Positions 1-64,000 of a DNA stretch of 64,000 nucleotides are shown here, piece after piece (the stretch's first letter is position 1; each line of letters starts with the position of its first letter). Position numbers and translations under genes: made by a program. Below the pieces are notes generated by a model, which worked only from the letters and a program-made list of their open reading frames with translations, was not told the origin of the DNA and made no database searches. This DNA comes from Nitrospinales bacterium (lineage in GTDB: Bacteria > Nitrospinota > Nitrospinia > Nitrospinales > VA-1), in contig OZ253496.1 of assembly GCA_965262115.1 (NCBI GenBank), forward strand, positions 1,376,001 to 1,440,000, in the 5' to 3' direction.

Positions 1-412
1 GACCCATGCTTTTTGCCGAGCCTTTTATGATCTGCATCGCGGCTTCAACATCTCCAGCATTCAAGTCTTCCATTTTAACTTTTGCGATCTCTCGAACCTG
101 CTCCTCGGTCACCGTGCCGACAAACTCCTTACTCGGATTCGAGGAACCTTTTGCGATCCCCGCTGCCTGCTTCAACAAAGCCGAAGCGGGAGGAGATTTT
201 GTAATAAAAGAAAAGCCCTTGTCCTTATAAACATCAATGATCACAGGAATGATACTGCCTTCCTGGCCCTGGGTTTTGGCGTTAAAGGATTTACAGAAAT
301 CCATAATGTTCACACCGTGCTGACCCAATGCCGGCCCAACAGGCGGTGACGGGGTGGCCTGCCCGGCAGGAATTTGCAACTTGATCTGACTCATCACTTG
401 TTTTGTTGCCAC
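1..412 (-). CDS. rplK: 50S ribosomal protein L11 (3' end runs off the window)
   Basis: Manual translation from GTG at 412: [47 protein letters not shown], the L11 signature; follows nusG. Not in the ORF track. Confidence 0.97.
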
Positions 413-457
413 TATCTGATCCCCTTATTTATCTGCTATATATTGCACGATTACTGA

Positions 458-988
458 TTAAACCCGCTCGATCTGGGGAAATTCCAATTCTACCGGAGTG
501 GCACGCCCAAAAATCAAAACCATGACCTTGACTTTACCCTTGTCATGATTGACATCCTCAACAGTTCCATTGAAATTCAGGAACGGCCCCTCTATGACCC
601 TCACGCTCTCACCTTTCTCAAAAGAGAATTTCGGCTTGGGCCGTGCAGATTCTCCCTTAATCTGATTCATGATCAACTTAATTTCTTCCTCCGACAGAGG
701 AACAGGCTCGTCTCCCCCACCTAAAAAACCGGTGACTTTGGGAGTATTTTTGATCATGTACCAGATATCCTGATTCATCTCGACATTGATCAGGATATAT
801 CCCGGGAAAAACTTCCTTGAGGAAACTTTTTTCTTACCCTTGCGCACCTCAACCACCTCTTCGGTCGGTATAACCACCTCACCAAAGTTTTCGCTGTAGT
901 TGGAATGCCCGAACTGCTCTTCTATATTTAACTTCACCTTCCGCTCAAAGCCGGAATAGGTGTGAATAACAAACCATTGCCTGGACAA
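458..988 (-). CDS. nusG: Transcription termination/antitermination factor NusG
   Basis: WFVIHTYSGFE...FFPGYILI...KOW motif GESVRVIEGPF...IFGRATPVEL; likely TTG start at 988 after a GGAGG RBS. Confidence 0.97.
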   Translation of the reverse strand: MSRQWFVIHTYSGFERKVKLNIEEQFGHSNYSENFGEVVIPTEEVVEVRKGKKKVSSRKFFPGYILINVEMNQDIWYMIKNTPKVTGFLGGGDEPVPLSEEEIKLIMNQIKGESARPKPKFSFEKGESVRVIEGPFLNFNGTVEDVNHDKGKVKVMVLIFGRATPVELEFPQIERV

Positions 989-1005
989 GGTACCTCCGTC
1001 AGATA

Positions 1006-1188
1006 TCATATAATACTCTGCACAATCTTCGAGAGAATCGCGTCGACAATCCCCAGAAACAAGGCCATTATCAAAACCACCACAACCACTACGGCGGTAC
1101 CGCCCATGGCCTCTGCACGGGTAGGCCAAGTCACCCTCTTGACCTCAGCTCTCACCTCGGCCAAAAACCCAAAAGCTTTTTCAATCAT
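1006..1188 (-). CDS. secE: Preprotein translocase subunit SecE
   Basis: EVRAEVKRVTWPTR motif plus one TM helix; between tRNA-Trp and nusG. Confidence 0.95.
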   Translation of the reverse strand: MIEKAFGFLAEVRAEVKRVTWPTRAEAMGGTAVVVVVVLIMALFLGIVDAILSKIVQSII

Positions 1189-1209
1189 AGTCCCTCAACC
1201 AAGTTTCAA

Positions 1210-1282
1210 CAGGCCAGGAGGGATTCGAACCCCCAACCCTCGGATTTGGAATCCGATGCTCTACCGTTAGAGCTACTGACCT
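1210..1282 (-). tRNA. tRNA-Trp (CCA)
   Basis: Reverse complement AGGTCAGTAGCTCTAACGGTAGAGCATCGGATTCCAAATCCGAGGGTTGGGGGTTCGAATCCCTCCTGGCCTG; anticodon CCA. Confidence 0.95.
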
Positions 1283-1380
1283 AATTCGGAATCCGCGCCA
1301 GTTTATAGGAAGGGGAGGAATATTTCCGCCTGCCCGATCGCCCGGACATTCGCCCTCACTCCCAACCGTCCGATTTTTCT

Positions 1381-1530
1381 TTATTTGGTTTCCTTATGGG
1401 GGGTGTGTTTTCTGCAAAACCTACAGTATTTCTTGAATTCCAACCTTTGCGTGGTGGTCTTCTTGTTTTTAGTCCCCGAATAATTCTTCCGATTACAATC
1501 AGAACATGCCAAATGAACGATAACTCTCAT
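1381..1530 (-). CDS. rpmG: 50S ribosomal protein L33 (zinc-ribbon, Cys-containing type)
   Basis: Manual translation [49 protein letters not shown] (49 aa), below the ORF-track cutoff. Confidence 0.95.
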
Positions 1531-1628
1531 GATTATTTACTCAACCTTTGTATCCGACAGCCTCACCCCCTACCGGCCGCAAGACATTTATAATCTCTAT
1601 CAAACCCAGGAACCACCCAATGGAAACC

Positions 1629-1703
1629 TGGAGCCCACGATCGGGATTGAACCGATGACCTCTTCCTTACCAAGGAAGTGCTCCACCACTGAGCTACGTG
1701 GGC
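1629..1703 (-). tRNA. tRNA-Thr (GGT)
   Basis: Cloverleaf; anticodon arm CTTCC-TTGGTAA-GGAAG; encoded CCA end. Confidence 0.95.
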
Positions 1704-1739
1704 GTTAAATACTGACTCCCAATACCCGGTCAAAGGTGG

Positions 1740-1816
1740 TGGAGCGGGAAACCGGACTCGAACCGGCGACCCTCAGCTTGGAAGGCTGACGCTCTAGCCA
1801 ACTGAGCTATTCCCGC
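1740..1816 (-). tRNA. tRNA-Gly (TCC)
   Basis: GCGGGAATAGCTCAGTTGG...TCAGCCTTCCAAGCTGA...GTTCGAGTCC...CCA. Confidence 0.95.
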
Positions 1817-1841
1817 AAGTCCATCCAACCTAAATTCAGGA

Positions 1842-1923
1842 TGGGGAGGGGAGGATTCGAACCTCCGAAGGCTGAGCCGACAGATTTACAGTCTGTTCCC
1901 TTTGGCCACTCGGGAACCTCCCC
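1842..1923 (-). tRNA. tRNA-Tyr (GTA)
   Basis: GGGGAGGTTCCCGAGTGGCCAAAGGG...ACTGTAAATCT with a long variable arm; T-loop GGTTCGAATCC. Confidence 0.95.
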
Positions 1924-2018
1924 GTCATTATGGGTGAACCATCACAACCCCACAGTCGGTCATCGCCCAGCCTCCATAGCAGGGCACCGGAATCCTTTTT
2001 AAACCAGTCAATTAAAAC

Positions 2019-2094
2019 TGGAGCTGGCAAAGGGACTCGAACCCCCGACCTGCTGATTACAAATCAGCTGCTCTACCAACTGAGCTACGCCAGC
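2019..2094 (-). tRNA. tRNA-Thr (TGT)
   Basis: GCTGGCGTAGCTCAGTTGGTAGAGCAGCTGATTTGTAATCAGC...CCA. Confidence 0.95.
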
Positions 2095-2540
2095 TCAGCA
2101 AATAAAAAACCCCCATATTACACTTTGATTTTCAAAGTTTCAATACCAATTGGAGGTTTTCAGCTATTTCATTAAGATTAACAGGATGTATTGCCGCGAA
2201 AGGGTGATATTGCGACGCACTATAGCATGGGCGAATGTCTTTTAATAGAAAAAAACGCCCCACTTGCACTATTAAGCGAAGAATTTTAACACTGAAAATT
2301 CCCAAATACTAGATTTTTTTCTTTCTTGTCTCAATTTCCGAAAAAAAAACATCTTCCCGCCCAAACGAGCCATTTTCAAAACTGGTTCCTGCCAGAACCC
2401 TGGCGAGCTATTTTCCGCTTCCCGGAAGGTTTCTTTAAATACTCTTTGTCCTGCATTTCCTGGATCGACTGAAGCTTGGCTTTGCAGAAATGAGCCTAAC
2501 GGAAATTATAGTAATCGACCGAATTCTGCGCATCCTGGGA

Positions 2541-2669
2541 GAGACCTTTGCGTAAGTCTATAAAGCAAAAAAGCGAGATGCTTCGACAAGCTCAGCATGA
2601 CAATAAAAGGCTATTTTTTCATTCTGAGGAGCTATTGCAACGAAGAATATTGGGTTATGCAAAGGTCTC
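2541..2669. mobile_element. MITE with GAGACCTTTGCRTAA terminal inverted repeats and 9-bp target-site duplication
   Basis: GAGACCTTTGCGTAA ... TTATGCAAAGGTCTC, flanked by ATCCTGGGA at 2532-2540 and 2670-2678. Confidence 0.88.
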
Positions 2670-2837
2670 ATCCTGGGAGGAGACAAAGTGGGGAATTGCT
2701 TCCACCCTTGATTCCACAGGCGGAAAGAAAAAACACCATTCCCGCTGTCCCAATGATTTTAAACAACCTTGGCATACGACCACAAATCAAATAATTCTTT
2801 TTATATCAATAGATTATACGAAAATCCCTGTTTCCCG

Positions 2838-4073
2838 TCAAGCTTTGGGGCTAATTTGCTGGGATGCGGGGAAAAGGGCATCGGGTTCCCCGTCCATCCT
2901 ATAAAAATCCACTTCACAGCGATGAGGTTCGAAGGGCACATCCCACCAAGGCCCTGAATAAGAAGGAGAAACGCGGAATCCAATCAAATCTGCCTTTTGT
3001 CCAGGTGCGAGGGTGCCGCACTGCAACCCCAAAGCTTCTGCACCCCCAGCAGTTGCCATAGTAAGTATTTCCTGTCGGCTGACATCGGGCAAAAGTTTAT
3101 CAGCCATACGCAACTCGTCGAGAAAATTGAGAGAATCATTGCTGGCTAGTGAATCGGTTCCTAGAGCCACATTCATTCCCCTATCCAGCAAAGCGCGAAC
3201 CGGCGTGAATTGCGTCCGGCCAAACCACGCGGTGCTCTTGGGGCAAAACACCGCGCTAACCTTTTTCTCTTCCATAGTATCCAGATCGTCTGAGACAAAA
3301 TTGCAGTGCACAGCGATAAGACAATCCAAAATTTCAAGTGAAGAAAGATATTGCATCGGCGTTTTATAGGGAGGTTGCCATTCGGGGTCCCAGGCAGACC
3401 TTTCCTTTAACAATTCTTCCAGTGAATTGTCACCGATCACAAGAAACCTGGACTCTTCTTTGGTTTCCGCAACATGGCAGGAAAGCGGGCAATGATATTT
3501 CTTGGCCAGTTGCGAAAGATGCCGGAACAGATCGGGAGAAACAGAATAAGGCGCATGCGGCGCCAAGCCCAACTGATAAAGCGGAGAAACGCATTCACGT
3601 TGTAAAACCTCTTCCAGGTTTTTGCAAAGCATCTGCGCTTTTTCGGAATGAAATCCTATCGTCTCCAAGAACAACACGGAGCGAAAACCCAACCCGCCAA
3701 TCACAGGCAACAGTTCAGGCTCGGCAACATAGTCTCCCAGCGCGGTCACGCCGGAACGCTTCATCACTTCAGCACCAGCGCAAATTCCCCGGACCCGGCT
3801 CTCGTTATCGAGAGCGGAGTTCAGCGGGATCAACGCACGTATCCAATCCGCAAATGAGTCAGAAGGAGAAAGTTTTTTTTCAAGGGCGGTCAAACTGAGG
3901 TGGCAATGCGCGTTGACAAACCCCGGCATGAGCAGGCAGTCGGAAAGATCCACATCATCATTGCCCGATTGGGTTGTTGAGATCTCGACAATGTTGCCGC
4001 CTTCGATAATCAACTCACCGTTTTCAACGGGGTCTCCGCAAATTGTCAGCAAACCCCGGAATTTAATTTTCAT
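2838..4073 (-). CDS. Metal-dependent amidohydrolase (MTA/SAH or aminodeoxyfutalosine deaminase-like)
   Basis: PGFVNAHCHL (HxH), APHAPYSVS, HVAE, AVHC and LGTDS motifs of the amidohydrolase superfamily. Confidence 0.82.
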   Translation of the reverse strand: MKIKFRGLLTICGDPVENGELIIEGGNIVEISTTQSGNDDVDLSDCLLMPGFVNAHCHLSLTALEKKLSPSDSFADWIRALIPLNSALDNESRVRGICAGAEVMKRSGVTALGDYVAEPELLPVIGGLGFRSVLFLETIGFHSEKAQMLCKNLEEVLQRECVSPLYQLGLAPHAPYSVSPDLFRHLSQLAKKYHCPLSCHVAETKEESRFLVIGDNSLEELLKERSAWDPEWQPPYKTPMQYLSSLEILDCLIAVHCNFVSDDLDTMEEKKVSAVFCPKSTAWFGRTQFTPVRALLDRGMNVALGTDSLASNDSLNFLDELRMADKLLPDVSRQEILTMATAGGAEALGLQCGTLAPGQKADLIGFRVSPSYSGPWWDVPFEPHRCEVDFYRMDGEPDALFPASQQISPKA

Positions 4074-4083
4074 AGCCTGATTT

Positions 4084-4542
4084 TTAAAAGTATGTAGAAT
4101 CCTTATACTGTTGATAGGCAGAACCCAATTGTTCCAACAGAACTTTCTCTTCGGCCCGGGCGCGGACGATGTTCAATGGGATCACCACCACAAACACATA
4201 AACCAGACAAGGGATAGAACCGCAGGCCACAAACAATCCGCTCAACGTTAAAACGATTCCTATATAAATCGGGTGACGAAAAACCCGGTAAATCCCTTGG
4301 GTGACCAAATGGTCTGTTCCCGGCAGAACGGCGAGCGAAGAACCCAGCGACCACATTGCAACCATCCATAGCAGAACACCCACCGCCCCGATGGACAGTC
4401 CCGCATAAACCAGACCGGGCACACCGAAACCAAAATTTTTCGGCCCCACGTAAGCCAGCACCAAAGGAACCAGGTAAAACATCGGAACCAGAATGTTCAA
4501 CATAAACTTCTGGTTTGAGCTGAGGGATTTAAAATCAATCAT
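4084..4542 (-). CDS. Isoprenylcysteine carboxyl methyltransferase / PEMT family membrane protein
   Basis: LVTQGIYRVFRHPIYIG and EEKVL...Y..Y motifs; multiple TM helices. Confidence 0.85.
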   Translation of the reverse strand: MIDFKSLSSNQKFMLNILVPMFYLVPLVLAYVGPKNFGFGVPGLVYAGLSIGAVGVLLWMVAMWSLGSSLAVLPGTDHLVTQGIYRVFRHPIYIGIVLTLSGLFVACGSIPCLVYVFVVVIPLNIVRARAEEKVLLEQLGSAYQQYKDSTYF

Positions 4543-4639
4543 TGTAAATTACCAGTGTGCCAGCGGAGCACCTCCGCTGGGAAATGGCATGTCTTGATCT
4601 CGTGCCCAATCGGTTTCTCGGCTCAATACTATTGCCTAT

Positions 4640-4927
4640 GAGACCTTTACATAACCCCGGATTACCCCTTCGGGGCATGAAGGTTAAGGAAGAGGACATC
4701 ACATACCCCTTCTACCCGTTCCGGGCATGAATTTAGCGGAGGGGATATCACAGGCTCACGAAGGTTAAGGAAAAATATCACGTCTTCGTCACGTTATTCC
4801 TCAGAATGACAAACCGGCTTTGCGCTGTCATTCTGAACGCAGTGAAGACGTGATATTCCACTTAAGCTCTCGTGCCCCGAAGGGGTAATCTCGCTTTTTT
4901 GTTTTTTTCGACTTACGCAAAGGTCTC
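4640..4927. mobile_element. MITE of the same TIR family, carrying four nested mini-element copies
   Basis: GAGACCTTTACATAA...TTACGCAAAGGTCTC, flanked by 9-bp duplication ATTGCCTAT (4631-4639 and 4928-4936). Confidence 0.88.
4663..4887. repeat. Cluster of 39-41 nt GNA-hairpin mini-elements (YGTGAT...TTCATGCCCSGNASGGGTA)
   Basis: Copies at 4663-4703, 4704-4781 (with nested 4713-4752) and 4849-4887; many more across the window. Confidence 0.85.
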
Positions 4928-4988
4928 ATTGCCTATTTCCTCTGGCGGCTCGCCGGTTGGCCACATGTTATATACCCCACCTTAGCTT

Positions 4989-6074
4989 TCATGCCCCGGA
5001 GGGGTACGCCGAGTGGCCGAGCAGTTGTTTGTTGAAGGCTTCACGTCCTTCCAGAATTTCAAGTTCGATCACCACTTTAAAAAAAGGCAAGATGAATTTC
5101 ATCTCTTTGAGTTTCACCGCATCTTTTTCTGGAAGCAGAAGGAACCGGGCGCCCTCTTTTACTGCGCGGGACTCCAGTTCTTTAATATCCTGCAAGGTAT
5201 AAGGATGATGATCGGGAAAGGACTTGAAAAATTTTAGTTGAATCTGCGAGTCCAGCAAAATCTGCCTGAATCCTTTCGGTTTTGCAATCCCACAAAATGC
5301 GGCGACCGGTTCATTCTTTAATATTTCCATCTCCAACACTTCCTCATCATCCATGCGAATTATGGAATCCAGACGAAGGTGCGTTTTGATCTGGGGAACG
5401 GAACCTAAAAGGCGTGAATCAAAATTGATGGAACCGCCGGAATAATGGGTGAAGCAAACCATATCTGCCCTTCTTGTTTCTCTTGCCGGTTCACGCAACT
5501 CCCCCGCCGGAAAAAGGTGACCGTTACCGAGCGGCCTGCAATGATCAAAAAGCAGGATGTCCAGATCGCGGTTTAAAGCCAGGTGCTGAAACCCATCATC
5601 CAGAACCAGAGTATCAACACCAAAATGATCGAGCGCGTACTGCCCTGTCTGATAACGGTCTGGCCCGGTTAAAACCGGAATGTTTTTGAGTTTTTCCGCC
5701 ATCATGACCGCTTCATCTCCGACCCACTCAGGAGAAAGCAGCGTTTGTTTTCCATCGCAGACCACATTGACCGGGTCACCGGATTTTCCGCCATAACCCC
5801 GGGTGAGAATAGCGGGCTTGAGTCCGTTTCCCCTGAGGGTTTCGGCAATCATCATGACAAAGGGCGTTTTTCCTGTTCCGCCCAGCGTCAGGTTGCCAAC
5901 GCTGATCACCCGGCAGTCGAGTTTGCGGCTGGGAAATACCCCCCATCGGTAGGCCCAGAGACGAAAATGGTGGCCCAGTAAATAAACAAAGGAAATGAGT
6001 TTCAGGATTGCAAAAACCGGAAACCAATACCATTTGCGATCGGGCGATATGACTTTATAGAAAATTTCAGACAT
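4989..6074 (-). CDS. lpxK: Tetraacyldisaccharide 4'-kinase
   Basis: VISVGNLTLGGTGKTP, LTRGYGG, LDDGFQH, PAGELRE and FPDHH motifs. Confidence 0.95.
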   Translation of the reverse strand: MSEIFYKVISPDRKWYWFPVFAILKLISFVYLLGHHFRLWAYRWGVFPSRKLDCRVISVGNLTLGGTGKTPFVMMIAETLRGNGLKPAILTRGYGGKSGDPVNVVCDGKQTLLSPEWVGDEAVMMAEKLKNIPVLTGPDRYQTGQYALDHFGVDTLVLDDGFQHLALNRDLDILLFDHCRPLGNGHLFPAGELREPARETRRADMVCFTHYSGGSINFDSRLLGSVPQIKTHLRLDSIIRMDDEEVLEMEILKNEPVAAFCGIAKPKGFRQILLDSQIQLKFFKSFPDHHPYTLQDIKELESRAVKEGARFLLLPEKDAVKLKEMKFILPFFKVVIELEILEGREAFNKQLLGHSAYPSGA

Positions 6075-6121
6075 GATTTTTCAGCCGAATCCACAATGAA
6101 TTAGGAGTATACTCCCAGCTT

Positions 6122-7369
6122 ATGGATTTTTTGTATTATATTCTGACAGGAGGGCTACTGCTTTTGGCTTCTCCTTTTCTTATTTTAAGGGCACTTGTCT
6201 CTTCTTCTTTCCGCGATCAGATCAGGGGGAAAATGGCGGGAGCCCGATCCCTGCCAGAATTAAAAGATACATTATGGATTCACGCCTCATCGGTGGGAGA
6301 AGTCCGCCTGGCTAAAATCCTCATTGCGGGCCTTATAAAGGAAGGGGAATCCCGACCGATCGCCCTTTCCACTTTTACTCCCACCGGTTATGCGCTGGCC
6401 CTGGAGGAAAAACTTCCCAACGTGTTCAAATTGCCGCTGGATTTTCCCATCTGGCTGAATCCGGTTTTTGAGCGTTTACAACCTTCCAAACTAGTCCTGA
6501 TCGAAGCAGAGTTGTGGCCTGCTTTGCTTCGCCAGTGTAAACGCCGAGGTATTCCCGTCATTCAGGTGAACGGAAGGGTCTCGGAAAAATCGGTTCAGTG
6601 CTATGGAAAACTTCCGGCCTTCCTTTTATGGATGACGGATGCGATCGAACAATTTTCAATGCGGTCCCAGACTGATGCAGACCGGTTTTTACAATTGGGC
6701 GTGGCGCAAGAAAAAGTCCGGGTGACGGGAAATATAAAATTCGATGTGACCTCCATCGAAACCGGGGACAAATACCATACTGAATGGAAGTCAGATTCCC
6801 GGGTTCTGGTTTTTGGTTCCACTCGGCCGGGGGAAGAAGGCCCTATCATGGAAGCATTGGTTGAATTACAAAAAGAGTTTCCCGCCCTGATCGGGGTGAT
6901 TGCCCCCAGACATATGGAAAGATGCCGGGAAGTTGAAGACTTGGTTCGAGAATTCAAAGTGGACTATGCCCTGCTCTCCAAACAGGATGATCTGATAAAC
7001 TTTACAGGCGCTGTTTTACTGGTGGACAGCCTGGGAAAACTCAACGCCTTTTACAAAAGCGCAATCGTGACCTATGTCGGGGGCGGATTCAATCCCCGGT
7101 TTGGCGGCCACAACATTCTCGAACCCGCGGCATTGGGAAAGCCGGTGCTGTTCGGCAAGTTCATGAATAATTTTGAAGAAGAAGCGAAACTTCTCACTCA
7201 GTCCAGGGGTGGCCTGCAACTGCAAAACATAGAAGAACTCTACGATGTTTTAAAACGTTTGCTGACGAATGCGGACGAACGCCAGACGCTGGGACAGTCT
7301 GCGGAAAAAACCGTCAAAGCCAACAGCGGCGCCTTAAGAAGGAACATTGAACTCATCCAATCAACATAA
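6122..7369 (+). CDS. waaA: 3-deoxy-D-manno-octulosonic acid (Kdo) transferase, paralogue 1
   Basis: WIHASSVGE, EAELWP, TGNIKFD, GSTRPGEE, APRH and GGHNILEPA motifs. Confidence 0.93.
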   Translation: MDFLYYILTGGLLLLASPFLILRALVSSSFRDQIRGKMAGARSLPELKDTLWIHASSVGEVRLAKILIAGLIKEGESRPIALSTFTPTGYALALEEKLPNVFKLPLDFPIWLNPVFERLQPSKLVLIEAELWPALLRQCKRRGIPVIQVNGRVSEKSVQCYGKLPAFLLWMTDAIEQFSMRSQTDADRFLQLGVAQEKVRVTGNIKFDVTSIETGDKYHTEWKSDSRVLVFGSTRPGEEGPIMEALVELQKEFPALIGVIAPRHMERCREVEDLVREFKVDYALLSKQDDLINFTGAVLLVDSLGKLNAFYKSAIVTYVGGGFNPRFGGHNILEPAALGKPVLFGKFMNNFEEEAKLLTQSRGGLQLQNIEELYDVLKRLLTNADERQTLGQSAEKTVKANSGALRRNIELIQST

Positions 7370-7398
7370 GCCTAGGATTTCTTGACGGGACACCCGTT

Positions 7399-8655
7399 TT
7401 GATGATTACTCTTTATCACTTTCTATCCCTTTTTGTTGCCGTCCTTCTCATACCGTTATTCACACTCACGACCCTGTTCTCCAAACACAAGTGGAAAGGA
7501 CTGGTCCATCATTTCGGATGGGTTCCGAAAACGCCGGGCAAAAAAATCCTCTGGCTGCATGCTCTATCGATGGGAGAAGTCGTAGCCGCGGCACCAGTTC
7601 TTCAACGGGTCCGTGAGAAGAACCCGGAACTGGTTATCGCGCTTTCTGTCACCACCGACTCGGGCTATGCGACAGCCCTCAATTCGGGGTTCGCCGACAG
7701 CGTGTTTTTTCATCCGCTGGATTGCCTGCCATTCACCCAACTGGCTTTGAGCCGGATCCATCCGGACATTTATGTCGTCATGGATACCGGATTCTGGCCC
7801 GGTTTGATCGATCTGTTACATAGAAAAAATATCCCGGCTCTTCTATGCAACGGCCGCCTCTCGGAACGCTCTGCCCGGCGGTATCTCAGCACCGGCTCCC
7901 TTTTCAAAGACACTTTCCAAAAGTTTCACCGACTCGGCATGCAAAACACCAATGGAGAAAAAGCCGCTCTGGCGCTGGGTGTGAACCGAGAGCTTGTCGA
8001 GGTGATGGGTGACCCGAAATACGACGCACTGCGACCCATGACCGACGAGGAGAAAGAACGGTTACGCCAGAGTTTCAAGCTGAAGGCAGACACACCAGTA
8101 TGGATAGCAGGCAGCACCCATGCCGGCGAAGAAGAAATTATTCTGGACGCGCACCGGCAATTGATGGCGAATCACCCCAACCTGGTTTTGATTCTTGCAC
8201 CACGAAGAATGGAGCGAGTGGAAGAGGTGGTCAGCCTGCTTAAAAAGGAAAACATTGCTTTCACCCTGCGATCATCGCCGCAACCTGCAAAAACTGTCGT
8301 CGTCCTTGACACGATGGGTGAGTTGGCTAAGGTTTATTCACTGGGGCAAATCGCATTTGTAGGCAGAAGCCTGATCCAGCCGGGTGGAGGCCACAGCCTG
8401 ATTGAGCCTCTATTTTATGGACTGCCAGTCATGCACGGGCCTTTTATCGAGAATATCGGCCATGTCGCCGACAAAGCCCAGGAACTGGCTTTACCGGTAC
8501 AAAATTCTGGAGACATAAAAGAAAGAGTGCAAACCCTGCTGGAAAATGAAAGCCTGCGCCAGGAACTGGCTAAAAAAGCCCGTTCCTTCATCACGGAGCA
8601 ACAAGGCGCCTCTGAAAAAATGGCCCAAACTATCACAAAAGTCCTGGCGATTTAA
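7399..8655 (+). CDS. waaA: Kdo transferase, divergent paralogue 2
   Basis: WLHALSMGE, GDPKYD, AGSTHAGEE, APRR and GGHSLIEP motifs. Confidence 0.88.
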   Translation: MMITLYHFLSLFVAVLLIPLFTLTTLFSKHKWKGLVHHFGWVPKTPGKKILWLHALSMGEVVAAAPVLQRVREKNPELVIALSVTTDSGYATALNSGFADSVFFHPLDCLPFTQLALSRIHPDIYVVMDTGFWPGLIDLLHRKNIPALLCNGRLSERSARRYLSTGSLFKDTFQKFHRLGMQNTNGEKAALALGVNRELVEVMGDPKYDALRPMTDEEKERLRQSFKLKADTPVWIAGSTHAGEEEIILDAHRQLMANHPNLVLILAPRRMERVEEVVSLLKKENIAFTLRSSPQPAKTVVVLDTMGELAKVYSLGQIAFVGRSLIQPGGGHSLIEPLFYGLPVMHGPFIENIGHVADKAQELALPVQNSGDIKERVQTLLENESLRQELAKKARSFITEQQGASEKMAQTITKVLAI

Positions 8656-8836
8656 TGTTTTACATAAAAAAAACCATTCCCCCTCCGTAAAAAACTCTTT
8701 ACACTATATTCTTCACCAAAGAGCCATAAGCCCTACACCTTTAACGTGAAACTGATACGACAAGGCACAAAAGAAGGTTCGCCTTATCAGGACTAATTTC
8801 TACGAATTTTAATATTCAAATGGGAAATCCTGGTTT

Positions 8837-8962
8837 ATGAAAGTAGGCACACGCATCATTTTAAGCTTTGCAATATTAGGCGCTTTCATATTTGTCGCAA
8901 GCTATCTGGGTGTCCGGACCATTGAAACCGGGTTTCACCGATTATGTCCCAAACCCTATTAA
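8837..8962 (+). CDS. Possible small membrane peptide or gene remnant (41 aa)
   Basis: MKVGTRIILSFAILGAFIFVASYLGVRTIETGFHRLCPKPY; resembles the N-terminal TM segment of a sensor protein; no clear RBS. Confidence 0.3.
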   Translation: MKVGTRIILSFAILGAFIFVASYLGVRTIETGFHRLCPKPY

Positions 8963-9012
8963 GGTCGCACCTTTTTTAGACACGGTGAACAAGTATCTAA
9001 CTTGAAACCGGA

Positions 9013-10434
9013 CTATTTGGCGGTCATTCTGCTGACGAAATAAATGGACAGTGTGGCAATAATAAAAGCTGGAACCAGTTCATAAATTAAGCTGTCGGAA
9101 AGGCCGGTGGCTTTCCAGATAAGAGTCGTCAAAAATCCGCTCAGCATTCCTGCCATAGCTCCCTGCCGGGTTATATTTTTCGAGTACAAGGTAAATAAAA
9201 TGAGCGAACCGAAACTCGCTCCCAATCCCGACCAGGCAAACAGGACGAACCAGAAGATGACTCGGGTCTCGCCCAGCGCAATAAACATGGCCCCCAGCCC
9301 CAGCACCAGAACCGTTACCCGGCTGACCAAAAGAATACTTTCATGCGAAAGGGTTTTCTTAAGCATTTTGGAATAAACATCATGCGCCACCGCCGAGGCC
9401 GCAACCAGAATCTGTGCCGACACCGTGGACATAATGGCGGCCAGAACTCCCGTCAGAACCACCGCCGTCAACAGAGTTGGCAATAATTGTTCTGCCGCTT
9501 TGGGGAACAGGTGTTCGGGGTCCTCCAGCCCTGGAAACAAAGCCTGTCCGCAGATGCCCAACAAAATGGATGAGGAATAAACCATCAAGCCCCAGCCTAA
9601 AGCGATCCAGGTGCCTTTTTTGATGGCCTCATTATTTTTCGCCGCCATGTATCGGGTGATAACATGCGGTTGGCCGGGGTAGCCGAGTCCTATTCCTAAC
9701 AGGCCCACCGCAGAACCAAAAAAAGCCGCAGTGGATTTCCCGCCCATCCACTCTAATGTTTCGGGAGACGCTTTCCCCACTTCCACCAGCATTCCGGAAA
9801 AACCTCCCAGACTGGCCAACGCCGCCAAAGAAAGTAGGACCAGTCCTATTACCATAATGATTCCTTGGGCAAAATCGGTCCAAGCCACGGCACGCACTCC
9901 GCCCATCATGGTATAGATGAGCACAATCGCTCCACCCACAGAAATACTAACGATATGGGGAATTCCAAAAATAGCGTCGAAGGTTTTTCCGATAGCGGTG
10001 AACTGCGCCGCCACATAAGCCATCATGCAGGAAAAAATGATCACAACCGAAATCATGCGCAAGACATGAGTCTTGTCGTCAAAATAGTTTTCAAAATAAT
10101 CGGGAAGGGTGATGGCGTGATTCTCTTCAGAATGTTTACGCAGTTTCTCGGCCAGGAACAACCAATTGATGAGATAACCCAACAGACAACCGGGCAGGAA
10201 CCAGATTGCCGACAAACCATCCTTATAAGCCAGGCCCACAGTCCCCAGCACGGCCCAGGCACTTTCGGAACTGGCAGTGGAAGAAATCGCCGTCACCCAG
10301 GCCTTCAGCGACCGGTCGGCGAGAAAAAAATCCAGCGGCGAACGGGTCATCCTGGCCGTCCACACACCAATGCCCAGCATGGCCAGCACATACAAAGTGA
10401 AAACAATAGCAATGGTTCCGGATAGTTCAGTCAT
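9013..10434 (-). CDS. putP: Sodium/proline symporter (SSS family)
   Basis: DFFLADRSL, SESAWAVLG, GGVRAVAWTD, GYPGQPHVITRYMA and AAIMST motifs; ~13 TM helices. Confidence 0.88.
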   Translation of the reverse strand: MTELSGTIAIVFTLYVLAMLGIGVWTARMTRSPLDFFLADRSLKAWVTAISSTASSESAWAVLGTVGLAYKDGLSAIWFLPGCLLGYLINWLFLAEKLRKHSEENHAITLPDYFENYFDDKTHVLRMISVVIIFSCMMAYVAAQFTAIGKTFDAIFGIPHIVSISVGGAIVLIYTMMGGVRAVAWTDFAQGIIMVIGLVLLSLAALASLGGFSGMLVEVGKASPETLEWMGGKSTAAFFGSAVGLLGIGLGYPGQPHVITRYMAAKNNEAIKKGTWIALGWGLMVYSSSILLGICGQALFPGLEDPEHLFPKAAEQLLPTLLTAVVLTGVLAAIMSTVSAQILVAASAVAHDVYSKMLKKTLSHESILLVSRVTVLVLGLGAMFIALGETRVIFWFVLFAWSGLGASFGSLILFTLYSKNITRQGAMAGMLSGFLTTLIWKATGLSDSLIYELVPAFIIATLSIYFVSRMTAK

Positions 10435-10460
10435 ACCACTCGGCGCTCCTTAGCAGGGGT

Positions 10461-10965
10461 CGTAAATCATCCCGGCCCCTCGTGATATTGTTCCAAAGCC
10501 CTCGTGCCCGGCACGGGTACTTTGGAAAAGAGGGACCTTTGCATAACCTGAGATTCTCATTGATCCTCCCCTCTCATGAGGGGAGGCAAGGCGTAGCCGC
10601 GGAGGGGTGTGGATTATTTTTAAGGAATTCATAATCCAACCCTCCCCCAGCCCCTCCCTATGAAGGGAGGGGGGATTTCTGCTTCCACCTTTTTCAGGGA
10701 GGGCCAAGGTGATTTACCACCAGGAGGTTTCAGGTTGTCCCCCTTTTTCTCAAAGAGAGAGCTTTGCATAACCCGAGATTCTTCACTACGTTCAGAATGA
10801 CAAAACAGCTCTTTATTGTCATGCTGAACGAGATCGCATTGTCATTCTGAACGTAGTGAAGAATCTCGCTTTTCAGGTTTTTCGACTTATGCAAAGGTCT
10901 CCTTCCACGAAGTACCCCCTTGGGGAATGAAGGCTGATGTTAAATACCACAGGGGTTGGGGGGAT
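10461..10965. repeat. Composite repeat island (MITE TIRs, CCCTCCC/GGGAGGG hairpin repeat, GTCATTCTGAACG repeat, mini-elements)
   Basis: Near-identical modules recur at 15644-15701, 35187-35367, 51358-51661, 58676-59072 and 63001-63265. Confidence 0.85.
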
Positions 10966-11041
10966 TCGATCTTCCTGCTTGGAAGCAGAGTGGAGGAATA
11001 TGTTAGAATTCTTTTTTTCATTACTGATTAAATCTTTCTTT

Positions 11042-13549
11042 ATGGATAATGCTCATTCTATGACCCCCTACGAACCCAATTCCATCGAAGCCAAATGGCA
11101 GGCTTACTGGGAAGAACATAAATCGTTTAAAGTCGAACTGGATTCTTCCAAAAAGAAATATTATCTGCTGGAAATGTTTCCCTATCCTTCCGGGAGAATC
11201 CACATGGGCCATGTGCGCAACTACACCATCGGCGATGCGCTGGCCCGATTCAAACGCATGCAAGGCTTTAACGTCATTCACCCTTTGGGCTGGGACGCGT
11301 TTGGAATGCCAGCCGAGAACGCCGCCATTAAAAACAAGACCCACCCTGCCAAATGGACGTTTGAAAATATCCGCACCATGCGAAAACAGATTAAAGCACT
11401 GGGACTCAGCTACGACTGGGACCGCGAAATTGCCACCTGCCATCCCGGTTATTATAAATGGAACCAATGGTTTTTTCTAAAGTTCCTCGAAAAAGGCCTC
11501 GCCTACCGAAAAAACTCCACCATCAATTGGTGCGAAGACTGCCAAACAGTGCTCGCCAACGAACAGGTTGTGGACGGCTGTTGCTGGCGGTGCGATAACG
11601 AAGTCCTGCAGAAACAGCAGGAAGGCTGGTTTTTCAAAATCACCGACTATGCGGATCGGCTTCTGGAAGGTTGTAAAACCCTTGCAGGAAAATGGCCGGA
11701 ACAAGTTCTGACCATGCAGACCAACTGGATCGGCAAAAGTTTTGGCGCAGAAGTGGACTTTAAAATCCAGGAAAGCGATGAGGTCATAAAAGTATTCACC
11801 ACCCGCCCCGACACTTTATATGGAGCAATGTTCATGCTACTGGCTCCCGAACACCCACTCACCCACAAACTATCGCGCGGAACCGAACAGGAAAAAACCA
11901 TTGATGCTTTTGTGCAAAAGGTAAAAACACAAGACACCATCGCCCGAACCAGCGAAGGCGGCGAAAAAGAAGGCGTGTTCACCGGCGCTTACGCCGTGAA
12001 TCCCCTGACGGGAGAATCCATTCCTGTGTGGACAGCCAACTTTGTGCTCATGGATTATGGTACCGGCGCGATCATGTCTGTTCCCGCTCACGACCAGCGG
12101 GATCTGGATTTTGCCCGCAAATACGATCTGCCCGTTCGCACGGTCATTCAACATGAAACCGGCCCGGTAGATGCAGCCACCCAAGCGTTCACCGCCGATG
12201 GCGCTATGGTGAATTCCGGTTCTTTCGATGGCCTGGTCGGTCAGGAAGCGCGCAGGGCCGTTTGCCAGCATCTGGAAAAAGAAAGCATCGGAAAAGCCAC
12301 GATCCATTACCGGCTTCGCGATTGGGGAGTTTCCCGGCAACGTTATTGGGGAACACCCGTTCCAGCTATCCATTGCTCAGATTGCGGAATCGTGCCCGTC
12401 CCCGAAGACCAACTGCCGGTCGAGCTGCCCCTCGACGCACAATTGGGAGAAAAAGGCCAGTCTCCTTTGCACACTCTGGAATCCTTTTATAAAGTTTCCT
12501 GCCCAAAATGCGGAGCCGATGCCCGCCGCGATACCGACACACTGGATACCTTTCTTTGCTCTTCCTGGTATTTTGACCGTTTCACGTCACCTCGATCGAC
12601 GCAAGCACCTTTCAGCAAAGAGAACAATAACTACTGGATGCCGGTCGACCAATATGTCGGCGGCATCGAGCATGCCATTTTGCATCTGCTTTATTCCCGA
12701 TTTTTCAACCTGGTGTTGAACGATCTTGAGTTGACCGAGGTCTCGGAACCTTTTGCCCACCTGCTGACACAAGGCATGGTCATTAAGGATGGCGCCAAGA
12801 TGTCCAAATCCAAAGGCAATGTCGTGGACCCGGACAAAATCATCAATAGCTATGGCGCCGACACGGCCCGAGTTTTCATCCTGTTCGCTGCTCCACCCGT
12901 GAAAGATTTGGAATGGAGCGACCAGGGCGTGGAAGGATGCTCGCGGTTTTTAAAAAGAGTGTGGCGCATTTTCGGCGAATTCATCGGAGACGTTAAATCG
13001 GTCACATTGCCGGGAGAATCTTTCACCACCGCCGTTCCCGAAATCAAAGCCCTGCGGCGAATGACCCATATCACCATAAGACGGGTGACGGATGATATTG
13101 AAACAAGGATGCAGTTCAATACCGCCATTGCCGCGATTATGGAATTGGTCAACCATCTCTTCAGCTTCAGGGAATGGTGGGAAAACAACCGGGATGAAAC
13201 AACGAAGTTGGCCGTGCGGGAAGCTCTGGAAACATTGGTCCTGACATTGTCACCTTTCGCTCCACACATTGCCGAGGAAATGGCATCTATGATGGAGCCT
13301 GCTAAAGTTCTAGATCAGTGGGCTTGGCCCCAATACAAAGAGACTCTGACGCAAACCGATGAAATGTTGATCGTCCTGCAAGTCAATGGTAAGGTGAGGC
13401 AGAAAATTTCTGTCGCATCCGGCATCGGCGAAGACGAGTTAAAAACCCGGTCTCTGAAAGATCCCAAAATTCTGGAATGGACCCAGGGTAAAGAAATCAA
13501 AAAAGTTGTCGTCATTCCCAAAAAGCTTGTGAACATCGTTATCCAATGA
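11042..13549 (+). CDS. leuS: Leucyl-tRNA synthetase
   Basis: MFPYPSGRIHMGH (HIGH), FTTRPDT editing domain, GGIEHA and KMSKS. Start probably 11042 or 11060; the ORF-track extension lies in a repeat. Confidence 0.97.
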   Translation: MDNAHSMTPYEPNSIEAKWQAYWEEHKSFKVELDSSKKKYYLLEMFPYPSGRIHMGHVRNYTIGDALARFKRMQGFNVIHPLGWDAFGMPAENAAIKNKTHPAKWTFENIRTMRKQIKALGLSYDWDREIATCHPGYYKWNQWFFLKFLEKGLAYRKNSTINWCEDCQTVLANEQVVDGCCWRCDNEVLQKQQEGWFFKITDYADRLLEGCKTLAGKWPEQVLTMQTNWIGKSFGAEVDFKIQESDEVIKVFTTRPDTLYGAMFMLLAPEHPLTHKLSRGTEQEKTIDAFVQKVKTQDTIARTSEGGEKEGVFTGAYAVNPLTGESIPVWTANFVLMDYGTGAIMSVPAHDQRDLDFARKYDLPVRTVIQHETGPVDAATQAFTADGAMVNSGSFDGLVGQEARRAVCQHLEKESIGKATIHYRLRDWGVSRQRYWGTPVPAIHCSDCGIVPVPEDQLPVELPLDAQLGEKGQSPLHTLESFYKVSCPKCGADARRDTDTLDTFLCSSWYFDRFTSPRSTQAPFSKENNNYWMPVDQYVGGIEHAILHLLYSRFFNLVLNDLELTEVSEPFAHLLTQGMVIKDGAKMSKSKGNVVDPDKIINSYGADTARVFILFAAPPVKDLEWSDQGVEGCSRFLKRVWRIFGEFIGDVKSVTLPGESFTTAVPEIKALRRMTHITIRRVTDDIETRMQFNTAIAAIMELVNHLFSFREWWENNRDETTKLAVREALETLVLTLSPFAPHIAEEMASMMEPAKVLDQWAWPQYKETLTQTDEMLIVLQVNGKVRQKISVASGIGEDELKTRSLKDPKILEWTQGKEIKKVVVIPKKLVNIVIQ

Positions 13550-14058
13550 GACGAATACCGTTTAAATTCTGGATATTGCTCGCCCTGCTCCTTAGCGGGT
13601 GCGGGTATCATCTGGTAGGAGCCGGTTCCTCCCTGCCACCGCATTTAAAAACCCTCTCCATCCCCGTGTTCACCAATAGCTCCACGGAACCAGAAATTCA
13701 CCGGGAATTGACAAGTGCCATTATTGATTCCTACATCATGGATGGAAGGCTTAAAGTTGTCCGCAAAGGTCAGGCCGATATGGTGATGAAGGGAAACCTT
13801 TTTTATTACGAATTGGAGGCGGTCTCATTCAGTTCCGATGATTTTGCTTCAGATTACATCGTAAAACTGGGTGTGGATATTGAAGTGATTGACAAGGTTA
13901 ATAACAAACCCTACCTGAAACGAAAATTCAAAACCAAATGGGACTACGAGGCCTCCTCTGATATTGTCGATACAGAATCTGCCCGGTTCGCCGCCTTGGA
14001 AGAGGCTTATAACGAACTGGGCAACCGACTGGTGAGCCTGCTCATTGACCAGTTTTAA
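13546..14058 (+). CDS. lptE: LPS assembly lipoprotein LptE
   Basis: Lipobox LSGC followed by GYHL; conserved leuS-lptE-holA order. Confidence 0.85.
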   Translation: MRRIPFKFWILLALLLSGCGYHLVGAGSSLPPHLKTLSIPVFTNSSTEPEIHRELTSAIIDSYIMDGRLKVVRKGQADMVMKGNLFYYELEAVSFSSDDFASDYIVKLGVDIEVIDKVNNKPYLKRKFKTKWDYEASSDIVDTESARFAALEEAYNELGNRLVSLLIDQF

Positions 14059-14072
14059 TCCGTTGTCCCATC

Positions 14073-15086
14073 GTGACTCCTGACAACTTAATCCTGAAAA
14101 TTTCCAAAGGCCAAACAGAGCCTTTCTATTTTCTCTACGGGACGGAAACCTTTTACCAAACCGAAGTCATCCAGGCGCTGCGTCAACAATGGATCACCGA
14201 TGATAACCGAGACTTAAATCTGGAAACCTTCGATGCTCGTGAAAGCACGGTGAACCACTGGCTGGGGTCTGCCAGAACTCTCTCTTTCCTGGGCGGAACA
14301 AAACTGGTGGTGGTGCGTAATCTGCACGAGGCCGTCCCTAAGGATCAGGATGCCCAAACCCTCATGGACTACGCCGAGTCTCCCATTGCTGAAGCCTGTC
14401 TCATCATTACCGCTGACAAGGTGGACCGCAAAAGAAAATTATTTAAAGCGCTGACAGGATTAAAAACCGCAGTCGCCTGCGAGGCTCCTAAAGAAAATGA
14501 ACTGATAAACTGGCTCCGGAAACGGGCTGAGGAAAAAAGCTATTCGCTGTCCTCTGATGCGGCACGCTTTCTGGTAAACAGGGTGGGAGTCCGGCCGGGG
14601 ATTCTGGCAAAGGAATTGGAAAAAACTCTCCTCTTTGTTGGCAAAAACAAATCTGTTTCAGAACAGGATGTCGCTGGAGTGGTGGGAGAAAGCAAGCTGG
14701 AAAATGTTTTTGCCCTCACCGATGCATTGAAAACAAAAAATCCGGAGAAAGCGCTCCATCTGCTCAACAATCAAATTGGTCACGGGGAAGAACCCATAAA
14801 AATCCTCGGCACCATTGCCTGGCAGTTTCGAATGATCTGGGAAGTAAAACATTATCAGAAAAAAAACCTGCCATCAGGTCAGATTGCGAAAGTTATGGGA
14901 GCCAACCCTTATGTGGTGAATAAAGCTTCGCAACACACTAGCCGGTTCAGCGCACAACAACTGCGCAACGGATATTTGGAATTGGAAAAAGCCGATAGAA
15001 GCTTGAAGTCCACTTCGCAGGACCCCCTGGCAGTGATGCAAACTCTGATCCTCAACCTCTGCACTGGGCGTGCGGCCAGCCGCTAG
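14073..15086 (+). CDS. holA: DNA polymerase III delta subunit
   Basis: YFLYGTE, DLNLETFD, LSFLGGTKLVVV, ELEK and D..LKS motifs; synteny. Confidence 0.92.
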   Translation: MTPDNLILKISKGQTEPFYFLYGTETFYQTEVIQALRQQWITDDNRDLNLETFDARESTVNHWLGSARTLSFLGGTKLVVVRNLHEAVPKDQDAQTLMDYAESPIAEACLIITADKVDRKRKLFKALTGLKTAVACEAPKENELINWLRKRAEEKSYSLSSDAARFLVNRVGVRPGILAKELEKTLLFVGKNKSVSEQDVAGVVGESKLENVFALTDALKTKNPEKALHLLNNQIGHGEEPIKILGTIAWQFRMIWEVKHYQKKNLPSGQIAKVMGANPYVVNKASQHTSRFSAQQLRNGYLELEKADRSLKSTSQDPLAVMQTLILNLCTGRAASR

Positions 15087-15155
15087 CCGCGGGGGGCACA
15101 ATAGGCAATAACATTAATGAATGGACGATGGGTTAGCACGGCTGGAAGAGCTATT

Positions 15156-15267
15156 TACCCCTTCTACCCGTTCCCCTAAATTCATGCCCGGAACGGGTAG
15201 AAGGGGTATGTGATGTCCTCTTCCTTAACCTTCATGCCCCGAAGGGGTAATCCGGGGTTATGCAAAT
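15156..15267. repeat. Inverted copy of the 4645-4735 mini-element/MITE-end array
   Basis: AAATTCATGCCCGGAACGGGTAGAAGGGGTATGTGATGTCCTCTTCCTTAACCTTCATGCCCCGAAGGGGTAATCCGGGGTTATG is the reverse complement of ~4650-4735. Confidence 0.85.
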
Positions 15268-15277
15268 GTCACGCTGG

Positions 15278-15541
15278 CTAGGGGGTGCAGTTGACCAACC
15301 GGGTGAGGCTGGAAATTTTTCGGGACGCGGCGCGGGCGTGGAGGATGCCTTTACCGCCAACCTTGGCGATGACTTTCTCGGCGATCTTTAATTCTTTCTG
15401 GGCCTGCTCTTTGTTACCTGCCTCAGCTTCGGTACGCACTTTTTTGGATAACGTCCTGACCAGGGTGCGGTAACCTTTGTTTCTTTCATTTCTCTTCAGG
15501 TTCTGCCGGTTGCGCTTCAATGCAGATTTATGATTAGCCAA
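15278..15541 (-). CDS. rpsT: 30S ribosomal protein S20
   Basis: ANHKSALKRNRQ...KGILHARAASRKISSL; TTG start at 15541. Confidence 0.95.
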   Translation of the reverse strand: MANHKSALKRNRQNLKRNERNKGYRTLVRTLSKKVRTEAEAGNKEQAQKELKIAEKVIAKVGGKGILHARAASRKISSLTRLVNCTP

Positions 15542-15701
15542 AAACTGTCCCTCTATGTTGAATGTTGAAAACTTGTCGTCCCGGACCGGGCAACAAATAA
15601 TAGTGAATTGAGCCTTATACTTTATTCCTTCCATGTTGTCAAGGAGGCCTTTGCGTAACCTGAGATTCTCATTGATCCTCCCCTCTCATGAGGGGAGGCA
15701 A

Positions 15702-16991
15702 TGATCTTCCCCTGAATTGGTGGACACATCGAAAAGTGTGGATAATACACTTTTGGAGGTGTTTTTATGGGAACCAAACGCAGGAGTTTCAGTAAAGAAT
15801 TCAAGTTAGAAGCGGTTCGATTGGTTATTGAAGTAGGCGATAGCATTGCCCGGGTGTCCCGGGATCTGGGAATCCGTTCTGCCCTTCTGGGTCGCTGGAA
15901 ACAGGAGTATGAGGAGGATCAGGGGAATGCGTTTCCCGGCAAAGGACAGCTTAAGCCGGGAGATGAGTTGCAGCAGTTGCGGCGAGAAAACGCTCGCCTT
16001 CGTATGGAGCGGGACATATTAAAAAAGGCGGCAGTTATCTTTGTGATGTCCTCTTCATTTGTCTTCATGCCCCGAAGGGGTACTCGAAGGGTTCCCAATG
16101 AGATATCGGTTTATACGGGATCATCGAGAAGCATTTCCGGTAAGCCCGATGTGCCGGGTTCTGGAAGTGGGACGAAGTGGGTTCTATGCCTGGCTGAGCC
16201 GCCCCGAGAGCCTGAGGAGCCGTGAGAAGCAGCGATGGGTTGATGAGATCAAAACCGTTTATAAGAAGAGTCGCCAGACTTATGGCAGTCCCAGAATTCA
16301 TGAGGACTTGAAAGACAAGGGATATGCCATTGGCAGGCATCGTATTGCCTGTCTTATGCGCGAGCATGGAATCGTTGCCAAGCACAAAAGAAAGTTCAGG
16401 GTGACAACCGATTCCAAACATAATCACCCGGTGGCAAAAAACAAACTGCAACGGCGGTTTAATGTTGCTGAGCCCGGTCAATGCTGGGTTTCGGATATCA
16501 CCTATATCCCGACTCAAGAGGGCTGGTTATACCTTGCGGTGACGCTGGATTTATTCCACCGTAAAGTTATTGGTTGGGCCATGGATCGTTGGATAACCCG
16601 TTGGTTGGTAATGAGAGCTTTAAATATGGCAATGAAGAACGGCGGCATGAAACCGGGATTGATTCACCATTCTGACCGGGGGGTTCAATATGCCTGCAAC
16701 GATTTTCAAGCCTTGCTCAATGTTCATGGGATAGAGTGCAGTATGAGCCGGAAGGGCGATTGCTGGGATAACGCCGTGGCGGAGAGTTTTTTCCATACTC
16801 TCAAAGTGGAACTCATTCATAACCGGAACTACAAAACCCGTCAGCAAGCAAAGAAGGATATTTTTGAATATATCGAAGTGTTTTATAATCGGCAACGCCG
16901 TCACTAATATCTCGGCTATCTCAGCCCTGCCGAATTCGAGAAACAGGCCTATGCCTCTTAACTAACTGTCCACTAAAACAGGGGAAGATCA
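15702..16991 (+). mobile_element. IS3-family insertion sequence, full length but probably defective
   Basis: TIRs TGATCTTCCCCTG / CAGGGGAAGATCA; orfA HTH from 15767 (FSKEFKLEAVRLV); A6G slippery site at 16021; orfB DDE integrase 16098-16907 ([22 protein letters not shown]). A 41-nt insert at 16042-16082 and a premature TAA at 16905. Confidence 0.95.
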
Positions 16992-17186
16992 CATATAACA
17001 CAGGGGGGGGAGATGACAGTCGAAAAGGCCAACAGGCAGTAAATCACCCCAACCCGTCGGACAAGACGTATTCCTATTGTTCAAGTTTAAGAAAGAGGGG
17101 GATTAAAAACTTTCCCTGTCTGTGGGATTGCTTTTCACTCTCCCCGGCGAGGGTGCCGATTTTTTATCTGGCCCTGCGCCGAGCAG

Positions 17187-17261
<75 letters not shown>

Positions 17262-17455
17262 CTATAGGTCTTTTCAGGTTGGAAATGACGTACTTTACAC
17301 GCTCTGCCCGGCAAAAATCAACCCCCCACTCGGCGTGGGGCCAGTAACCGGCGAACCGCCAGCGTGACGCTGGACCCATTGAAAAATCTGATTCAGCCGA
17401 GAAAACCTGCCGCCAAACCGAGAGGGTTATTGCCGTTGCCTCCCTCGCTAGAGGG

Positions 17456-18244
17456 CTAGCTCACTGGCCGTCCAGGCCATACTGCGATTCGAACCCCGGC
17501 GAACCCGATTTTACTGACAACGATAATTCCAAAAGCCGTGCTTTCTTTGAACCACCCGATGGCGGTGGGGACAATGGCTTTCGGGTCCATACCCTGTTCG
17601 ATCAGTTGATAAGCGCGCAAGGCAGTCACCTGCATGGCGATGGCCTCGCCGTCACCGGTGGCGGCCACGGCTCCTAAAGGCCCGGCATAAAGTCCGCACC
17701 CGATAAGGGGAACATCGCCCACGCGACCGGGGATGGCGTTGTCAATACCGCCGGTGCTGAGCGCTGCGGCAAACTCGTCCCCCGACCGGACAACACAACC
17801 GACCGTGTCTGTGGTGGAAAAATCTTTTCCTGTATTTGCGATTTCATCTGGGGAAAGGGTCTGGCATCCCTGGTTCTGGGCAAACTCCGCCGCACCTCTT
17901 CCCGCCAGAACGCGGTACTCCGACTGGCTGACGATGCACGCGACCTGGACCGGGTTTTTGAATCCTTCCAACGCGGCGACAGCGCCAAAAGTGCCGGAAC
18001 TGTCCATACACGAAGCGTCCATCTCCACCGAACCGTCGTTGCGTTTATGCGATCCGACTCCGGCGTTAAAACGCCCGTCATCTTCCAGACTGGCGACAGC
18101 ATGACAGGCCGCATCGATGATGGGCTCACCCGTTTGCAGGGACATCATGCTCATTTGCCCTGCGATCGCGGTTCCATCGGCATGAGCAGGATCGGAACCG
18201 GCCCCACCGTGGGTTAAAACTACGATCTTTTTTTTATCTGTCAT
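17456..18244 (-). CDS. Isoaspartyl peptidase / L-asparaginase type 2 (Ntn hydrolase)
   Basis: HGGAG, LEDDGRFNAGVGS, EMDAS, DTVGCV (nucleophilic Thr), STGG and GRVGD motifs; start MTDKKK at 18244. Confidence 0.92.
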   Translation of the reverse strand: MTDKKKIVVLTHGGAGSDPAHADGTAIAGQMSMMSLQTGEPIIDAACHAVASLEDDGRFNAGVGSHKRNDGSVEMDASCMDSSGTFGAVAALEGFKNPVQVACIVSQSEYRVLAGRGAAEFAQNQGCQTLSPDEIANTGKDFSTTDTVGCVVRSGDEFAAALSTGGIDNAIPGRVGDVPLIGCGLYAGPLGAVAATGDGEAIAMQVTALRAYQLIEQGMDPKAIVPTAIGWFKESTAFGIIVVSKIGFAGVRIAVWPGRPVS

Positions 18245-18344
18245 GAGAATATTTGATAGAAATTTTGAAACACTGAGGTCAATAGTTGTGCGTGTATTAT
18301 AAATGAGGTAAGCTGAAGGCCAACCAAAAAAAAACAGAAAACCA

Positions 18345-18728
18345 ATGGTTAAGTTTTGCTTACAGTGCAAAAACGCGTTCTGGGGCGGACAGTATTGTCC
18401 GATATGTCCCGGCGAAATTGAACTGCTCGATGCCGCCCTGCCCGAGAACAAAAAATATCTGACGGAACTCAATATCGATGTGCGGCCAAAATATTATGCC
18501 CGTAGTTCCATGCTACTTTCCTGTTTCGGGTTTGTCATGGCCCTGCCTCTAGGCGCATTTTTATTTTTTCGCACCATGTCCTCTTCCGGCAACATAGTCT
18601 TGGGGGCCGGTGTTGGCATCGGTACCGTTGTTCTTTTCGCGTGGGGATGCTGGTATCTCTCCCACAGGCTCTTCGATAAACAAATGGAAGATGTTGAAGT
18701 CGAAGATAAAGAACCGCAGTTGGATTAA
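18345..18728 (+). CDS. Hypothetical membrane protein with N-terminal CxxC...CxxC
   Basis: FCLQC...YCPIC followed by two hydrophobic helices. Confidence 0.6.
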   Translation: MVKFCLQCKNAFWGGQYCPICPGEIELLDAALPENKKYLTELNIDVRPKYYARSSMLLSCFGFVMALPLGAFLFFRTMSSSGNIVLGAGVGIGTVVLFAWGCWYLSHRLFDKQMEDVEVEDKEPQLD

Positions 18729-18908
18729 CCGGTGAACCGCCGGTAGCAACGGGGCGGTGATACCCCTGCGGAGCATGAAGACTAAAGTGGGGACATCACA
18801 CGCACTTGCGACCACCAAAAGCATCGTTGTGATATTCTGCGAAATTCATAATCCAACCCTCCTCCAGCTCCTCCCTATGAAGGGAGGAGAGAATAAGGCA
18901 AGGACTTG

Positions 18909-18971
18909 TTAAGCTGAGAAGAACTGTTGCTCGCCAAAAAAACTATGGCTAATTGCCCCCACGGCTAGTGG
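18909..18971 (+). repeat. ~63-bp interspersed repeat (TTAAGCCGAGA...GGCCCCACGCCTAGTGG)
   Basis: Homologous copies at 17392-17454, 25362-25425, 26346-26408, 28328-28429, 37441-37544 (-) and 43766-43818. Confidence 0.78.
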
Positions 18972-19524
18972 CGGCAATAAATTTTTCTCTGGCTTGTTCG
19001 TCCTGTAATTGTTCTTCATCAATAACAGGTATGTCAGGAAAGTGTTTCATGAAGGCCCGGGCAAACAGTCCGGAGGTTTTTTCAACCGTTTCGCTGTGGA
19101 CAGGGGCATCTTTTATTGCGCAGGAAGGGGAACGGCTTTTAAAAATAAATCCACATACGTTCAGTCGCGTTAATTCCTCCAGCTTTTTAGAGCTGAAGTT
19201 GGTCATCGCATCCGTCTAGTCTTTTCCCGATTCGACACCTACCATGCGTACCACTACCCGTGGAGGGAGCTTGCTGATGCCGGGCGGCAGCTTTTGAGTT
19301 GAGTTCGAACTTTCTCCCGCTAGGCATTCATCGCCCGTCACGATTTGAACTTTTTCTCTCGGGACACCCATTCCCATTTCCACTTCAGGGCAGACCGGCA
19401 CCGCTTCGAACCGATCGTCTACGTCGAAAAGGTCGATCACGCCTTGGTTATATTTATGTTCCCCGTTATAACGAACCGATTGACCCAGCAGACAACTGCT
19501 GACCCCGATTTTGAGTTTTTCCAT
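18949..19524 (-). pseudogene. DUF523 / 2-thiouracil desulfurase family, interrupted by an in-frame TAG
   Basis: IGVSSCLLG..VRYNG, PVCPEVEMGMGVPRE, FIFKSRSPSC and GLFA motifs. The two ORF-track pieces are in frame across TAG at 19216-19218 (KD*TDAM). Confidence 0.85.
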
Positions 19525-19538
19525 TTTCCGGCTTCCAC

Positions 19539-20807
19539 TTAATTGCTGGCCCGGTAGCCAATATCCTTGCGGTAGTGGATTCCATCCCATTGAATTTTTG
19601 ATACCGCTTCGTAGGCTTTTTTAATCGCTGAAGGGGTGTCGGCTCCGGTTGCAGTGACCCCCAATACCCGCCCGCCGCTGGTGAGTACTTTACCGCCTTC
19701 CTCTATAGTTCCGGCATGAAAGACGGTCACATCGGGCAAGGCCCCGGCTTCGTCCAATCCTGATATCTCTTTTCCTTTTTCATGAGATCCCGGATAACCT
19801 TTTGCCGCCATCACTACACAAACAGATGATTCCGGTTTCCACTTCAAATCATATTGGTCGAGGTTGCCATCGATGCAGGCTTCAAAGAGCGGGACAATAT
19901 CGCTTTCCATGCGGACGAGGAGCGGTTGCGTTTCCGGGTCGCCGAAGCGGACGTTGAACTCGAGAATTTTCGGACCGTGTTTGGTGAGCATCAATCCAGC
20001 ATAAAGAATTCCCTGGTAAGACCGGCCCTCGCTCTTCATGGCGCGAACCAGGGGGAGCATGATTTTGTCGCGCACCTTCTGGTGCATAATGTCGGTGAAC
20101 ACCGGAGCCGGTGAATTGGCCCCCATACCGCCGGTGTTGGGTCCTTTGTCCCCGTCCAGCGCGGCTTTATGATCCTGCGCCGAATCCATAAGGAGCACGG
20201 TATTGCCATCGGAAAATGCCAACACCGAAACTTCCTGCCCTTCGAGAAACTCCTCAATCACCACCTGGTCCCCCGCCTCGCCGAACGACTTGTCTTTCAT
20301 AATCGTGTCCACCGCGCTCAGTCCTTCTTTTGCGTTGCGGCACAAAATGACGCCTTTACCTGCCGCCAGTCCGCTGGCCTTGACGACAATGGGGCCGGTT
20401 TCTTTATCGAAATATTTGCGGGCCAGCTCATGCGAGGTGAATGTTTTATATTCCGCTGTCGGCAGGTCGTATTTTTTCATGATGTTTTTGGAGAAGACTT
20501 TGCTTCCTTCCAGTTCGGCGGCGCGGGCGGTCGGACCGAAAACGCGCAGCCCTTTTTCCTGAAACCGGTCGACGATCCCCATCACGAGAGGTTGTTCCGG
20601 TCCCACCACGGTGAGTCCAATCGCATTTTTTTCGGCGAACTCTAAAAGCTGATCGATCTGATCTACGGCTATCGGTACATTTTTGGCGATTTCAGCAGTC
20701 CCCGCATTGCCCGGTACGCAATAGATATCGGTGACTTTCGGGCTCTGGCTGATTTTCCAGACCAATGCATGCTCTCTTCCCCCTCCCCCTATGACCAGTA
20801 CCCGCAT
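19539..20807 (-). CDS. purD: Phosphoribosylamine-glycine ligase
   Basis: VLVIGGGGREHAL, VVGPEQPL, GLAAGKGV, GPNTGGMG and EFNVRFGDPETQ motifs. Confidence 0.97.
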   Translation of the reverse strand: MRVLVIGGGGREHALVWKISQSPKVTDIYCVPGNAGTAEIAKNVPIAVDQIDQLLEFAEKNAIGLTVVGPEQPLVMGIVDRFQEKGLRVFGPTARAAELEGSKVFSKNIMKKYDLPTAEYKTFTSHELARKYFDKETGPIVVKASGLAAGKGVILCRNAKEGLSAVDTIMKDKSFGEAGDQVVIEEFLEGQEVSVLAFSDGNTVLLMDSAQDHKAALDGDKGPNTGGMGANSPAPVFTDIMHQKVRDKIMLPLVRAMKSEGRSYQGILYAGLMLTKHGPKILEFNVRFGDPETQPLLVRMESDIVPLFEACIDGNLDQYDLKWKPESSVCVVMAAKGYPGSHEKGKEISGLDEAGALPDVTVFHAGTIEEGGKVLTSGGRVLGVTATGADTPSAIKKAYEAVSKIQWDGIHYRKDIGYRASN

Positions 20808-20911
20808 TCTCTCTCCTTATTACTTTGTATGATTCAAGCTGAAATTTATATAAAATGCACCCATGTTGCAACTCTTTCGCAGCCTTGGGCAAAAGTAAGG
20901 TCTTTATTAAA

Positions 20912-22003
20912 ATGGTCAGACTAGACTCGATCAGCAAATCTTTTGGCGGAAAAACCGTAATAGAAAATATCTCGCTGGAGATCGAGGCGGGTGAGCGTTT
21001 CACCCTGCTGGGGCAGAGCGGTTGCGGTAAAACCACCCTCTTGCGTATGATTGCCGGATTCGAGACCCCCGATAGCGGAACCATTGCCATTGAGGGACAG
21101 GATGTCGGCCCTCTTCCCATTGAAAAAAGGCCCGTCGGGCTGATCTTTCAAAACTACGCTTTGTTTCCCCATATGAGCGTTTACGATAATATCGCGGTCG
21201 GGCCCCGCATCCGCAAGCATTCTGAATCAGAAATTGCCAAAAGAATCGATGAGCTTCTGGAGATCACTCATCTTAAAGCCTTGCGCAATGTTTACCCAGG
21301 ACAAATCAGTGGCGGCGAAGCGCAAAGAGTGGCCCTGGCCCGTGCTGTCATCAACCGTCCGAAAATTCTTTTGCTGGATGAACCCCTGTCTGCGCTCGAC
21401 CTCAGCCTGCGTAAACACCTGCGCGAGGAACTTGTCGAAATGCAGAGAGCGTTGGGAATCACCTTCCTGTTTGTCACCCACGATCAGGAAGAAGCAATGG
21501 GTCTCGCCACCCGTATGGGAATCATGGATAAAGGTTGCCTGCAACAAGTGGGCACACCCGCCGAATTGTATGAAAGACCCGAAACCGATTTTATCGCTGA
21601 ATTTCTCGGTGATGTAAACCGGCTTACCGGCAAGGTTGAACAAAGAACCGGTAACCAGATCACCGTTTCATTAGGAGCTTCGGGAAATATTCAATGTGTT
21701 TCTGAAATTCCTGGATTGGAGAATCAAAACATCACCTGTTACGTCCGGCCGGAAAAATTATTTTTTGATACCGGCCGACCTCAAACTCAGCCCGTTAATA
21801 TTTTACAGGGGACGCTGCGGGACATACAATTTTTCGGCAGTCATTCCCGCTATCAACTGAAACTTGCTGGCGGACAAACCCTGACCCTTTCAACCCAGCA
21901 CCGCAAATCCCACACCGCCCAATATTCCATTGGCGACTCGGTTCGGGTTTTGTTCGCGGTGTCCGATGTCTTCACCGCCAGACGCGGGGCCAGCGAGCAA
22001 TGA
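20912..22003 (+). CDS. ABC transporter ATP-binding protein (PotA-like, TOBE domain)
   Basis: Walker A GQSGCGKT, FQNYALFPH, ISGGE, LLLDEP and VTHDQEEA motifs. Confidence 0.9.
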   Translation: MVRLDSISKSFGGKTVIENISLEIEAGERFTLLGQSGCGKTTLLRMIAGFETPDSGTIAIEGQDVGPLPIEKRPVGLIFQNYALFPHMSVYDNIAVGPRIRKHSESEIAKRIDELLEITHLKALRNVYPGQISGGEAQRVALARAVINRPKILLLDEPLSALDLSLRKHLREELVEMQRALGITFLFVTHDQEEAMGLATRMGIMDKGCLQQVGTPAELYERPETDFIAEFLGDVNRLTGKVEQRTGNQITVSLGASGNIQCVSEIPGLENQNITCYVRPEKLFFDTGRPQTQPVNILQGTLRDIQFFGSHSRYQLKLAGGQTLTLSTQHRKSHTAQYSIGDSVRVLFAVSDVFTARRGASEQ

Positions 22004-22098
22004 CTTTATCAGGCGAAATAAAACTTGTCCGGCTGAAAAAGTCTTTTTCAATTCCCCGCCACGGGAATGAACCACGTTAAATTATAAGTGCTTCTAAA

Positions 22099-22863
22099 AT
22101 GAAAAAACTTCTGATAATAGTTTATGTTTTATTAATGACCGGCTGCGACAGCTCCCCTGTCGGCAAAACCTATCTGGTCGCGACCGACGCCACCCTCGTG
22201 CCCATGTCTTTCATGAGTGTCGGCAACGATATAACCGGATTTGAACCTGATCTCATGCGGGCTGTGGCGAAAGAAGCCGAAATCAATATCCGCCTTGTCA
22301 ATGTCGAGTGGGCCGGTTTGTTTGGCGGACTCATCACCCGGAAATTCGATATGGTGATCAGTTCTGTCACCGTTCTGGAAGAGCGTAAAGAACGCATGGC
22401 CTTCAGTGACCCCTATCTTAAAAGCGGTCTGGCTTTAGTGATCCGCAAGGATCAGAAAGGTGTCAATTCATTTGCCGACGCTAAAAAAAATAATTTTTTA
22501 ATCGGCGCCCAAATCGGAACCACGGCTTATTTCTTTCTGGAAAAAGATCCCACCGTTCGTAAAAAGGGTTACCAAATGTATGACCACGTCGTGACCGACC
22601 TCATCAACGGAAAAATTGACGCAGTACTGGGGGAAAGCACCGGAACACTTTTCTATCGGAACCAGCACAAACCTTTGTTTGAAAGAATTAAAATGGTCGG
22701 CGAAATCATGACCAACGAATATTACGCCATCGTTTTTCATAAAGACGACACGGAGCTTTTGGCGAAGGTTAATGTTGCTTTGCGGACAGTCTTAAAAAAT
22801 GGAACAGCCACCCGGCTCCACAAAAAATGGGATCTGGGCCAGGCCGCCCAAGTACCGGAATAA
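22099..22863 (+). CDS. Polar amino acid ABC transporter substrate-binding lipoprotein
   Basis: Lipobox MTGC; ITGFEPDL, KFDMVISS, ERMAFSDPY and GAQIGTT motifs (SBP family 3). Confidence 0.88.
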   Translation: MKKLLIIVYVLLMTGCDSSPVGKTYLVATDATLVPMSFMSVGNDITGFEPDLMRAVAKEAEINIRLVNVEWAGLFGGLITRKFDMVISSVTVLEERKERMAFSDPYLKSGLALVIRKDQKGVNSFADAKKNNFLIGAQIGTTAYFFLEKDPTVRKKGYQMYDHVVTDLINGKIDAVLGESTGTLFYRNQHKPLFERIKMVGEIMTNEYYAIVFHKDDTELLAKVNVALRTVLKNGTATRLHKKWDLGQAAQVPE

Positions 22864-22868
22864 ATATC

Positions 22869-24170
22869 TCACTCTTCCTTCTCATTGGGCATTAATATAT
22901 TATTTATTTTGTTGCTAATTTTCATCCATTTTTCGTCCATAAAACCAGGCTTGCTAATGGTGTGAAGTAATATTGCTGACCGAAACAAACTGGAATGCAA
23001 AGAAAGATTACCTGTTTCGGGATCTTCATTTACTGCTCCGGATTTCTTTAATTCGGGAAGGCAAGAACTAGAATAGATGTTACCTGGGAACTCTTTATAA
23101 AGAATTGATTTAGGAATGGGGGCCGAAACCCACGCCAGGATATTCATTATTTCTTCTCGGAGTTTCTGCTTCCCCTTGAAGTTATATAGATTCAAAAAAT
23201 CTTTGTCTTGAAGCTCTCTGGCAGCTTCACTGATGGCCTCCCCCCAATCATCGGCATCTATGAGATTGTTCGTGTCAACCTCAATCAAATTATGCCCCAG
23301 AACCTGTAAAGAGTAAGGGTATCCGCCTGCAAGTTTAACCTTTGCATCCAGCTCTTCCTGGTTATACTCGATCTGAACATCATCAAACCCTTTGACCAAA
23401 ACTTCTTTGGCTTCTCCATACGGCATTCCTGTTAAGGGAATTGAGTCAAAACTTCTTCTGGCCGAAGGATCGCCCTCGAAAAAACTTTGAATGGCTTCAT
23501 TGTATCCAATAATAATGAATGAAATATTCCCGAGGCCATTCACATCCAGAGTTGTGGTTATACTTCGTATTAATTGTGCGATTCCCTGAATATACTTCGC
23601 ATTATGAATTTCATCCAAAACTATTAATAATCCATCATATTTACTTTGTTCCTCTACTTCTTTGAGCCCTAATAAAATATTGGTCAAAACTGAAACAGCC
23701 TGATCCTTAAAATACTGCTCAATATTACCATCATCTAATGGCAACCCCATTTGCCCCGAATCCACCGCAACACTTACTCCAAATGCCCCAAATGAAAACT
23801 TTCCTTTATTAAATAAGTCTCCTAATCTATCTGCCAGCCGATCAATTGAGGGCTTGGGCAGTTTGTCGGTCAACTGGTTCAAAACAGCCTGCAAAACTGT
23901 TCTAAAATGTTGCCCCTTTTCTACCGTGTAATAACTTGTAAGAAAATCTAAATTTTCCAATCCTTGATCTTTGGATTCCGCAATATGAAGAATTAGCCTT
24001 GCCAAAGCTGTTTTCCCAATTCCCCTTTCCCCGTGGAAAATAAAATTGGATGACATTCCTCTTTTTACCTGGGCAAGCTTTCTGATAATCTGAAGCGTTT
24101 GGTCTGAGCGACCTGCAAATAAAGTGGGGGCTACGGTTGAGTTGGGATTAAAAGGGTTATAAACAGCCAA
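22869..24170 (-). CDS. AT-rich P-loop ATPase (AAA_16 / archaeal-ATPase-like)
   Basis: NPFNP...FAGR, Walker A GERGIGKT, Walker B LLIVLDE and GGYPY motifs; markedly lower GC than its neighbours. Confidence 0.82.
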   Translation of the reverse strand: MAVYNPFNPNSTVAPTLFAGRSDQTLQIIRKLAQVKRGMSSNFIFHGERGIGKTALARLILHIAESKDQGLENLDFLTSYYTVEKGQHFRTVLQAVLNQLTDKLPKPSIDRLADRLGDLFNKGKFSFGAFGVSVAVDSGQMGLPLDDGNIEQYFKDQAVSVLTNILLGLKEVEEQSKYDGLLIVLDEIHNAKYIQGIAQLIRSITTTLDVNGLGNISFIIIGYNEAIQSFFEGDPSARRSFDSIPLTGMPYGEAKEVLVKGFDDVQIEYNQEELDAKVKLAGGYPYSLQVLGHNLIEVDTNNLIDADDWGEAISEAARELQDKDFLNLYNFKGKQKLREEIMNILAWVSAPIPKSILYKEFPGNIYSSSCLPELKKSGAVNEDPETGNLSLHSSLFRSAILLHTISKPGFMDEKWMKISNKINNILMPNEKEE

Positions 24171-24512
24171 TTTTAAAGCTCCTCAGGAAAATAATTAAAA
24201 TTTGCTAGTTTTAGCCATTTTTATTAAGTAACGCACTAGAAAATAGCCGAAAAAACAACAAAAACCAATATTTTCAACGAATTAAAAATTATTTTTGCTG
24301 GAAATGTCTCTAATGGTGCTATAAAATTCTTTATTTTGTTAGTTTTTTATTAAAAACTTTAGTTTGGTTAAGTAAATCTAGAGTTTCTTAACTAAGAATC
24401 CACCCTTCTCTCTATATTTTCGTTTTTTATTCGTTTTAATGCACCGATATATTATGAGAAAATACACGAATCGGGAGGTTTCATTTTATCTAATTTCCCC
24501 TTATAAATATGA

Positions 24513-25319
24513 GTGCTAAAGTTAGGCTATTCATTAAATAACCTTCGGTACCTGTCGAAAACCAAAAATCTCTTGCAACAAAAAAACACACAAAACTGGG
24601 CTTGGAACCTTGCGGTCATGATGAGCTTTATTTTTCTGCTTTATCTGCCCACAAAAGAAACCTTCATAGGCAAGGAGCAAACCGGCGGTTACTTGGAACT
24701 GCTTTTGCTTTTACCCTCTGGTGTGTTTTACACACTTCTCGTCACCCTGCTGGGCAGTGCCAGCGCCATCGTGGTAGGATTGTTGGTAGGGCTGGGAAAG
24801 CTCTCGGACAATCCTTTCATACGAATCCCGGTTTCTTTTTATACAGAGGTGTTACGTGGTATTCCTCTGCTGGTGCTTTTATTTTATATTTATTATGCCT
24901 TGGGAGAATTCATTCATATGCCGGCACTGGTTGCGGCAGTGGCGGGATTCGGCTTCAGCTATGGAGCTTATATGGCAGATGTGTTTCGCGCCGGTATTGA
25001 AGCGGTTCCCAAAGAGCAGGGCGAGGCCGCACGCAGTCTCGGCATGAATGAAAAACAGGCCATGTTTCAGGTCGTTCTTCCGCAGGCCCTGCGTACTATT
25101 ATTCCCGCTATTGGCAACCAGACCCTGGGTATGTTGAAAGACACCAGCCTGGTTTCGGTGCTGGCCATTTCCGATATCCTTCGGGTCGGCAACGAATATG
25201 CCACCAAACACTTCAATTATTTTGAGACCTATACCTATGTGGCTTTGACCTACTTGCTTCTCACCCTTTTACTTTCCCGCCTGGTACACAAACTTGAATC
25301 CCGCTACCGGCCTCACTAG
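24513..25319 (+). CDS. Polar amino acid ABC transporter permease
   Basis: RGIPLLV, EAA loop (EQGEAARSLGM), VLPQALR and LKDTSL motifs; true start uncertain. Confidence 0.9.
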   Translation: MLKLGYSLNNLRYLSKTKNLLQQKNTQNWAWNLAVMMSFIFLLYLPTKETFIGKEQTGGYLELLLLLPSGVFYTLLVTLLGSASAIVVGLLVGLGKLSDNPFIRIPVSFYTEVLRGIPLLVLLFYIYYALGEFIHMPALVAAVAGFGFSYGAYMADVFRAGIEAVPKEQGEAARSLGMNEKQAMFQVVLPQALRTIIPAIGNQTLGMLKDTSLVSVLAISDILRVGNEYATKHFNYFETYTYVALTYLLLTLLLSRLVHKLESRYRPH

Positions 25320-25516
25320 CCCCAGCGTGACGCTGGACTCAAAATCTAAGGACACAGTTTATTTAGCCGAGATAACTCTTTGCTCACCAAACAGAGTTAT
25401 TACCAGCTGGCCCCACGCCTAGTGGTATTTTTCAGGTATTCCGTGACATCAAGTTGGAGAGATTATATATTAAGAATAACGAGGATTTTTGTGTTCAACC
25501 GGGGGAGGAGGGAAGA

Positions 25517-25795
25517 ATGAATACCGCATTGGAAGGTGAGAAAAAAGTGGCCGCAGAGGACTATTTTCTGTTGGCAATCCGAAACTGGGATGACAAGCTG
25601 AAGGATTTTTTACCTGTTGGCGATCCATCAACAACCACTCAAACCTTCAACGAGTACCCTAACGCAGAAAAAGCTTTCTTTTCAACGAATCATGAAAACT
25701 ACCCGCAGGCGGGGGGAAAAGATGTCAAACTTGAATTGCTACATATGCGTTTTGGCATCCCGCATATAGTACGAAACCGCATCCTGTTTCCCTAA
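25517..25795 (+). CDS. Hypothetical protein
   Basis: ATG at 25517 after a GGAGGAGG RBS; 92-aa ORF. Confidence 0.6.
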   Translation: MNTALEGEKKVAAEDYFLLAIRNWDDKLKDFLPVGDPSTTTQTFNEYPNAEKAFFSTNHENYPQAGGKDVKLELLHMRFGIPHIVRNRILFP

Positions 25796-25954
25796 GTCGG
25801 CTGCTTGTTCTCCAGTTTCTGAATCAGCGACTGACCAGACCCCGTAATTTATACCAGATTTAGGATTCCGGGGGGTACCTTGGCAAAGATCGTTCCCATT
25901 GAATCCCTAGGTGTTATACTATATATTGTAGTGGTAAATTCTTACCTTTAATTT

Positions 25955-26312
25955 GGGGGCGCTCTGGTTTCGACGGGAGAGCTGATACAAAGGTTGCATG
26001 CACGGGATGCCGTTGGCCCGTAAAAAAACGGCTTTTACATAATCGCCAACGATTATGATGTAGCTGTAGCCGCTTAATTTAATCGGTTACCGTCCGCCGC
26101 GTCCATGTTCGCGGGAAGCGGGTCGGACGTCATTCAGCGAACTGGTTTGGGCCGTATGTTCCGGGCGGGCTGAACGAGATTTTTAGGAACTGGCTTTGGC
26201 TTAATCCTGCCTTGGGAGTTGGTCGAAGCGAGATTTAAAACAAAGGATAAGCATGTAGACGCCTTTGCTTAAAACCTTTCGGACGGGGGTTCGATTCCCC
26301 CCGCCTCCACCA
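25955..26312 (+). ncRNA. ssrA: tmRNA; tag peptide (A)ANDYDVAVAA
   Basis: 5' GGGGGCGCTCTGGTTTCGAC and 3' GACGGGGGTTCGATTCCCCCCGCCTCCACCA; tag ORF GCC AAC GAT TAT GAT GTA GCT GTA GCC GCT TAA at 26045-26077. Confidence 0.95.
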
Positions 26313-26730
26313 CTGCTCACCGCAGGGGCAAAGTTTAATGACCTATTAAGCCGAGAGGATTGTTGCTGGCAGTAAAAAGCTATTGCTAATCGGCCCTACG
26401 CCTAGTGGCTGCTCGCCGCAGGGGCAATAGGTCAATGCACACCAAGCCTGCAGATGGTATTGCCCACTCAACTCTGGTCTGCAGTTATTTCCTCCCATGT
26501 AAAAGGTGCTCTTTGCAGGGGCGTGGTATTCTTACGTAGCTGTGATGCCTCTTCCTTAAACTTCATGCCCCGTAGGGGGAGAACGGCTACAACTGGCTGT
26601 CCCTTCCTCTTATTTTAGAGATTGTTTGAGCGCGGCAAAAGGTATACAAGTTACCCGCGGAGGTACTCCACTGAATCCAGCGTCACGCTGGCCTCCGCCG
26701 CAAATGGCGGGGCTCTATGACCATAGCTTT

Positions 26731-26907
26731 CTATAAATTATTTTTCCTTTCCTGAATTTCAGCTCTTCTGGTCTTTGCAAGTTTTCCAAGCTCACCCAAA
26801 GCTTTACGAGCACGGGCGGCGGCGTATTTTATATTTTTAGTTTCAAAACTCTCATTTTCCGCAAGGTAGTTTTCGTAAGCAGAAGTAATTTGTTCATGCG
26901 TTGCCAT
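26731..26907 (-). CDS. Small histone H1-like (Hc1-type) protein, 58 aa
   Basis: Manual translation MATHEQITSAYENYLAENESFETKNIKYAAARARKALGELGKLAKTRRAEIQERKNNL; AGGAG RBS. Confidence 0.72.
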   Translation of the reverse strand: MATHEQITSAYENYLAENESFETKNIKYAAARARKALGELGKLAKTRRAEIQERKNNL

Positions 26908-27341
26908 GTTTAACTCCTAATATTTAAGGTTGTTGTATTCAAAACCAAGTAAAGAATTAGCACACTACCTTTGATCTATACAACTTAAAAAAATTCTTTG
27001 TGATTGGCTCACCCAGAATTTTATACCCGGCTCTAAGTTCATAATTTAATATTTTATCGCCTGGGCGCTGCCTCCACCTGCTTTTAATTTACAAGCAATC
27101 ACCAAATTTTCAATGGTTCATGACAGGTTTTGAGTTAAAACTGTCTAAAATTCATACTCGAATATTTCGCCATTACCCCACCCATTTTTCTTGGTATTTA
27201 TACTAACTTGCACAGAAATATTGCTTTCAAGGAAGTCAGTGTGTCATTTTTACTGACGTAAAATCAAACATTTTAGCCATATTATATAGTTCTATGTTAT
27301 ATTCCCATTCAATATCACATTAACAGTCAGGAATCCTAGGG

Positions 27342-27761
27342 ATGTCAGAAATAGGAAGGCGTTTTTCTCTCGACAAGGTGTCGGTTGACCCGAAACTTAA
27401 AAACCGAATTTTTTCAGCAGATGGGGATGACCATATCGGCGATTGGGATGGGGAATGCATTGATGACCTGATAAAAGAAATCGACCGTATTGAAGAGCGG
27501 ATGGACCCCAATTATTCCAGCCTGCCGCACTCTACTAATATTCCCGATGATTTAAAAAAAGAGGTTGCGAAGGATTGTCCTATTTGGACCTGTGACAAAA
27601 AAGGCCGTTGCCTGGTGGGTGATGCAGGGTCAGAAATTAAAACCGTTGATGAAATCAGGAGCCACTATATCAATAAATATGGAAGTGTTGATAAGTTTAA
27701 AGACAAATTAAGAATCGAACGGGAAAAGTTTATTCAAGAAGTCAAAAGCAGGTCCGAATAA
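27342..27761 (+). CDS. Hypothetical protein
   Basis: 139-aa charged ORF with a PIWTCDKKGRCLVG motif. Confidence 0.6.
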   Translation: MSEIGRRFSLDKVSVDPKLKNRIFSADGDDHIGDWDGECIDDLIKEIDRIEERMDPNYSSLPHSTNIPDDLKKEVAKDCPIWTCDKKGRCLVGDAGSEIKTVDEIRSHYINKYGSVDKFKDKLRIEREKFIQEVKSRSE

Positions 27762-27969
27762 GTAATATTTTAGCTTTATTCCCCAGAATGACAAAATAGC
27801 CTTGTATTGTCATTCTGAACGCAGTGAAGAATCCCCAAGCCTATGCAAGGCGAGATTGCCCCTTCGGGGGTCAGGCCTATTTTCATTTGGATTTATAATC
27901 TTTTTCTTCATGATATAATCCAACACTTGGGAAATTACCAAATTTTATTAACCCTTTTTTGGTGAGGGA

Positions 27970-28290
27970 GTGATGGAGATTATTTCTATCGATGAATTGC
28001 ATGACAAGGTCCAACAGATGGGTAAAAACGATTTAATTCTTGATGTCCGGTACCCCGAGGAGTATTCAACAGGGCATATTGAAGGATCTCAAAATACTCC
28101 CCATGAAGAAGTCAGCACTATCGCGGAAGACCTGAAAAGTTACGACAACATCTATGTCCATTGCAAAATGGGCGGACGAGCCAAAATGGCTTCCGAGTCA
28201 TTGATCAATGCCGGCCTGGACAATATTGTTTGTGTGGGAAATGGAGGTATGGAACGCTGGATGGAGATGAATTGGCCGGTGCAAAAGTAA
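27970..28290 (+). CDS. Rhodanese-like domain protein
   Basis: ILDVRYPEEYSTGHIEGS, VHCKMGGRA (active Cys) and GGMERW motifs. Confidence 0.9.
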   Translation: MMEIISIDELHDKVQQMGKNDLILDVRYPEEYSTGHIEGSQNTPHEEVSTIAEDLKSYDNIYVHCKMGGRAKMASESLINAGLDNIVCVGNGGMERWMEMNWPVQK

Positions 28291-28431
28291 GTACCGGCGA
28301 ACCGCCGGTTGCAGATGCACAAACTCATTAAGCCAAGATAAGCTTTTGCTAGCGCGACATGATATTTTTCATTAAAGTTTGTGCCTCGCAGGGGTATAAA
28401 ACTATCGCTAGTTGGCCCCACGCTTAGTGAA

Positions 28432-28488
28432 AAATAAACCCAGGAAGAGGAACCGCGTGAGCGGCTTCTCCCCTGGGTTTATTTTTTT
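28432..28488. terminator. Bidirectional terminator-like hairpin between the rhodanese gene and nxrC
   Basis: AAATAAACCCAGG...CCTGGGTTTATTT with A/T tracts on both sides. Confidence 0.7.
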
Positions 28489-28511
28489 GGTCTGTGCGGA
28501 TTACTCCGCGT

Positions 28512-29498
28512 TTAGTACTGCAGTTCATTCCACTGCGTTACAGCCTTCTGACCATTTCTTTCTTTGTTCTGACCATTCCAAACCGCAATCGCCATCGGAG
28601 TTTTTCCGCTGGTGAACTGCGAGTCATTAGAATCGCCTGTGGTCAAAGAACGTTTGAAAACAACTGACCAACGGTTGTTAGACCAGTTGCCGTTTCCATC
28701 AACATCCTGATGAGCCTGAGTGGTCAGGGTACTAAACCCTTCTGCATTCATATCTTCAACAGAAGAAACACGCATGGCTGCATCAGCGAGGATGTTACCG
28801 GTAGCACGCGCCGGATTAAAAACACCCTCGTTTTTACCCATGCCATAATCAACATAAGAATTACGCTTGCTGATATTGCCAGCTCCCTGGGTCTTTCCTG
28901 CAGTTTGTTTAGAGCCAGTATTGGTAGCAAAATCTTTACCAGTCAGCTTGCCTCCGGGCTCATACATATAGTAACTACCGGAACCCATAGCCATGAACTT
29001 ATATTGATCTTCCATGTCCAGCATGCCAATGTTGCCAGATTTTCCAGCGCCTTCTTTATCCCAGGTCGCTTTCCACTGCCAGATATTAACACGCTCGCCA
29101 TCACCACCCATTGTGAACGGAGGCTCTTCGCCAGTCTGGTTCACAGGGAACATGATAGCTGCTTGATCTTTGTACTGCTGAGATTGAACCATAATGTCGT
29201 TACGAGTCGAATCTGTCCAGCTCAGACGAACTGCGATTTCCTTACCGTTAGTTACGGCTCGAACGTTCACCCATTTGGTCGCCGGAGCGGGCCACATGGG
29301 ATTGGTGATCATTTGAGGATCCAGATCCACAACAACGTGCTTGTGGAAAGTAGGACCATAACGAGTCCAGAAAGGATCATCCGCATTGATCGGAATATTC
29401 CCCTGAACTTTTACAGCTTTGATGGTGGCCGCATTCGCGCTGGACATACCCAGAACGAAAGCAAACAACATCATAAATACAATAGTCTTTTTACTCAC
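28512..29498 (-). CDS. nxrC: Nitrite oxidoreductase gamma subunit candidate (EbdC-like heme b protein)
   Basis: Signal peptide; DQAAIMFP, FTMG, VNIWQWKA, AEGFSTLT and AVWNG..KERNGQK motifs; downstream of nxrB. Confidence 0.88.
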   Translation of the reverse strand: MSKKTIVFMMLFAFVLGMSSANAATIKAVKVQGNIPINADDPFWTRYGPTFHKHVVVDLDPQMITNPMWPAPATKWVNVRAVTNGKEIAVRLSWTDSTRNDIMVQSQQYKDQAAIMFPVNQTGEEPPFTMGGDGERVNIWQWKATWDKEGAGKSGNIGMLDMEDQYKFMAMGSGSYYMYEPGGKLTGKDFATNTGSKQTAGKTQGAGNISKRNSYVDYGMGKNEGVFNPARATGNILADAAMRVSSVEDMNAEGFSTLTTQAHQDVDGNGNWSNNRWSVVFKRSLTTGDSNDSQFTSGKTPMAIAVWNGQNKERNGQKAVTQWNELQY

Positions 29499-29572
29499 AG
29501 GAATCCCTCCTCGTTGTTACCGTTTACGGGCAATTAAAATTTACGCCCCACACATCGCAAACGCATTGGTCC

Positions 29573-29594
29573 GGGCGGGGGAAAACCCCCGCCC
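29573..29594. terminator. Perfect 9-bp GC hairpin in the nxrB-nxrC intergenic region
   Basis: GGGCGGGGG-AAAA-CCCCCGCCC. Confidence 0.5.
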
Positions 29595-29640
29595 ATTCCA
29601 AATTATTTACGCTGCTATCTTCAGAGCGTCGTATCGCTCC

Positions 29641-30918
29641 TTAGATTGCGCCCGGATGCTCTTCGGGTCGTACATAGAAAGGCTCTTCAACCGTAACACG
29701 GATGATTTCTTTACCTTTCCGGTTAAACCCGATAACCGTATCATTGTACATTTCAAACTTCTTACCGTGAATGTTGGTCTCGAAAATTTTCGGACCTGGC
29801 TCACGTTTCCATTTGAAGATGATACGCTGTGTCGTCCGGAACAACTGCAGAACGCCCAACAGGTCGCGATCGGGAACCATGTACTGATCGATAGAATGAT
29901 CAACACCCGGTCCGAACATCTGTTGAGAATACGCCCGAGGAACGTGCCGTGACGGAATGTAATATCCGTTAGGCTCCGTACCCAGTTGCGGATACAACGG
30001 TAAGGCCACTTTCCGGTCCCGAATCAGATAGTACTGTGGGTTATCCGGATCATGGGCCCATTCGCCATTGCTGCCGATTTTGACCAGACCCTGTAAACGG
30101 ATCTTGCCAACACAGGCCGCCATACAACGCGTCTCCATCTGATCACCTTCCGTCAGAGGATCAAGACCCTCAATACGGGGATAACAGGCGATACATTTCT
30201 CAGAGATTCGTGTCGTACCACGAAACATAGGCTTCTTGTAAGGACACTGCTCTACACATTTTTTATAACCACGACAACGACTCTGATCGATCAGAACGAT
30301 GCCATCCTCTTGGCGTTTGTAGATTGCCTTTCGAGGACACGCCGCCAGACAACCCGGGTACGTGCAATGGTTACAAATGCGTTGCAGATAGAAAAACCAG
30401 ATTTTATGCTCCGGCAATACTGACCGTGTGCCGTTGTCGCCACCGAATGTTCCCTCGCGGGACTGGGTGAACTCACGACCATGAGCGGTATCTTCACCGA
30501 AGTTCGGGAAGCGCCACTCTTCATCAGTCGGTACATAACCGATTGCTTGCTGGTTCAAACCGATCTTGGCAGGAGCTTCGAAGATGGTAACACCTTCGTA
30601 AACACCATGGATCGCTTTGTTAGAGGTCTTACGTACATTCCAGACATTCTGTCCGGGATTAGACTGCTCCAGCATTTTCAGGATCTTCCAATCCCAAAAC
30701 TGAGGATAGCCACCGTAAGGCTTCGTTTCTACGTTATTCCACCACATATACTCCTGGCCCTTCGAGAAGGTCCAAGTAGATTTATGGGCCATTGTACAGG
30801 TCTGACAAGCAATACAACGATTCGTATTAAATACGAACGTGAACTGCTCTTTCGGATGCTTTTCGTCGTAGACGTATGTAGACATCCGACCTAGCTGCCA
30901 GTTATAGACTTCAGGCAT
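29641..30918 (-). CDS. nxrB: Nitrite oxidoreductase beta subunit (Fe-S)
   Basis: CIACQTC, WNNVETKPYGG, CNHCTYPGCLAACP, CRGYKKCVEQCPY and CIACYPR motifs; Nitrospira/Nitrospina/anammox-type N-terminus. Confidence 0.97.
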   Translation of the reverse strand: MPEVYNWQLGRMSTYVYDEKHPKEQFTFVFNTNRCIACQTCTMAHKSTWTFSKGQEYMWWNNVETKPYGGYPQFWDWKILKMLEQSNPGQNVWNVRKTSNKAIHGVYEGVTIFEAPAKIGLNQQAIGYVPTDEEWRFPNFGEDTAHGREFTQSREGTFGGDNGTRSVLPEHKIWFFYLQRICNHCTYPGCLAACPRKAIYKRQEDGIVLIDQSRCRGYKKCVEQCPYKKPMFRGTTRISEKCIACYPRIEGLDPLTEGDQMETRCMAACVGKIRLQGLVKIGSNGEWAHDPDNPQYYLIRDRKVALPLYPQLGTEPNGYYIPSRHVPRAYSQQMFGPGVDHSIDQYMVPDRDLLGVLQLFRTTQRIIFKWKREPGPKIFETNIHGKKFEMYNDTVIGFNRKGKEIIRVTVEEPFYVRPEEHPGAI

Positions 30919-31000
30919 TATCGTACCTCCTTATTAACATTGGTTAGACGTTGAAATACCAAATGGCGGCCCTCCCGAAATTTGGAGGACCCCATTTTGC

Positions 31001-34000
31001 TTAGATCTTCACACGGATATACTGACCCGCCAGATACATCTCGGCAAAACGGTCTTTCAACGGTGATTCTGGGGTGTAACCCGTTCGTACGGGCTCCCAG
31101 AGTCCTTTACCATGCAAACCACCATCTTCAGCTTTGGAGAATTTAACCAGCGTTTCTTTCGGTACTGCATTAACCGCATGGTTATCAGCTTCATAGCCGT
31201 GTTTGAACTTCATCTTGGTTTTTGCTTTATGGAACAGACTGTCAGTCTGATGCATCGGCATCAACCAGGACCGCGTGATGGACTGCTGACCACCATACCG
31301 GAAGTTACTCTGGTAAGGAGTGGTCATTGACATCGCGCGTCCGTCAGGCCGTTCTTCATGTGCCTTAACAGTACGCTCGGTGGCGATCCACGTTGCGTGC
31401 TTCATCATGGTGGTGTGATACGGATATGCCGGGTTGTACTTCGCCCGCAGCATCAGCCGTGCCACTTTATACCTTGGATCTGAAGGTTTCCAACCCATGT
31501 AAGGACGATCCGCAGGATTCGCATCACAATAGATATAGTCACCATCGTTGATTCCAAGATCTTTACACAAGAACGGATTCATGTGTACCTGCCACTCACC
31601 AACACCCGGAGAACGCTTATCCATTCGATAAGGATCACCAAAGTTGTTGTTCCAGATCATGTTCCAGTCAGTGGTTGCCCAGGAACTATGAGCCGTATGG
31701 CGAGATTTAGGTGTAACACAGTAGAACCGATATCCTTTTTCCCACAAGAAGTTCTTGGTCGTACGTACAGCAGACCAAGGTTTCTTGATGTTCCGAACGT
31801 GACGCAGATCCGGATCTTGCTCGTCTTCCGGGATTCCATAGTCATCCGGGCGGATGTAAGGATTGGTGGACACGATTACGTTCGGCAGGTAAGGCGTTGC
31901 TTCTGGGCCTTCCCGATGAACGATGAAGTTTTCACCATACTCAATCGCTTCCGGCTCATCATTGTAGAACTGGATGCGGCCGTTAGGCGTGTAGAATGGT
32001 TTAGACTCCGTATACATCTCCCAGAAGGGAGACCGAGGATAGGTTCTGAACAGCAACAGACATGCACCCGGCTCACCATACTTGCCGTTGATGATATCGT
32101 CGATGTTGTAACCCATACCCGTTGTAGACGTCGTGAACAACCGACGAATCATAGCCTTGGTGCGATTCGGCGCTTTGCCTTCATAGACCTTCATATGATC
32201 CATAAAACGCTTATCACCTGTTACCTCAGCCATCCGCCGAGAGAACTCACGATGCATCAAGTTATCATCGATAGTATCGAAGATAGGTTTGATTCCCGTG
32301 CCGCCCCAAATCTGATGAAACGGATTCGAACATGCAGAAGTGATTTCATAACTTTCAAACTCGGCCCATGAGTTCGGAGCCAATACGATGTCACTGTATT
32401 CGCAGGAACCTGTGAACTCGATGTCCTGAGCTACGATCATGTCTACGTTGTTGTTGGTGTTGAACACCAGCTCGTAGAACCACTTAGCATTATTTATAAC
32501 ATTAACGTTAACAAACCAACACAGCTTGGTAGGCGTAGGCATATGCGTACGTCCCGTAAATACTTTCCGGCCATAGCGCGGGGTATTTACGATCAGCGCT
32601 TTATCACGATGCGCCCAGTAGCTGACTTCCTCACCTTTCAGGTAACCCTTAACATTCTTCCAGTCAATATTCTTGGAAGGGTCCATGACTATGTTGAAAG
32701 GATCTTCCGCAACCATGGCCGCGAAGCCAGGTCCAGACCAATGCGAACCCTGGTAGTTACCAGCCTTGTAGTTACCAGCCCAAGTATGGGAACCGGAACC
32801 TTTAGGACCGACGTTACCTGTCAGCATCAGAGGAACATAAGACGCACGGTTGTGCATCGTTGCGTGGAAGTAATGGTTGATTCCTTCACCGTAATGGATT
32901 TCAACAGGTTTGATCGTACCAATGTCGCGAGCCAAGCGGACGATTAAGTCCTTCGGAGCATGACAAATCTGGTTGACCGTATCAATGTCGTAATCCTTCA
33001 GATTAACTTTATACATCTCATAAAGAGGCATGACCGTGATGGTTTTGCCGCTTACAAGTTTAATGTCAAAAACACCGTCCAATACAGGATCGATATTTTT
33101 CTTTCTCATCTTGGCGCCGATGTCTTCGCGCGTGATGGCGACCGGCTTATCCGTATTGGCATCCCATACGGTGTAGTCAGGCATCATGTCACGGTTGAAG
33201 TTCTTCATCCACTTAGTGGTGAAGCCGTCTTTCGGCAAAGACTGAGCCTTGTAGCCCGGAATGAAATCATCCGGATGCAAGCGGATCAGCGTATCCGTAC
33301 GAACCAACAGAGGCATATCTGTGTAGTCCTTTACGTAATCGATGTCCACAAGACCTTCGTCCATGATAATTTTGGCAACGCCCAAGAAAAGGGCGATGTC
33401 AGATAGACCTGCACGAACCGGTACCCAGTAATCCGCTTTAGTTGCAGGCGGATTGTACTCAGGAGCGATTGCAACCAGCGTACCACCACGCTCCATGATT
33501 TCTGTGTACCAATGCGCTTCAGGCATTTTGTTCTCAATCAGGTTCTTACCCCACTGAATCGTCATCTTCGCATACCGATGGTCAGCGAAGTCGATATCAG
33601 AGGTCTGCATTCCATGTGTCCAGGAATGACCAGGAGCCTGATCACCATGCCAAGTGTAGTTAGACCATGCACGTCCACCCAACACTTTACCAGGGCCACG
33701 ACCACGAATGATTGAATCCAACAGAGCAACCTGGTTAGCAAGACGATATACACCGTACTTACCAACTACACCAAGAAGACCCATACCGCCGCGATACTTA
33801 AAAGTACGTGGACCGGATCCGCTCATGGCTTCGATCATTTCAGGCTGATAGCCTTCATTCTTCAGACGCTGCGCACCACGAGCTCCACTGTAGGCCTTAG
33901 CGACCGCAATGTGACCCTTTGCGAGGTACGTAAAAGTCTGATCCCAGGTCATACGAACAAATTCGTCCGTGCCCCGGCTTGTCATCTTATACTTTTCACG

Positions 34001-34462
34001 ATTTTCCTTGTCCAGATAAGGAAATCCATCATCCGCCCACTGCTTCCAGCCAACACGAATCATCGGATATTTATTCCGATACGGGCCGTAAGCACGACGG
34101 GGATACGTCATACCACGCAGACACATGCGAGGATTCCACGCAGCGTCAGCTTGGTTACCATACAGATCGCGAACTTTGTGATGATCGTAGTTCTGCTCGA
34201 TACGCATCAAGATGCCGTTACGTACGAATCCACGTACGCGACACTGATGGGTGTCGTTCGGAGAACAACAATACGTGAAAGAACGCTCATACTTATACTG
34301 GTCACGGTAGACTTCTTCCCACCGTCTGTCAGGATAAGCTTCCAGCGGATTCCCGACTTTCACTACGGGTTTCAGCTGAGCTCCAACCCTCTTGCTCGTC
34401 AATGCCATAGCTGTCGCTACACCAGCACTTACCTGCAAGAACTTACGTCTGTTTAATCTCAT
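31001..34462 (-). CDS. nxrA: Nitrite oxidoreductase alpha subunit (Mo-bisPGD), periplasmic type
   Basis: Tat motif NRRKFLQ; FS0 motif CSPNDTHQC...RMC; WSNYTWHGDQAPGH. Confidence 0.97.
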   Translation of the reverse strand: MRLNRRKFLQVSAGVATAMALTSKRVGAQLKPVVKVGNPLEAYPDRRWEEVYRDQYKYERSFTYCCSPNDTHQCRVRGFVRNGILMRIEQNYDHHKVRDLYGNQADAAWNPRMCLRGMTYPRRAYGPYRNKYPMIRVGWKQWADDGFPYLDKENREKYKMTSRGTDEFVRMTWDQTFTYLAKGHIAVAKAYSGARGAQRLKNEGYQPEMIEAMSGSGPRTFKYRGGMGLLGVVGKYGVYRLANQVALLDSIIRGRGPGKVLGGRAWSNYTWHGDQAPGHSWTHGMQTSDIDFADHRYAKMTIQWGKNLIENKMPEAHWYTEIMERGGTLVAIAPEYNPPATKADYWVPVRAGLSDIALFLGVAKIIMDEGLVDIDYVKDYTDMPLLVRTDTLIRLHPDDFIPGYKAQSLPKDGFTTKWMKNFNRDMMPDYTVWDANTDKPVAITREDIGAKMRKKNIDPVLDGVFDIKLVSGKTITVMPLYEMYKVNLKDYDIDTVNQICHAPKDLIVRLARDIGTIKPVEIHYGEGINHYFHATMHNRASYVPLMLTGNVGPKGSGSHTWAGNYKAGNYQGSHWSGPGFAAMVAEDPFNIVMDPSKNIDWKNVKGYLKGEEVSYWAHRDKALIVNTPRYGRKVFTGRTHMPTPTKLCWFVNVNVINNAKWFYELVFNTNNNVDMIVAQDIEFTGSCEYSDIVLAPNSWAEFESYEITSACSNPFHQIWGGTGIKPIFDTIDDNLMHREFSRRMAEVTGDKRFMDHMKVYEGKAPNRTKAMIRRLFTTSTTGMGYNIDDIINGKYGEPGACLLLFRTYPRSPFWEMYTESKPFYTPNGRIQFYNDEPEAIEYGENFIVHREGPEATPYLPNVIVSTNPYIRPDDYGIPEDEQDPDLRHVRNIKKPWSAVRTTKNFLWEKGYRFYCVTPKSRHTAHSSWATTDWNMIWNNNFGDPYRMDKRSPGVGEWQVHMNPFLCKDLGINDGDYIYCDANPADRPYMGWKPSDPRYKVARLMLRAKYNPAYPYHTTMMKHATWIATERTVKAHEERPDGRAMSMTTPYQSNFRYGGQQSITRSWLMPMHQTDSLFHKAKTKMKFKHGYEADNHAVNAVPKETLVKFSKAEDGGLHGKGLWEPVRTGYTPESPLKDRFAEMYLAGQYIRVKI

Positions 34463-34796
34463 AGAACCTCCTTGTGAATCTTGGTAATTGCGGACCCGGC
34501 TTATCCGAACCCAATTACAACTGTTTCACTACTACACTTCTACTAACTTCTTCGGAGCCTCCCAGCCTCGCGACTTTTCACCTCCAACTAACCTACTACT
34601 CGTACCACTTTGCTAAACTTTAAAACCCTTACTCAACTCTAAAACAAACACACAACAACCTAACAAAACAAAAATAGCTAACGCGCTAAAACCCGCGCCA
34701 AATGGCATCACAACAGGCACAAAGACTGAGAAAAAAATAAACGTCCCTAATAAAAACTTCTCCGCAACAACGTGGATATCAAGGGGCAAATCGTGC

Positions 34797-34911
34797 TTTT
34801 AAATCTCATATTTTGCCCTGTATTTCGAATCAAACTTTCTGCCCTTTTTCCAGATGAGGCTATGTTATATGAGTTTTCCAGCATAATGTCAAGAAAATAT
34901 GAGATTTAAAA
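34797..34911. repeat. Perfect 18-bp inverted repeat bracketing the nxr promoter
   Basis: TTTTAAATCTCATATTTT (34797-34814) and AAAATATGAGATTTAAAA (34894-34911). Confidence 0.85.
34864..34892 (-). promoter_or_regulatory. Sigma70-type promoter for nxrABC
   Basis: TTGACA (34892-34887), a 17-bp spacer, then TATAAC (34869-34864), pointing at nxrA. Confidence 0.75.
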
Positions 34912-35186
34912 AAAGAAAAAATAGCGGGTAAAATCACCAGAAGTACCCCCATAAATATGGCCCCTGAAAACAAGATTTTCACGTAATTTTTGCAAAAAAA
35001 TAAAAAAATTTACAATCTTAGAAAGCCCTTATATTTAAAGGAGTTTTGCCGATTATCTCCCGCCTGATAATTTACAGTTAATTTCCCTATAACTGGCAAC
35101 AACCACCGAAATTTCAAAAATTTGTAAAATTTCAGGACAATATGAAAAAAAATCCATTTTTTTGCCCGATATTGCCCTCAAAAAAG

Positions 35187-35367
35187 GAAACCTTTGCATA
35201 ACCTGAGATTCTCATTGATCCTCCCCTCTCATGAGGGGAGGCAAGGCGTAGCCGCGGAGGGGTGTGGATTATTTTTACGGAATTCATAATCCAACCCTCC
35301 CCTGGCCCCTCCCTATGAAGGGAGGGGAAATTTCTGCTTCCGCATTTTCTACTTACGCAAAGGTCTC
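35187..35367. mobile_element. MITE-family element with hairpin-repeat core
   Basis: GAAACCTTTGCATAA...TTACGCAAAGGTCTC; no clear TSD. Confidence 0.75.
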
Positions 35368-35428
35368 CCTCGGAGGGGAGAGGAACTTAATAGTTGAGGA
35401 GTACATCCACCTACGGAAAAATATAACA

Positions 35429-35687
35429 TGATCTTCCCCTGAATTGGTGGACACATCGAAAAGTGTGGATAATACACTTTTGGAGGTGTTTTTATGGGAA
35501 CCAAACGCAGGAGTTTCAGTAAAGAATTCAAGTTAGAAGCGGTTCGATTGGTTATTGAAGTAGGCGATAGCATTGCCCGGGTGTCCCGGGATCTGGGAAT
35601 CCGTTCTGCCCTTCTGGGTCGCTGGAAACAGGAGTATGAGGAGGATCAGGGGAATGCGTTTCCCGGCAAAGGACAGCTTAAGCCGGG
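35429..35687 (+). mobile_element. IS3 left-end fragment (TIR plus 5' part of orfA)
   Basis: Matches 15702-15960; the match ends at AAGCCGGG. Confidence 0.92.
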
Positions 35688-35767
35688 CTGGCCCAAAAAC
35701 CGTTCTTTAAAAATTTGCCAAATTTTATTTTGGCGATATAATCCTGCTTTTTCCTCAAGGCTTACTT

Positions 35768-36250
35768 ATGAAAAAGAATCGTATCGCTCTTTATCCGGGA
35801 ACTTTTGATCCGGTCACTTTTGGCCACATCGATATTATGCGCCGGGCCATGAAACTCTTTGACCGACTCATCGTTGCCGTTGCGCTCAACCCAAAAAAGA
35901 ATCCTGCGTTTTCTCTGGATAGTCGGGTCAGGTTTATTAGAAACGCCACAAAAAAATTCAGCAAGATTGAAGTCGTCTCCTTTGATAATCTGCTCATCTC
36001 GCTGGCGCATTCTAAAAAAGCTTCTGTAGTGATAAAAGGACTGCGGGCCATCAGTGATTTTGAATTTGAACTGCAGATGGGACTGATGAACCGGGCACTC
36101 GACGAGTCCGTCGAAACTTTATTTATGATTCCCAGCCAGGAATATTCTTTCCTGAGTTCCAATCTGGTTAAGGAGATCGCACGGCACGAGGGCGATGTCA
36201 CAAAACTTGTGCCTCGCGATGTGATCAAGGAGTTGAAAAAAATTATCTGA
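35768..36250 (+). CDS. coaD: Phosphopantetheine adenylyltransferase
   Basis: YPGTFDPVTFGH, GLRAISDFEFE and FLSSNLVKE motifs. Confidence 0.96.
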   Translation: MKKNRIALYPGTFDPVTFGHIDIMRRAMKLFDRLIVAVALNPKKNPAFSLDSRVRFIRNATKKFSKIEVVSFDNLLISLAHSKKASVVIKGLRAISDFEFELQMGLMNRALDESVETLFMIPSQEYSFLSSNLVKEIARHEGDVTKLVPRDVIKELKKII

Positions 36251-37446
36251 TGAAATTTTCCGAACGTATTCAAAATGTAAATCCATCCATGACATTGGCC
36301 ATCGATGCCAAAGCCCGGGAAATGCAAGCCCGGGGCGAGGATGTCATCGGTTTCGGGGCTGGCGAACCCGATTTTAATACCCCGGAGCACATCAAGCAGG
36401 CCGGCATCCGGGCGATAGAAAATAACGAAACCCGTTACACCTCGGTCGGTGGCAGTGATATTCTAAAAGAAGCCATCATCACAAAACTGCAACACGACAA
36501 CGGACTGGTCTATGAAAAAAACCAGATTCTCGCTTCCTGTGGAGCCAAGCATTCCTTTTACAACCTGGCCCAGGTGCTTTGGCAGGCAGGAGATGAAGTC
36601 ATCATCCCGGCACCTTACTGGGTCTCGTTTCCCGACATAGTGATCCTGTCGGGAGCCCGCCCCCTCATCGTCCACACCGGGCAGGATTTCAAAATCACCG
36701 CCGAACAAATTGAAAATTCCGTCACTCCTAACACCAGAGCCATCGTGCTCAATTCGCCTTCCAATCCGACCGGCTCCGCCTACAACAAAGATGAACTGGA
36801 AAAACTGGCCGAGTGCGCGTTAAAGCACAAGCTGTTGATCCTCTCAGATGAAATTTATGAGCAGATCGTGTTCGATGGATTCCAACACATAAGCATTGCC
36901 TCTTTAAGCAAGGAAGTGCAAAAACAATGTGTGGTGATTAATGGGGTTTCTAAAAGCTACGCCATGACAGGCTGGAGGATCGGCTATATCGCGGTGGGAG
37001 ATCCCGAGATTGTCAAACAGGTCGCCAAACTGCAGGGACAAAGCACGTCCAATCCCTGCTCGGTATCGCAGGCGGCCAGCATCGAAGCCCTGAACGGTCC
37101 GCTCGACAAAATTTATGCCATGGTGGATGAATTTGAAAAACGCCGGGACATCCTCGTCAATCTCTTAAACCAGATTGACGGGGTCACCTGCAAAAAACCA
37201 CACGGCTCGTTCTACACCTTTCCGGATTTTTCCGGCGTCTATGGCAAAAAGGATATGAATGGGAAAGCGCTGGAGGGGTCGTTGGATTTTACCGATTATC
37301 TGCTATCGACCGAGAAGGTTGCCATCGTGCCCGGAATTGCGTTCGGAGCCGATAACCACGCACGTTTGTCTTTTGCCACATCGCTGGAAAACATTGAGGC
37401 GGGTGTCCAACGAATAAAAAATGCCATTTCCAAACTCCACCACTAA
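36250..37446 (+). CDS. aspC: Aspartate aminotransferase (class I/II PLP enzyme)
   Basis: GAGEPDF, NSPSNPTG, SDEIY and GVSKSYAMTGWRIG motifs. Confidence 0.88.
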   Translation: MKFSERIQNVNPSMTLAIDAKAREMQARGEDVIGFGAGEPDFNTPEHIKQAGIRAIENNETRYTSVGGSDILKEAIITKLQHDNGLVYEKNQILASCGAKHSFYNLAQVLWQAGDEVIIPAPYWVSFPDIVILSGARPLIVHTGQDFKITAEQIENSVTPNTRAIVLNSPSNPTGSAYNKDELEKLAECALKHKLLILSDEIYEQIVFDGFQHISIASLSKEVQKQCVVINGVSKSYAMTGWRIGYIAVGDPEIVKQVAKLQGQSTSNPCSVSQAASIEALNGPLDKIYAMVDEFEKRRDILVNLLNQIDGVTCKKPHGSFYTFPDFSGVYGKKDMNGKALEGSLDFTDYLLSTEKVAIVPGIAFGADNHARLSFATSLENIEAGVQRIKNAISKLHH

Positions 37447-37570
37447 GCGTGGGGCCAAGTAGCTGTGATACCCTCTTCCACAAACTTCATGTCCCGCAGG
37501 GGTAAATGGCTTTATTGGGCTGGAAAAGATTTGTCTCGGCTTATAAGAGGTTTGCCCCCTCTTTTTAAAG

Positions 37571-37962
37571 TACCCGTGCCGGGCATGAATGCAATTGAAG
37601 AGATATCACAAGGGTCGGGGTGATTTGCAGGGGTCTGCATTGCCCATCATTGTGAGGAACCAACGGTCTAGATGGCCGCGCTCCTTTTACCCCTTCTACC
37701 CGTTCCGGGCATGAATTTAGCGAAGAGGATATCACAGGCTCATGAAGGCAAATGAAGAATTTCACACAGTCGCTCGCGATGACGACCAGATGGGGTAACT
37801 CACATGCTGAGCTAGTCGAAAGCTCGAAGGCCCCTGCTATTTCCCTCCTGCGGAAGTGAACGGCTTGACGGATTCTTGCACTATATACCCCTCCTACCCC
37901 TGCGGGGCATGAAACAAGTGAAGAAATATCACAGGCTCACGAAAGCTAAGGAATAATATCAC
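37571..37962. repeat. Mini-element cluster including two self-nested copies
   Basis: Copies at 37571-37610, 37688-37765 (inner 37697-37736) and 37886-37962 (inner 37895-37933). Confidence 0.82.
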
Positions 37963-37987
37963 GCCCACCTACGAGAGTGGGAAAGGG

Positions 37988-38245
37988 TCAGCAGGCCGGA
38001 CCGCTGGATGCTTCAGACTCAACAGCGTCTTCTTTCAAGCTATCTTTATGGCCCTTGATTCGTGCTTCGATATTTGAACGGCAGCGTTTGGCCCTACAAT
38101 TGCCCGTTCCCACACCGATTTTTCTTCTCAAACCTTCAAAGGTCAAGGTCCCTTCCCGAATAGCGGTCATAATTGTTCCCGCCTTGATGCTTCGGCACAG
38201 GCAAACCTTTTTGAGATTATCTAAAAATTGTTTTTTTGCTTCCAA
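37988..38245 (-). CDS. Bfd-like [2Fe-2S]-binding protein
   Basis: VCLCRSI...GVGTGNCRAKRC cysteine pattern. Confidence 0.8.
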   Translation of the reverse strand: MEAKKQFLDNLKKVCLCRSIKAGTIMTAIREGTLTFEGLRRKIGVGTGNCRAKRCRSNIEARIKGHKDSLKEDAVESEASSGPAC

Positions 38246-38418
38246 AATATATTAGGTTCCGGCTATGATCCTTACGCCAGATTGTATTTTTTTTAAAGAT
38301 AGTATTTTAAGGGCACCAAAATTTAAAACCGCTTTGTGGAGCTACCCTTAAAGTTTCGATTTAACAAAACCTGAACATCCATTCTGAACCTTATCTTCCA
38401 CCCTAATATAAACCAGCA

Positions 38419-39948
38419 TTGGTGAAAAACCTAATTCTTAAAGAACCGCGCCCACTTCTACTCTCCGCTTTGAGCGGGATTCTTCTGGTGTTGATCTTCC
38501 CGCGTTTTAATTTTGAAGTTCTTGCCTGGTTCGCCTTTATCCCTCTTTTTTCAGCGATTGAGACCAAAACCCCTCAACGTTCCGCGTTGTTGGGATTCAT
38601 CACCGGCATGGTTTTTTATGCCTGGGGTTTGAGCTGGGTCAACAACACTCTCATCAACTACGGCAACCTTCCCCAAATCGTGAGTTTCATGGTTTTAGGG
38701 CTTTTAGCCGCCTATCTCTCTTTCTATACGGCACTCTTTTGCTATCTGATAAGGAGGGTCTGCAAAGATAATCGGGGACTGCTTTTCCTGTTCGCGCCGG
38801 TTCTGTGGACATCTTTCGAGTACCTCCGCTCGACCCACTCCGAATACGGGTTTTCCTGGTTAGGACTTGGCTATTCCCAATTCCAAACCCTGCCGGTCAT
38901 TCAGATGGCCGAGATCACCGGTGTGTATGGCATCTCGTGGCTCATCATGCTGGTCAATGTCGGACTCTATCTGGCCTGGAAGTCATGGGGCAATATGGGA
39001 GCACGGTTTTTATCGGTCACGATTCTTGTTCTGGCGCTATGGGTAGGGTTAGGCATCATTGCCCTGAACCGCGCGGTCAATGGCCCCAGCCTGACGGTGG
39101 GATTGATTCAAGGCAATGTCGAGCAGGCCATGAAATGGAATCCGGTTTACCAGAAGGTGGTCATGGCCAAATACCGAGACCTGACTCTCAAGGCGGCGCA
39201 ATCAAATCCGCAATTGATCGTATGGCCGGAAACCGCCACACCTTTTTTCTACTCCCAGCACGCACCCGGCACCCAGTTTGTGAACGACCTGGCGCGGCAA
39301 ACCGAAATCCCCATTCTATTCGGCAGTCCCTACAAAGAAAACAGCATCCACTACAACAGCGCCTACCTGGTAACTGAATCAGGTGTCCCGCAAAACCGTT
39401 ACGACAAAATCCATCTGGTTCCTTTTGGCGAGTTCGTTCCCTTCCGGAAAATATTATTCTTCGTGGAAAAAATGGTGGAGATGATCGGCAACTTCGGCCG
39501 CGGTGAGGAAGCGATAGTGTTCGATGTGGCAGGACACAAGGCCGGGGTCTCAATCTGTTATGAAATAATCTTCCCCGACCTGATACGGCAGGCGGTTAAA
39601 AATGGCGCCGATTTTTTAATCAATATCACCAACGATGCCTGGTTTGGCAAAAGTGCGGCGAGCTACCAGCATATGAGCATGGGAGCACTAAGGGCGGTGG
39701 AAAACCGCATCCCCATCGTGCGTGCGGCGAATACCGGGATCTCCGGAGCCATCACGGCTAGCGGCGCCCTTCAAGATGAAACAGAACTTTTTGTCGAAGC
39801 CGCCAAGATCACCAAAATCACCCCGCGCCAAGGCAGACTCACCTTCTACAGCACCTATGGCGATGTGTTCAGCTGGCTGTGCCTGGGGCTGACCTTTCTT
39901 CTGCCATTTTTGCAAAGAAAAGAACTGACCGGTAATCACTCGCAGTGA
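38419..39948 (+). CDS. lnt: Apolipoprotein N-acyltransferase
   Basis: IQGN, IVWPETA, YDKIHLVPFGEF, ICYE, NITNDAWFG and RAANTGIS motifs. Confidence 0.96.
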   Translation: MVKNLILKEPRPLLLSALSGILLVLIFPRFNFEVLAWFAFIPLFSAIETKTPQRSALLGFITGMVFYAWGLSWVNNTLINYGNLPQIVSFMVLGLLAAYLSFYTALFCYLIRRVCKDNRGLLFLFAPVLWTSFEYLRSTHSEYGFSWLGLGYSQFQTLPVIQMAEITGVYGISWLIMLVNVGLYLAWKSWGNMGARFLSVTILVLALWVGLGIIALNRAVNGPSLTVGLIQGNVEQAMKWNPVYQKVVMAKYRDLTLKAAQSNPQLIVWPETATPFFYSQHAPGTQFVNDLARQTEIPILFGSPYKENSIHYNSAYLVTESGVPQNRYDKIHLVPFGEFVPFRKILFFVEKMVEMIGNFGRGEEAIVFDVAGHKAGVSICYEIIFPDLIRQAVKNGADFLINITNDAWFGKSAASYQHMSMGALRAVENRIPIVRAANTGISGAITASGALQDETELFVEAAKITKITPRQGRLTFYSTYGDVFSWLCLGLTFLLPFLQRKELTGNHSQ

Positions 39949-39992
39949 AAAACCCTAGAAGTCAATCACCCCAACCCTATTCGAAAAGGGTA

Positions 39993-40373
39993 TTAACTAT
40001 CATTCAGGTAAGCTTGTACTAGAGCTTGGAGTTTCTGAGGGGTTTCTTCTGAATCTAATGCGCCTTGCTGTATTCTCTTCAAAAGCCCATCTGAAACATA
40101 ACCAACAACAAAATCACCTTTCAATACCCGGTCTAATGTTTGCTCTGGGTAGGCATGACCTTCTGCGTAATAAATGACTGATTTATGTTTAATAAAGTCA
40201 TGCTCTCCTGCTTCAATTATGCATGCTTTGTCAGAATCATCTTTGTAGGTAGTAACATTAAAACATACTACATCCTTATTCGCACTTTTAGAAACAACTA
40301 CCCATAAATGACTAAGTCTATCACCAGAAAGACTCCGAAAAGTTTGTCCCACATCCATTATTTTTTCATGCAA
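39993..40373 (-). CDS. Putative toxin (PemK/MazF-like fold) paired with a Panacea antitoxin
   Basis: HLWVVVS...VTT...EHDFIKHKSVIYY pattern; abuts or overlaps the antitoxin stop; AT-rich. Confidence 0.55.
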   Translation of the reverse strand: MHEKIMDVGQTFRSLSGDRLSHLWVVVSKSANKDVVCFNVTTYKDDSDKACIIEAGEHDFIKHKSVIYYAEGHAYPEQTLDRVLKGDFVVGYVSDGLLKRIQQGALDSEETPQKLQALVQAYLNDS

Positions 40374-40909
40374 TATTCAAAGTTGAATATTTCTTCAGCT
40401 TCTTCGGACATACGATCTATAGTCTCTTGAGAAACACCTTCGGCCTTTAAAATTTCTTCAGGATTAATCACGCGACTCGACCCCCCAGGATATCTCCACT
40501 CCGGCAAATCATGAGTTAACGTAATTAGGTCATGTCGGCTCTTATGCCCATGCTCTGTAAATATCTTTTCTAAAACCTTAAGCTCATACTTAGATAACTC
40601 GTCTGTTTCTGGATTCTCTTTGGCTAAAGACACATTATAATTATCCGCTTCTGTCACGTATTCATACCAGTCTTTAGTTTCTTCTGATATTTCACCCTGA
40701 AATCTATTCAAAATTACAGAAAGGATGGGTCCTTGCCTCATAGAGTACATAGTATCTCTAGTAATAGGTCGGCCCTTTTCTATTAAAGATTGTCTGTCTG
40801 CCAAATAAAGTAATTTCAATAGGGCTTGGTAATTAAATACCCCGCCTTTTTTTTGAATGAACCAAGCCGTTGTTTGAGCCGCCTTTCTTTCATTGAATGT
40901 AAAATGCAT
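40358..40909 (-). CDS. Panacea-domain (DUF4065/SocA-like) antitoxin
   Basis: LLKLLYLADR, GRPIT, QGP, LS..E...L and THDLPEW motifs. Confidence 0.85.
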   Translation of the reverse strand: MHFTFNERKAAQTTAWFIQKKGGVFNYQALLKLLYLADRQSLIEKGRPITRDTMYSMRQGPILSVILNRFQGEISEETKDWYEYVTEADNYNVSLAKENPETDELSKYELKVLEKIFTEHGHKSRHDLITLTHDLPEWRYPGGSSRVINPEEILKAEGVSQETIDRMSEEAEEIFNFEYCMKK

Positions 40910-42014
40910 AATGCTCTTCCTAAAAGTGATTACTCTAAATACATTTTAGCTATTTTTCCCATTTAATTGCAAATCCCCATTTCAATATTTTTACACAACC
41001 CAAAACCCCTCAGACGCAAGCCCTAGTAAATCTTTTTTAATTCTGTAATTATCTCTTAATTGCATCAAATATTTTAGGATAATCAGTGATCTTCCCCTGT
41101 TTTAGTGGACAGTTAGTTAAGAGGCATAGGCCTGTTTCTCGAATTCGGCAGGGCTGAGATAGCCGAGATATTAGTGACGGCGTTGCCGATTATAAAACAC
41201 TTCGATATATTCAAAAATATCCTTCTTTGCTTGCTGACGGGTTTTGTAGTTCCGGTTATGAATGAGTTCCACTTTGAGAGTATGGAAAAAACTCTCCGCC
41301 ACGGCGTTATCCCAGCAATCGCCCTTCCGGCTCATACTGCACTCTATCCCATGAACATTGAGCAAGGCTTGAAAATCGTTGCAGGCATATTGAACCCCCC
41401 GGTCAGAATGGTGAATCAATCCCGGTTTCATGCCGCCGTTCTTCATTGCCATATTTAAAGCTCTCATTACCAACCAACGGGTTATCCAACGATCCATGGC
41501 CCAACCAATAACTTTACGGTGGAATAAATCCAGCGTCACCGCAAGGTATAACCAGCCCTCTTGAGTCGGGATATAGGTGATATCCGAAACCCAGCATTGA
41601 CCGGGCTCAGCAACATTAAACCGCCGTTGCAGTTTGTTTTTTGCCACCGGGTGATTATGTTTGGAATCGGTTGTCACCCTAAACTTTCTTTTGTGCTTGG
41701 CAACGATTCCATGCTCGCGCATAAGACGGGCAATACGATGCCTGCCAATGGCATATCCCTTGTCTTTCAAGTCCTCATGAATTCTGGGACTGCCATAAGT
41801 CTGGCGACTCTTCTTATAAACGGTTTTGATCTCATCAACCCATCGCTGCTTCTCACGGCTCCTCAGGCTCTCGGGGCGGCTCAGCCAGGCATAGAACCCA
41901 CTTCGTCCCACTTCCAGAACCCGGCACATCGGGCTTACCGGAAATGCTTCTCGATGATCCCGTATAAACCGATATCTCATTGGGAACCCTTCGAGTACCC
42001 CTTGTATGTTGTTC

Positions 42015-43174
<1,160 letters not shown>

Positions 43175-43191
43175 CATTTAACACAGTTGCT

Positions 43192-43302
43192 TCGGGGCAT
43201 GAGATACCCGTGCCGGGCATGAAGGCAAAGGTAAAATATCACATACCCGTGCCGGGCATGAATTTTAAGGAAGAGGACATCACAGCTATGAAAGAATATC
43301 AC
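43192..43302. repeat. Tandem mini-element array
   Basis: TACCCGTGCCGGGCATGAAGGCAAAGGTAAAATATCACA followed by TACCCGTGCCGGGCATGAATTTTAAGGAAGAGGACATCACA. Confidence 0.85.
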
Positions 43303-43415
43303 GGCCACCGGCGGCTCGTCGGCCACGCCTGGTGGGTTGACGGAGCCGGGTTAGGGCGTTATGATTCTTTTTCATTAAATTTCTGGAGCAAAGAATGGGG
43401 TACAAAGAATCTTAT

Positions 43416-43571
43416 ATGCCTGAACCCTTGGATGAGGGCCAAAAGAAGAAGAAAAAAGAAATTTTAAATACCCGGATTGCTCCGGTCGACTTTGAAAATA
43501 TTAAGGATGTGGGTGATCTGGTGGAGTCGTTTCAATCGGCTTCCATTCAGGCCCGAAACCTCGGGCAATGC
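43416..43571 (+). pseudogene. 5' fragment of a deoxyhypusine/homospermidine synthase-like gene fused to the IS3 end
   Basis: PVDFENIKDVGDLVESFQSASIQARNLG resembles the DHS-family N-terminus; the sequence switches to IS3 at 43562. Confidence 0.6.
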
Positions 43572-43818
43572 TATCGCCTACTTCAATAACCAATCGAACC
43601 GCTTCTAACTTGAATTCTTTACTGAAACTCCTGCGTTTGGTTCCCATAAAAACACCTCCAAAAGTGTATTATCCACACTTTTCGATGTGTCCACCAATTC
43701 AGGGGAAGATCACAGTATCTAGTAAAATATGTAGTTCACTTTGAAAAAGGGGGATAAAGCCTCATCTAAGCCGAAACAAGTTTTTGCCAGCCAGAAAATT
43801 TGCTATCTGCCTCCCTGG

Positions 43819-44643
43819 TCAGGGACCCGTCAGGTGATTGAGAAGCAACTGCACATTACGGTCGCCGGGTTTGGCGCCGACAAAGCCCTCGATATCACCG
43901 GGCCCGGCTCGGGCATCACCATCGACATCTATTCTTGCCGCCAGCACCATCGGGCCTTCAAAAGCTGCTCCGGGCATCATGATGTCCTGCGGTCCCAATA
44001 CAAATTCATAAGGAAGCTGAAGGTCGGCGATGCGCTTGACCGCCAGCGGTGGGCCGCGTTTCACGCCATCAGACCGGGCAAAAATAAACAGGGTGCCATT
44101 GACCGGGATCTTTTTCCTGAGCGCCTCGCTCACGTTGACCGTTCCCTGGATGTTGTAAGCATCGGCGCTTATCCTGTTGTTCAGCACCAGTTGAACGCCT
44201 TTTTGTCCGGCGGTGACTTGCACCTTTCCTTCCACATCACCCGGACTGGACTTTCTATTGCCATCCTGATCAAGCCGGACCGTCAGGTTCATGGTTCCTT
44301 CAAATTGGGTTCCCTCGATCATGGTATGCAGCTGCCCGATCTTAAACTCAAAGGGGAACTGGAAAACACCGTGGCGTTTGACCGCCAGCGGTGGCCCGGC
44401 ATCCACCCCCTCGGGCCGGGCAAAAATGAACAATCCGGCACTCGGGCTCAAACTCACCTTCAGCGCAGGGTCGAGTACAATAGTACCAGAAACGTCATTA
44501 AGGTGAATCGTCGGATCGGCCTTTCTGGCCAGTTCTTTTTTCAGGCTTTCGGGCAGAGGGTGCTCTTTCAAGTCCCGATCACACCCCGCTAGCCCAAGAA
44601 TTCCCAAAAAATAGAAAAATAACGCTAATCGTTTCAAAATCAT
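43819..44643 (-). CDS. Lipoprotein with two tandem CcmI/CycH C-terminal-like domains
   Basis: Lipobox LAGC; the module G.LFIFAR..G...GPPLAVKR.....P.EF.....M..G..FEG...L..R.D.DG.....PGD.EG occurs twice. Confidence 0.75.
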   Translation of the reverse strand: MILKRLALFFYFLGILGLAGCDRDLKEHPLPESLKKELARKADPTIHLNDVSGTIVLDPALKVSLSPSAGLFIFARPEGVDAGPPLAVKRHGVFQFPFEFKIGQLHTMIEGTQFEGTMNLTVRLDQDGNRKSSPGDVEGKVQVTAGQKGVQLVLNNRISADAYNIQGTVNVSEALRKKIPVNGTLFIFARSDGVKRGPPLAVKRIADLQLPYEFVLGPQDIMMPGAAFEGPMVLAARIDVDGDARAGPGDIEGFVGAKPGDRNVQLLLNHLTGP

Positions 44644-44876
44644 CCTCCGATAAGAGCATACAGGCCGAAGAAATAAATCCTGGGCAGGTGCTTGACATCC
44701 TAACTAGTAGATTTCATTAATACTACAATACCCAGTTAATAATTTCATTTGGCCCAAAGGGCTGAAACCGACCCAACACGTTGATCTATCAACCGGGCGT
44801 AGGCGCTTCAATATATATTCAAACCTCCAAACCGGGGCGAAAATCGACCAGGTCGGCCTTAAGTTTGGAGTGTAAC

Positions 44877-45062
44877 ATGTTTCACGAAGTCAAAATATTC
44901 GATAAAAAGGGCAAAGTCAAAAAGGTCCTTTCCAGCGAGAAGCTCAGCACAAAGTACTGGGACTCGTTTTTTAACAATCCATTGAGCGGATCGATGAAAG
45001 CGAAGGGACGCAGACGAAAATCGCAGAAAAACGTGGATTGCGACGATGAAAATCTTGAATAG
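44877..45062 (+). CDS. Small basic hypothetical protein (61 aa)
   Basis: GGAG RBS; MFHEVKIFDKKGKVKKVLS... Confidence 0.6.
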   Translation: MFHEVKIFDKKGKVKKVLSSEKLSTKYWDSFFNNPLSGSMKAKGRRRKSQKNVDCDDENLE

Positions 45063-45388
45063 TCTGATTGACTTGAACTTTCAGCTCCGGTGACGGAGCC
45101 CATACAATTTTATTGGGATAATTTTGATGACTGGCTGACTCCTAATCCTCCACCAAGGTAGAGTTGGAACAATTGCAATTACCCCATACATGGGAGGCGA
45201 CTCCAGGAGGAATTGCCTCCCATGTGCCCTAAATTCTTCATCCCCCCAACTTTAAAACCCGTTAGCGAAGCACCCTCCCCTAAATGCGCCGTTTTGCGGA
45301 CCGCATCTAAAAAATAGCCAAACTCCGATATCATCACAGATGATGTTGTAACTTTCTAAATTCATATTCCAATATTGCCAAAAAGGAT

Positions 45389-45448
45389 ATGGCAGAATCA
45401 AAAAAGAAAATATTGATCGTTGATGATGAAAAATCCATCGCCATATGA
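45389..45448 (+). pseudogene. Response-regulator receiver-domain remnant
   Basis: MAESKKKILIVDDEKSIAI followed by a stop; canonical REC N-terminus. Confidence 0.55.
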
Positions 45449-45620
45449 TTGAAACAAATTCAAAAAACTCTTGTTGCCGAGGTTCAACCCTCTGAAGTTT
45501 CAAAGAATATAATGAGTGAGGTTGAACTGGTATTAATGATTCTTGAAAGAAAAGGGTTGAACACCCGAGATCAGACAAAAGAAGAACTCAATAAAGTCAA
45601 ATCCAGGCTGAAAAAATAAT

Positions 45621-46079
45621 CTAACGCTCCAACATCCGCGCGGAAACCATTAACAATCCGGAAAATGCCACCATAACCAGATCTTCCACGATGGTCCAAC
45701 CATCCAAAGGTCGGGCGAAAAACACACCAAAGCACCCACAGTTGGGAATATCAAGTCCTCTCATAACCGTCACTGAGGCCCAAAGCGTAAACACCGTATG
45801 CAACCCCAATGAACTAAACGCCGCCCAAAATATTATGCGCCCACTGAACAACCAAAAAGACAAAATTAGCTCCGCGGCTATCATGCCCACGGCAACAGGA
45901 TAGAGCATCCAGTCTGCAAACGCCTGATAAGTGATCAGGACTTCGACAAAACCCGGAATATCCAGAGCCTTGCCCAATCCCGTGGTCAGTAGAATGGCCG
46001 CGATAAAAAACCGCAGAAAACGACCGAAGATTTTATTGTTGGTTAAGCGTCCAGTCATAAGGAATAAACTTGATGTCAT
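45621..46079 (-). CDS. MauE/DoxX-family membrane protein
   Basis: GLGKALD...AELIL...RGLDIPNCGCFG motifs. Confidence 0.85.
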   Translation of the reverse strand: MTSSLFLMTGRLTNNKIFGRFLRFFIAAILLTTGLGKALDIPGFVEVLITYQAFADWMLYPVAVGMIAAELILSFWLFSGRIIFWAAFSSLGLHTVFTLWASVTVMRGLDIPNCGCFGVFFARPLDGWTIVEDLVMVAFSGLLMVSARMLER

Positions 46080-46851
46080 AATGTTCGGGGACCGGGGTTT
46101 TGCGGTACCTGTTGATATAAGTGATTAATGTAGGGGTTCGTTGGTCATCCACAAAATCTTCGGTATAAAAATCCATAATCTCCGAAAGGTAGACTACTTT
46201 TTTCTTTCTAAGGACTTTGACATTGCGCGATTGATTTAAAAATTCATAGGTGACGCGTTCCAATTGCCTGTCCAACTGACTCGCCTTGAACGGAACCTGC
46301 GGCAGGCGGGGGCACCCCACAACCATACAATTCAAAGCAAAGTGAACCCTCGGGTCTCCCAAGGGCCGGATGATTTTGTTTTCGTAATCCAATAGCGAAA
46401 TCCAGTCTTTGCCAACGACGTACCGGGTGAGTTTAAAAAATTTTGCGCGCTCCAGCAGGCTTTCGAATCCTTCTTCCACCTCAAGCTTCACCACCCCGTA
46501 CATAGCCAGGGCATTATAAGAATTCAGGTAATACGCCAACCGGCTATCCGGGCCGGGAAACAAATCGGGACGATTGTGCGGCGCATTGTGTCCGATGTAT
46601 GCCACATAGGCACGCAGGCGGCCAGGGTTTCGGGCCAAACCTGAAAAATCAATCTGGCCTTGAGCATCCACCGCCTGTTTCAAAATGACGGCCCATAATC
46701 GATCCGCTTGCTTTGGTGTCCAGTCCTTCTGAGTTTCAGAAGATGTTGGTATTTTAATATTCTTACTGCACCCCTGGAGAACGCCCATAGCCATCAGGGC
46801 GAACAAAAGAAAGACAAAACGATAAAATAGATGTCGTGCATTGAGGATCAA
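46033..46851 (-). CDS. DUF547 lipoprotein
   Basis: LAYYLNSYNA, DPRVHFALNCMVVGCP and YDWTLN motifs. Confidence 0.88.
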   Translation of the reverse strand: MILNARHLFYRFVFLLFALMAMGVLQGCSKNIKIPTSSETQKDWTPKQADRLWAVILKQAVDAQGQIDFSGLARNPGRLRAYVAYIGHNAPHNRPDLFPGPDSRLAYYLNSYNALAMYGVVKLEVEEGFESLLERAKFFKLTRYVVGKDWISLLDYENKIIRPLGDPRVHFALNCMVVGCPRLPQVPFKASQLDRQLERVTYEFLNQSRNVKVLRKKKVVYLSEIMDFYTEDFVDDQRTPTLITYINRYRKTPVPEHYDIKFIPYDWTLNQQ

Positions 46852-48227
46852 GCGGCGGGGTCCTTTATCAAAGTTTTTGCGGAAGAAAGCGGATAAAAAA
46901 TTTCTTTACCATGATCGGTTTCGATTTCCAGTGGACGCAAAATATATTCATCCCTTTCAGCATTGTGTGCGCACATCGAAACCGGACCGTCGGGCGTCAT
47001 CACCATAAAGGAACAGGCGTCGATTCGTTCCTGATCTAAATGGTCTGCGTGCATAAAATTTTTCACGAAAAAAATAATCGGTCGAGCTTTTCCTCCAGCC
47101 GCCCAAAAATGATGCCGAAGGAACCACAATCTGGTCAGGACATATCTCAACATCTCTAACAGCCAACGGGGTTTGCGTAGCATGACTTTAAAATAGGACC
47201 AGGCGATCGCCGAAGCACTTTGCCTCCGATCATGCATGACATCACCGAACTCACGTAAAAATCCGGCAAATAAATTCGCATCGTCCACCAGGCCGAATGC
47301 TTTTCCGTTCACCGCCAGGGCAGGTAAATAACTTTGGCATTGGGGATGCCCGACCAGAACAACCTCCCAGGGTAATTCAGAACCTGCCCCCAGGCTGATC
47401 TGATTGCGAACGGATTCCAAACTTATGCAGTCCGGTCGGCCCCGCACTTCGCCGCGCCCGGTATCCGCTTGCAATTGAAACGATGTCAAACCCACCACAG
47501 CGGATTGCCCGATAAAAAACTGCACCAGGTCTGGAAGTTCATGGTAATTATCCGTGAAGATGGTCGTATTGAACATGACCATCAAAGGTAAGCCCCGGGC
47601 ACGTTCAATATATTCGAGTCGAATGGTGTTCAGTTCATTTTCAGTGGTGAACCCCTTTCGTTTTTGGGTCAGGTCTACATGGAACGCCACGTCACTCAAC
47701 CCAGTTTTGCACAGCTCGACCAGTAAATCCCGGGGGCACAGTATTCCATTTGTGAGCAGCGATGGATGCAATCCCAGGTTACGCGCGTATCGCACAATCT
47801 GAACCAACTCGGCACGGTCCCGCATAGTCGGGTCACCGCCACTGATTTGGACGTTGGTCCCGATACCAAAATTCCGGCGCACACCTTCCAACCGCTCAAA
47901 TACTTCGGATAAAGGGAGATCAGTAACGTCGTTGGAATTTTCGGACAAATAGCACAAAGAGCAACTCAAGTTGCATCGTTGGCTGATCTCAACCGATACA
48001 CACCCGATCGAGTTGCGAGAACCCAAAAATTGATTGGGTTGGTTAAACTTTCCCAACCGCTTGCGGGTGGCTCTCAGTGCTTTTTCGCGTTCCTTTTTTT
48101 CGTCTTCGCTTATCTCCGCCGTCTGCACAGCATCGAATATCTTGGTACGTTTTATATTTTTCATATGGATAGGTCGTTCAGGGGTTGTTTTCGAGAAACG
48201 CTTCAAGTAAGTCCTGGACAAAGACAT
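46848..48227 (-). CDS. Radical SAM protein of unknown function
   Basis: CNLSCSLC (CxxxCxxC) and ISGGDPT motifs; C-terminal ACSF...TPDG..SMCAHN. Confidence 0.9.
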   Translation of the reverse strand: MSLSRTYLKRFSKTTPERPIHMKNIKRTKIFDAVQTAEISEDEKKEREKALRATRKRLGKFNQPNQFLGSRNSIGCVSVEISQRCNLSCSLCYLSENSNDVTDLPLSEVFERLEGVRRNFGIGTNVQISGGDPTMRDRAELVQIVRYARNLGLHPSLLTNGILCPRDLLVELCKTGLSDVAFHVDLTQKRKGFTTENELNTIRLEYIERARGLPLMVMFNTTIFTDNYHELPDLVQFFIGQSAVVGLTSFQLQADTGRGEVRGRPDCISLESVRNQISLGAGSELPWEVVLVGHPQCQSYLPALAVNGKAFGLVDDANLFAGFLREFGDVMHDRRQSASAIAWSYFKVMLRKPRWLLEMLRYVLTRLWFLRHHFWAAGGKARPIIFFVKNFMHADHLDQERIDACSFMVMTPDGPVSMCAHNAERDEYILRPLEIETDHGKEIFYPLSSAKTLIKDPAA

Positions 48228-48426
48228 TACCTTACATTTAAAGATGCAGAAATATTGGTGCGGGTGTAAGATCCAACTGGAGAATCCGACCCGTCTTGAA
48301 ACCTCTCTTTCTCGGAGGATTAGCGCTGCTTGTTTTAGAACCCATTTATCATGAAATCAATCAAACGCGTCTCTCTCATTGTTATTTTACTGACCGGAGT
48401 GTTTTATTTCTACCAGGCTTGGGCAC

Positions 48427-48867
48427 ATGACCGGCCTGACCAATTGGATCAACTCTTCTGAAATTCGTTCTATGGACGAATTAAAAGGAAAGGTCGTTCT
48501 CATCGATTTTTGGACGTTTGGTTGCATTAATTGCATCCACACCTTACCGCATGTACAAAAATGGCATCAAGCTTATAAGGATCAAGGCTTGGTGGTCTTG
48601 GGCATTCATGCTCCGGAATTTAATTATGAGCGAAAACTGAATAACGTAATCGGAGCGGTGAAACGGTTTGGTTTGACTTTTCCAGTTGCTATCGACAATA
48701 AGTTTAAACTGTGGAGAGCATACAAAAACAGGTTTTGGCCGGCTATGTATCTGGTAGACAAAGATGGGATAGTCCGATACATGCATTTCGGCGAAGGTCG
48801 TTACCAGGAAACCGAAGCGGCTATCGTTTATCTACTCAATAAAAAATATTCGGCTTCATCAGGGTAA
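48427..48867 (+). CDS. Redoxin / thioredoxin-like (DipZ-type) protein; signal peptide from 48351 is out of frame
   Basis: LKGKVVLIDFWTFGCINC, GIHAPEF, NRFWPA and HFGEGRY motifs. Confidence 0.85.
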   Translation: MTGLTNWINSSEIRSMDELKGKVVLIDFWTFGCINCIHTLPHVQKWHQAYKDQGLVVLGIHAPEFNYERKLNNVIGAVKRFGLTFPVAIDNKFKLWRAYKNRFWPAMYLVDKDGIVRYMHFGEGRYQETEAAIVYLLNKKYSASSG

Positions 48868-48912
48868 AAATTTTGGGATACTCGTGCTGATCTCTTTTTA
48901 GTCCTTAGTCCA

Positions 48913-49470
48913 ATGAACCCAAAAATAAAGCTATTAATAATTTGCGCGCTATTAGTGACAGTTTTTTTAGTAGCAGAACTTACAGGTCTTCGGGCAAGCC
49001 TTTCTCCTCAACACATCAAAGAATTATTTCTACAGTTCCAGCTTTGGGGCATATTGATATTCTGCATAAGCTTCAGCCTCGGGAACCTGCTCTATATTCC
49101 TGGTTGGATTTTTTTGCTGGGAGCGGTTTTTGCTCTTGGTAAGGAATGAGGAGGTTTGGCCACTTATATTGCGGCTCTCACCTCTTCCACAATTAGTTTT
49201 TTCCTCATTCATAAGATAGGCAGGAATGCTCTTCGCAGCTTCAACAACAAATATGCCGATAGAATATTTTCAAAACTGGACCAATACCCGATTTACTCCA
49301 TAGAGCTGTTGAGGTTGATGTTCCAAACCGTACCGGCGCTGAATTATGCTTTGGCCATGGCAAACGTTCGATTCAGCCATTACATCCTGGGAACGATAAT
49401 CGGGCTCCCTCTTCCCATTTTTATTTATTGCTACTTTTTCGAAACCATCTTCCAGCACGTACTCAAATAG
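48913..49470 (+). pseudogene. TVP38/TMEM64 (VTT) membrane protein with an in-frame TGA
   Basis: The two ORF pieces are in frame across TGA at 49147-49149 (KE*GG); LNYALA...Y..GT..G..P motif. Confidence 0.8.
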
Positions 49471-49475
49471 CAAAA

Positions 49476-50000
49476 CTACACTTTTCCCCTATTTTTGATC
49501 GCGCCTAGAATGCCTGGCACCTGACCCGCTTTCACTTCGCTTAGTTGAGAAACATGAAAATGGTGATTCAAAAAATGGTCCAGCGCCTGTAGCGATTCAT
49601 TGCGAATGCCGGGTCCGTGCTGCCACAAATACATGATCAAACTGAGTTGTGCCATGGTGGCGGGCTTGCGCCCGGAGGAAGCAATGGGGTGAGGGGGTTT
49701 CAATCGGTCAGGGTCTTTAGTCTTAACAGCAGGCCCCGTTGCTGGCGCTGAAGGGTAGCCGCTTTCCCAGCCCAGGCTTTTAAAATGATCGAGCAGTTCA
49801 TCGATCTGTTCGTGGGTGAGGTCCTTGGCAGAGGTTTCACCAAACAACACGTTCAAAAACCCGCGATACAACTGGTCGGTCAGTTTCAAATCGCGTTTGG
49901 CAATATGAACCTTTGCCAACTCGGCCCGACTCGGCCCACCACTAGGCGTGGAGCCAGCGTGCAAATTCTTATTTTGGCTGGCAGATGACATTGGCGGCAA
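49476..50000 (-). CDS. Phage Mu GemA (DUF1018)-like protein
   Basis: AKVHIAKRDLKL...YR..L...G..SAKDL...LLDHFKSLGW motif. Confidence 0.8.
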   Translation of the reverse strand: MPPMSSASQNKNLHAGSTPSGGPSRAELAKVHIAKRDLKLTDQLYRGFLNVLFGETSAKDLTHEQIDELLDHFKSLGWESGYPSAPATGPAVKTKDPDRLKPPHPIASSGRKPATMAQLSLIMYLWQHGPGIRNESLQALDHFLNHHFHVSQLSEVKAGQVPGILGAIKNRGKV

Positions 50001-50209
50001 CCTCGTGGGTTATTGCCCAACTTCGTCCCCTGAAAAGGGCCGTGACGCTGGACCCGGAAATGGGCATAGACTCGGCGGACAATTTCCTGGATGAATCGGT
50101 AGTTGGTTTTCCAGGCATAGGACACCTCCCCGATTTCTTATTAAATATAAGTCAAAAAGGAAAATCGGCAAGGCAGGGTTGCTAAGCTATTAATTTGGAA
50201 GGGATTTGC

Positions 50210-51037
50210 TTAAACATGGCGGAAGTCTTTGCCCTCAAGGCGGACCTTCTTGCACATTTCCATCAAGCGGGAAAAAATGCGTGGGCCGATTTTCTCCTCC
50301 AGAGTGTAGGAAGGCGCGGATTTTTTACTGCCGTCGATTGCCGACTTGTCATTGAAGTTGGTGGTGACCAGTGTCACCTTGTCATCATCGTTGTAGCGGG
50401 TGGAGATGAAGTGATCAAGAATGGTGAGCTCCCAATCCGTGTTCCTGCCCTTGGCCAACTCATCAACCACCAATACCTTGACGCCGACATAGGGATTGAT
50501 GAATTCGCCTTCCGAGATATCTTCTCCATAACCGTGGCGGATGTCGCGCAACAGTTCAAAAAAGTCGACGAACTTGCATTCGATGCCATGTTTTAAAATC
50601 AGTTCCTTGATGATGGATACGGCGAGATGGGTTTTGCCCAGGCCGGGTTCGCCCATGAAAATCAAACCCTGACTGTATTGACCCTGCATCTGGACAAACT
50701 CTTTGATGAAGGTTCTGGACCGGGTTAAAGCGTCTTTCAGCGACCTGTGCCGGGGTGGTGTGACCTCAAAATTGTCCAGACCCTCGTGCACAAACTTGCC
50801 CGGAATCCCAGCTTGATTGAATAGCTTTAATCTTTTATTAAAGTCGGCGCATTGGCATTCGTGGATTCGGGAAATGCCATTCGCATCTTCCTCTAAAATT
50901 CTTCCCGTTCCCTGACAACTTTCACAGGCAAAACATTTGCAGGCTTCGGCGTGGACTTTGCCTTTTTGATTGGACACCACATACTGATGATCGCGGCAGG
51001 TGCTGCAGGTTATCGAGTTGGCCGTTGTACTTTTCAT
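50210..51037 (-). CDS. DnaC/DnaI/IstB-like ATPase with N-terminal Zn motifs
   Basis: Several CxxC/CxC motifs; GEPGLGKTHLA, LVVDEL, TTN and RIFSRL.EMC motifs. Confidence 0.85.
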   Translation of the reverse strand: MKSTTANSITCSTCRDHQYVVSNQKGKVHAEACKCFACESCQGTGRILEEDANGISRIHECQCADFNKRLKLFNQAGIPGKFVHEGLDNFEVTPPRHRSLKDALTRSRTFIKEFVQMQGQYSQGLIFMGEPGLGKTHLAVSIIKELILKHGIECKFVDFFELLRDIRHGYGEDISEGEFINPYVGVKVLVVDELAKGRNTDWELTILDHFISTRYNDDDKVTLVTTNFNDKSAIDGSKKSAPSYTLEEKIGPRIFSRLMEMCKKVRLEGKDFRHV

Positions 51038-51297
51038 GAATGAGACCGTTCCATTTCCGCTTCGACAAATACTTCGAGATAACTCAAACCCACTCTCGAA
51101 GATTGCCGGGTGTTCTGCCTGTCAAATTCGACGACCCCGTTCTCAATGCCGCGACAAACCACATTGACCGGAATGCCCCGGCTCTCCCATTGCTGAATCA
51201 AATCGTAATCAGTGGCGGAAAGTGCCAAGCCAGAATCTTTCAGGGCAAGAAAAAACTGTTCAACAGTGACAAGATAGTTTTGGTTTTCAAGATTCAC
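51034..51297 (-). CDS. Small conserved protein coupled to the DnaC-like gene
   Basis: LSATD...I..W...GIP..VV..GI...LSY pattern; ATGA overlap with the ATPase gene. Confidence 0.6.
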   Translation of the reverse strand: MNLENQNYLVTVEQFFLALKDSGLALSATDYDLIQQWESRGIPVNVVCRGIENGVVEFDRQNTRQSSRVGLSYLEVFVEAEMERSHS

Positions 51298-51357
51298 GAA
51301 ATTAATGAAATAAAGGAAAGAATTTTATCCATATCAGCCCCCCCCTCATCCTGGCCT

Positions 51358-51661
51358 TACCCTTGCGGGGCACGAATTGATCTTCCCCTCTCATGAGGGG
51401 AGGCAAGGCGTAGCCGCGGAGGGGTGTGGATTATTTTTACGGAATTCATAATCCAACCCTCCCCTGGCCCCTCCCTATGAAGGGAGGGGGGATTTCTGCT
51501 TCCGCCTTTCTCAAAGTACCCCTGCGGGGCATGAAGGCAAAGGTAAAATATCACGTCTTCATCGCGTGCGCTCTTCAGAATGACAAATAGCCTTGTATTG
51601 TCATTCTGAACGCAGTGAAGAATCTCGCTTTTCTGTTTTTTTCGACTTATGCAAAGGTCTC
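51358..51661. repeat. Composite repeat island
   Basis: Hairpin repeat 51377-51510, mini-element 51517-51554, GTCATTCTGAACG module and MITE right TIR. Confidence 0.82.
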
Positions 51662-51726
51662 TTGAAAGGAGAGGATCAGGGTGATTCAAGAGTGCTTTGC
51701 AATTTGCTTCTCACGCTATCAGGTAG

Positions 51727-52440
51727 TTACCCCTTAATGTCCAGGATGGTGCCCAGCAATTCGTCATTCGCTTTAATGACATTGACGCTGGCTTTAAACG
51801 CCGCCTTCGCTACGATCTGATCGACGATCTCCTCGGTGATGTCGACGTTGGAACCTTCGAGAAAGCCGGAACACACCGTGCCCAGTCCGCCTGCTCCCGG
51901 GTTGCCAGCCACCGGCGCACCGGAGGCAGCCGATTCGTTGAACAGGTTCCCGCCTGCGGCAGTTAACCCTGATGGATTCTGAAAATTAGCCAGGGTGATC
52001 TGGCCGGAGACCTCAGGCTGTCCACCTACCTGCGCAGAAACCTGTCCAGTGGCATCGACACTGATTCCAGTATTGTTTCCCGGAATATTGATCGCCGGGA
52101 CCAAGGCGTTGCCACTGGCATCAACAATATTCCCCGCGCCGTCTTGTTTGAAACTACCCGAGCGGGTGAATCTGGTGCCGCCGTTTGGATTCGTCACCTG
52201 AAAAAAACCATTGCCATCAATGGCAAAATCGAGGGGGTTGCCAGTCGGAATCAGTCCGCCATGAGTATTGGATCTGGAAATATCGCTGACCCGGGTGCCG
52301 CCCGATTTTAGTTCGACACTGTTGACATCGCTTTTCTTGAATCCGGCGGTGTTGATGTTGGTAATGTTGTTGGTGCTGTTTTGCAGCCTTTGGGACGCGT
52401 TTTTCAATCCCGTTAACGCGTTGAATATAGGACCTAACAT
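51727..52440 (-). CDS. Flagellar rod/hook family protein (FlgG/FlgE-like), isolated from other flagellar genes
   Basis: NNITNINTAGFK, TGNPLDFAIDGNGFF, TRSGSF and LEGSNVD motifs. Confidence 0.88.
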   Translation of the reverse strand: MLGPIFNALTGLKNASQRLQNSTNNITNINTAGFKKSDVNSVELKSGGTRVSDISRSNTHGGLIPTGNPLDFAIDGNGFFQVTNPNGGTRFTRSGSFKQDGAGNIVDASGNALVPAINIPGNNTGISVDATGQVSAQVGGQPEVSGQITLANFQNPSGLTAAGGNLFNESAASGAPVAGNPGAGGLGTVCSGFLEGSNVDITEEIVDQIVAKAAFKASVNVIKANDELLGTILDIKG

Positions 52441-52471
52441 GGCTTAAATCCTCCTTAAACCCTTATCCCAA

Positions 52472-53005
52472 TCAATATAGGACTTCTGCAGAATCTTTCA
52501 AGGCCGCCGGATTTGCCAATGGCAATTGTGCCAATGGCAAATTTTTCAACGGTAATAATGAAAGGCTCATCGCCGTTTCATCGCAATTGTCTTTATGCAG
52601 GCAAGCCTGGCAATCGTTCCACACCTTCTGCGGCAGTTGCATTTTATCGACCACTTCAAATCCGAACCGGGTGAACAGCGGCACCGCATAAGTGAGAACA
52701 AAGGCCGTGTCGCAGTCGTCCCGCAACAAAGCCCGTTCCACACTGCCTTGAATCATCTCGGTGGCAATGCCCTGCCGGTGATAGCGCGGGTCGACACCGA
52801 GTGAGCGAATCTCCACAAGGCGGTCCCAACCAAATTTCAGGCTACAGATGCCGATGATTTCATTGTGTTTCTCGTAGACCAGAAAATCGGCAATGTTCTG
52901 TTCAATTTCTGCCAACGCGCGGAACAACATTTTACCGTCTTCGGAATAGCAACAGATCAAATTCTGGATGGCCTGCGCATCCTCATATTTAGCTTCTCGT
53001 AACAT
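52472..53005 (-). CDS. GNAT N-acetyltransferase (short ArgA-like)
   Basis: MLFR, EIRSLGV...QGIA, FVLTY and LPQKVWNDC..C....CDE motifs. Confidence 0.8.
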   Translation of the reverse strand: MLREAKYEDAQAIQNLICCYSEDGKMLFRALAEIEQNIADFLVYEKHNEIIGICSLKFGWDRLVEIRSLGVDPRYHRQGIATEMIQGSVERALLRDDCDTAFVLTYAVPLFTRFGFEVVDKMQLPQKVWNDCQACLHKDNCDETAMSLSLLPLKNLPLAQLPLANPAALKDSAEVLY

Positions 53006-53290
53006 ATATAACTTTTCGTAATATACAAGGAACCTTAATAAAAAAAAACCCGCCACTCGGCGCCACTGGCCGTGGGGGCAGTGAAAAATCATTTACCGTT
53101 GAAATATCGATCGATGATTAAAAAAACTTTTTTCCGGGAACCGGGAACCGGGAACGGTGACTGGTCAGTATAAGGGAGATTGCGAATTTAGTCAATGACA
53201 ATTAACAGAGGGGAACCCTTCTAACTACTGAATATTGCTGATAAAAGGGGATTGAATCAGATGAGAAAGATGGAGATATTGCGAGTTACT

Positions 53291-53698
53291 TTATTTTTGG
53301 TGCTTTTTCAACTGGCCCTTTTCGTTAAAACTCCAATCAATTGTCCAGATATCGGAATTCTTCCCTTCTTTAACGGCTTTTTCAATTTTAGACCACCAAA
53401 ATAAAATAAATGCCGCCTGTACGTGAGCTAATGATTCTGCCCACTTTTTAGGAAGGAGAACTACTTGAAGACCAGTTGCTTGAATTGCTTTTCTTTGGTG
53501 GCCTTTAGTGAATCCTCGGTCTGCTGTTAAAATAGCCGTACCGTTATCTTTTCGAAATGCTGTTGCCCAGCTAACATCAGGATGGCCACGTTGACCTTTT
53601 TCTTCAACGTGAGAAAGTTCCACTCCTTCTTTTAATCCCACTTCCCGTATTGCTTTAATAACCTTTATTGAAACATGCTCATCTGCACGAATTTTCAC
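53291..53698 (-). CDS. PIN-like domain toxin (VapC45/DUF5615-like)
   Basis: IRADEH, PDVSW and ILTAD motifs; overlaps the upstream DUF433 gene. Confidence 0.7.
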   Translation of the reverse strand: MKIRADEHVSIKVIKAIREVGLKEGVELSHVEEKGQRGHPDVSWATAFRKDNGTAILTADRGFTKGHQRKAIQATGLQVVLLPKKWAESLAHVQAAFILFWWSKIEKAVKEGKNSDIWTIDWSFNEKGQLKKHQK

Positions 53699-54405
53699 GC
53701 AACCAATCTTTGCTCAAATTTGACAGCTTGTTTTGCTAAAGATGGATTTACTCCAAACCAATTTCCTACTGTTTTAAAGTTTTTCTCCGCCTTCCAAAGA
53801 TTGAATAAAGCACTTGTTGGGACATGTTTTCTTGATACCGTTGGATGCCCGTATGCAAATCGAGGATTAACAATAATATTGGGAAATTCCTTAGGAATTG
53901 GAATCCAACTTTTTGGAAGCCCTGTATCCATGTTAAAAGTTATTCCCTCTTCCAGGAACCGCTCCCACGCTTGATAAATATTGAACTGTTTTGTTACTAG
54001 ATTTAGAAGAATATCATCTCCAGCTTCTTTGGCGGAATGTAAAAATATATCTCTACGGTCCGTCACTAGTTTGGTGTTAGTAGAAAATGGATGGTCAACG
54101 TTTAATTCTTTTCGTAAATTAAACGCTGCCTTTCTTAGGGCTTGAAGAGAAACTCCTTTATCTCGAAAATAATTTATAGATCTTGCTTCCATTAAATCGA
54201 AAAAACCTAACGTTTGTTGCCCATCAATCACTTCATACTGTCTAATTATTAATGGTGCCATATCCGTTGGATGTTCCGTCAGCCAATGGCTTAATTTTCC
54301 TGGAAATTTAATATGTAAAAGCCGTCCTGCCTCTGCAGCGGAATAAAATCCACCAGACATTGGGTCATTTATTTCTATTTTTCTTTTTATTTTTTTTGAT
54401 TTCAT
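53695..54405 (-). CDS. HTH + DUF433 antitoxin (VapB45-like)
   Basis: YSAAEAGRLL, F.DLME, HPF and IIVNPRFAYGHPTV...VPT motifs. Confidence 0.8.
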   Translation of the reverse strand: MKSKKIKRKIEINDPMSGGFYSAAEAGRLLHIKFPGKLSHWLTEHPTDMAPLIIRQYEVIDGQQTLGFFDLMEARSINYFRDKGVSLQALRKAAFNLRKELNVDHPFSTNTKLVTDRRDIFLHSAKEAGDDILLNLVTKQFNIYQAWERFLEEGITFNMDTGLPKSWIPIPKEFPNIIVNPRFAYGHPTVSRKHVPTSALFNLWKAEKNFKTVGNWFGVNPSLAKQAVKFEQRLVA

Positions 54406-54622
54406 TCGGAATGATTTATCTTTTGATTATTCTTAAATTCTCTTTTTAATTTTAGGCTATCTATAAAAATACTCAATAGCATTCAAGAAAAAAAATTCTG
54501 AAGGCATGGCCATATTTTATACCTTTGAAAACAAAGGTATTAAGAATTTTTAAGCTGGCGATAACAACCACGCTTTTCACCATTACCCTGCAAAACCTAG
54601 TATTTGATCGCTGGCCCTCTGC

Positions 54623-55354
54623 CTAGGAGTTGACAACCAGTTGGTCTTTGAGTTGGTCGATGAGGAGGATGTTGTTGATGGAGATGGAAACTTTGTCGGC
54701 CATGCGTTCGAGAAACTCGGTGCTGAGTCCGTCATGAAAGTGAAAGGGATTGGGGCTGCCAAAGGCAATCGCCCCGACCATGACATCCTGCGCCATGATG
54801 GGAATCAACGCTTCTGATTTAATGCTGTCATTATTAGCGAACAGTTCGGAGTCTTTGATCTCACTGCGAAGGATGGGTTTGAGTCCCTTTTCAAACCAGC
54901 TCTCAGCCGTTTCCTGGCAAATGAATTTCACTGTTTCGTCGAGGGTGCCGTTATAGCGCTGCCGCAACCGGTCTTCCATACAAGGGTCGGAGCCTTTCAC
55001 CAGACAAACTTTGACATTGGGAATGCCAAACCGGTTGGGAATTTCTTTTTGTAGTTGATGGACCATTTGGTCGAGGTTGGTGCTGGTCAATACCAGTCTT
55101 TCGATTTCAAACAAGTGATCCTGAATTTTTTCATTGGCGCGGGAAATTTCGAACAACCATTCCAGCTTGCTTTTAAGATGTTCTTTATCATCGTGAACCC
55201 GCTTGATGACCCGGTCCGCCAGACTCAACGTCGTCATGGGCTCGATAGGAAGGTCTTCGTCTTTAATATCTTTTATCTTTTTCAGCAGTTCCGGGTATTC
55301 GTTGAAAAACTCGAGGTGCTCATTAAGATAGATAGCGATCTGGTCTTTATTCAT
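54623..55354 (-). CDS. DUF484 family protein (GAF-like)
   Basis: IAIYLNEHLEFF, ANEKI, S.ALIP and GS.NP.HF..G..TEFL motifs. Confidence 0.75.
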   Translation of the reverse strand: MNKDQIAIYLNEHLEFFNEYPELLKKIKDIKDEDLPIEPMTTLSLADRVIKRVHDDKEHLKSKLEWLFEISRANEKIQDHLFEIERLVLTSTNLDQMVHQLQKEIPNRFGIPNVKVCLVKGSDPCMEDRLRQRYNGTLDETVKFICQETAESWFEKGLKPILRSEIKDSELFANNDSIKSEALIPIMAQDVMVGAIAFGSPNPFHFHDGLSTEFLERMADKVSISINNILLIDQLKDQLVVNS

Positions 55355-55494
55355 GAAGTATTCCTATTCGAGTATGTTGAAAAAGGACTCAATATACCAC
55401 AGAACTCGCCGACCTAACAAACATAAAATACATAAAATCAATAAGTTATAGGATTACCGGAACGTGGAGTGCCTCCCTCGTGTGAAATTTTTCC

Positions 55495-58400
55495 TTAGTT
55501 TTCATGCCTCGGAGGGGTATTAGAGGGGGTGTGGAACCACTTATATAAGGTGGGCAGGACCACCAGTGTCAACGCGGTCGAGGAGAGGATGCCGCCGATC
55601 ACCACCGTTGCCAGCGGACGTTGCACTTCGGCGCCGGTTCCCGTTGCCAGAGCCATGGGGATGAATCCCAACGAAGCGACCAGTGCCGTCATCAAAACCG
55701 GACGAAGACGCGTGAGTGACCCTTGTCGAATGGCATCATCCAGGGGAACCCCCTGGTCGCGCAGGTTGCCGATGAACGAAATCATCATCATACCGTTCAG
55801 CACCGCGACTCCCGACAGAGCAATAAAGCCCACCGCCGCCGAAATCGATAAGGGAATTCCCCGCAGCCATAGGGAGAGGAATCCGCCAGTGAGCGCCAGG
55901 GGCACTCCGGTAAAAACCAGCAGAGCGTTGGCGTTGGAACCGAACGCCGCAAACAGTAATAAGTAAATCAGCACAAGGGTCAGGGGAATCACCACCCACA
56001 ATCTTTGCGCTGCGGAAATCAGGTGCTCGAACTGACCTCCCCACTCGATCCAATAACCCGGCTCGGCTTTGAGGTTAAGGGCGCTTTGTGCCTCTGCAAC
56101 AAAAGAACCCAGGTCGCGGCCCCTTACATTAGCGGTCACCACCACACGGCGCTTGGCGTTTTCGCGGCTGATCTGATTCGGCCCCTTGATAACTTTAAAT
56201 TCCGCGATCGTTCCGAGTGGTATGAATTTGGGGAAATGTGAACTCGTCCCCGAATGCGCTTCTTCGTCCTGAGCTAACAGGATGGTAATCTCTTTGAGCA
56301 AATCCATATTTTCGCGGATGTCTTCCGGCAAGCGCACGATGAGGTCAGACCTTTGGTCTCCTTCAAAAACCTGTCCGGCCTTTTTTCCTCCAATGGCGAT
56401 TTGGACGACTTCCTGAACATCGGCGGCGTTGATCCCCAACCGGGCCATTGCAGGGCGGTCCATCTCTACCGTAAGAACCGGGAGTCCGGTCACCTGTTCG
56501 ACTTTCACATCGGACGCGCCGGGGATATCAGCCAGAACATGTTCGACCTCATAGGCCAGGACCAGCAGCTTGTCCAGATCATCGCCAAAAATTTTAACCG
56601 CCACATCACTGCGCACGCCCGAAATCAATTCATTAAACCGCATCTCAATCGGCTGGGTGATTTCATATTTGTTACCGGGCACTTCGGCCAACTTCTTTTC
56701 CAGATCCCGCACCAGAGCTGATTTTTCTCTTGTGGGGTCACTCCATTCAGAACGGGGTTTCACTATCACAAACACATCGGCCACACTGGGTGGCATCGGG
56801 TCGGTGGCAATGTCCGCCGTGCCGATCTTCGCAAAAACATAATCCACTTCCGGCAGTTCTTTTATTTTTTTCTCCAGCGTGTCCTGCATGGAAACGGCTT
56901 GAGAAATACTGGTACCGGGAACCCGAAGGGCGTGAACGGCGAAATCCCCTTCATCCAGAGTCGGGAGAAACTCGCTGCCCAATTTCTGGATCAATAAAAT
57001 ACTGAGCACAACCAGAACCCCGGCAAAGGCGATCACCGAGGCGCGATTCCTGGCGGTGACGTCCAGCAGGAAAGAATAAAACCGGTCCGCGCCTTTTAAA
57101 ATGATGCTCTCCTTTTCAGAGATGGAAGAAGATGCAAACTGAGCCATCATCGCCGGAACAAAAGTGATCGAAAGAATCAATGCTCCGGCAAGAGCCATCA
57201 ACACGGTGAAAGCCATGGGCTGAAACATTTTGCCTTCGATTCCAGTCAGGGTGAGTATGGGCAGATAAACGATCATGATGATGAACACCCCGAAGATGCT
57301 GGGGCGGGAAACTTCGCAGGCAGAACTTTGCACAATGTCAAAGCGTTCCTGCTGATTTAATATTCGCCCCAACTGTTTTTGTTTCTCGGTAAGGCGGCGA
57401 CTGCAGTTTTCCACAATGATCACCGCACCATCGACGATGATGCCAAAATCAATAGCGCCCAGGCTCAACAGGTTGCCACTGACCCGGTTGCTCACCATCC
57501 CCGTTACCGCAAACAACATGGAAAGGGGAATCACCAGCGCCGTGATCACCGCCGCGCGGAAATTGCCCAGCAACAAAAATAAAACGGCGACAACCAGAAG
57601 CGCTCCTTCCAGAAGGTTGTCACGGACGGTTTTGAGAGTGGCGTTAACCAGATGGGTACGGTCATAAACGGTTTGTGCCACCACGCCTTCGGGCAAAGTC
57701 TGGTTGATCAATTTCATTTTCTCGGCAACCCTTAATGAAACCGTTCTACTGTTTTCTCCCTTAAGCATGAACACAGTACCCAGCACCACTTCCCAGCCAT
57801 TTTTGGTTGCGGCTCCCGTCCTCAACTCCTTGCCCAGGTCCACGTCTGCCACATCCTTAATATAAACAGGAACCCCTTGATGGGAACCGATGACAATATT
57901 TCTAATATCCTCCAGGCCCGATACCTGACCGGGGGTTCGCACAAGGTATTGCTGACCGCTATGCTCAATATAACCCGCACCAGTGTTTTGGTTGTTTCTG
58001 CTCAAAGCTTCGATGACATCTCTGAACGAAAAACCATAGGCGATCAGTTTTTGCGGGTCGGGCGACACCTGAAAATTTTTGACATATCCGCCGATGCTGT
58101 TGACCTCCGTCACCCCGGGAATGTTCATCAGTTGCGGCTTGATGATCCAGTCCTGAATGGTTCTCAGCTCAGAAGATGAATAGGGTTTGCGATTTTGGTC
58201 TTCGGCTTCCACCGACCACATGAAGATTTCCCCCAGTCCGGTAGCGATCGGACCCATAACCGGTTCCACGTTTTCAGGCAGGTGGCTTTTCACTTCCTGA
58301 ATTTTGGAATTGATCAATTGCCGGGCGAAAAATATATCTGTTCCATCCTCAAAAATCACCGTGACCTGGGAAAGGCCGTAGCGGGACAGCGAACGGGTGC

Positions 58401-58641
58401 GCTTCAATCGGGGCATGCCCGCCAGAGTGGTTTCAATCGGGAAGGTGATGCGCTGTTCGACTTCCAGCGGCGTGAAGCCCGGGGCCTCGGTATTGATCTG
58501 CACCTGAATATTGGTGACATCGGGAACCGCGTCAATAGGAAGGATTGTAAAATTATACCCACCCAGCGCGATGAGGGCCAAAGCCCCGGCAATCACAAAA
58601 AATCTTTGCCGAATGGAAAATGCGATAATTTTTTCTAACAT
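55495..58641 (-). CDS. czcA: Heavy-metal RND efflux pump (CzcA/CusA family)
   Basis: IDAVPDVTNIQVQINT, GAIDFGIIVDG, EGKMFQPMA, RLRPVLMTA and GAEVQRPLATVV motifs. Confidence 0.93.
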   Translation of the reverse strand: MLEKIIAFSIRQRFFVIAGALALIALGGYNFTILPIDAVPDVTNIQVQINTEAPGFTPLEVEQRITFPIETTLAGMPRLKRTRSLSRYGLSQVTVIFEDGTDIFFARQLINSKIQEVKSHLPENVEPVMGPIATGLGEIFMWSVEAEDQNRKPYSSSELRTIQDWIIKPQLMNIPGVTEVNSIGGYVKNFQVSPDPQKLIAYGFSFRDVIEALSRNNQNTGAGYIEHSGQQYLVRTPGQVSGLEDIRNIVIGSHQGVPVYIKDVADVDLGKELRTGAATKNGWEVVLGTVFMLKGENSRTVSLRVAEKMKLINQTLPEGVVAQTVYDRTHLVNATLKTVRDNLLEGALLVVAVLFLLLGNFRAAVITALVIPLSMLFAVTGMVSNRVSGNLLSLGAIDFGIIVDGAVIIVENCSRRLTEKQKQLGRILNQQERFDIVQSSACEVSRPSIFGVFIIMIVYLPILTLTGIEGKMFQPMAFTVLMALAGALILSITFVPAMMAQFASSSISEKESIILKGADRFYSFLLDVTARNRASVIAFAGVLVVLSILLIQKLGSEFLPTLDEGDFAVHALRVPGTSISQAVSMQDTLEKKIKELPEVDYVFAKIGTADIATDPMPPSVADVFVIVKPRSEWSDPTREKSALVRDLEKKLAEVPGNKYEITQPIEMRFNELISGVRSDVAVKIFGDDLDKLLVLAYEVEHVLADIPGASDVKVEQVTGLPVLTVEMDRPAMARLGINAADVQEVVQIAIGGKKAGQVFEGDQRSDLIVRLPEDIRENMDLLKEITILLAQDEEAHSGTSSHFPKFIPLGTIAEFKVIKGPNQISRENAKRRVVVTANVRGRDLGSFVAEAQSALNLKAEPGYWIEWGGQFEHLISAAQRLWVVIPLTLVLIYLLLFAAFGSNANALLVFTGVPLALTGGFLSLWLRGIPLSISAAVGFIALSGVAVLNGMMMISFIGNLRDQGVPLDDAIRQGSLTRLRPVLMTALVASLGFIPMALATGTGAEVQRPLATVVIGGILSSTALTLVVLPTLYKWFHTPSNTPPRHEN

Positions 58642-58675
58642 ATTTTTTTCCCTGATTCACATATTACATATGAGG

Positions 58676-59072
58676 TTGTAAATCCCCCCAGCCCCTCGTG
58701 ATATTTTACCTTTGCCTTCATGCCCGGCACGGGTATGTGATATTTTACCTTTGCCTTCATGCCCGGCACGGGTACTTTAAGAAAGGCGGAAGCAGAAATC
58801 CCCCCTCCCTTCATAGGGAGGGGCCAGGGGAGGGTTGGATTATGAATTCTGTCAAAAACAATCCACACCCCTCCGCGGCTACGCCTTGCCTCCCCTCATG
58901 AGAGGGGAGGATCAATGAGAATCTCGGATTACGCAAAGGTCCCTTTTGAGAAAAAGGGGGACAACCTGAAACCTTCTGGTTGTAAATCCCCCCAGCCCCT
59001 CGTGATATTGTTCCAAAGCCCTCGTGCGGGGCATGGAGGCTGATGTTAAATACCACAGGGGTCGGGGGGATT
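58676..59072. repeat. Composite repeat island inside the czc operon
   Basis: Two exact tandem mini-elements (58698-58774), a hairpin repeat and a MITE TIR; modules shared with 10461-10965. Confidence 0.85.
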
Positions 59073-59081
59073 TGCTTTTCC

Positions 59082-60839
59082 CTAGTGGCTGTGGGTGGCG
59101 CCAGACTTTTCAATCTCGGCCTTCACCGCATAACTGTTTTTTGCCACATACTGTTCTCCGGCTTTCAAACCCTGCAGAACTTCCACCCGGCTACCATCGT
59201 TTTCTCCAAGCTCCAGAGGCCGTGCTTCCAGTTGAGATCCGTATTTGACAAAGACCACCGACCAGTAGCGGAAACTTTGAATGGCATCCGGTTCCACCAC
59301 CACAGGAACCCTGCGTTCGTCGAGGACCAGTTTCACCGTGACATAACCGCCGGGACGCAAATCGCGCTTCATATTGGGAATCACGACACGCCCTGTCGCC
59401 GTTCGCGTTTTTTCATCAATGATCGAACTGAGATAAGACAATTTCGCCTGCAGGGTCTTGGGTCCCTCCTCAAAGATCACTTTTTGCCCGAGGCGAACTT
59501 TTTTGAGTTCCTTTTCCGGAATGGCAAAATTCACCCAGACCTCTGAAAGATCGGCCAGGAGAAAAATGTCATCATCCTTTTTGACCGCCTCTCCGGTGGT
59601 TAGATGTTTCTGGATCACCGTACCGTCTAAAGTAGCGCGCAGTTCATACCGGGTGAAATGCTGTTCATCCTGTTCCAGCAAATAATCCACTTCCTCCGGG
59701 GCCAGTCCCAATGCCAGCAGTTTTTGGTTGGCGGTTTTCAGATTAAGCTGGTCGATCTCCAGAGTTTTTTTCTTTTGCCGGAGAGACCACGCGCCATCGT
59801 AGGAAATTTTTTCACGCAAAGCGATATAACGAGCCTCGGTGCTTTTGTAATTTTCCAAAGCGACTAAATATTCCGATTCGGATGAGATGCCCTTTTCCAG
59901 CAATCCTTTTTCACGCAGGTGAATGGACTTTGCCAGCTGTAATTTGGCAGAGGCGGGAATGAGCAGTTCGCGGCTTTTTCCGATCACCAGGTCTTTAAGC
60001 TGACGATAAATTTCTTCCGGGTCCAAATCCTGCTCAAGCAGATCCAGCATGCGCTGGGTGTTTTCGAAGACCTGTGTTTCCCGGTCCAGGTCTGCCCTCG
60101 CCATGCCAGCCTGCTTGGTGTTGGTCAGGTAATCGATCTTCGCGTCGGCCAGTTCCCGGCTTTCCAGTATGGCGATGACCTCACCACGGGAAACCTGATC
60201 TCCCAAATCTTTAAATACTTTTTTAACCACTCCATCAACCCTTGGAACGATGTGGACCACCTTTTCCTCGTTGAGTCCGATCTCGCCCGGCAAACGTATC
60301 GTTGTCACCAGTTTTTCCGGCCCGGCTTTTTTAAAAACCAGTCCCGCGTTTTGAATCGCCTCTGGGGAAAATTCTGCCCGGCCTTCAATTTGAGAAAGTT
60401 GCCACTGAAAGTTTTGCCCTTTCCATTTTGCGTTGACAATCATTTCAAAAGAATGCGGCTCGGCAACCACCTGGTCTCCCAGCAAATAATCTCCCGAAGG
60501 TTTAAAGCCAATGGTGTCGGTCCTATCCAACCTCTTTAAAACGATATTCAAATTAATCTCGTTAAGGTTGACAGGTTCACTAGAAGTTATATAGACCCTG
60601 AATTGTGGCGGAATACCGTCTTCAAAAATTTTTACCTCCACCTGAAAATCCTGTTCGGCAAACAACCAACCGCCGTGTTTTCCCCTTTGAACAGAGGGAT
60701 CACCATTCTTACCCTGAGCGTGCGATGAGTCCGGCTCATCAAGCCCGGGCTTTGCCTTATCCATATTTAAAATGCCCCAGGCCAGAACCGCTCCTACAAC
60801 CAGAATGGCAATAGCGCCGAAAGAAATCTTTCTGTTCAT
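59082..60839 (-). CDS. czcB: RND membrane fusion protein (CzcB-like)
   Basis: HGG N-terminal domain, IVPRVDGVV, ADLSEVWV, IDEKTRT and GLKAGE motifs; His-containing C-terminus. Confidence 0.88.
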   Translation of the reverse strand: MNRKISFGAIAILVVGAVLAWGILNMDKAKPGLDEPDSSHAQGKNGDPSVQRGKHGGWLFAEQDFQVEVKIFEDGIPPQFRVYITSSEPVNLNEINLNIVLKRLDRTDTIGFKPSGDYLLGDQVVAEPHSFEMIVNAKWKGQNFQWQLSQIEGRAEFSPEAIQNAGLVFKKAGPEKLVTTIRLPGEIGLNEEKVVHIVPRVDGVVKKVFKDLGDQVSRGEVIAILESRELADAKIDYLTNTKQAGMARADLDRETQVFENTQRMLDLLEQDLDPEEIYRQLKDLVIGKSRELLIPASAKLQLAKSIHLREKGLLEKGISSESEYLVALENYKSTEARYIALREKISYDGAWSLRQKKKTLEIDQLNLKTANQKLLALGLAPEEVDYLLEQDEQHFTRYELRATLDGTVIQKHLTTGEAVKKDDDIFLLADLSEVWVNFAIPEKELKKVRLGQKVIFEEGPKTLQAKLSYLSSIIDEKTRTATGRVVIPNMKRDLRPGGYVTVKLVLDERRVPVVVEPDAIQSFRYWSVVFVKYGSQLEARPLELGENDGSRVEVLQGLKAGEQYVAKNSYAVKAEIEKSGATHSH

Positions 60840-62137
60840 GGCTGGCTTTCTCCTTTCCCGTTTTCCAGAGATTTGTTTTTGGCAAATGGATCTACCCCAA
60901 TCAGGCGTTTCACATCGGCAACAGCATTGTGATACTCGGCCAGCGCATCAAGGTATTGGCTTTGAACCTGAAAAAATGTTTTCTGGCTATCCAGCACATC
61001 TAACAAACCGAATTTTCCGAAACGATAACCTTCGCTGATGGCATCGAATGCTTTTTTTGCTCCGGGCAAAACCTCGGCCTTGATTGAAGTTACTTTTGCG
61101 TGGGAAAAAGACACTTCGCTACGGGCCTTTAACAGAGCTTCCTGCATTCTCAATGCCTCTGCCTTTTTTTCTTCCTCGGCTTTATACAGCCTGTGACGGG
61201 CTTTGGCAATTCCGCCCTGATTACGGTTGAACCAGTTCAAAGGAACGGTTACACCAAAAACCAAAGCGTTATCATCCGTTTGCTCCAACCGACGGTAACC
61301 ACCGCTGAGTGTCAAATCAGGGATTGCTTTAGAATTCTCCACATCCAACTCTGCCTGCCGATGGGCCAGAGCCGTTGCCGATCTGGAAAGACGCGGATTG
61401 GCGGACAGTTCTGTTACTGACGGCTTGTCCGAAATTGTGAAAAAACCTCCCTGAGCCGAGTCGAACCGGGGTTCGGCGTTCCCCCACAGTACGGACAATT
61501 TCCTGTGGGCATTTTTCAGTTCCTGTTGGGCCCGTGCTTTTTCCATGCGCATATTGGCAAGGGCCACCTGCGCCTTGATTTTTTCTATCGCCGCGACCTT
61601 GCCCACTGTAACTCTCTCAGAAACCGCGTTTAAAAATTTCCTCGCCAGTTGCACCCCTTCGGCCGCTAAAGAAACTTTTTGCTGGGCTTTCAGCACATGA
61701 GTGAAAGCTTTCGAAACACTGGCCAATATTTCCAGACGCTGGACTTCATAATCCCACCCAGTAATTTCTTTCGATAAGTTGGCGGAACTTCTCCTAAGAT
61801 CGCGCTTGCTTCCCAGTTCCAGTCGCTGGCTCAATTGAACCGTGGTTTCAGATTGGTCGAAGCCATTGAAGTCTCCCGATCCGGCTGCGTTTTCCACCTG
61901 CACATGCAGTTGAGGATTAAAAGACAACCCGGCCTGCAAAGTCTCGGCCTCTCGGGCACGAACCTCATACGAAAAAGCCTTCAGGTCAGGGTTTTGCAAC
62001 AAGACCATCTGTAAGACCTGGGTCAGAGTAATGGTCCCGGTTAAGGCTTTCTGTTGTTCTCCTTCCGCCCAGGAGATGCCTGGTATAGAAAAGCTTAGAG
62101 CTAGACAAACCCCAAGGGTTTTTAACGCGCGTTTCAT
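60836..62137 (-). CDS. czcC: TolC-family outer membrane factor (CzcC-like)
   Basis: NPDL, PDLTL, FNRNQG.I and GYRFGKFGLLDVLD motifs. Confidence 0.88.
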   Translation of the reverse strand: MKRALKTLGVCLALSFSIPGISWAEGEQQKALTGTITLTQVLQMVLLQNPDLKAFSYEVRAREAETLQAGLSFNPQLHVQVENAAGSGDFNGFDQSETTVQLSQRLELGSKRDLRRSSANLSKEITGWDYEVQRLEILASVSKAFTHVLKAQQKVSLAAEGVQLARKFLNAVSERVTVGKVAAIEKIKAQVALANMRMEKARAQQELKNAHRKLSVLWGNAEPRFDSAQGGFFTISDKPSVTELSANPRLSRSATALAHRQAELDVENSKAIPDLTLSGGYRRLEQTDDNALVFGVTVPLNWFNRNQGGIAKARHRLYKAEEEKKAEALRMQEALLKARSEVSFSHAKVTSIKAEVLPGAKKAFDAISEGYRFGKFGLLDVLDSQKTFFQVQSQYLDALAEYHNAVADVKRLIGVDPFAKNKSLENGKGESQP

Positions 62138-62253
62138 CTGCTTTATCCTCGATGCTTTTCCGGCACATAAAAATCAAGCCCAGATGCAAACCATTACGCA
62201 ACAGGTTTCATGACGCCGGAAATTTAAAAGGAACTAAATTTGTGGTGATGGAT

Positions 62254-62730
62254 TTAAAGAAACAACGAAGGAGGGGCGCGTGAAGAATTTGGACTTCTTC
62301 TAAAACGTGATTGGAAAGAAACGGTTTCAGAGCCTATAGGAACAAAAACCAGAGGATTGAAAAATTCAAAGTGTTTTGAAGAATCCTGTTTAAAGACTAG
62401 TCCCTGCTTGAAGGACTTGGAGTTTTTAGCCAGGACAAAATAATCGGAATCGTTTTCACCCTCATCCTGGGAAGAATGCGAATGGTGAAAATGGTCGTCG
62501 AGTTCGGAATTGGAAAAATGCCCGTTTACAAGATGGGCATAAGCTTCCAAAGTCGCGGAATGATAGCGCCCCTGATGCTGGTGAGCGTCTATGTGTTCAT
62601 CATGGAGATGCTCGGTTTCAGGATGGTAATGAATGAACGGAAGCAAAGAGAGCGGAATAATGATCCCCAAAAAGATCAACTTCCACAAACCCGAATTTTT
62701 CCTGTTCATTCTAAAAGTCATCGAGCGCAC
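62254..62730 (-). CDS. His-rich exported protein upstream of czcC (CzcI-like)
   Basis: N-terminal TM segment, HLHDEHIDAHQH and DDHFHHSH tracts, C-terminal SRAPP motif. Confidence 0.65.
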   Translation of the reverse strand: MRSMTFRMNRKNSGLWKLIFLGIIIPLSLLPFIHYHPETEHLHDEHIDAHQHQGRYHSATLEAYAHLVNGHFSNSELDDHFHHSHSSQDEGENDSDYFVLAKNSKSFKQGLVFKQDSSKHFEFFNPLVFVPIGSETVSFQSRFRRSPNSSRAPPSLFL

Positions 62731-63000
62731 ACAGTTTTGTATTACTTGTATATCGGAAAGTATACTTATTACTTTAAACGAAACCGGTTAGCGGATTCAA
62801 GCGTATTTTCCCGGTTTTTTAAAACATCGATGCGCCTGGGGGAGGAACAGGAGGGGCTTTCTTGCCGCAACCGACCGTACCGCCAAGAAAAGCCAGGATC
62901 ACTAACAAGAGCACAATTGTTCTTAGTTTCATACTCATATCCTATGAGGGCCTTTATTTAGTTGATAATTTTCTCTACGGCAACCACTAAGCACATGACG

Positions 63001-63265
63001 GTGATATTCTTCCCCGGCTGTGATGTCCTCTTCCCTAAACTTTATGCCCGGTACGGGTATGTGATATTTCACCTTTGCCTTCATGCCCGGTACGGGTACT
63101 TTAAGAAAGGCGGAAGCAGAAATTCCCCCTCCCTTTATAGGGAGGGGCCAGGGGAGGGTTGGATTATGAATTCCGTAAAAATAATACACCCCTCCGCGGC
63201 TACGCCTTGCCTCCCCTCATGAGAGGGGAGGATCAATGAGAATCTCAGGTTATGCAAAGCTCTCC
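63001..63265. repeat. Composite repeat island
   Basis: Tandem mini-elements 63019-63099 plus a hairpin repeat and MITE TIR; nearly the same as 58698-58942. Confidence 0.85.
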
Positions 63266-63306
63266 TTATCAGGGGGAAGTTTTTTGCCCCCGGCGGCTCG
63301 CCGGCC

Positions 63307-64000
63307 TTATTTCAGTTTTTTCGTCAATCGGGAAATCTGCGCCTTCACCTGTTTTTTTGCCGTCCCCCCGTGAACATTTTTCCGGTCCACTGAGTTCTTA
63401 AGAGCAATGTGCTCAATGACATCCTTTTCAAACCGTTTGGAAATTTTGCGAAGTTCGCCCAACGAAAGGTTGCCCAGGGTTTTTTTCTTATCCAGACAGC
63501 AGGCGACGGTTTTTCCGGTAATCTCGTGGGCCTCACGAAAGGGAACCCCTTTCAGGACCAGGTAGTCCGCCATGTCGGTGGCAGTTAAAAACCCACTGGC
63601 CTCCAGTTCTTCGTCTGAAAGCGAAGTGAACTTTGCCGACTTCATCATATCGTTGAAAATCTTCAGGCAGACTTTGATCGTATCCGCCGAATCGAACAGG
63701 GGTTCCTTGTCCTCCTGCAAATCTTTATTGTAAGCCAGCGGCAATCCTTTCATTAATGTGAGGAGGGAAACCAGATTGCCAAACACACGACCGGATTTTC
63801 CCCGAATCAGTTCTGCTGCGTCGGGATTCTTTTTTTGCGGCATGATACTGCTGCCGGTGGTGAAAGCGTCGGACAACTCTACAAACCCGAACTCACTGGA
63901 ATTCCAAATGACCAGTTCTTCACAGAACCGGCTGAGATGCATCATCAGCAAAGCCGAAGCGCTGCAAAATTCTGCGGCGAAATCCCGATCCGCCACCGCA
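63307..64000 (-). CDS. argH: Argininosuccinate lyase (3' part; start outside the window)
   Basis: TGSSIMPQKKNPD, LPLAYNKDLQEDKE and GVPFREAH motifs. Confidence 0.97.
   Translation of the reverse strand, partial: AVADRDFAAEFCSASALLMMHLSRFCEELVIWNSSEFGFVELSDAFTTGSSIMPQKKNPDAAELIRGKSGRVFGNLVSLLTLMKGLPLAYNKDLQEDKEPLFDSADTIKVCLKIFNDMMKSAKFTSLSDEELEASGFLTATDMADYLVLKGVPFREAHEITGKTVACCLDKKKTLGNLSLGELRKISKRFEKDVIEHIALKNSVDRKNVHGGTAKKQVKAQISRLTKKLK

Follow-up and report, generated by a model that had tools for sequence, protein, structure and literature searches.

A 39-41-base mobile element of marine Nitrospina-type genomes that inserts without target duplication, with a first base that covaries with the base before its end hairpin and a 5' flank that is sometimes replaced

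We analyzed a stretch of 64,000 nucleotides from a Nitrospinales bacterium (the window; contig OZ253496.1), whose source genome, G000, comprises 2.68 Mb in one contig. The window contains 23 full copies of an element of 39-41 bases, as well as outer copies that are split by others (24 rows were listed, and the one at 50609 was dropped as a false match). The hairpin motif of the element has 20 matches in the window compared to none in 100 shuffles of the window, and the reversed pattern, used as the other control, has none in all 61 genomes. The initial annotation of this DNA had claimed more than 20 copies, which is borne out: all 15 places that it named hold a copy or fall within one, although three starts were slightly off (4966 and not 4968, 58697 and not 58698, 18761-18800 for 18770). 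The features of the window are the following:

4663..4703, minus strand: 41-base copy, head-to-tail after an outer copy
4704..4782, minus strand: this outer 39-base copy (4753-4782 plus 4704-4712), split at its loop by an inner copy
4713..4752, minus strand: the 40-base inner copy, inserted 5' of the GNA loop of the outer copy
4755..4756, minus strand: replaced bases, AG, at -4/-3 of the nested insertion
4827..4894, plus strand: host hairpin repeat (REP-like) bearing the 4849-4887 copy
4849..4887, plus strand: 39-base copy; its first base C pairs with G at position 24
4966..5006, plus strand: 41-base copy across the lpxK stop region
10481..10519, plus strand: 39-base copy, identical at the orthologous place in the relative G013 and near-identical in G019
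10856..10869, plus strand: empty paralogue of the 4849 site
10913..10951, minus strand: decayed 39-base copy
15209..15249, plus strand: 41-base copy following a rearranged nested pair
16042..16082, plus strand: 41-base copy that lies 3' of the A6G frameshift motif, within the end of IS3 orfA
18761..18800, minus strand: 40-base copy, common to G019
26541..26580, plus strand: 40-base copy nested in a decayed copy, with the 5' flank GTAGC
28358..28396, plus strand: 39-base copy; the orthologous site in G013 is empty, with one base differing at -4
37464..37504, plus strand: 41-base copy in a host repeat of ~60 bases
37571..37933, minus strand: three copies (37571-37610, 37697-37736, 37895-37933), of which the second and third are nested at loops and have AG at -4/-3
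42234..43189, plus strand: broken IS110 copy whose right end adjoins a hairpin of the element, which is its target
43190..43303, minus strand: outer copy interrupted by a tandem of two others (43205-43243, 43244-43284)
51517..51555, minus strand: 39-base copy
55481..55519, plus strand: 39-base copy across the end of an AcrB-family gene
58697..58774, plus strand: head-to-tail pair whose junction folds as an 8-pair stem
63019..63098, plus strand: head-to-tail pair nested in a split copy

Following the numbering of the 39-mer, the element consists of a variable base 1, GTGATR at bases 2-7, a variable pyrimidine-rich middle at 8-20, TTC and a variable base at 21-24, and a six-pair stem (one pair being G-T) with a GNA loop at 25-39; the GNA triloop is a DNA mini-hairpin motif. 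There are 398 different middles among 754 copies. The first base, previously given as Y, can be T, C, A or G, whereas the reported covariation of the terminal hairpin was confirmed: the closing pair is C-G in 320, G-C in 117 and T-A in 14 of 474 copies, and the loops GAA, GCA, GGA and GTA account for 460 of the 474. Base 1 is complementary to base 24 in the Watson-Crick sense in 442 of 474 unique copies (T:A 259, C:G 143, A:T 37, G:C 3); in the part of G013 that was covered (2.46 of 2.86 Mb), the same holds for 317 of 341 copies. Kinship among copies can inflate such counts, but all four pair types occur. Among 83 ungapped 39-mers with unlike flanks and middles, 39 show change on both sides of this pair, and the covariation score of 0.219 was reached by none of 500 shuffles, while slid registers gave at most 0.104. 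The neighboring G2 and C23 are conserved and complementary. Because base 24 precedes base 25, and base 25 pairs with base 39, the 1:24 pairing would make the first and the last bases of the element adjacent; it is likely that the complementarity of base 1 to the base before the end hairpin folds both ends together. A natural head-to-tail junction folds as an 8-pair stem, and the helix of 1-2 with 23-24, i.e., two extra pairs, is not predicted in a lone linear copy.

Two roles for the middle were considered and rejected. As a target guide, it is no more complementary or identical to the flanks than under permutation (87 sites, p 0.11-0.93), nor does covariation single out any complementary pair of columns; as a coding start on the other strand, it provides no consistent long frame. 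On this reverse strand the variation has a three-base rhythm, often from ATG AAG onward, that opens no consistent gene.

In G000 there are 334 hairpin ends, of which 281 have the GTGAT head at the correct spacing, and 267 of these 281 copies are 39, 40 or 41 bases long. Counting across the genome and its relatives, as the initial annotation had proposed, we found the strict pattern in 24 of 36 relatives of the same family versus none of 24 genomes from three other families; among the genomes searched, a single family of the phylum has the element. Of 80 loci listed for the genome collection, nearly all are assigned to Nitrospina, Nitrospinaceae, Nitrospinales or Nitrospinota, with two exceptions, a copy in a Neomarinimicrobiota contig and a chance-like Pseudanabaena match that has no typical middle. 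Only 7 of the 281 copies lie inside ORFs of at least 200 aa, although such ORFs make up 66% of G000. An Rfam scan of the window returned tRNAs and tmRNA only, with no match for the element. The density of copies in G000 is higher close to the GC-skew minimum, with 85 in the sixth of the genome nearest to it and 24 in the farthest, and there is no strand bias. Close to where the contig begins, and not in the window (G000 ~3279-38641), there are long tracts of low complexity and of tandem repeats, possibly an assembly artefact.

Comparison of filled and empty sites indicates how these copies arose. The empty site at 10856-10869 matches the filled one at 4849-4887 as earlier described; the orthologous site of 28358-28396 in G013 is empty, with a gap of 39 bases; and the repeat around 28358-28396 regains unit length when the insert is removed (58-64 bases for empty units versus 98-102 for filled ones). 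Further empty/filled pairs come from separate comparisons, which include this copy. The insert at 16042-16082, from whose removal the end of IS3 orfA had been expected to gain, corresponds to an exact 41-base gap in four IS3 homologues of other genomes, and two metagenome IS3s run straight through the site with no insert. Overall, 12 of 355 elements with an orthologous interval have an orthologous empty site, most intervals being too rearranged for scoring. The gaps are exactly 39-41 bases, and there is no target duplication in the orthologous pairs or in the IS3 comparisons. Thus, an element with fixed ends has inserted, without target duplication, at hundreds of places in marine Nitrospina-type genomes. 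The proposal of a tiny non-autonomous element moved in trans is supported by the orthologous empty sites together with identical element sequences at unrelated flanks. Gaps in orthologues and in IS3 correspond to single units, so that the single unit, and not the inverted doublet, is mobile. Copies are also present in phage contigs, away from host repeats; in one contig of 50 kb, a copy (L009:1024-1539) lies near the end of a gene that we take to be RusA-like, and a second copy (L010) is found in the same contig.

Most insertions have gone into other hairpin repeats or into the element itself, which is entered after base 9, before TTC, at the loop or after its end. The target motif is weak, with G at -5 in 108 of 169 sites, a purine at -3 in 130 and A at -2 in only 3, and the fixed target of 4-5 bases 5' of the element that characterizes IS200/IS605 is absent among these 169 sites. 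In G000, there is no preference for the lagging strand (146 versus 135, p 0.55; isolated copies 75 versus 66), and copies occur on either strand relative to genes. Tandem arrays reach four copies; rolling-circle concatemers were rejected as their general source, given that many tandems combine unlike copies. No excised or circular form was seen, and no joint skipping 16042-16082 is among the joints listed in four contig sets, contigs being prone to drop rare forms. At seven places in G013 (L191, L192, L215, L239, L253, L298, L301), the 3' half and the host flank are kept and unrelated DNA begins a few bases before TTC; these fused copies possibly mark a hot spot of deletion or rearrangement.

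The insertions had been described as clean, which holds for their length but not always for the 5' flanking bases, some of which are altered at certain sites. Of the 12 orthologous pairs, one tandem and one misaligned pair were dropped, leaving 10 for scoring. In four of the 10, 2-5 bases are replaced within positions -6 to -1, with no such tract on the 3' side; in the other six the 5' flank is unchanged, one of them differing at +1 and another at +6. Changes at -6 to -1 amount to 12 of 60 positions, compared to 2 of 60 at +1 to +6 (p 0.008 with the misaligned pair, one of 11, dropped, and p 0.11 with it kept) and to 5 of 120 positions further left (p 0.002).

The same is seen, in larger numbers, among paralogous sites. 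At the loop of the element itself, AG stands at -4/-3 in 22 of 29 filled sites versus 0 of 609 unsplit copies, i.e., CC has become AG. The window example is 4755..4756, the counterpart of which, in the unsplit copies examined, is never AG and nearly always CC, and a change of this type is also seen in an orthologous pair elsewhere in G000. At the internal site before TTC, GTAGC is found in 9 of 17 filled versus 0 of 359 empty sites, and in a second host AG is found in 6 of 9 filled sites versus none of the 153 listed (of 156) empty ones. It should be noted that these paralogue counts do not represent independent events, as host repeats amplify together with their inserts. A single founder does not easily explain the AG loop cases, however, because they cover three base-24 classes, several hosts and many inner sequences. 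In one inner clade, AGC precedes 8 of 9 copies in two hosts whose empty alleles are CCC, which fits carriage of the donor flank. The hosts GAAGA/ATC and CCCCT/CTT (the slash marking the insertion point) show almost no flank change, and one host family has a change at +2 (28 filled sites, no empty ones), mostly tied to one element type, that is possibly a single event. In the literature, mainly non-subscription texts without supplements, we found no account of flank overwriting by a tiny repeat.

The element is itself exploited by an IS621-like IS110, with 24 domain matches in G000 (e.g., window 42234-43189 and G000 736440-737650). All 26 right ends that were found adjoin a mini-element hairpin, 25 of 26 left ends follow a CCCCTT-type sequence, and the left end contains both predicted target guides and one donor guide, the guides matching the mini-element hairpin. 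Bridge RNAs with guides in the left end, a short core and a REP-like target are described for IS621 in the accessible part of PMC11208160, and the resident IS110 conforms to this pattern. Because the hairpin adjoins the right ends and the left-end guides match it, the mini-element is considered a target of IS110, as REPs are for IS621; tested as an IS110 derivative, it showed no core common to its own junction and its own targets. The first stem-loop in the left end of this IS110 (G000 ~736480-736535) has GTGAGCC followed by CTGTG, near the overwritten nested-junction sequence, a likeness that is probably due to chance, because nested AG junctions exist in genomes where IS110 was not found. 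The IS3 occupies window 15702-16990 and 14 further places in G000; all 15 found carry the insert, and full-length copies are 99.7-100% alike, although the -1 frame now runs into a stop and it is the +1 frame that holds orfB. Read in the frame of orfA, the insert provides CCC-CGA, where a +1 slip is possible, with CCA there in three copies. Seven of the IS3 inserts have themselves been hit by IS110.

The search for the mover included the check, raised by the initial annotation, for a nuclease or transposase gene consistently flanked by the element, and no gene is so flanked. None of Y1/HUH, reverse transcriptase and IS110 is common to all high-copy genomes; IS110 (PF01548) was not found in G019 and G022. 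DUF559 was rejected as the mover, since it was not found in G007 at 1e-12 and is common in element-free families. Tyrosine recombinases were rejected as well: two Xer-sized genes are common to all five genomes, and the stem of attC is far longer than that of the mini-element. A longer autonomous form was found neither in G000 nor in 2.46 of 2.86 Mb of G013, and hairpins with no head, considered as an autonomous parent, represent decay, deletion end-points or IS interruptions. No new mobile gene common to G000 and G013 is among 58 non-syntenic shared ORFs, which, as read by eye, presumably include IS, DUF559 and toxin-antitoxin genes. A small GIY-YIG nuclease gene, flanked by its own repeats, is present in all five highest-copy genomes; two genomes with no element, G016 and G024, have it as well, whereas a search did not find it in G003, G004, G012 and G031, each with 11-20 copies. 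This nuclease is a weak candidate for the mover. DUF559 and small GIY-YIG genes with their own inverted repeats are located in G000 at 377385, 660936, 735444, 1034378, 1582297, 1589978, 2140509 and 2573218, and these inverted repeats belong to the same repeat families that host the mini-element.

The explanation that we prefer, with a probability of roughly 0.45, is that the element moves single-stranded and folded, its ends aligning themselves, and that its 3' joint is exact and its 5' joint can slide by up to ~6 bases into the donor flank. Within this folded, gene-less DNA strand, bases 1-2 would be paired to the dinucleotide preceding the terminal GNA hairpin, bringing both ends to one point, and a nicking and strand-joining enzyme supplied in trans would act where they meet. 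The complementarity of 1:24 and 2:23 may guide a cut. The 3' end would be cut and joined exactly at the hairpin foot; for the 5' junction, a short flap or an invading strand would be used, either at base 1 or as far as ~6 bases upstream, and the old flank of the donor would sometimes overwrite an equal number of target bases. Within this model, the small repeat-flanked GIY-YIG nuclease, working with host polymerase and ligase, is the likeliest enzyme, though still a minority choice; the enzyme would otherwise be an unrecognised host or phage enzyme. It is likely that the 5'-side replacement comes from a paste-over step of a mover enzyme; alternatively, conversion between paralogues could carry the flank of a founder. 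A more specific chemistry, which would be new for transposition and in which the 40-base strand acts as its own splint, its two ends forming a nicked stem, and a non-HUH enzyme (the repeat-flanked GIY-YIG or a host enzyme) writes donor upstream bases over the target, is tentative and, in our estimate, somewhat doubtful.

The initial annotation leaned toward HUH/Y1 systems. Spelled out, such a mechanism would be peel-and-paste by a TnpA/RAYT-like enzyme, too divergent for detection or visiting with a phage or plasmid, through a single-stranded circle, with clean insertion and with flank changes as later, separate events. In the accessible part of PMC8266576, the guide 5' of a REP hairpin picks a dinucleotide by its last two bases, GTAG selecting CT; likewise, the last two of the four bases 5' of the mini-element hairpin complement the end dinucleotide, and the absence of target duplication, the tandem arrays of up to four and the copies in phage contigs are also in line with such an enzyme. 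However, the Y1 profile PF01797 has no match in G000, G013, G007 or G022 (G013 and G007 being near-complete and high-copy), of the family's 17 Y1 loci only 1 lies within ~1.5 kb of a copy of the element, the other 16 having none nearby, and PF11726 has no match in five genomes; a Y2 search, given no weight here, matched nothing, and neither did its control. There is a single hairpin and no lagging-strand bias, the one-sided 5' replacement is unexpected for IS200/IS605 or REP-RAYT, and the element would be cut before the paired dinucleotide, whereas the RAYT cut, according to the accessible part of PMC3333891, falls inside CT, between C and T. This lean is therefore not supported, and we consider it unlikely.

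An equally unlikely explanation is clean insertion by another enzyme, with the altered 5' flanks due to later gene conversion, through which a small number of founder alleles would be distributed over paralogous host repeats and middles would be exchanged. One orthologous case has at least 17 bases of paralogue homology on the left, first-base classes track host families, with 7 of 398 middles common to different classes, and IS3 inserts of one origin carry three middles (15 IS3 inserts compared). Conversely, loop recipients retain their own base-24 class (A, G or T) and loop base while gaining AG, the loop cases involve many different inner copies and have only ~2-5 bases of homology remaining on the left, CC has likewise become AG in an unrelated host, and an unfilled AG allele was not found (0 of 609).

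Still less probable is retro-insertion, in which an RNA ending at the hairpin would be copied into the site by target-primed reverse transcription; the 3' junction would then be exact, and the 5' junction would vary and bring upstream bases along. Exact 3' and altered 5' junctions do resemble the homing of group II introns, where co-conversion is upstream only; however, reverse transcriptase (PF00078) is broken in G000 and was not found in the high-copy genomes G007 and G019, GNA triloops belong to DNA mini-hairpins, and there is no target duplication, no series of 5' truncations and no preferred strand relative to genes. Very improbable is a process with no dedicated enzyme, in which short single strands set free by repair nucleases would find microhomology at forks and anneal there, the folded element forming a loop: sites share a weak target motif and neighboring flank bases are more alike among near-identical copies (~0.5) than among distant ones (0.25-0.35), but identical copies stand at flanks with no likeness, the ends are exact, and the element is restricted to one family among the genomes searched.

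These results address the question of how repeats of 20-40 bases move with no RAYT. The covarying pair predicts a folded substrate and a cut point, and the one-sided flank replacement separates candidate chemistries, two handles that bare repeat catalogues do not provide. One genome shows layered parasitism, with the element in REP-like repeats and IS3, and with IS110 programmed against the element; a signal for scar-free insertion of 40 bases would also be of practical interest. If paste-over is true, the family would represent a minimal, enzyme-orphan type of mobile element that also edits the place where it lands, and it would offer a way toward the movers of many tiny bacterial repeats.

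Among known systems, the small dispersed repeats (SDR1-8) of Nostoc, attributed to Elhai et al. (2008), are reportedly very short, gene-less and multi-copy, insert with no target duplication into other repeats, and are said to have an unknown mover. Their definition covers the mini-element in its size of tens of bases, exact-length insertion, absence of target duplication and nesting; unlike SDRs so described, it is longer (39-41 bases) and has a fixed head, a variable middle and a 3' hairpin rather than one palindrome, as well as the 1:24 covariation and the sometimes replaced 5' flank. The suggestion that the element is possibly undescribed stands insofar as no account of this family was found in the literature, mainly non-subscription texts, whereas similar tiny repeats, the SDRs, have been reported. 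With REPs and REPINs, as presented in the accessible parts of PMC8266576, PMC3333891 and PMC3116915, it shares a short extragenic hairpin with a 3-base loop, high copy number, clusters and tandem arrays, the role of IS110 target, and, where the hairpin has its 5' foot, a motif of four bases complementary to the likely cut site. Unlike in REPs, this motif is TTC-N (alignment A1) and not GTAG or GTGG, its last base varies along with base 1 of the element, single units move and not doublets, the ends are fixed, and no RAYT was found. Like IS200/IS605 derivatives, it lacks target duplication, its head, ~20-base linker, guide and hairpin resemble a left end, and complementarity of the guide/cut-site type is present (1:24 covaries, 2:23 is conserved); unlike them, it has one hairpin, guide-paired bases inside the element and no fixed 4-5-base target, with no Y1 found and no strand bias. 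Compared to IS621-type IS110, as far as PMC11208160 is accessible, it is a target and not a derivative, and unlike a DDE-type MITE it has neither terminal inverted repeats nor target duplication. The mini-element works like a REP or an IS200/IS605 end through its guide-like foot motif, and differs from both groups in motif, enzyme, unit and strand bias. Beyond the earlier reading, two features are new: the covariation of base 1 with base 24, and insertion that is not always clean in the 5' flank.
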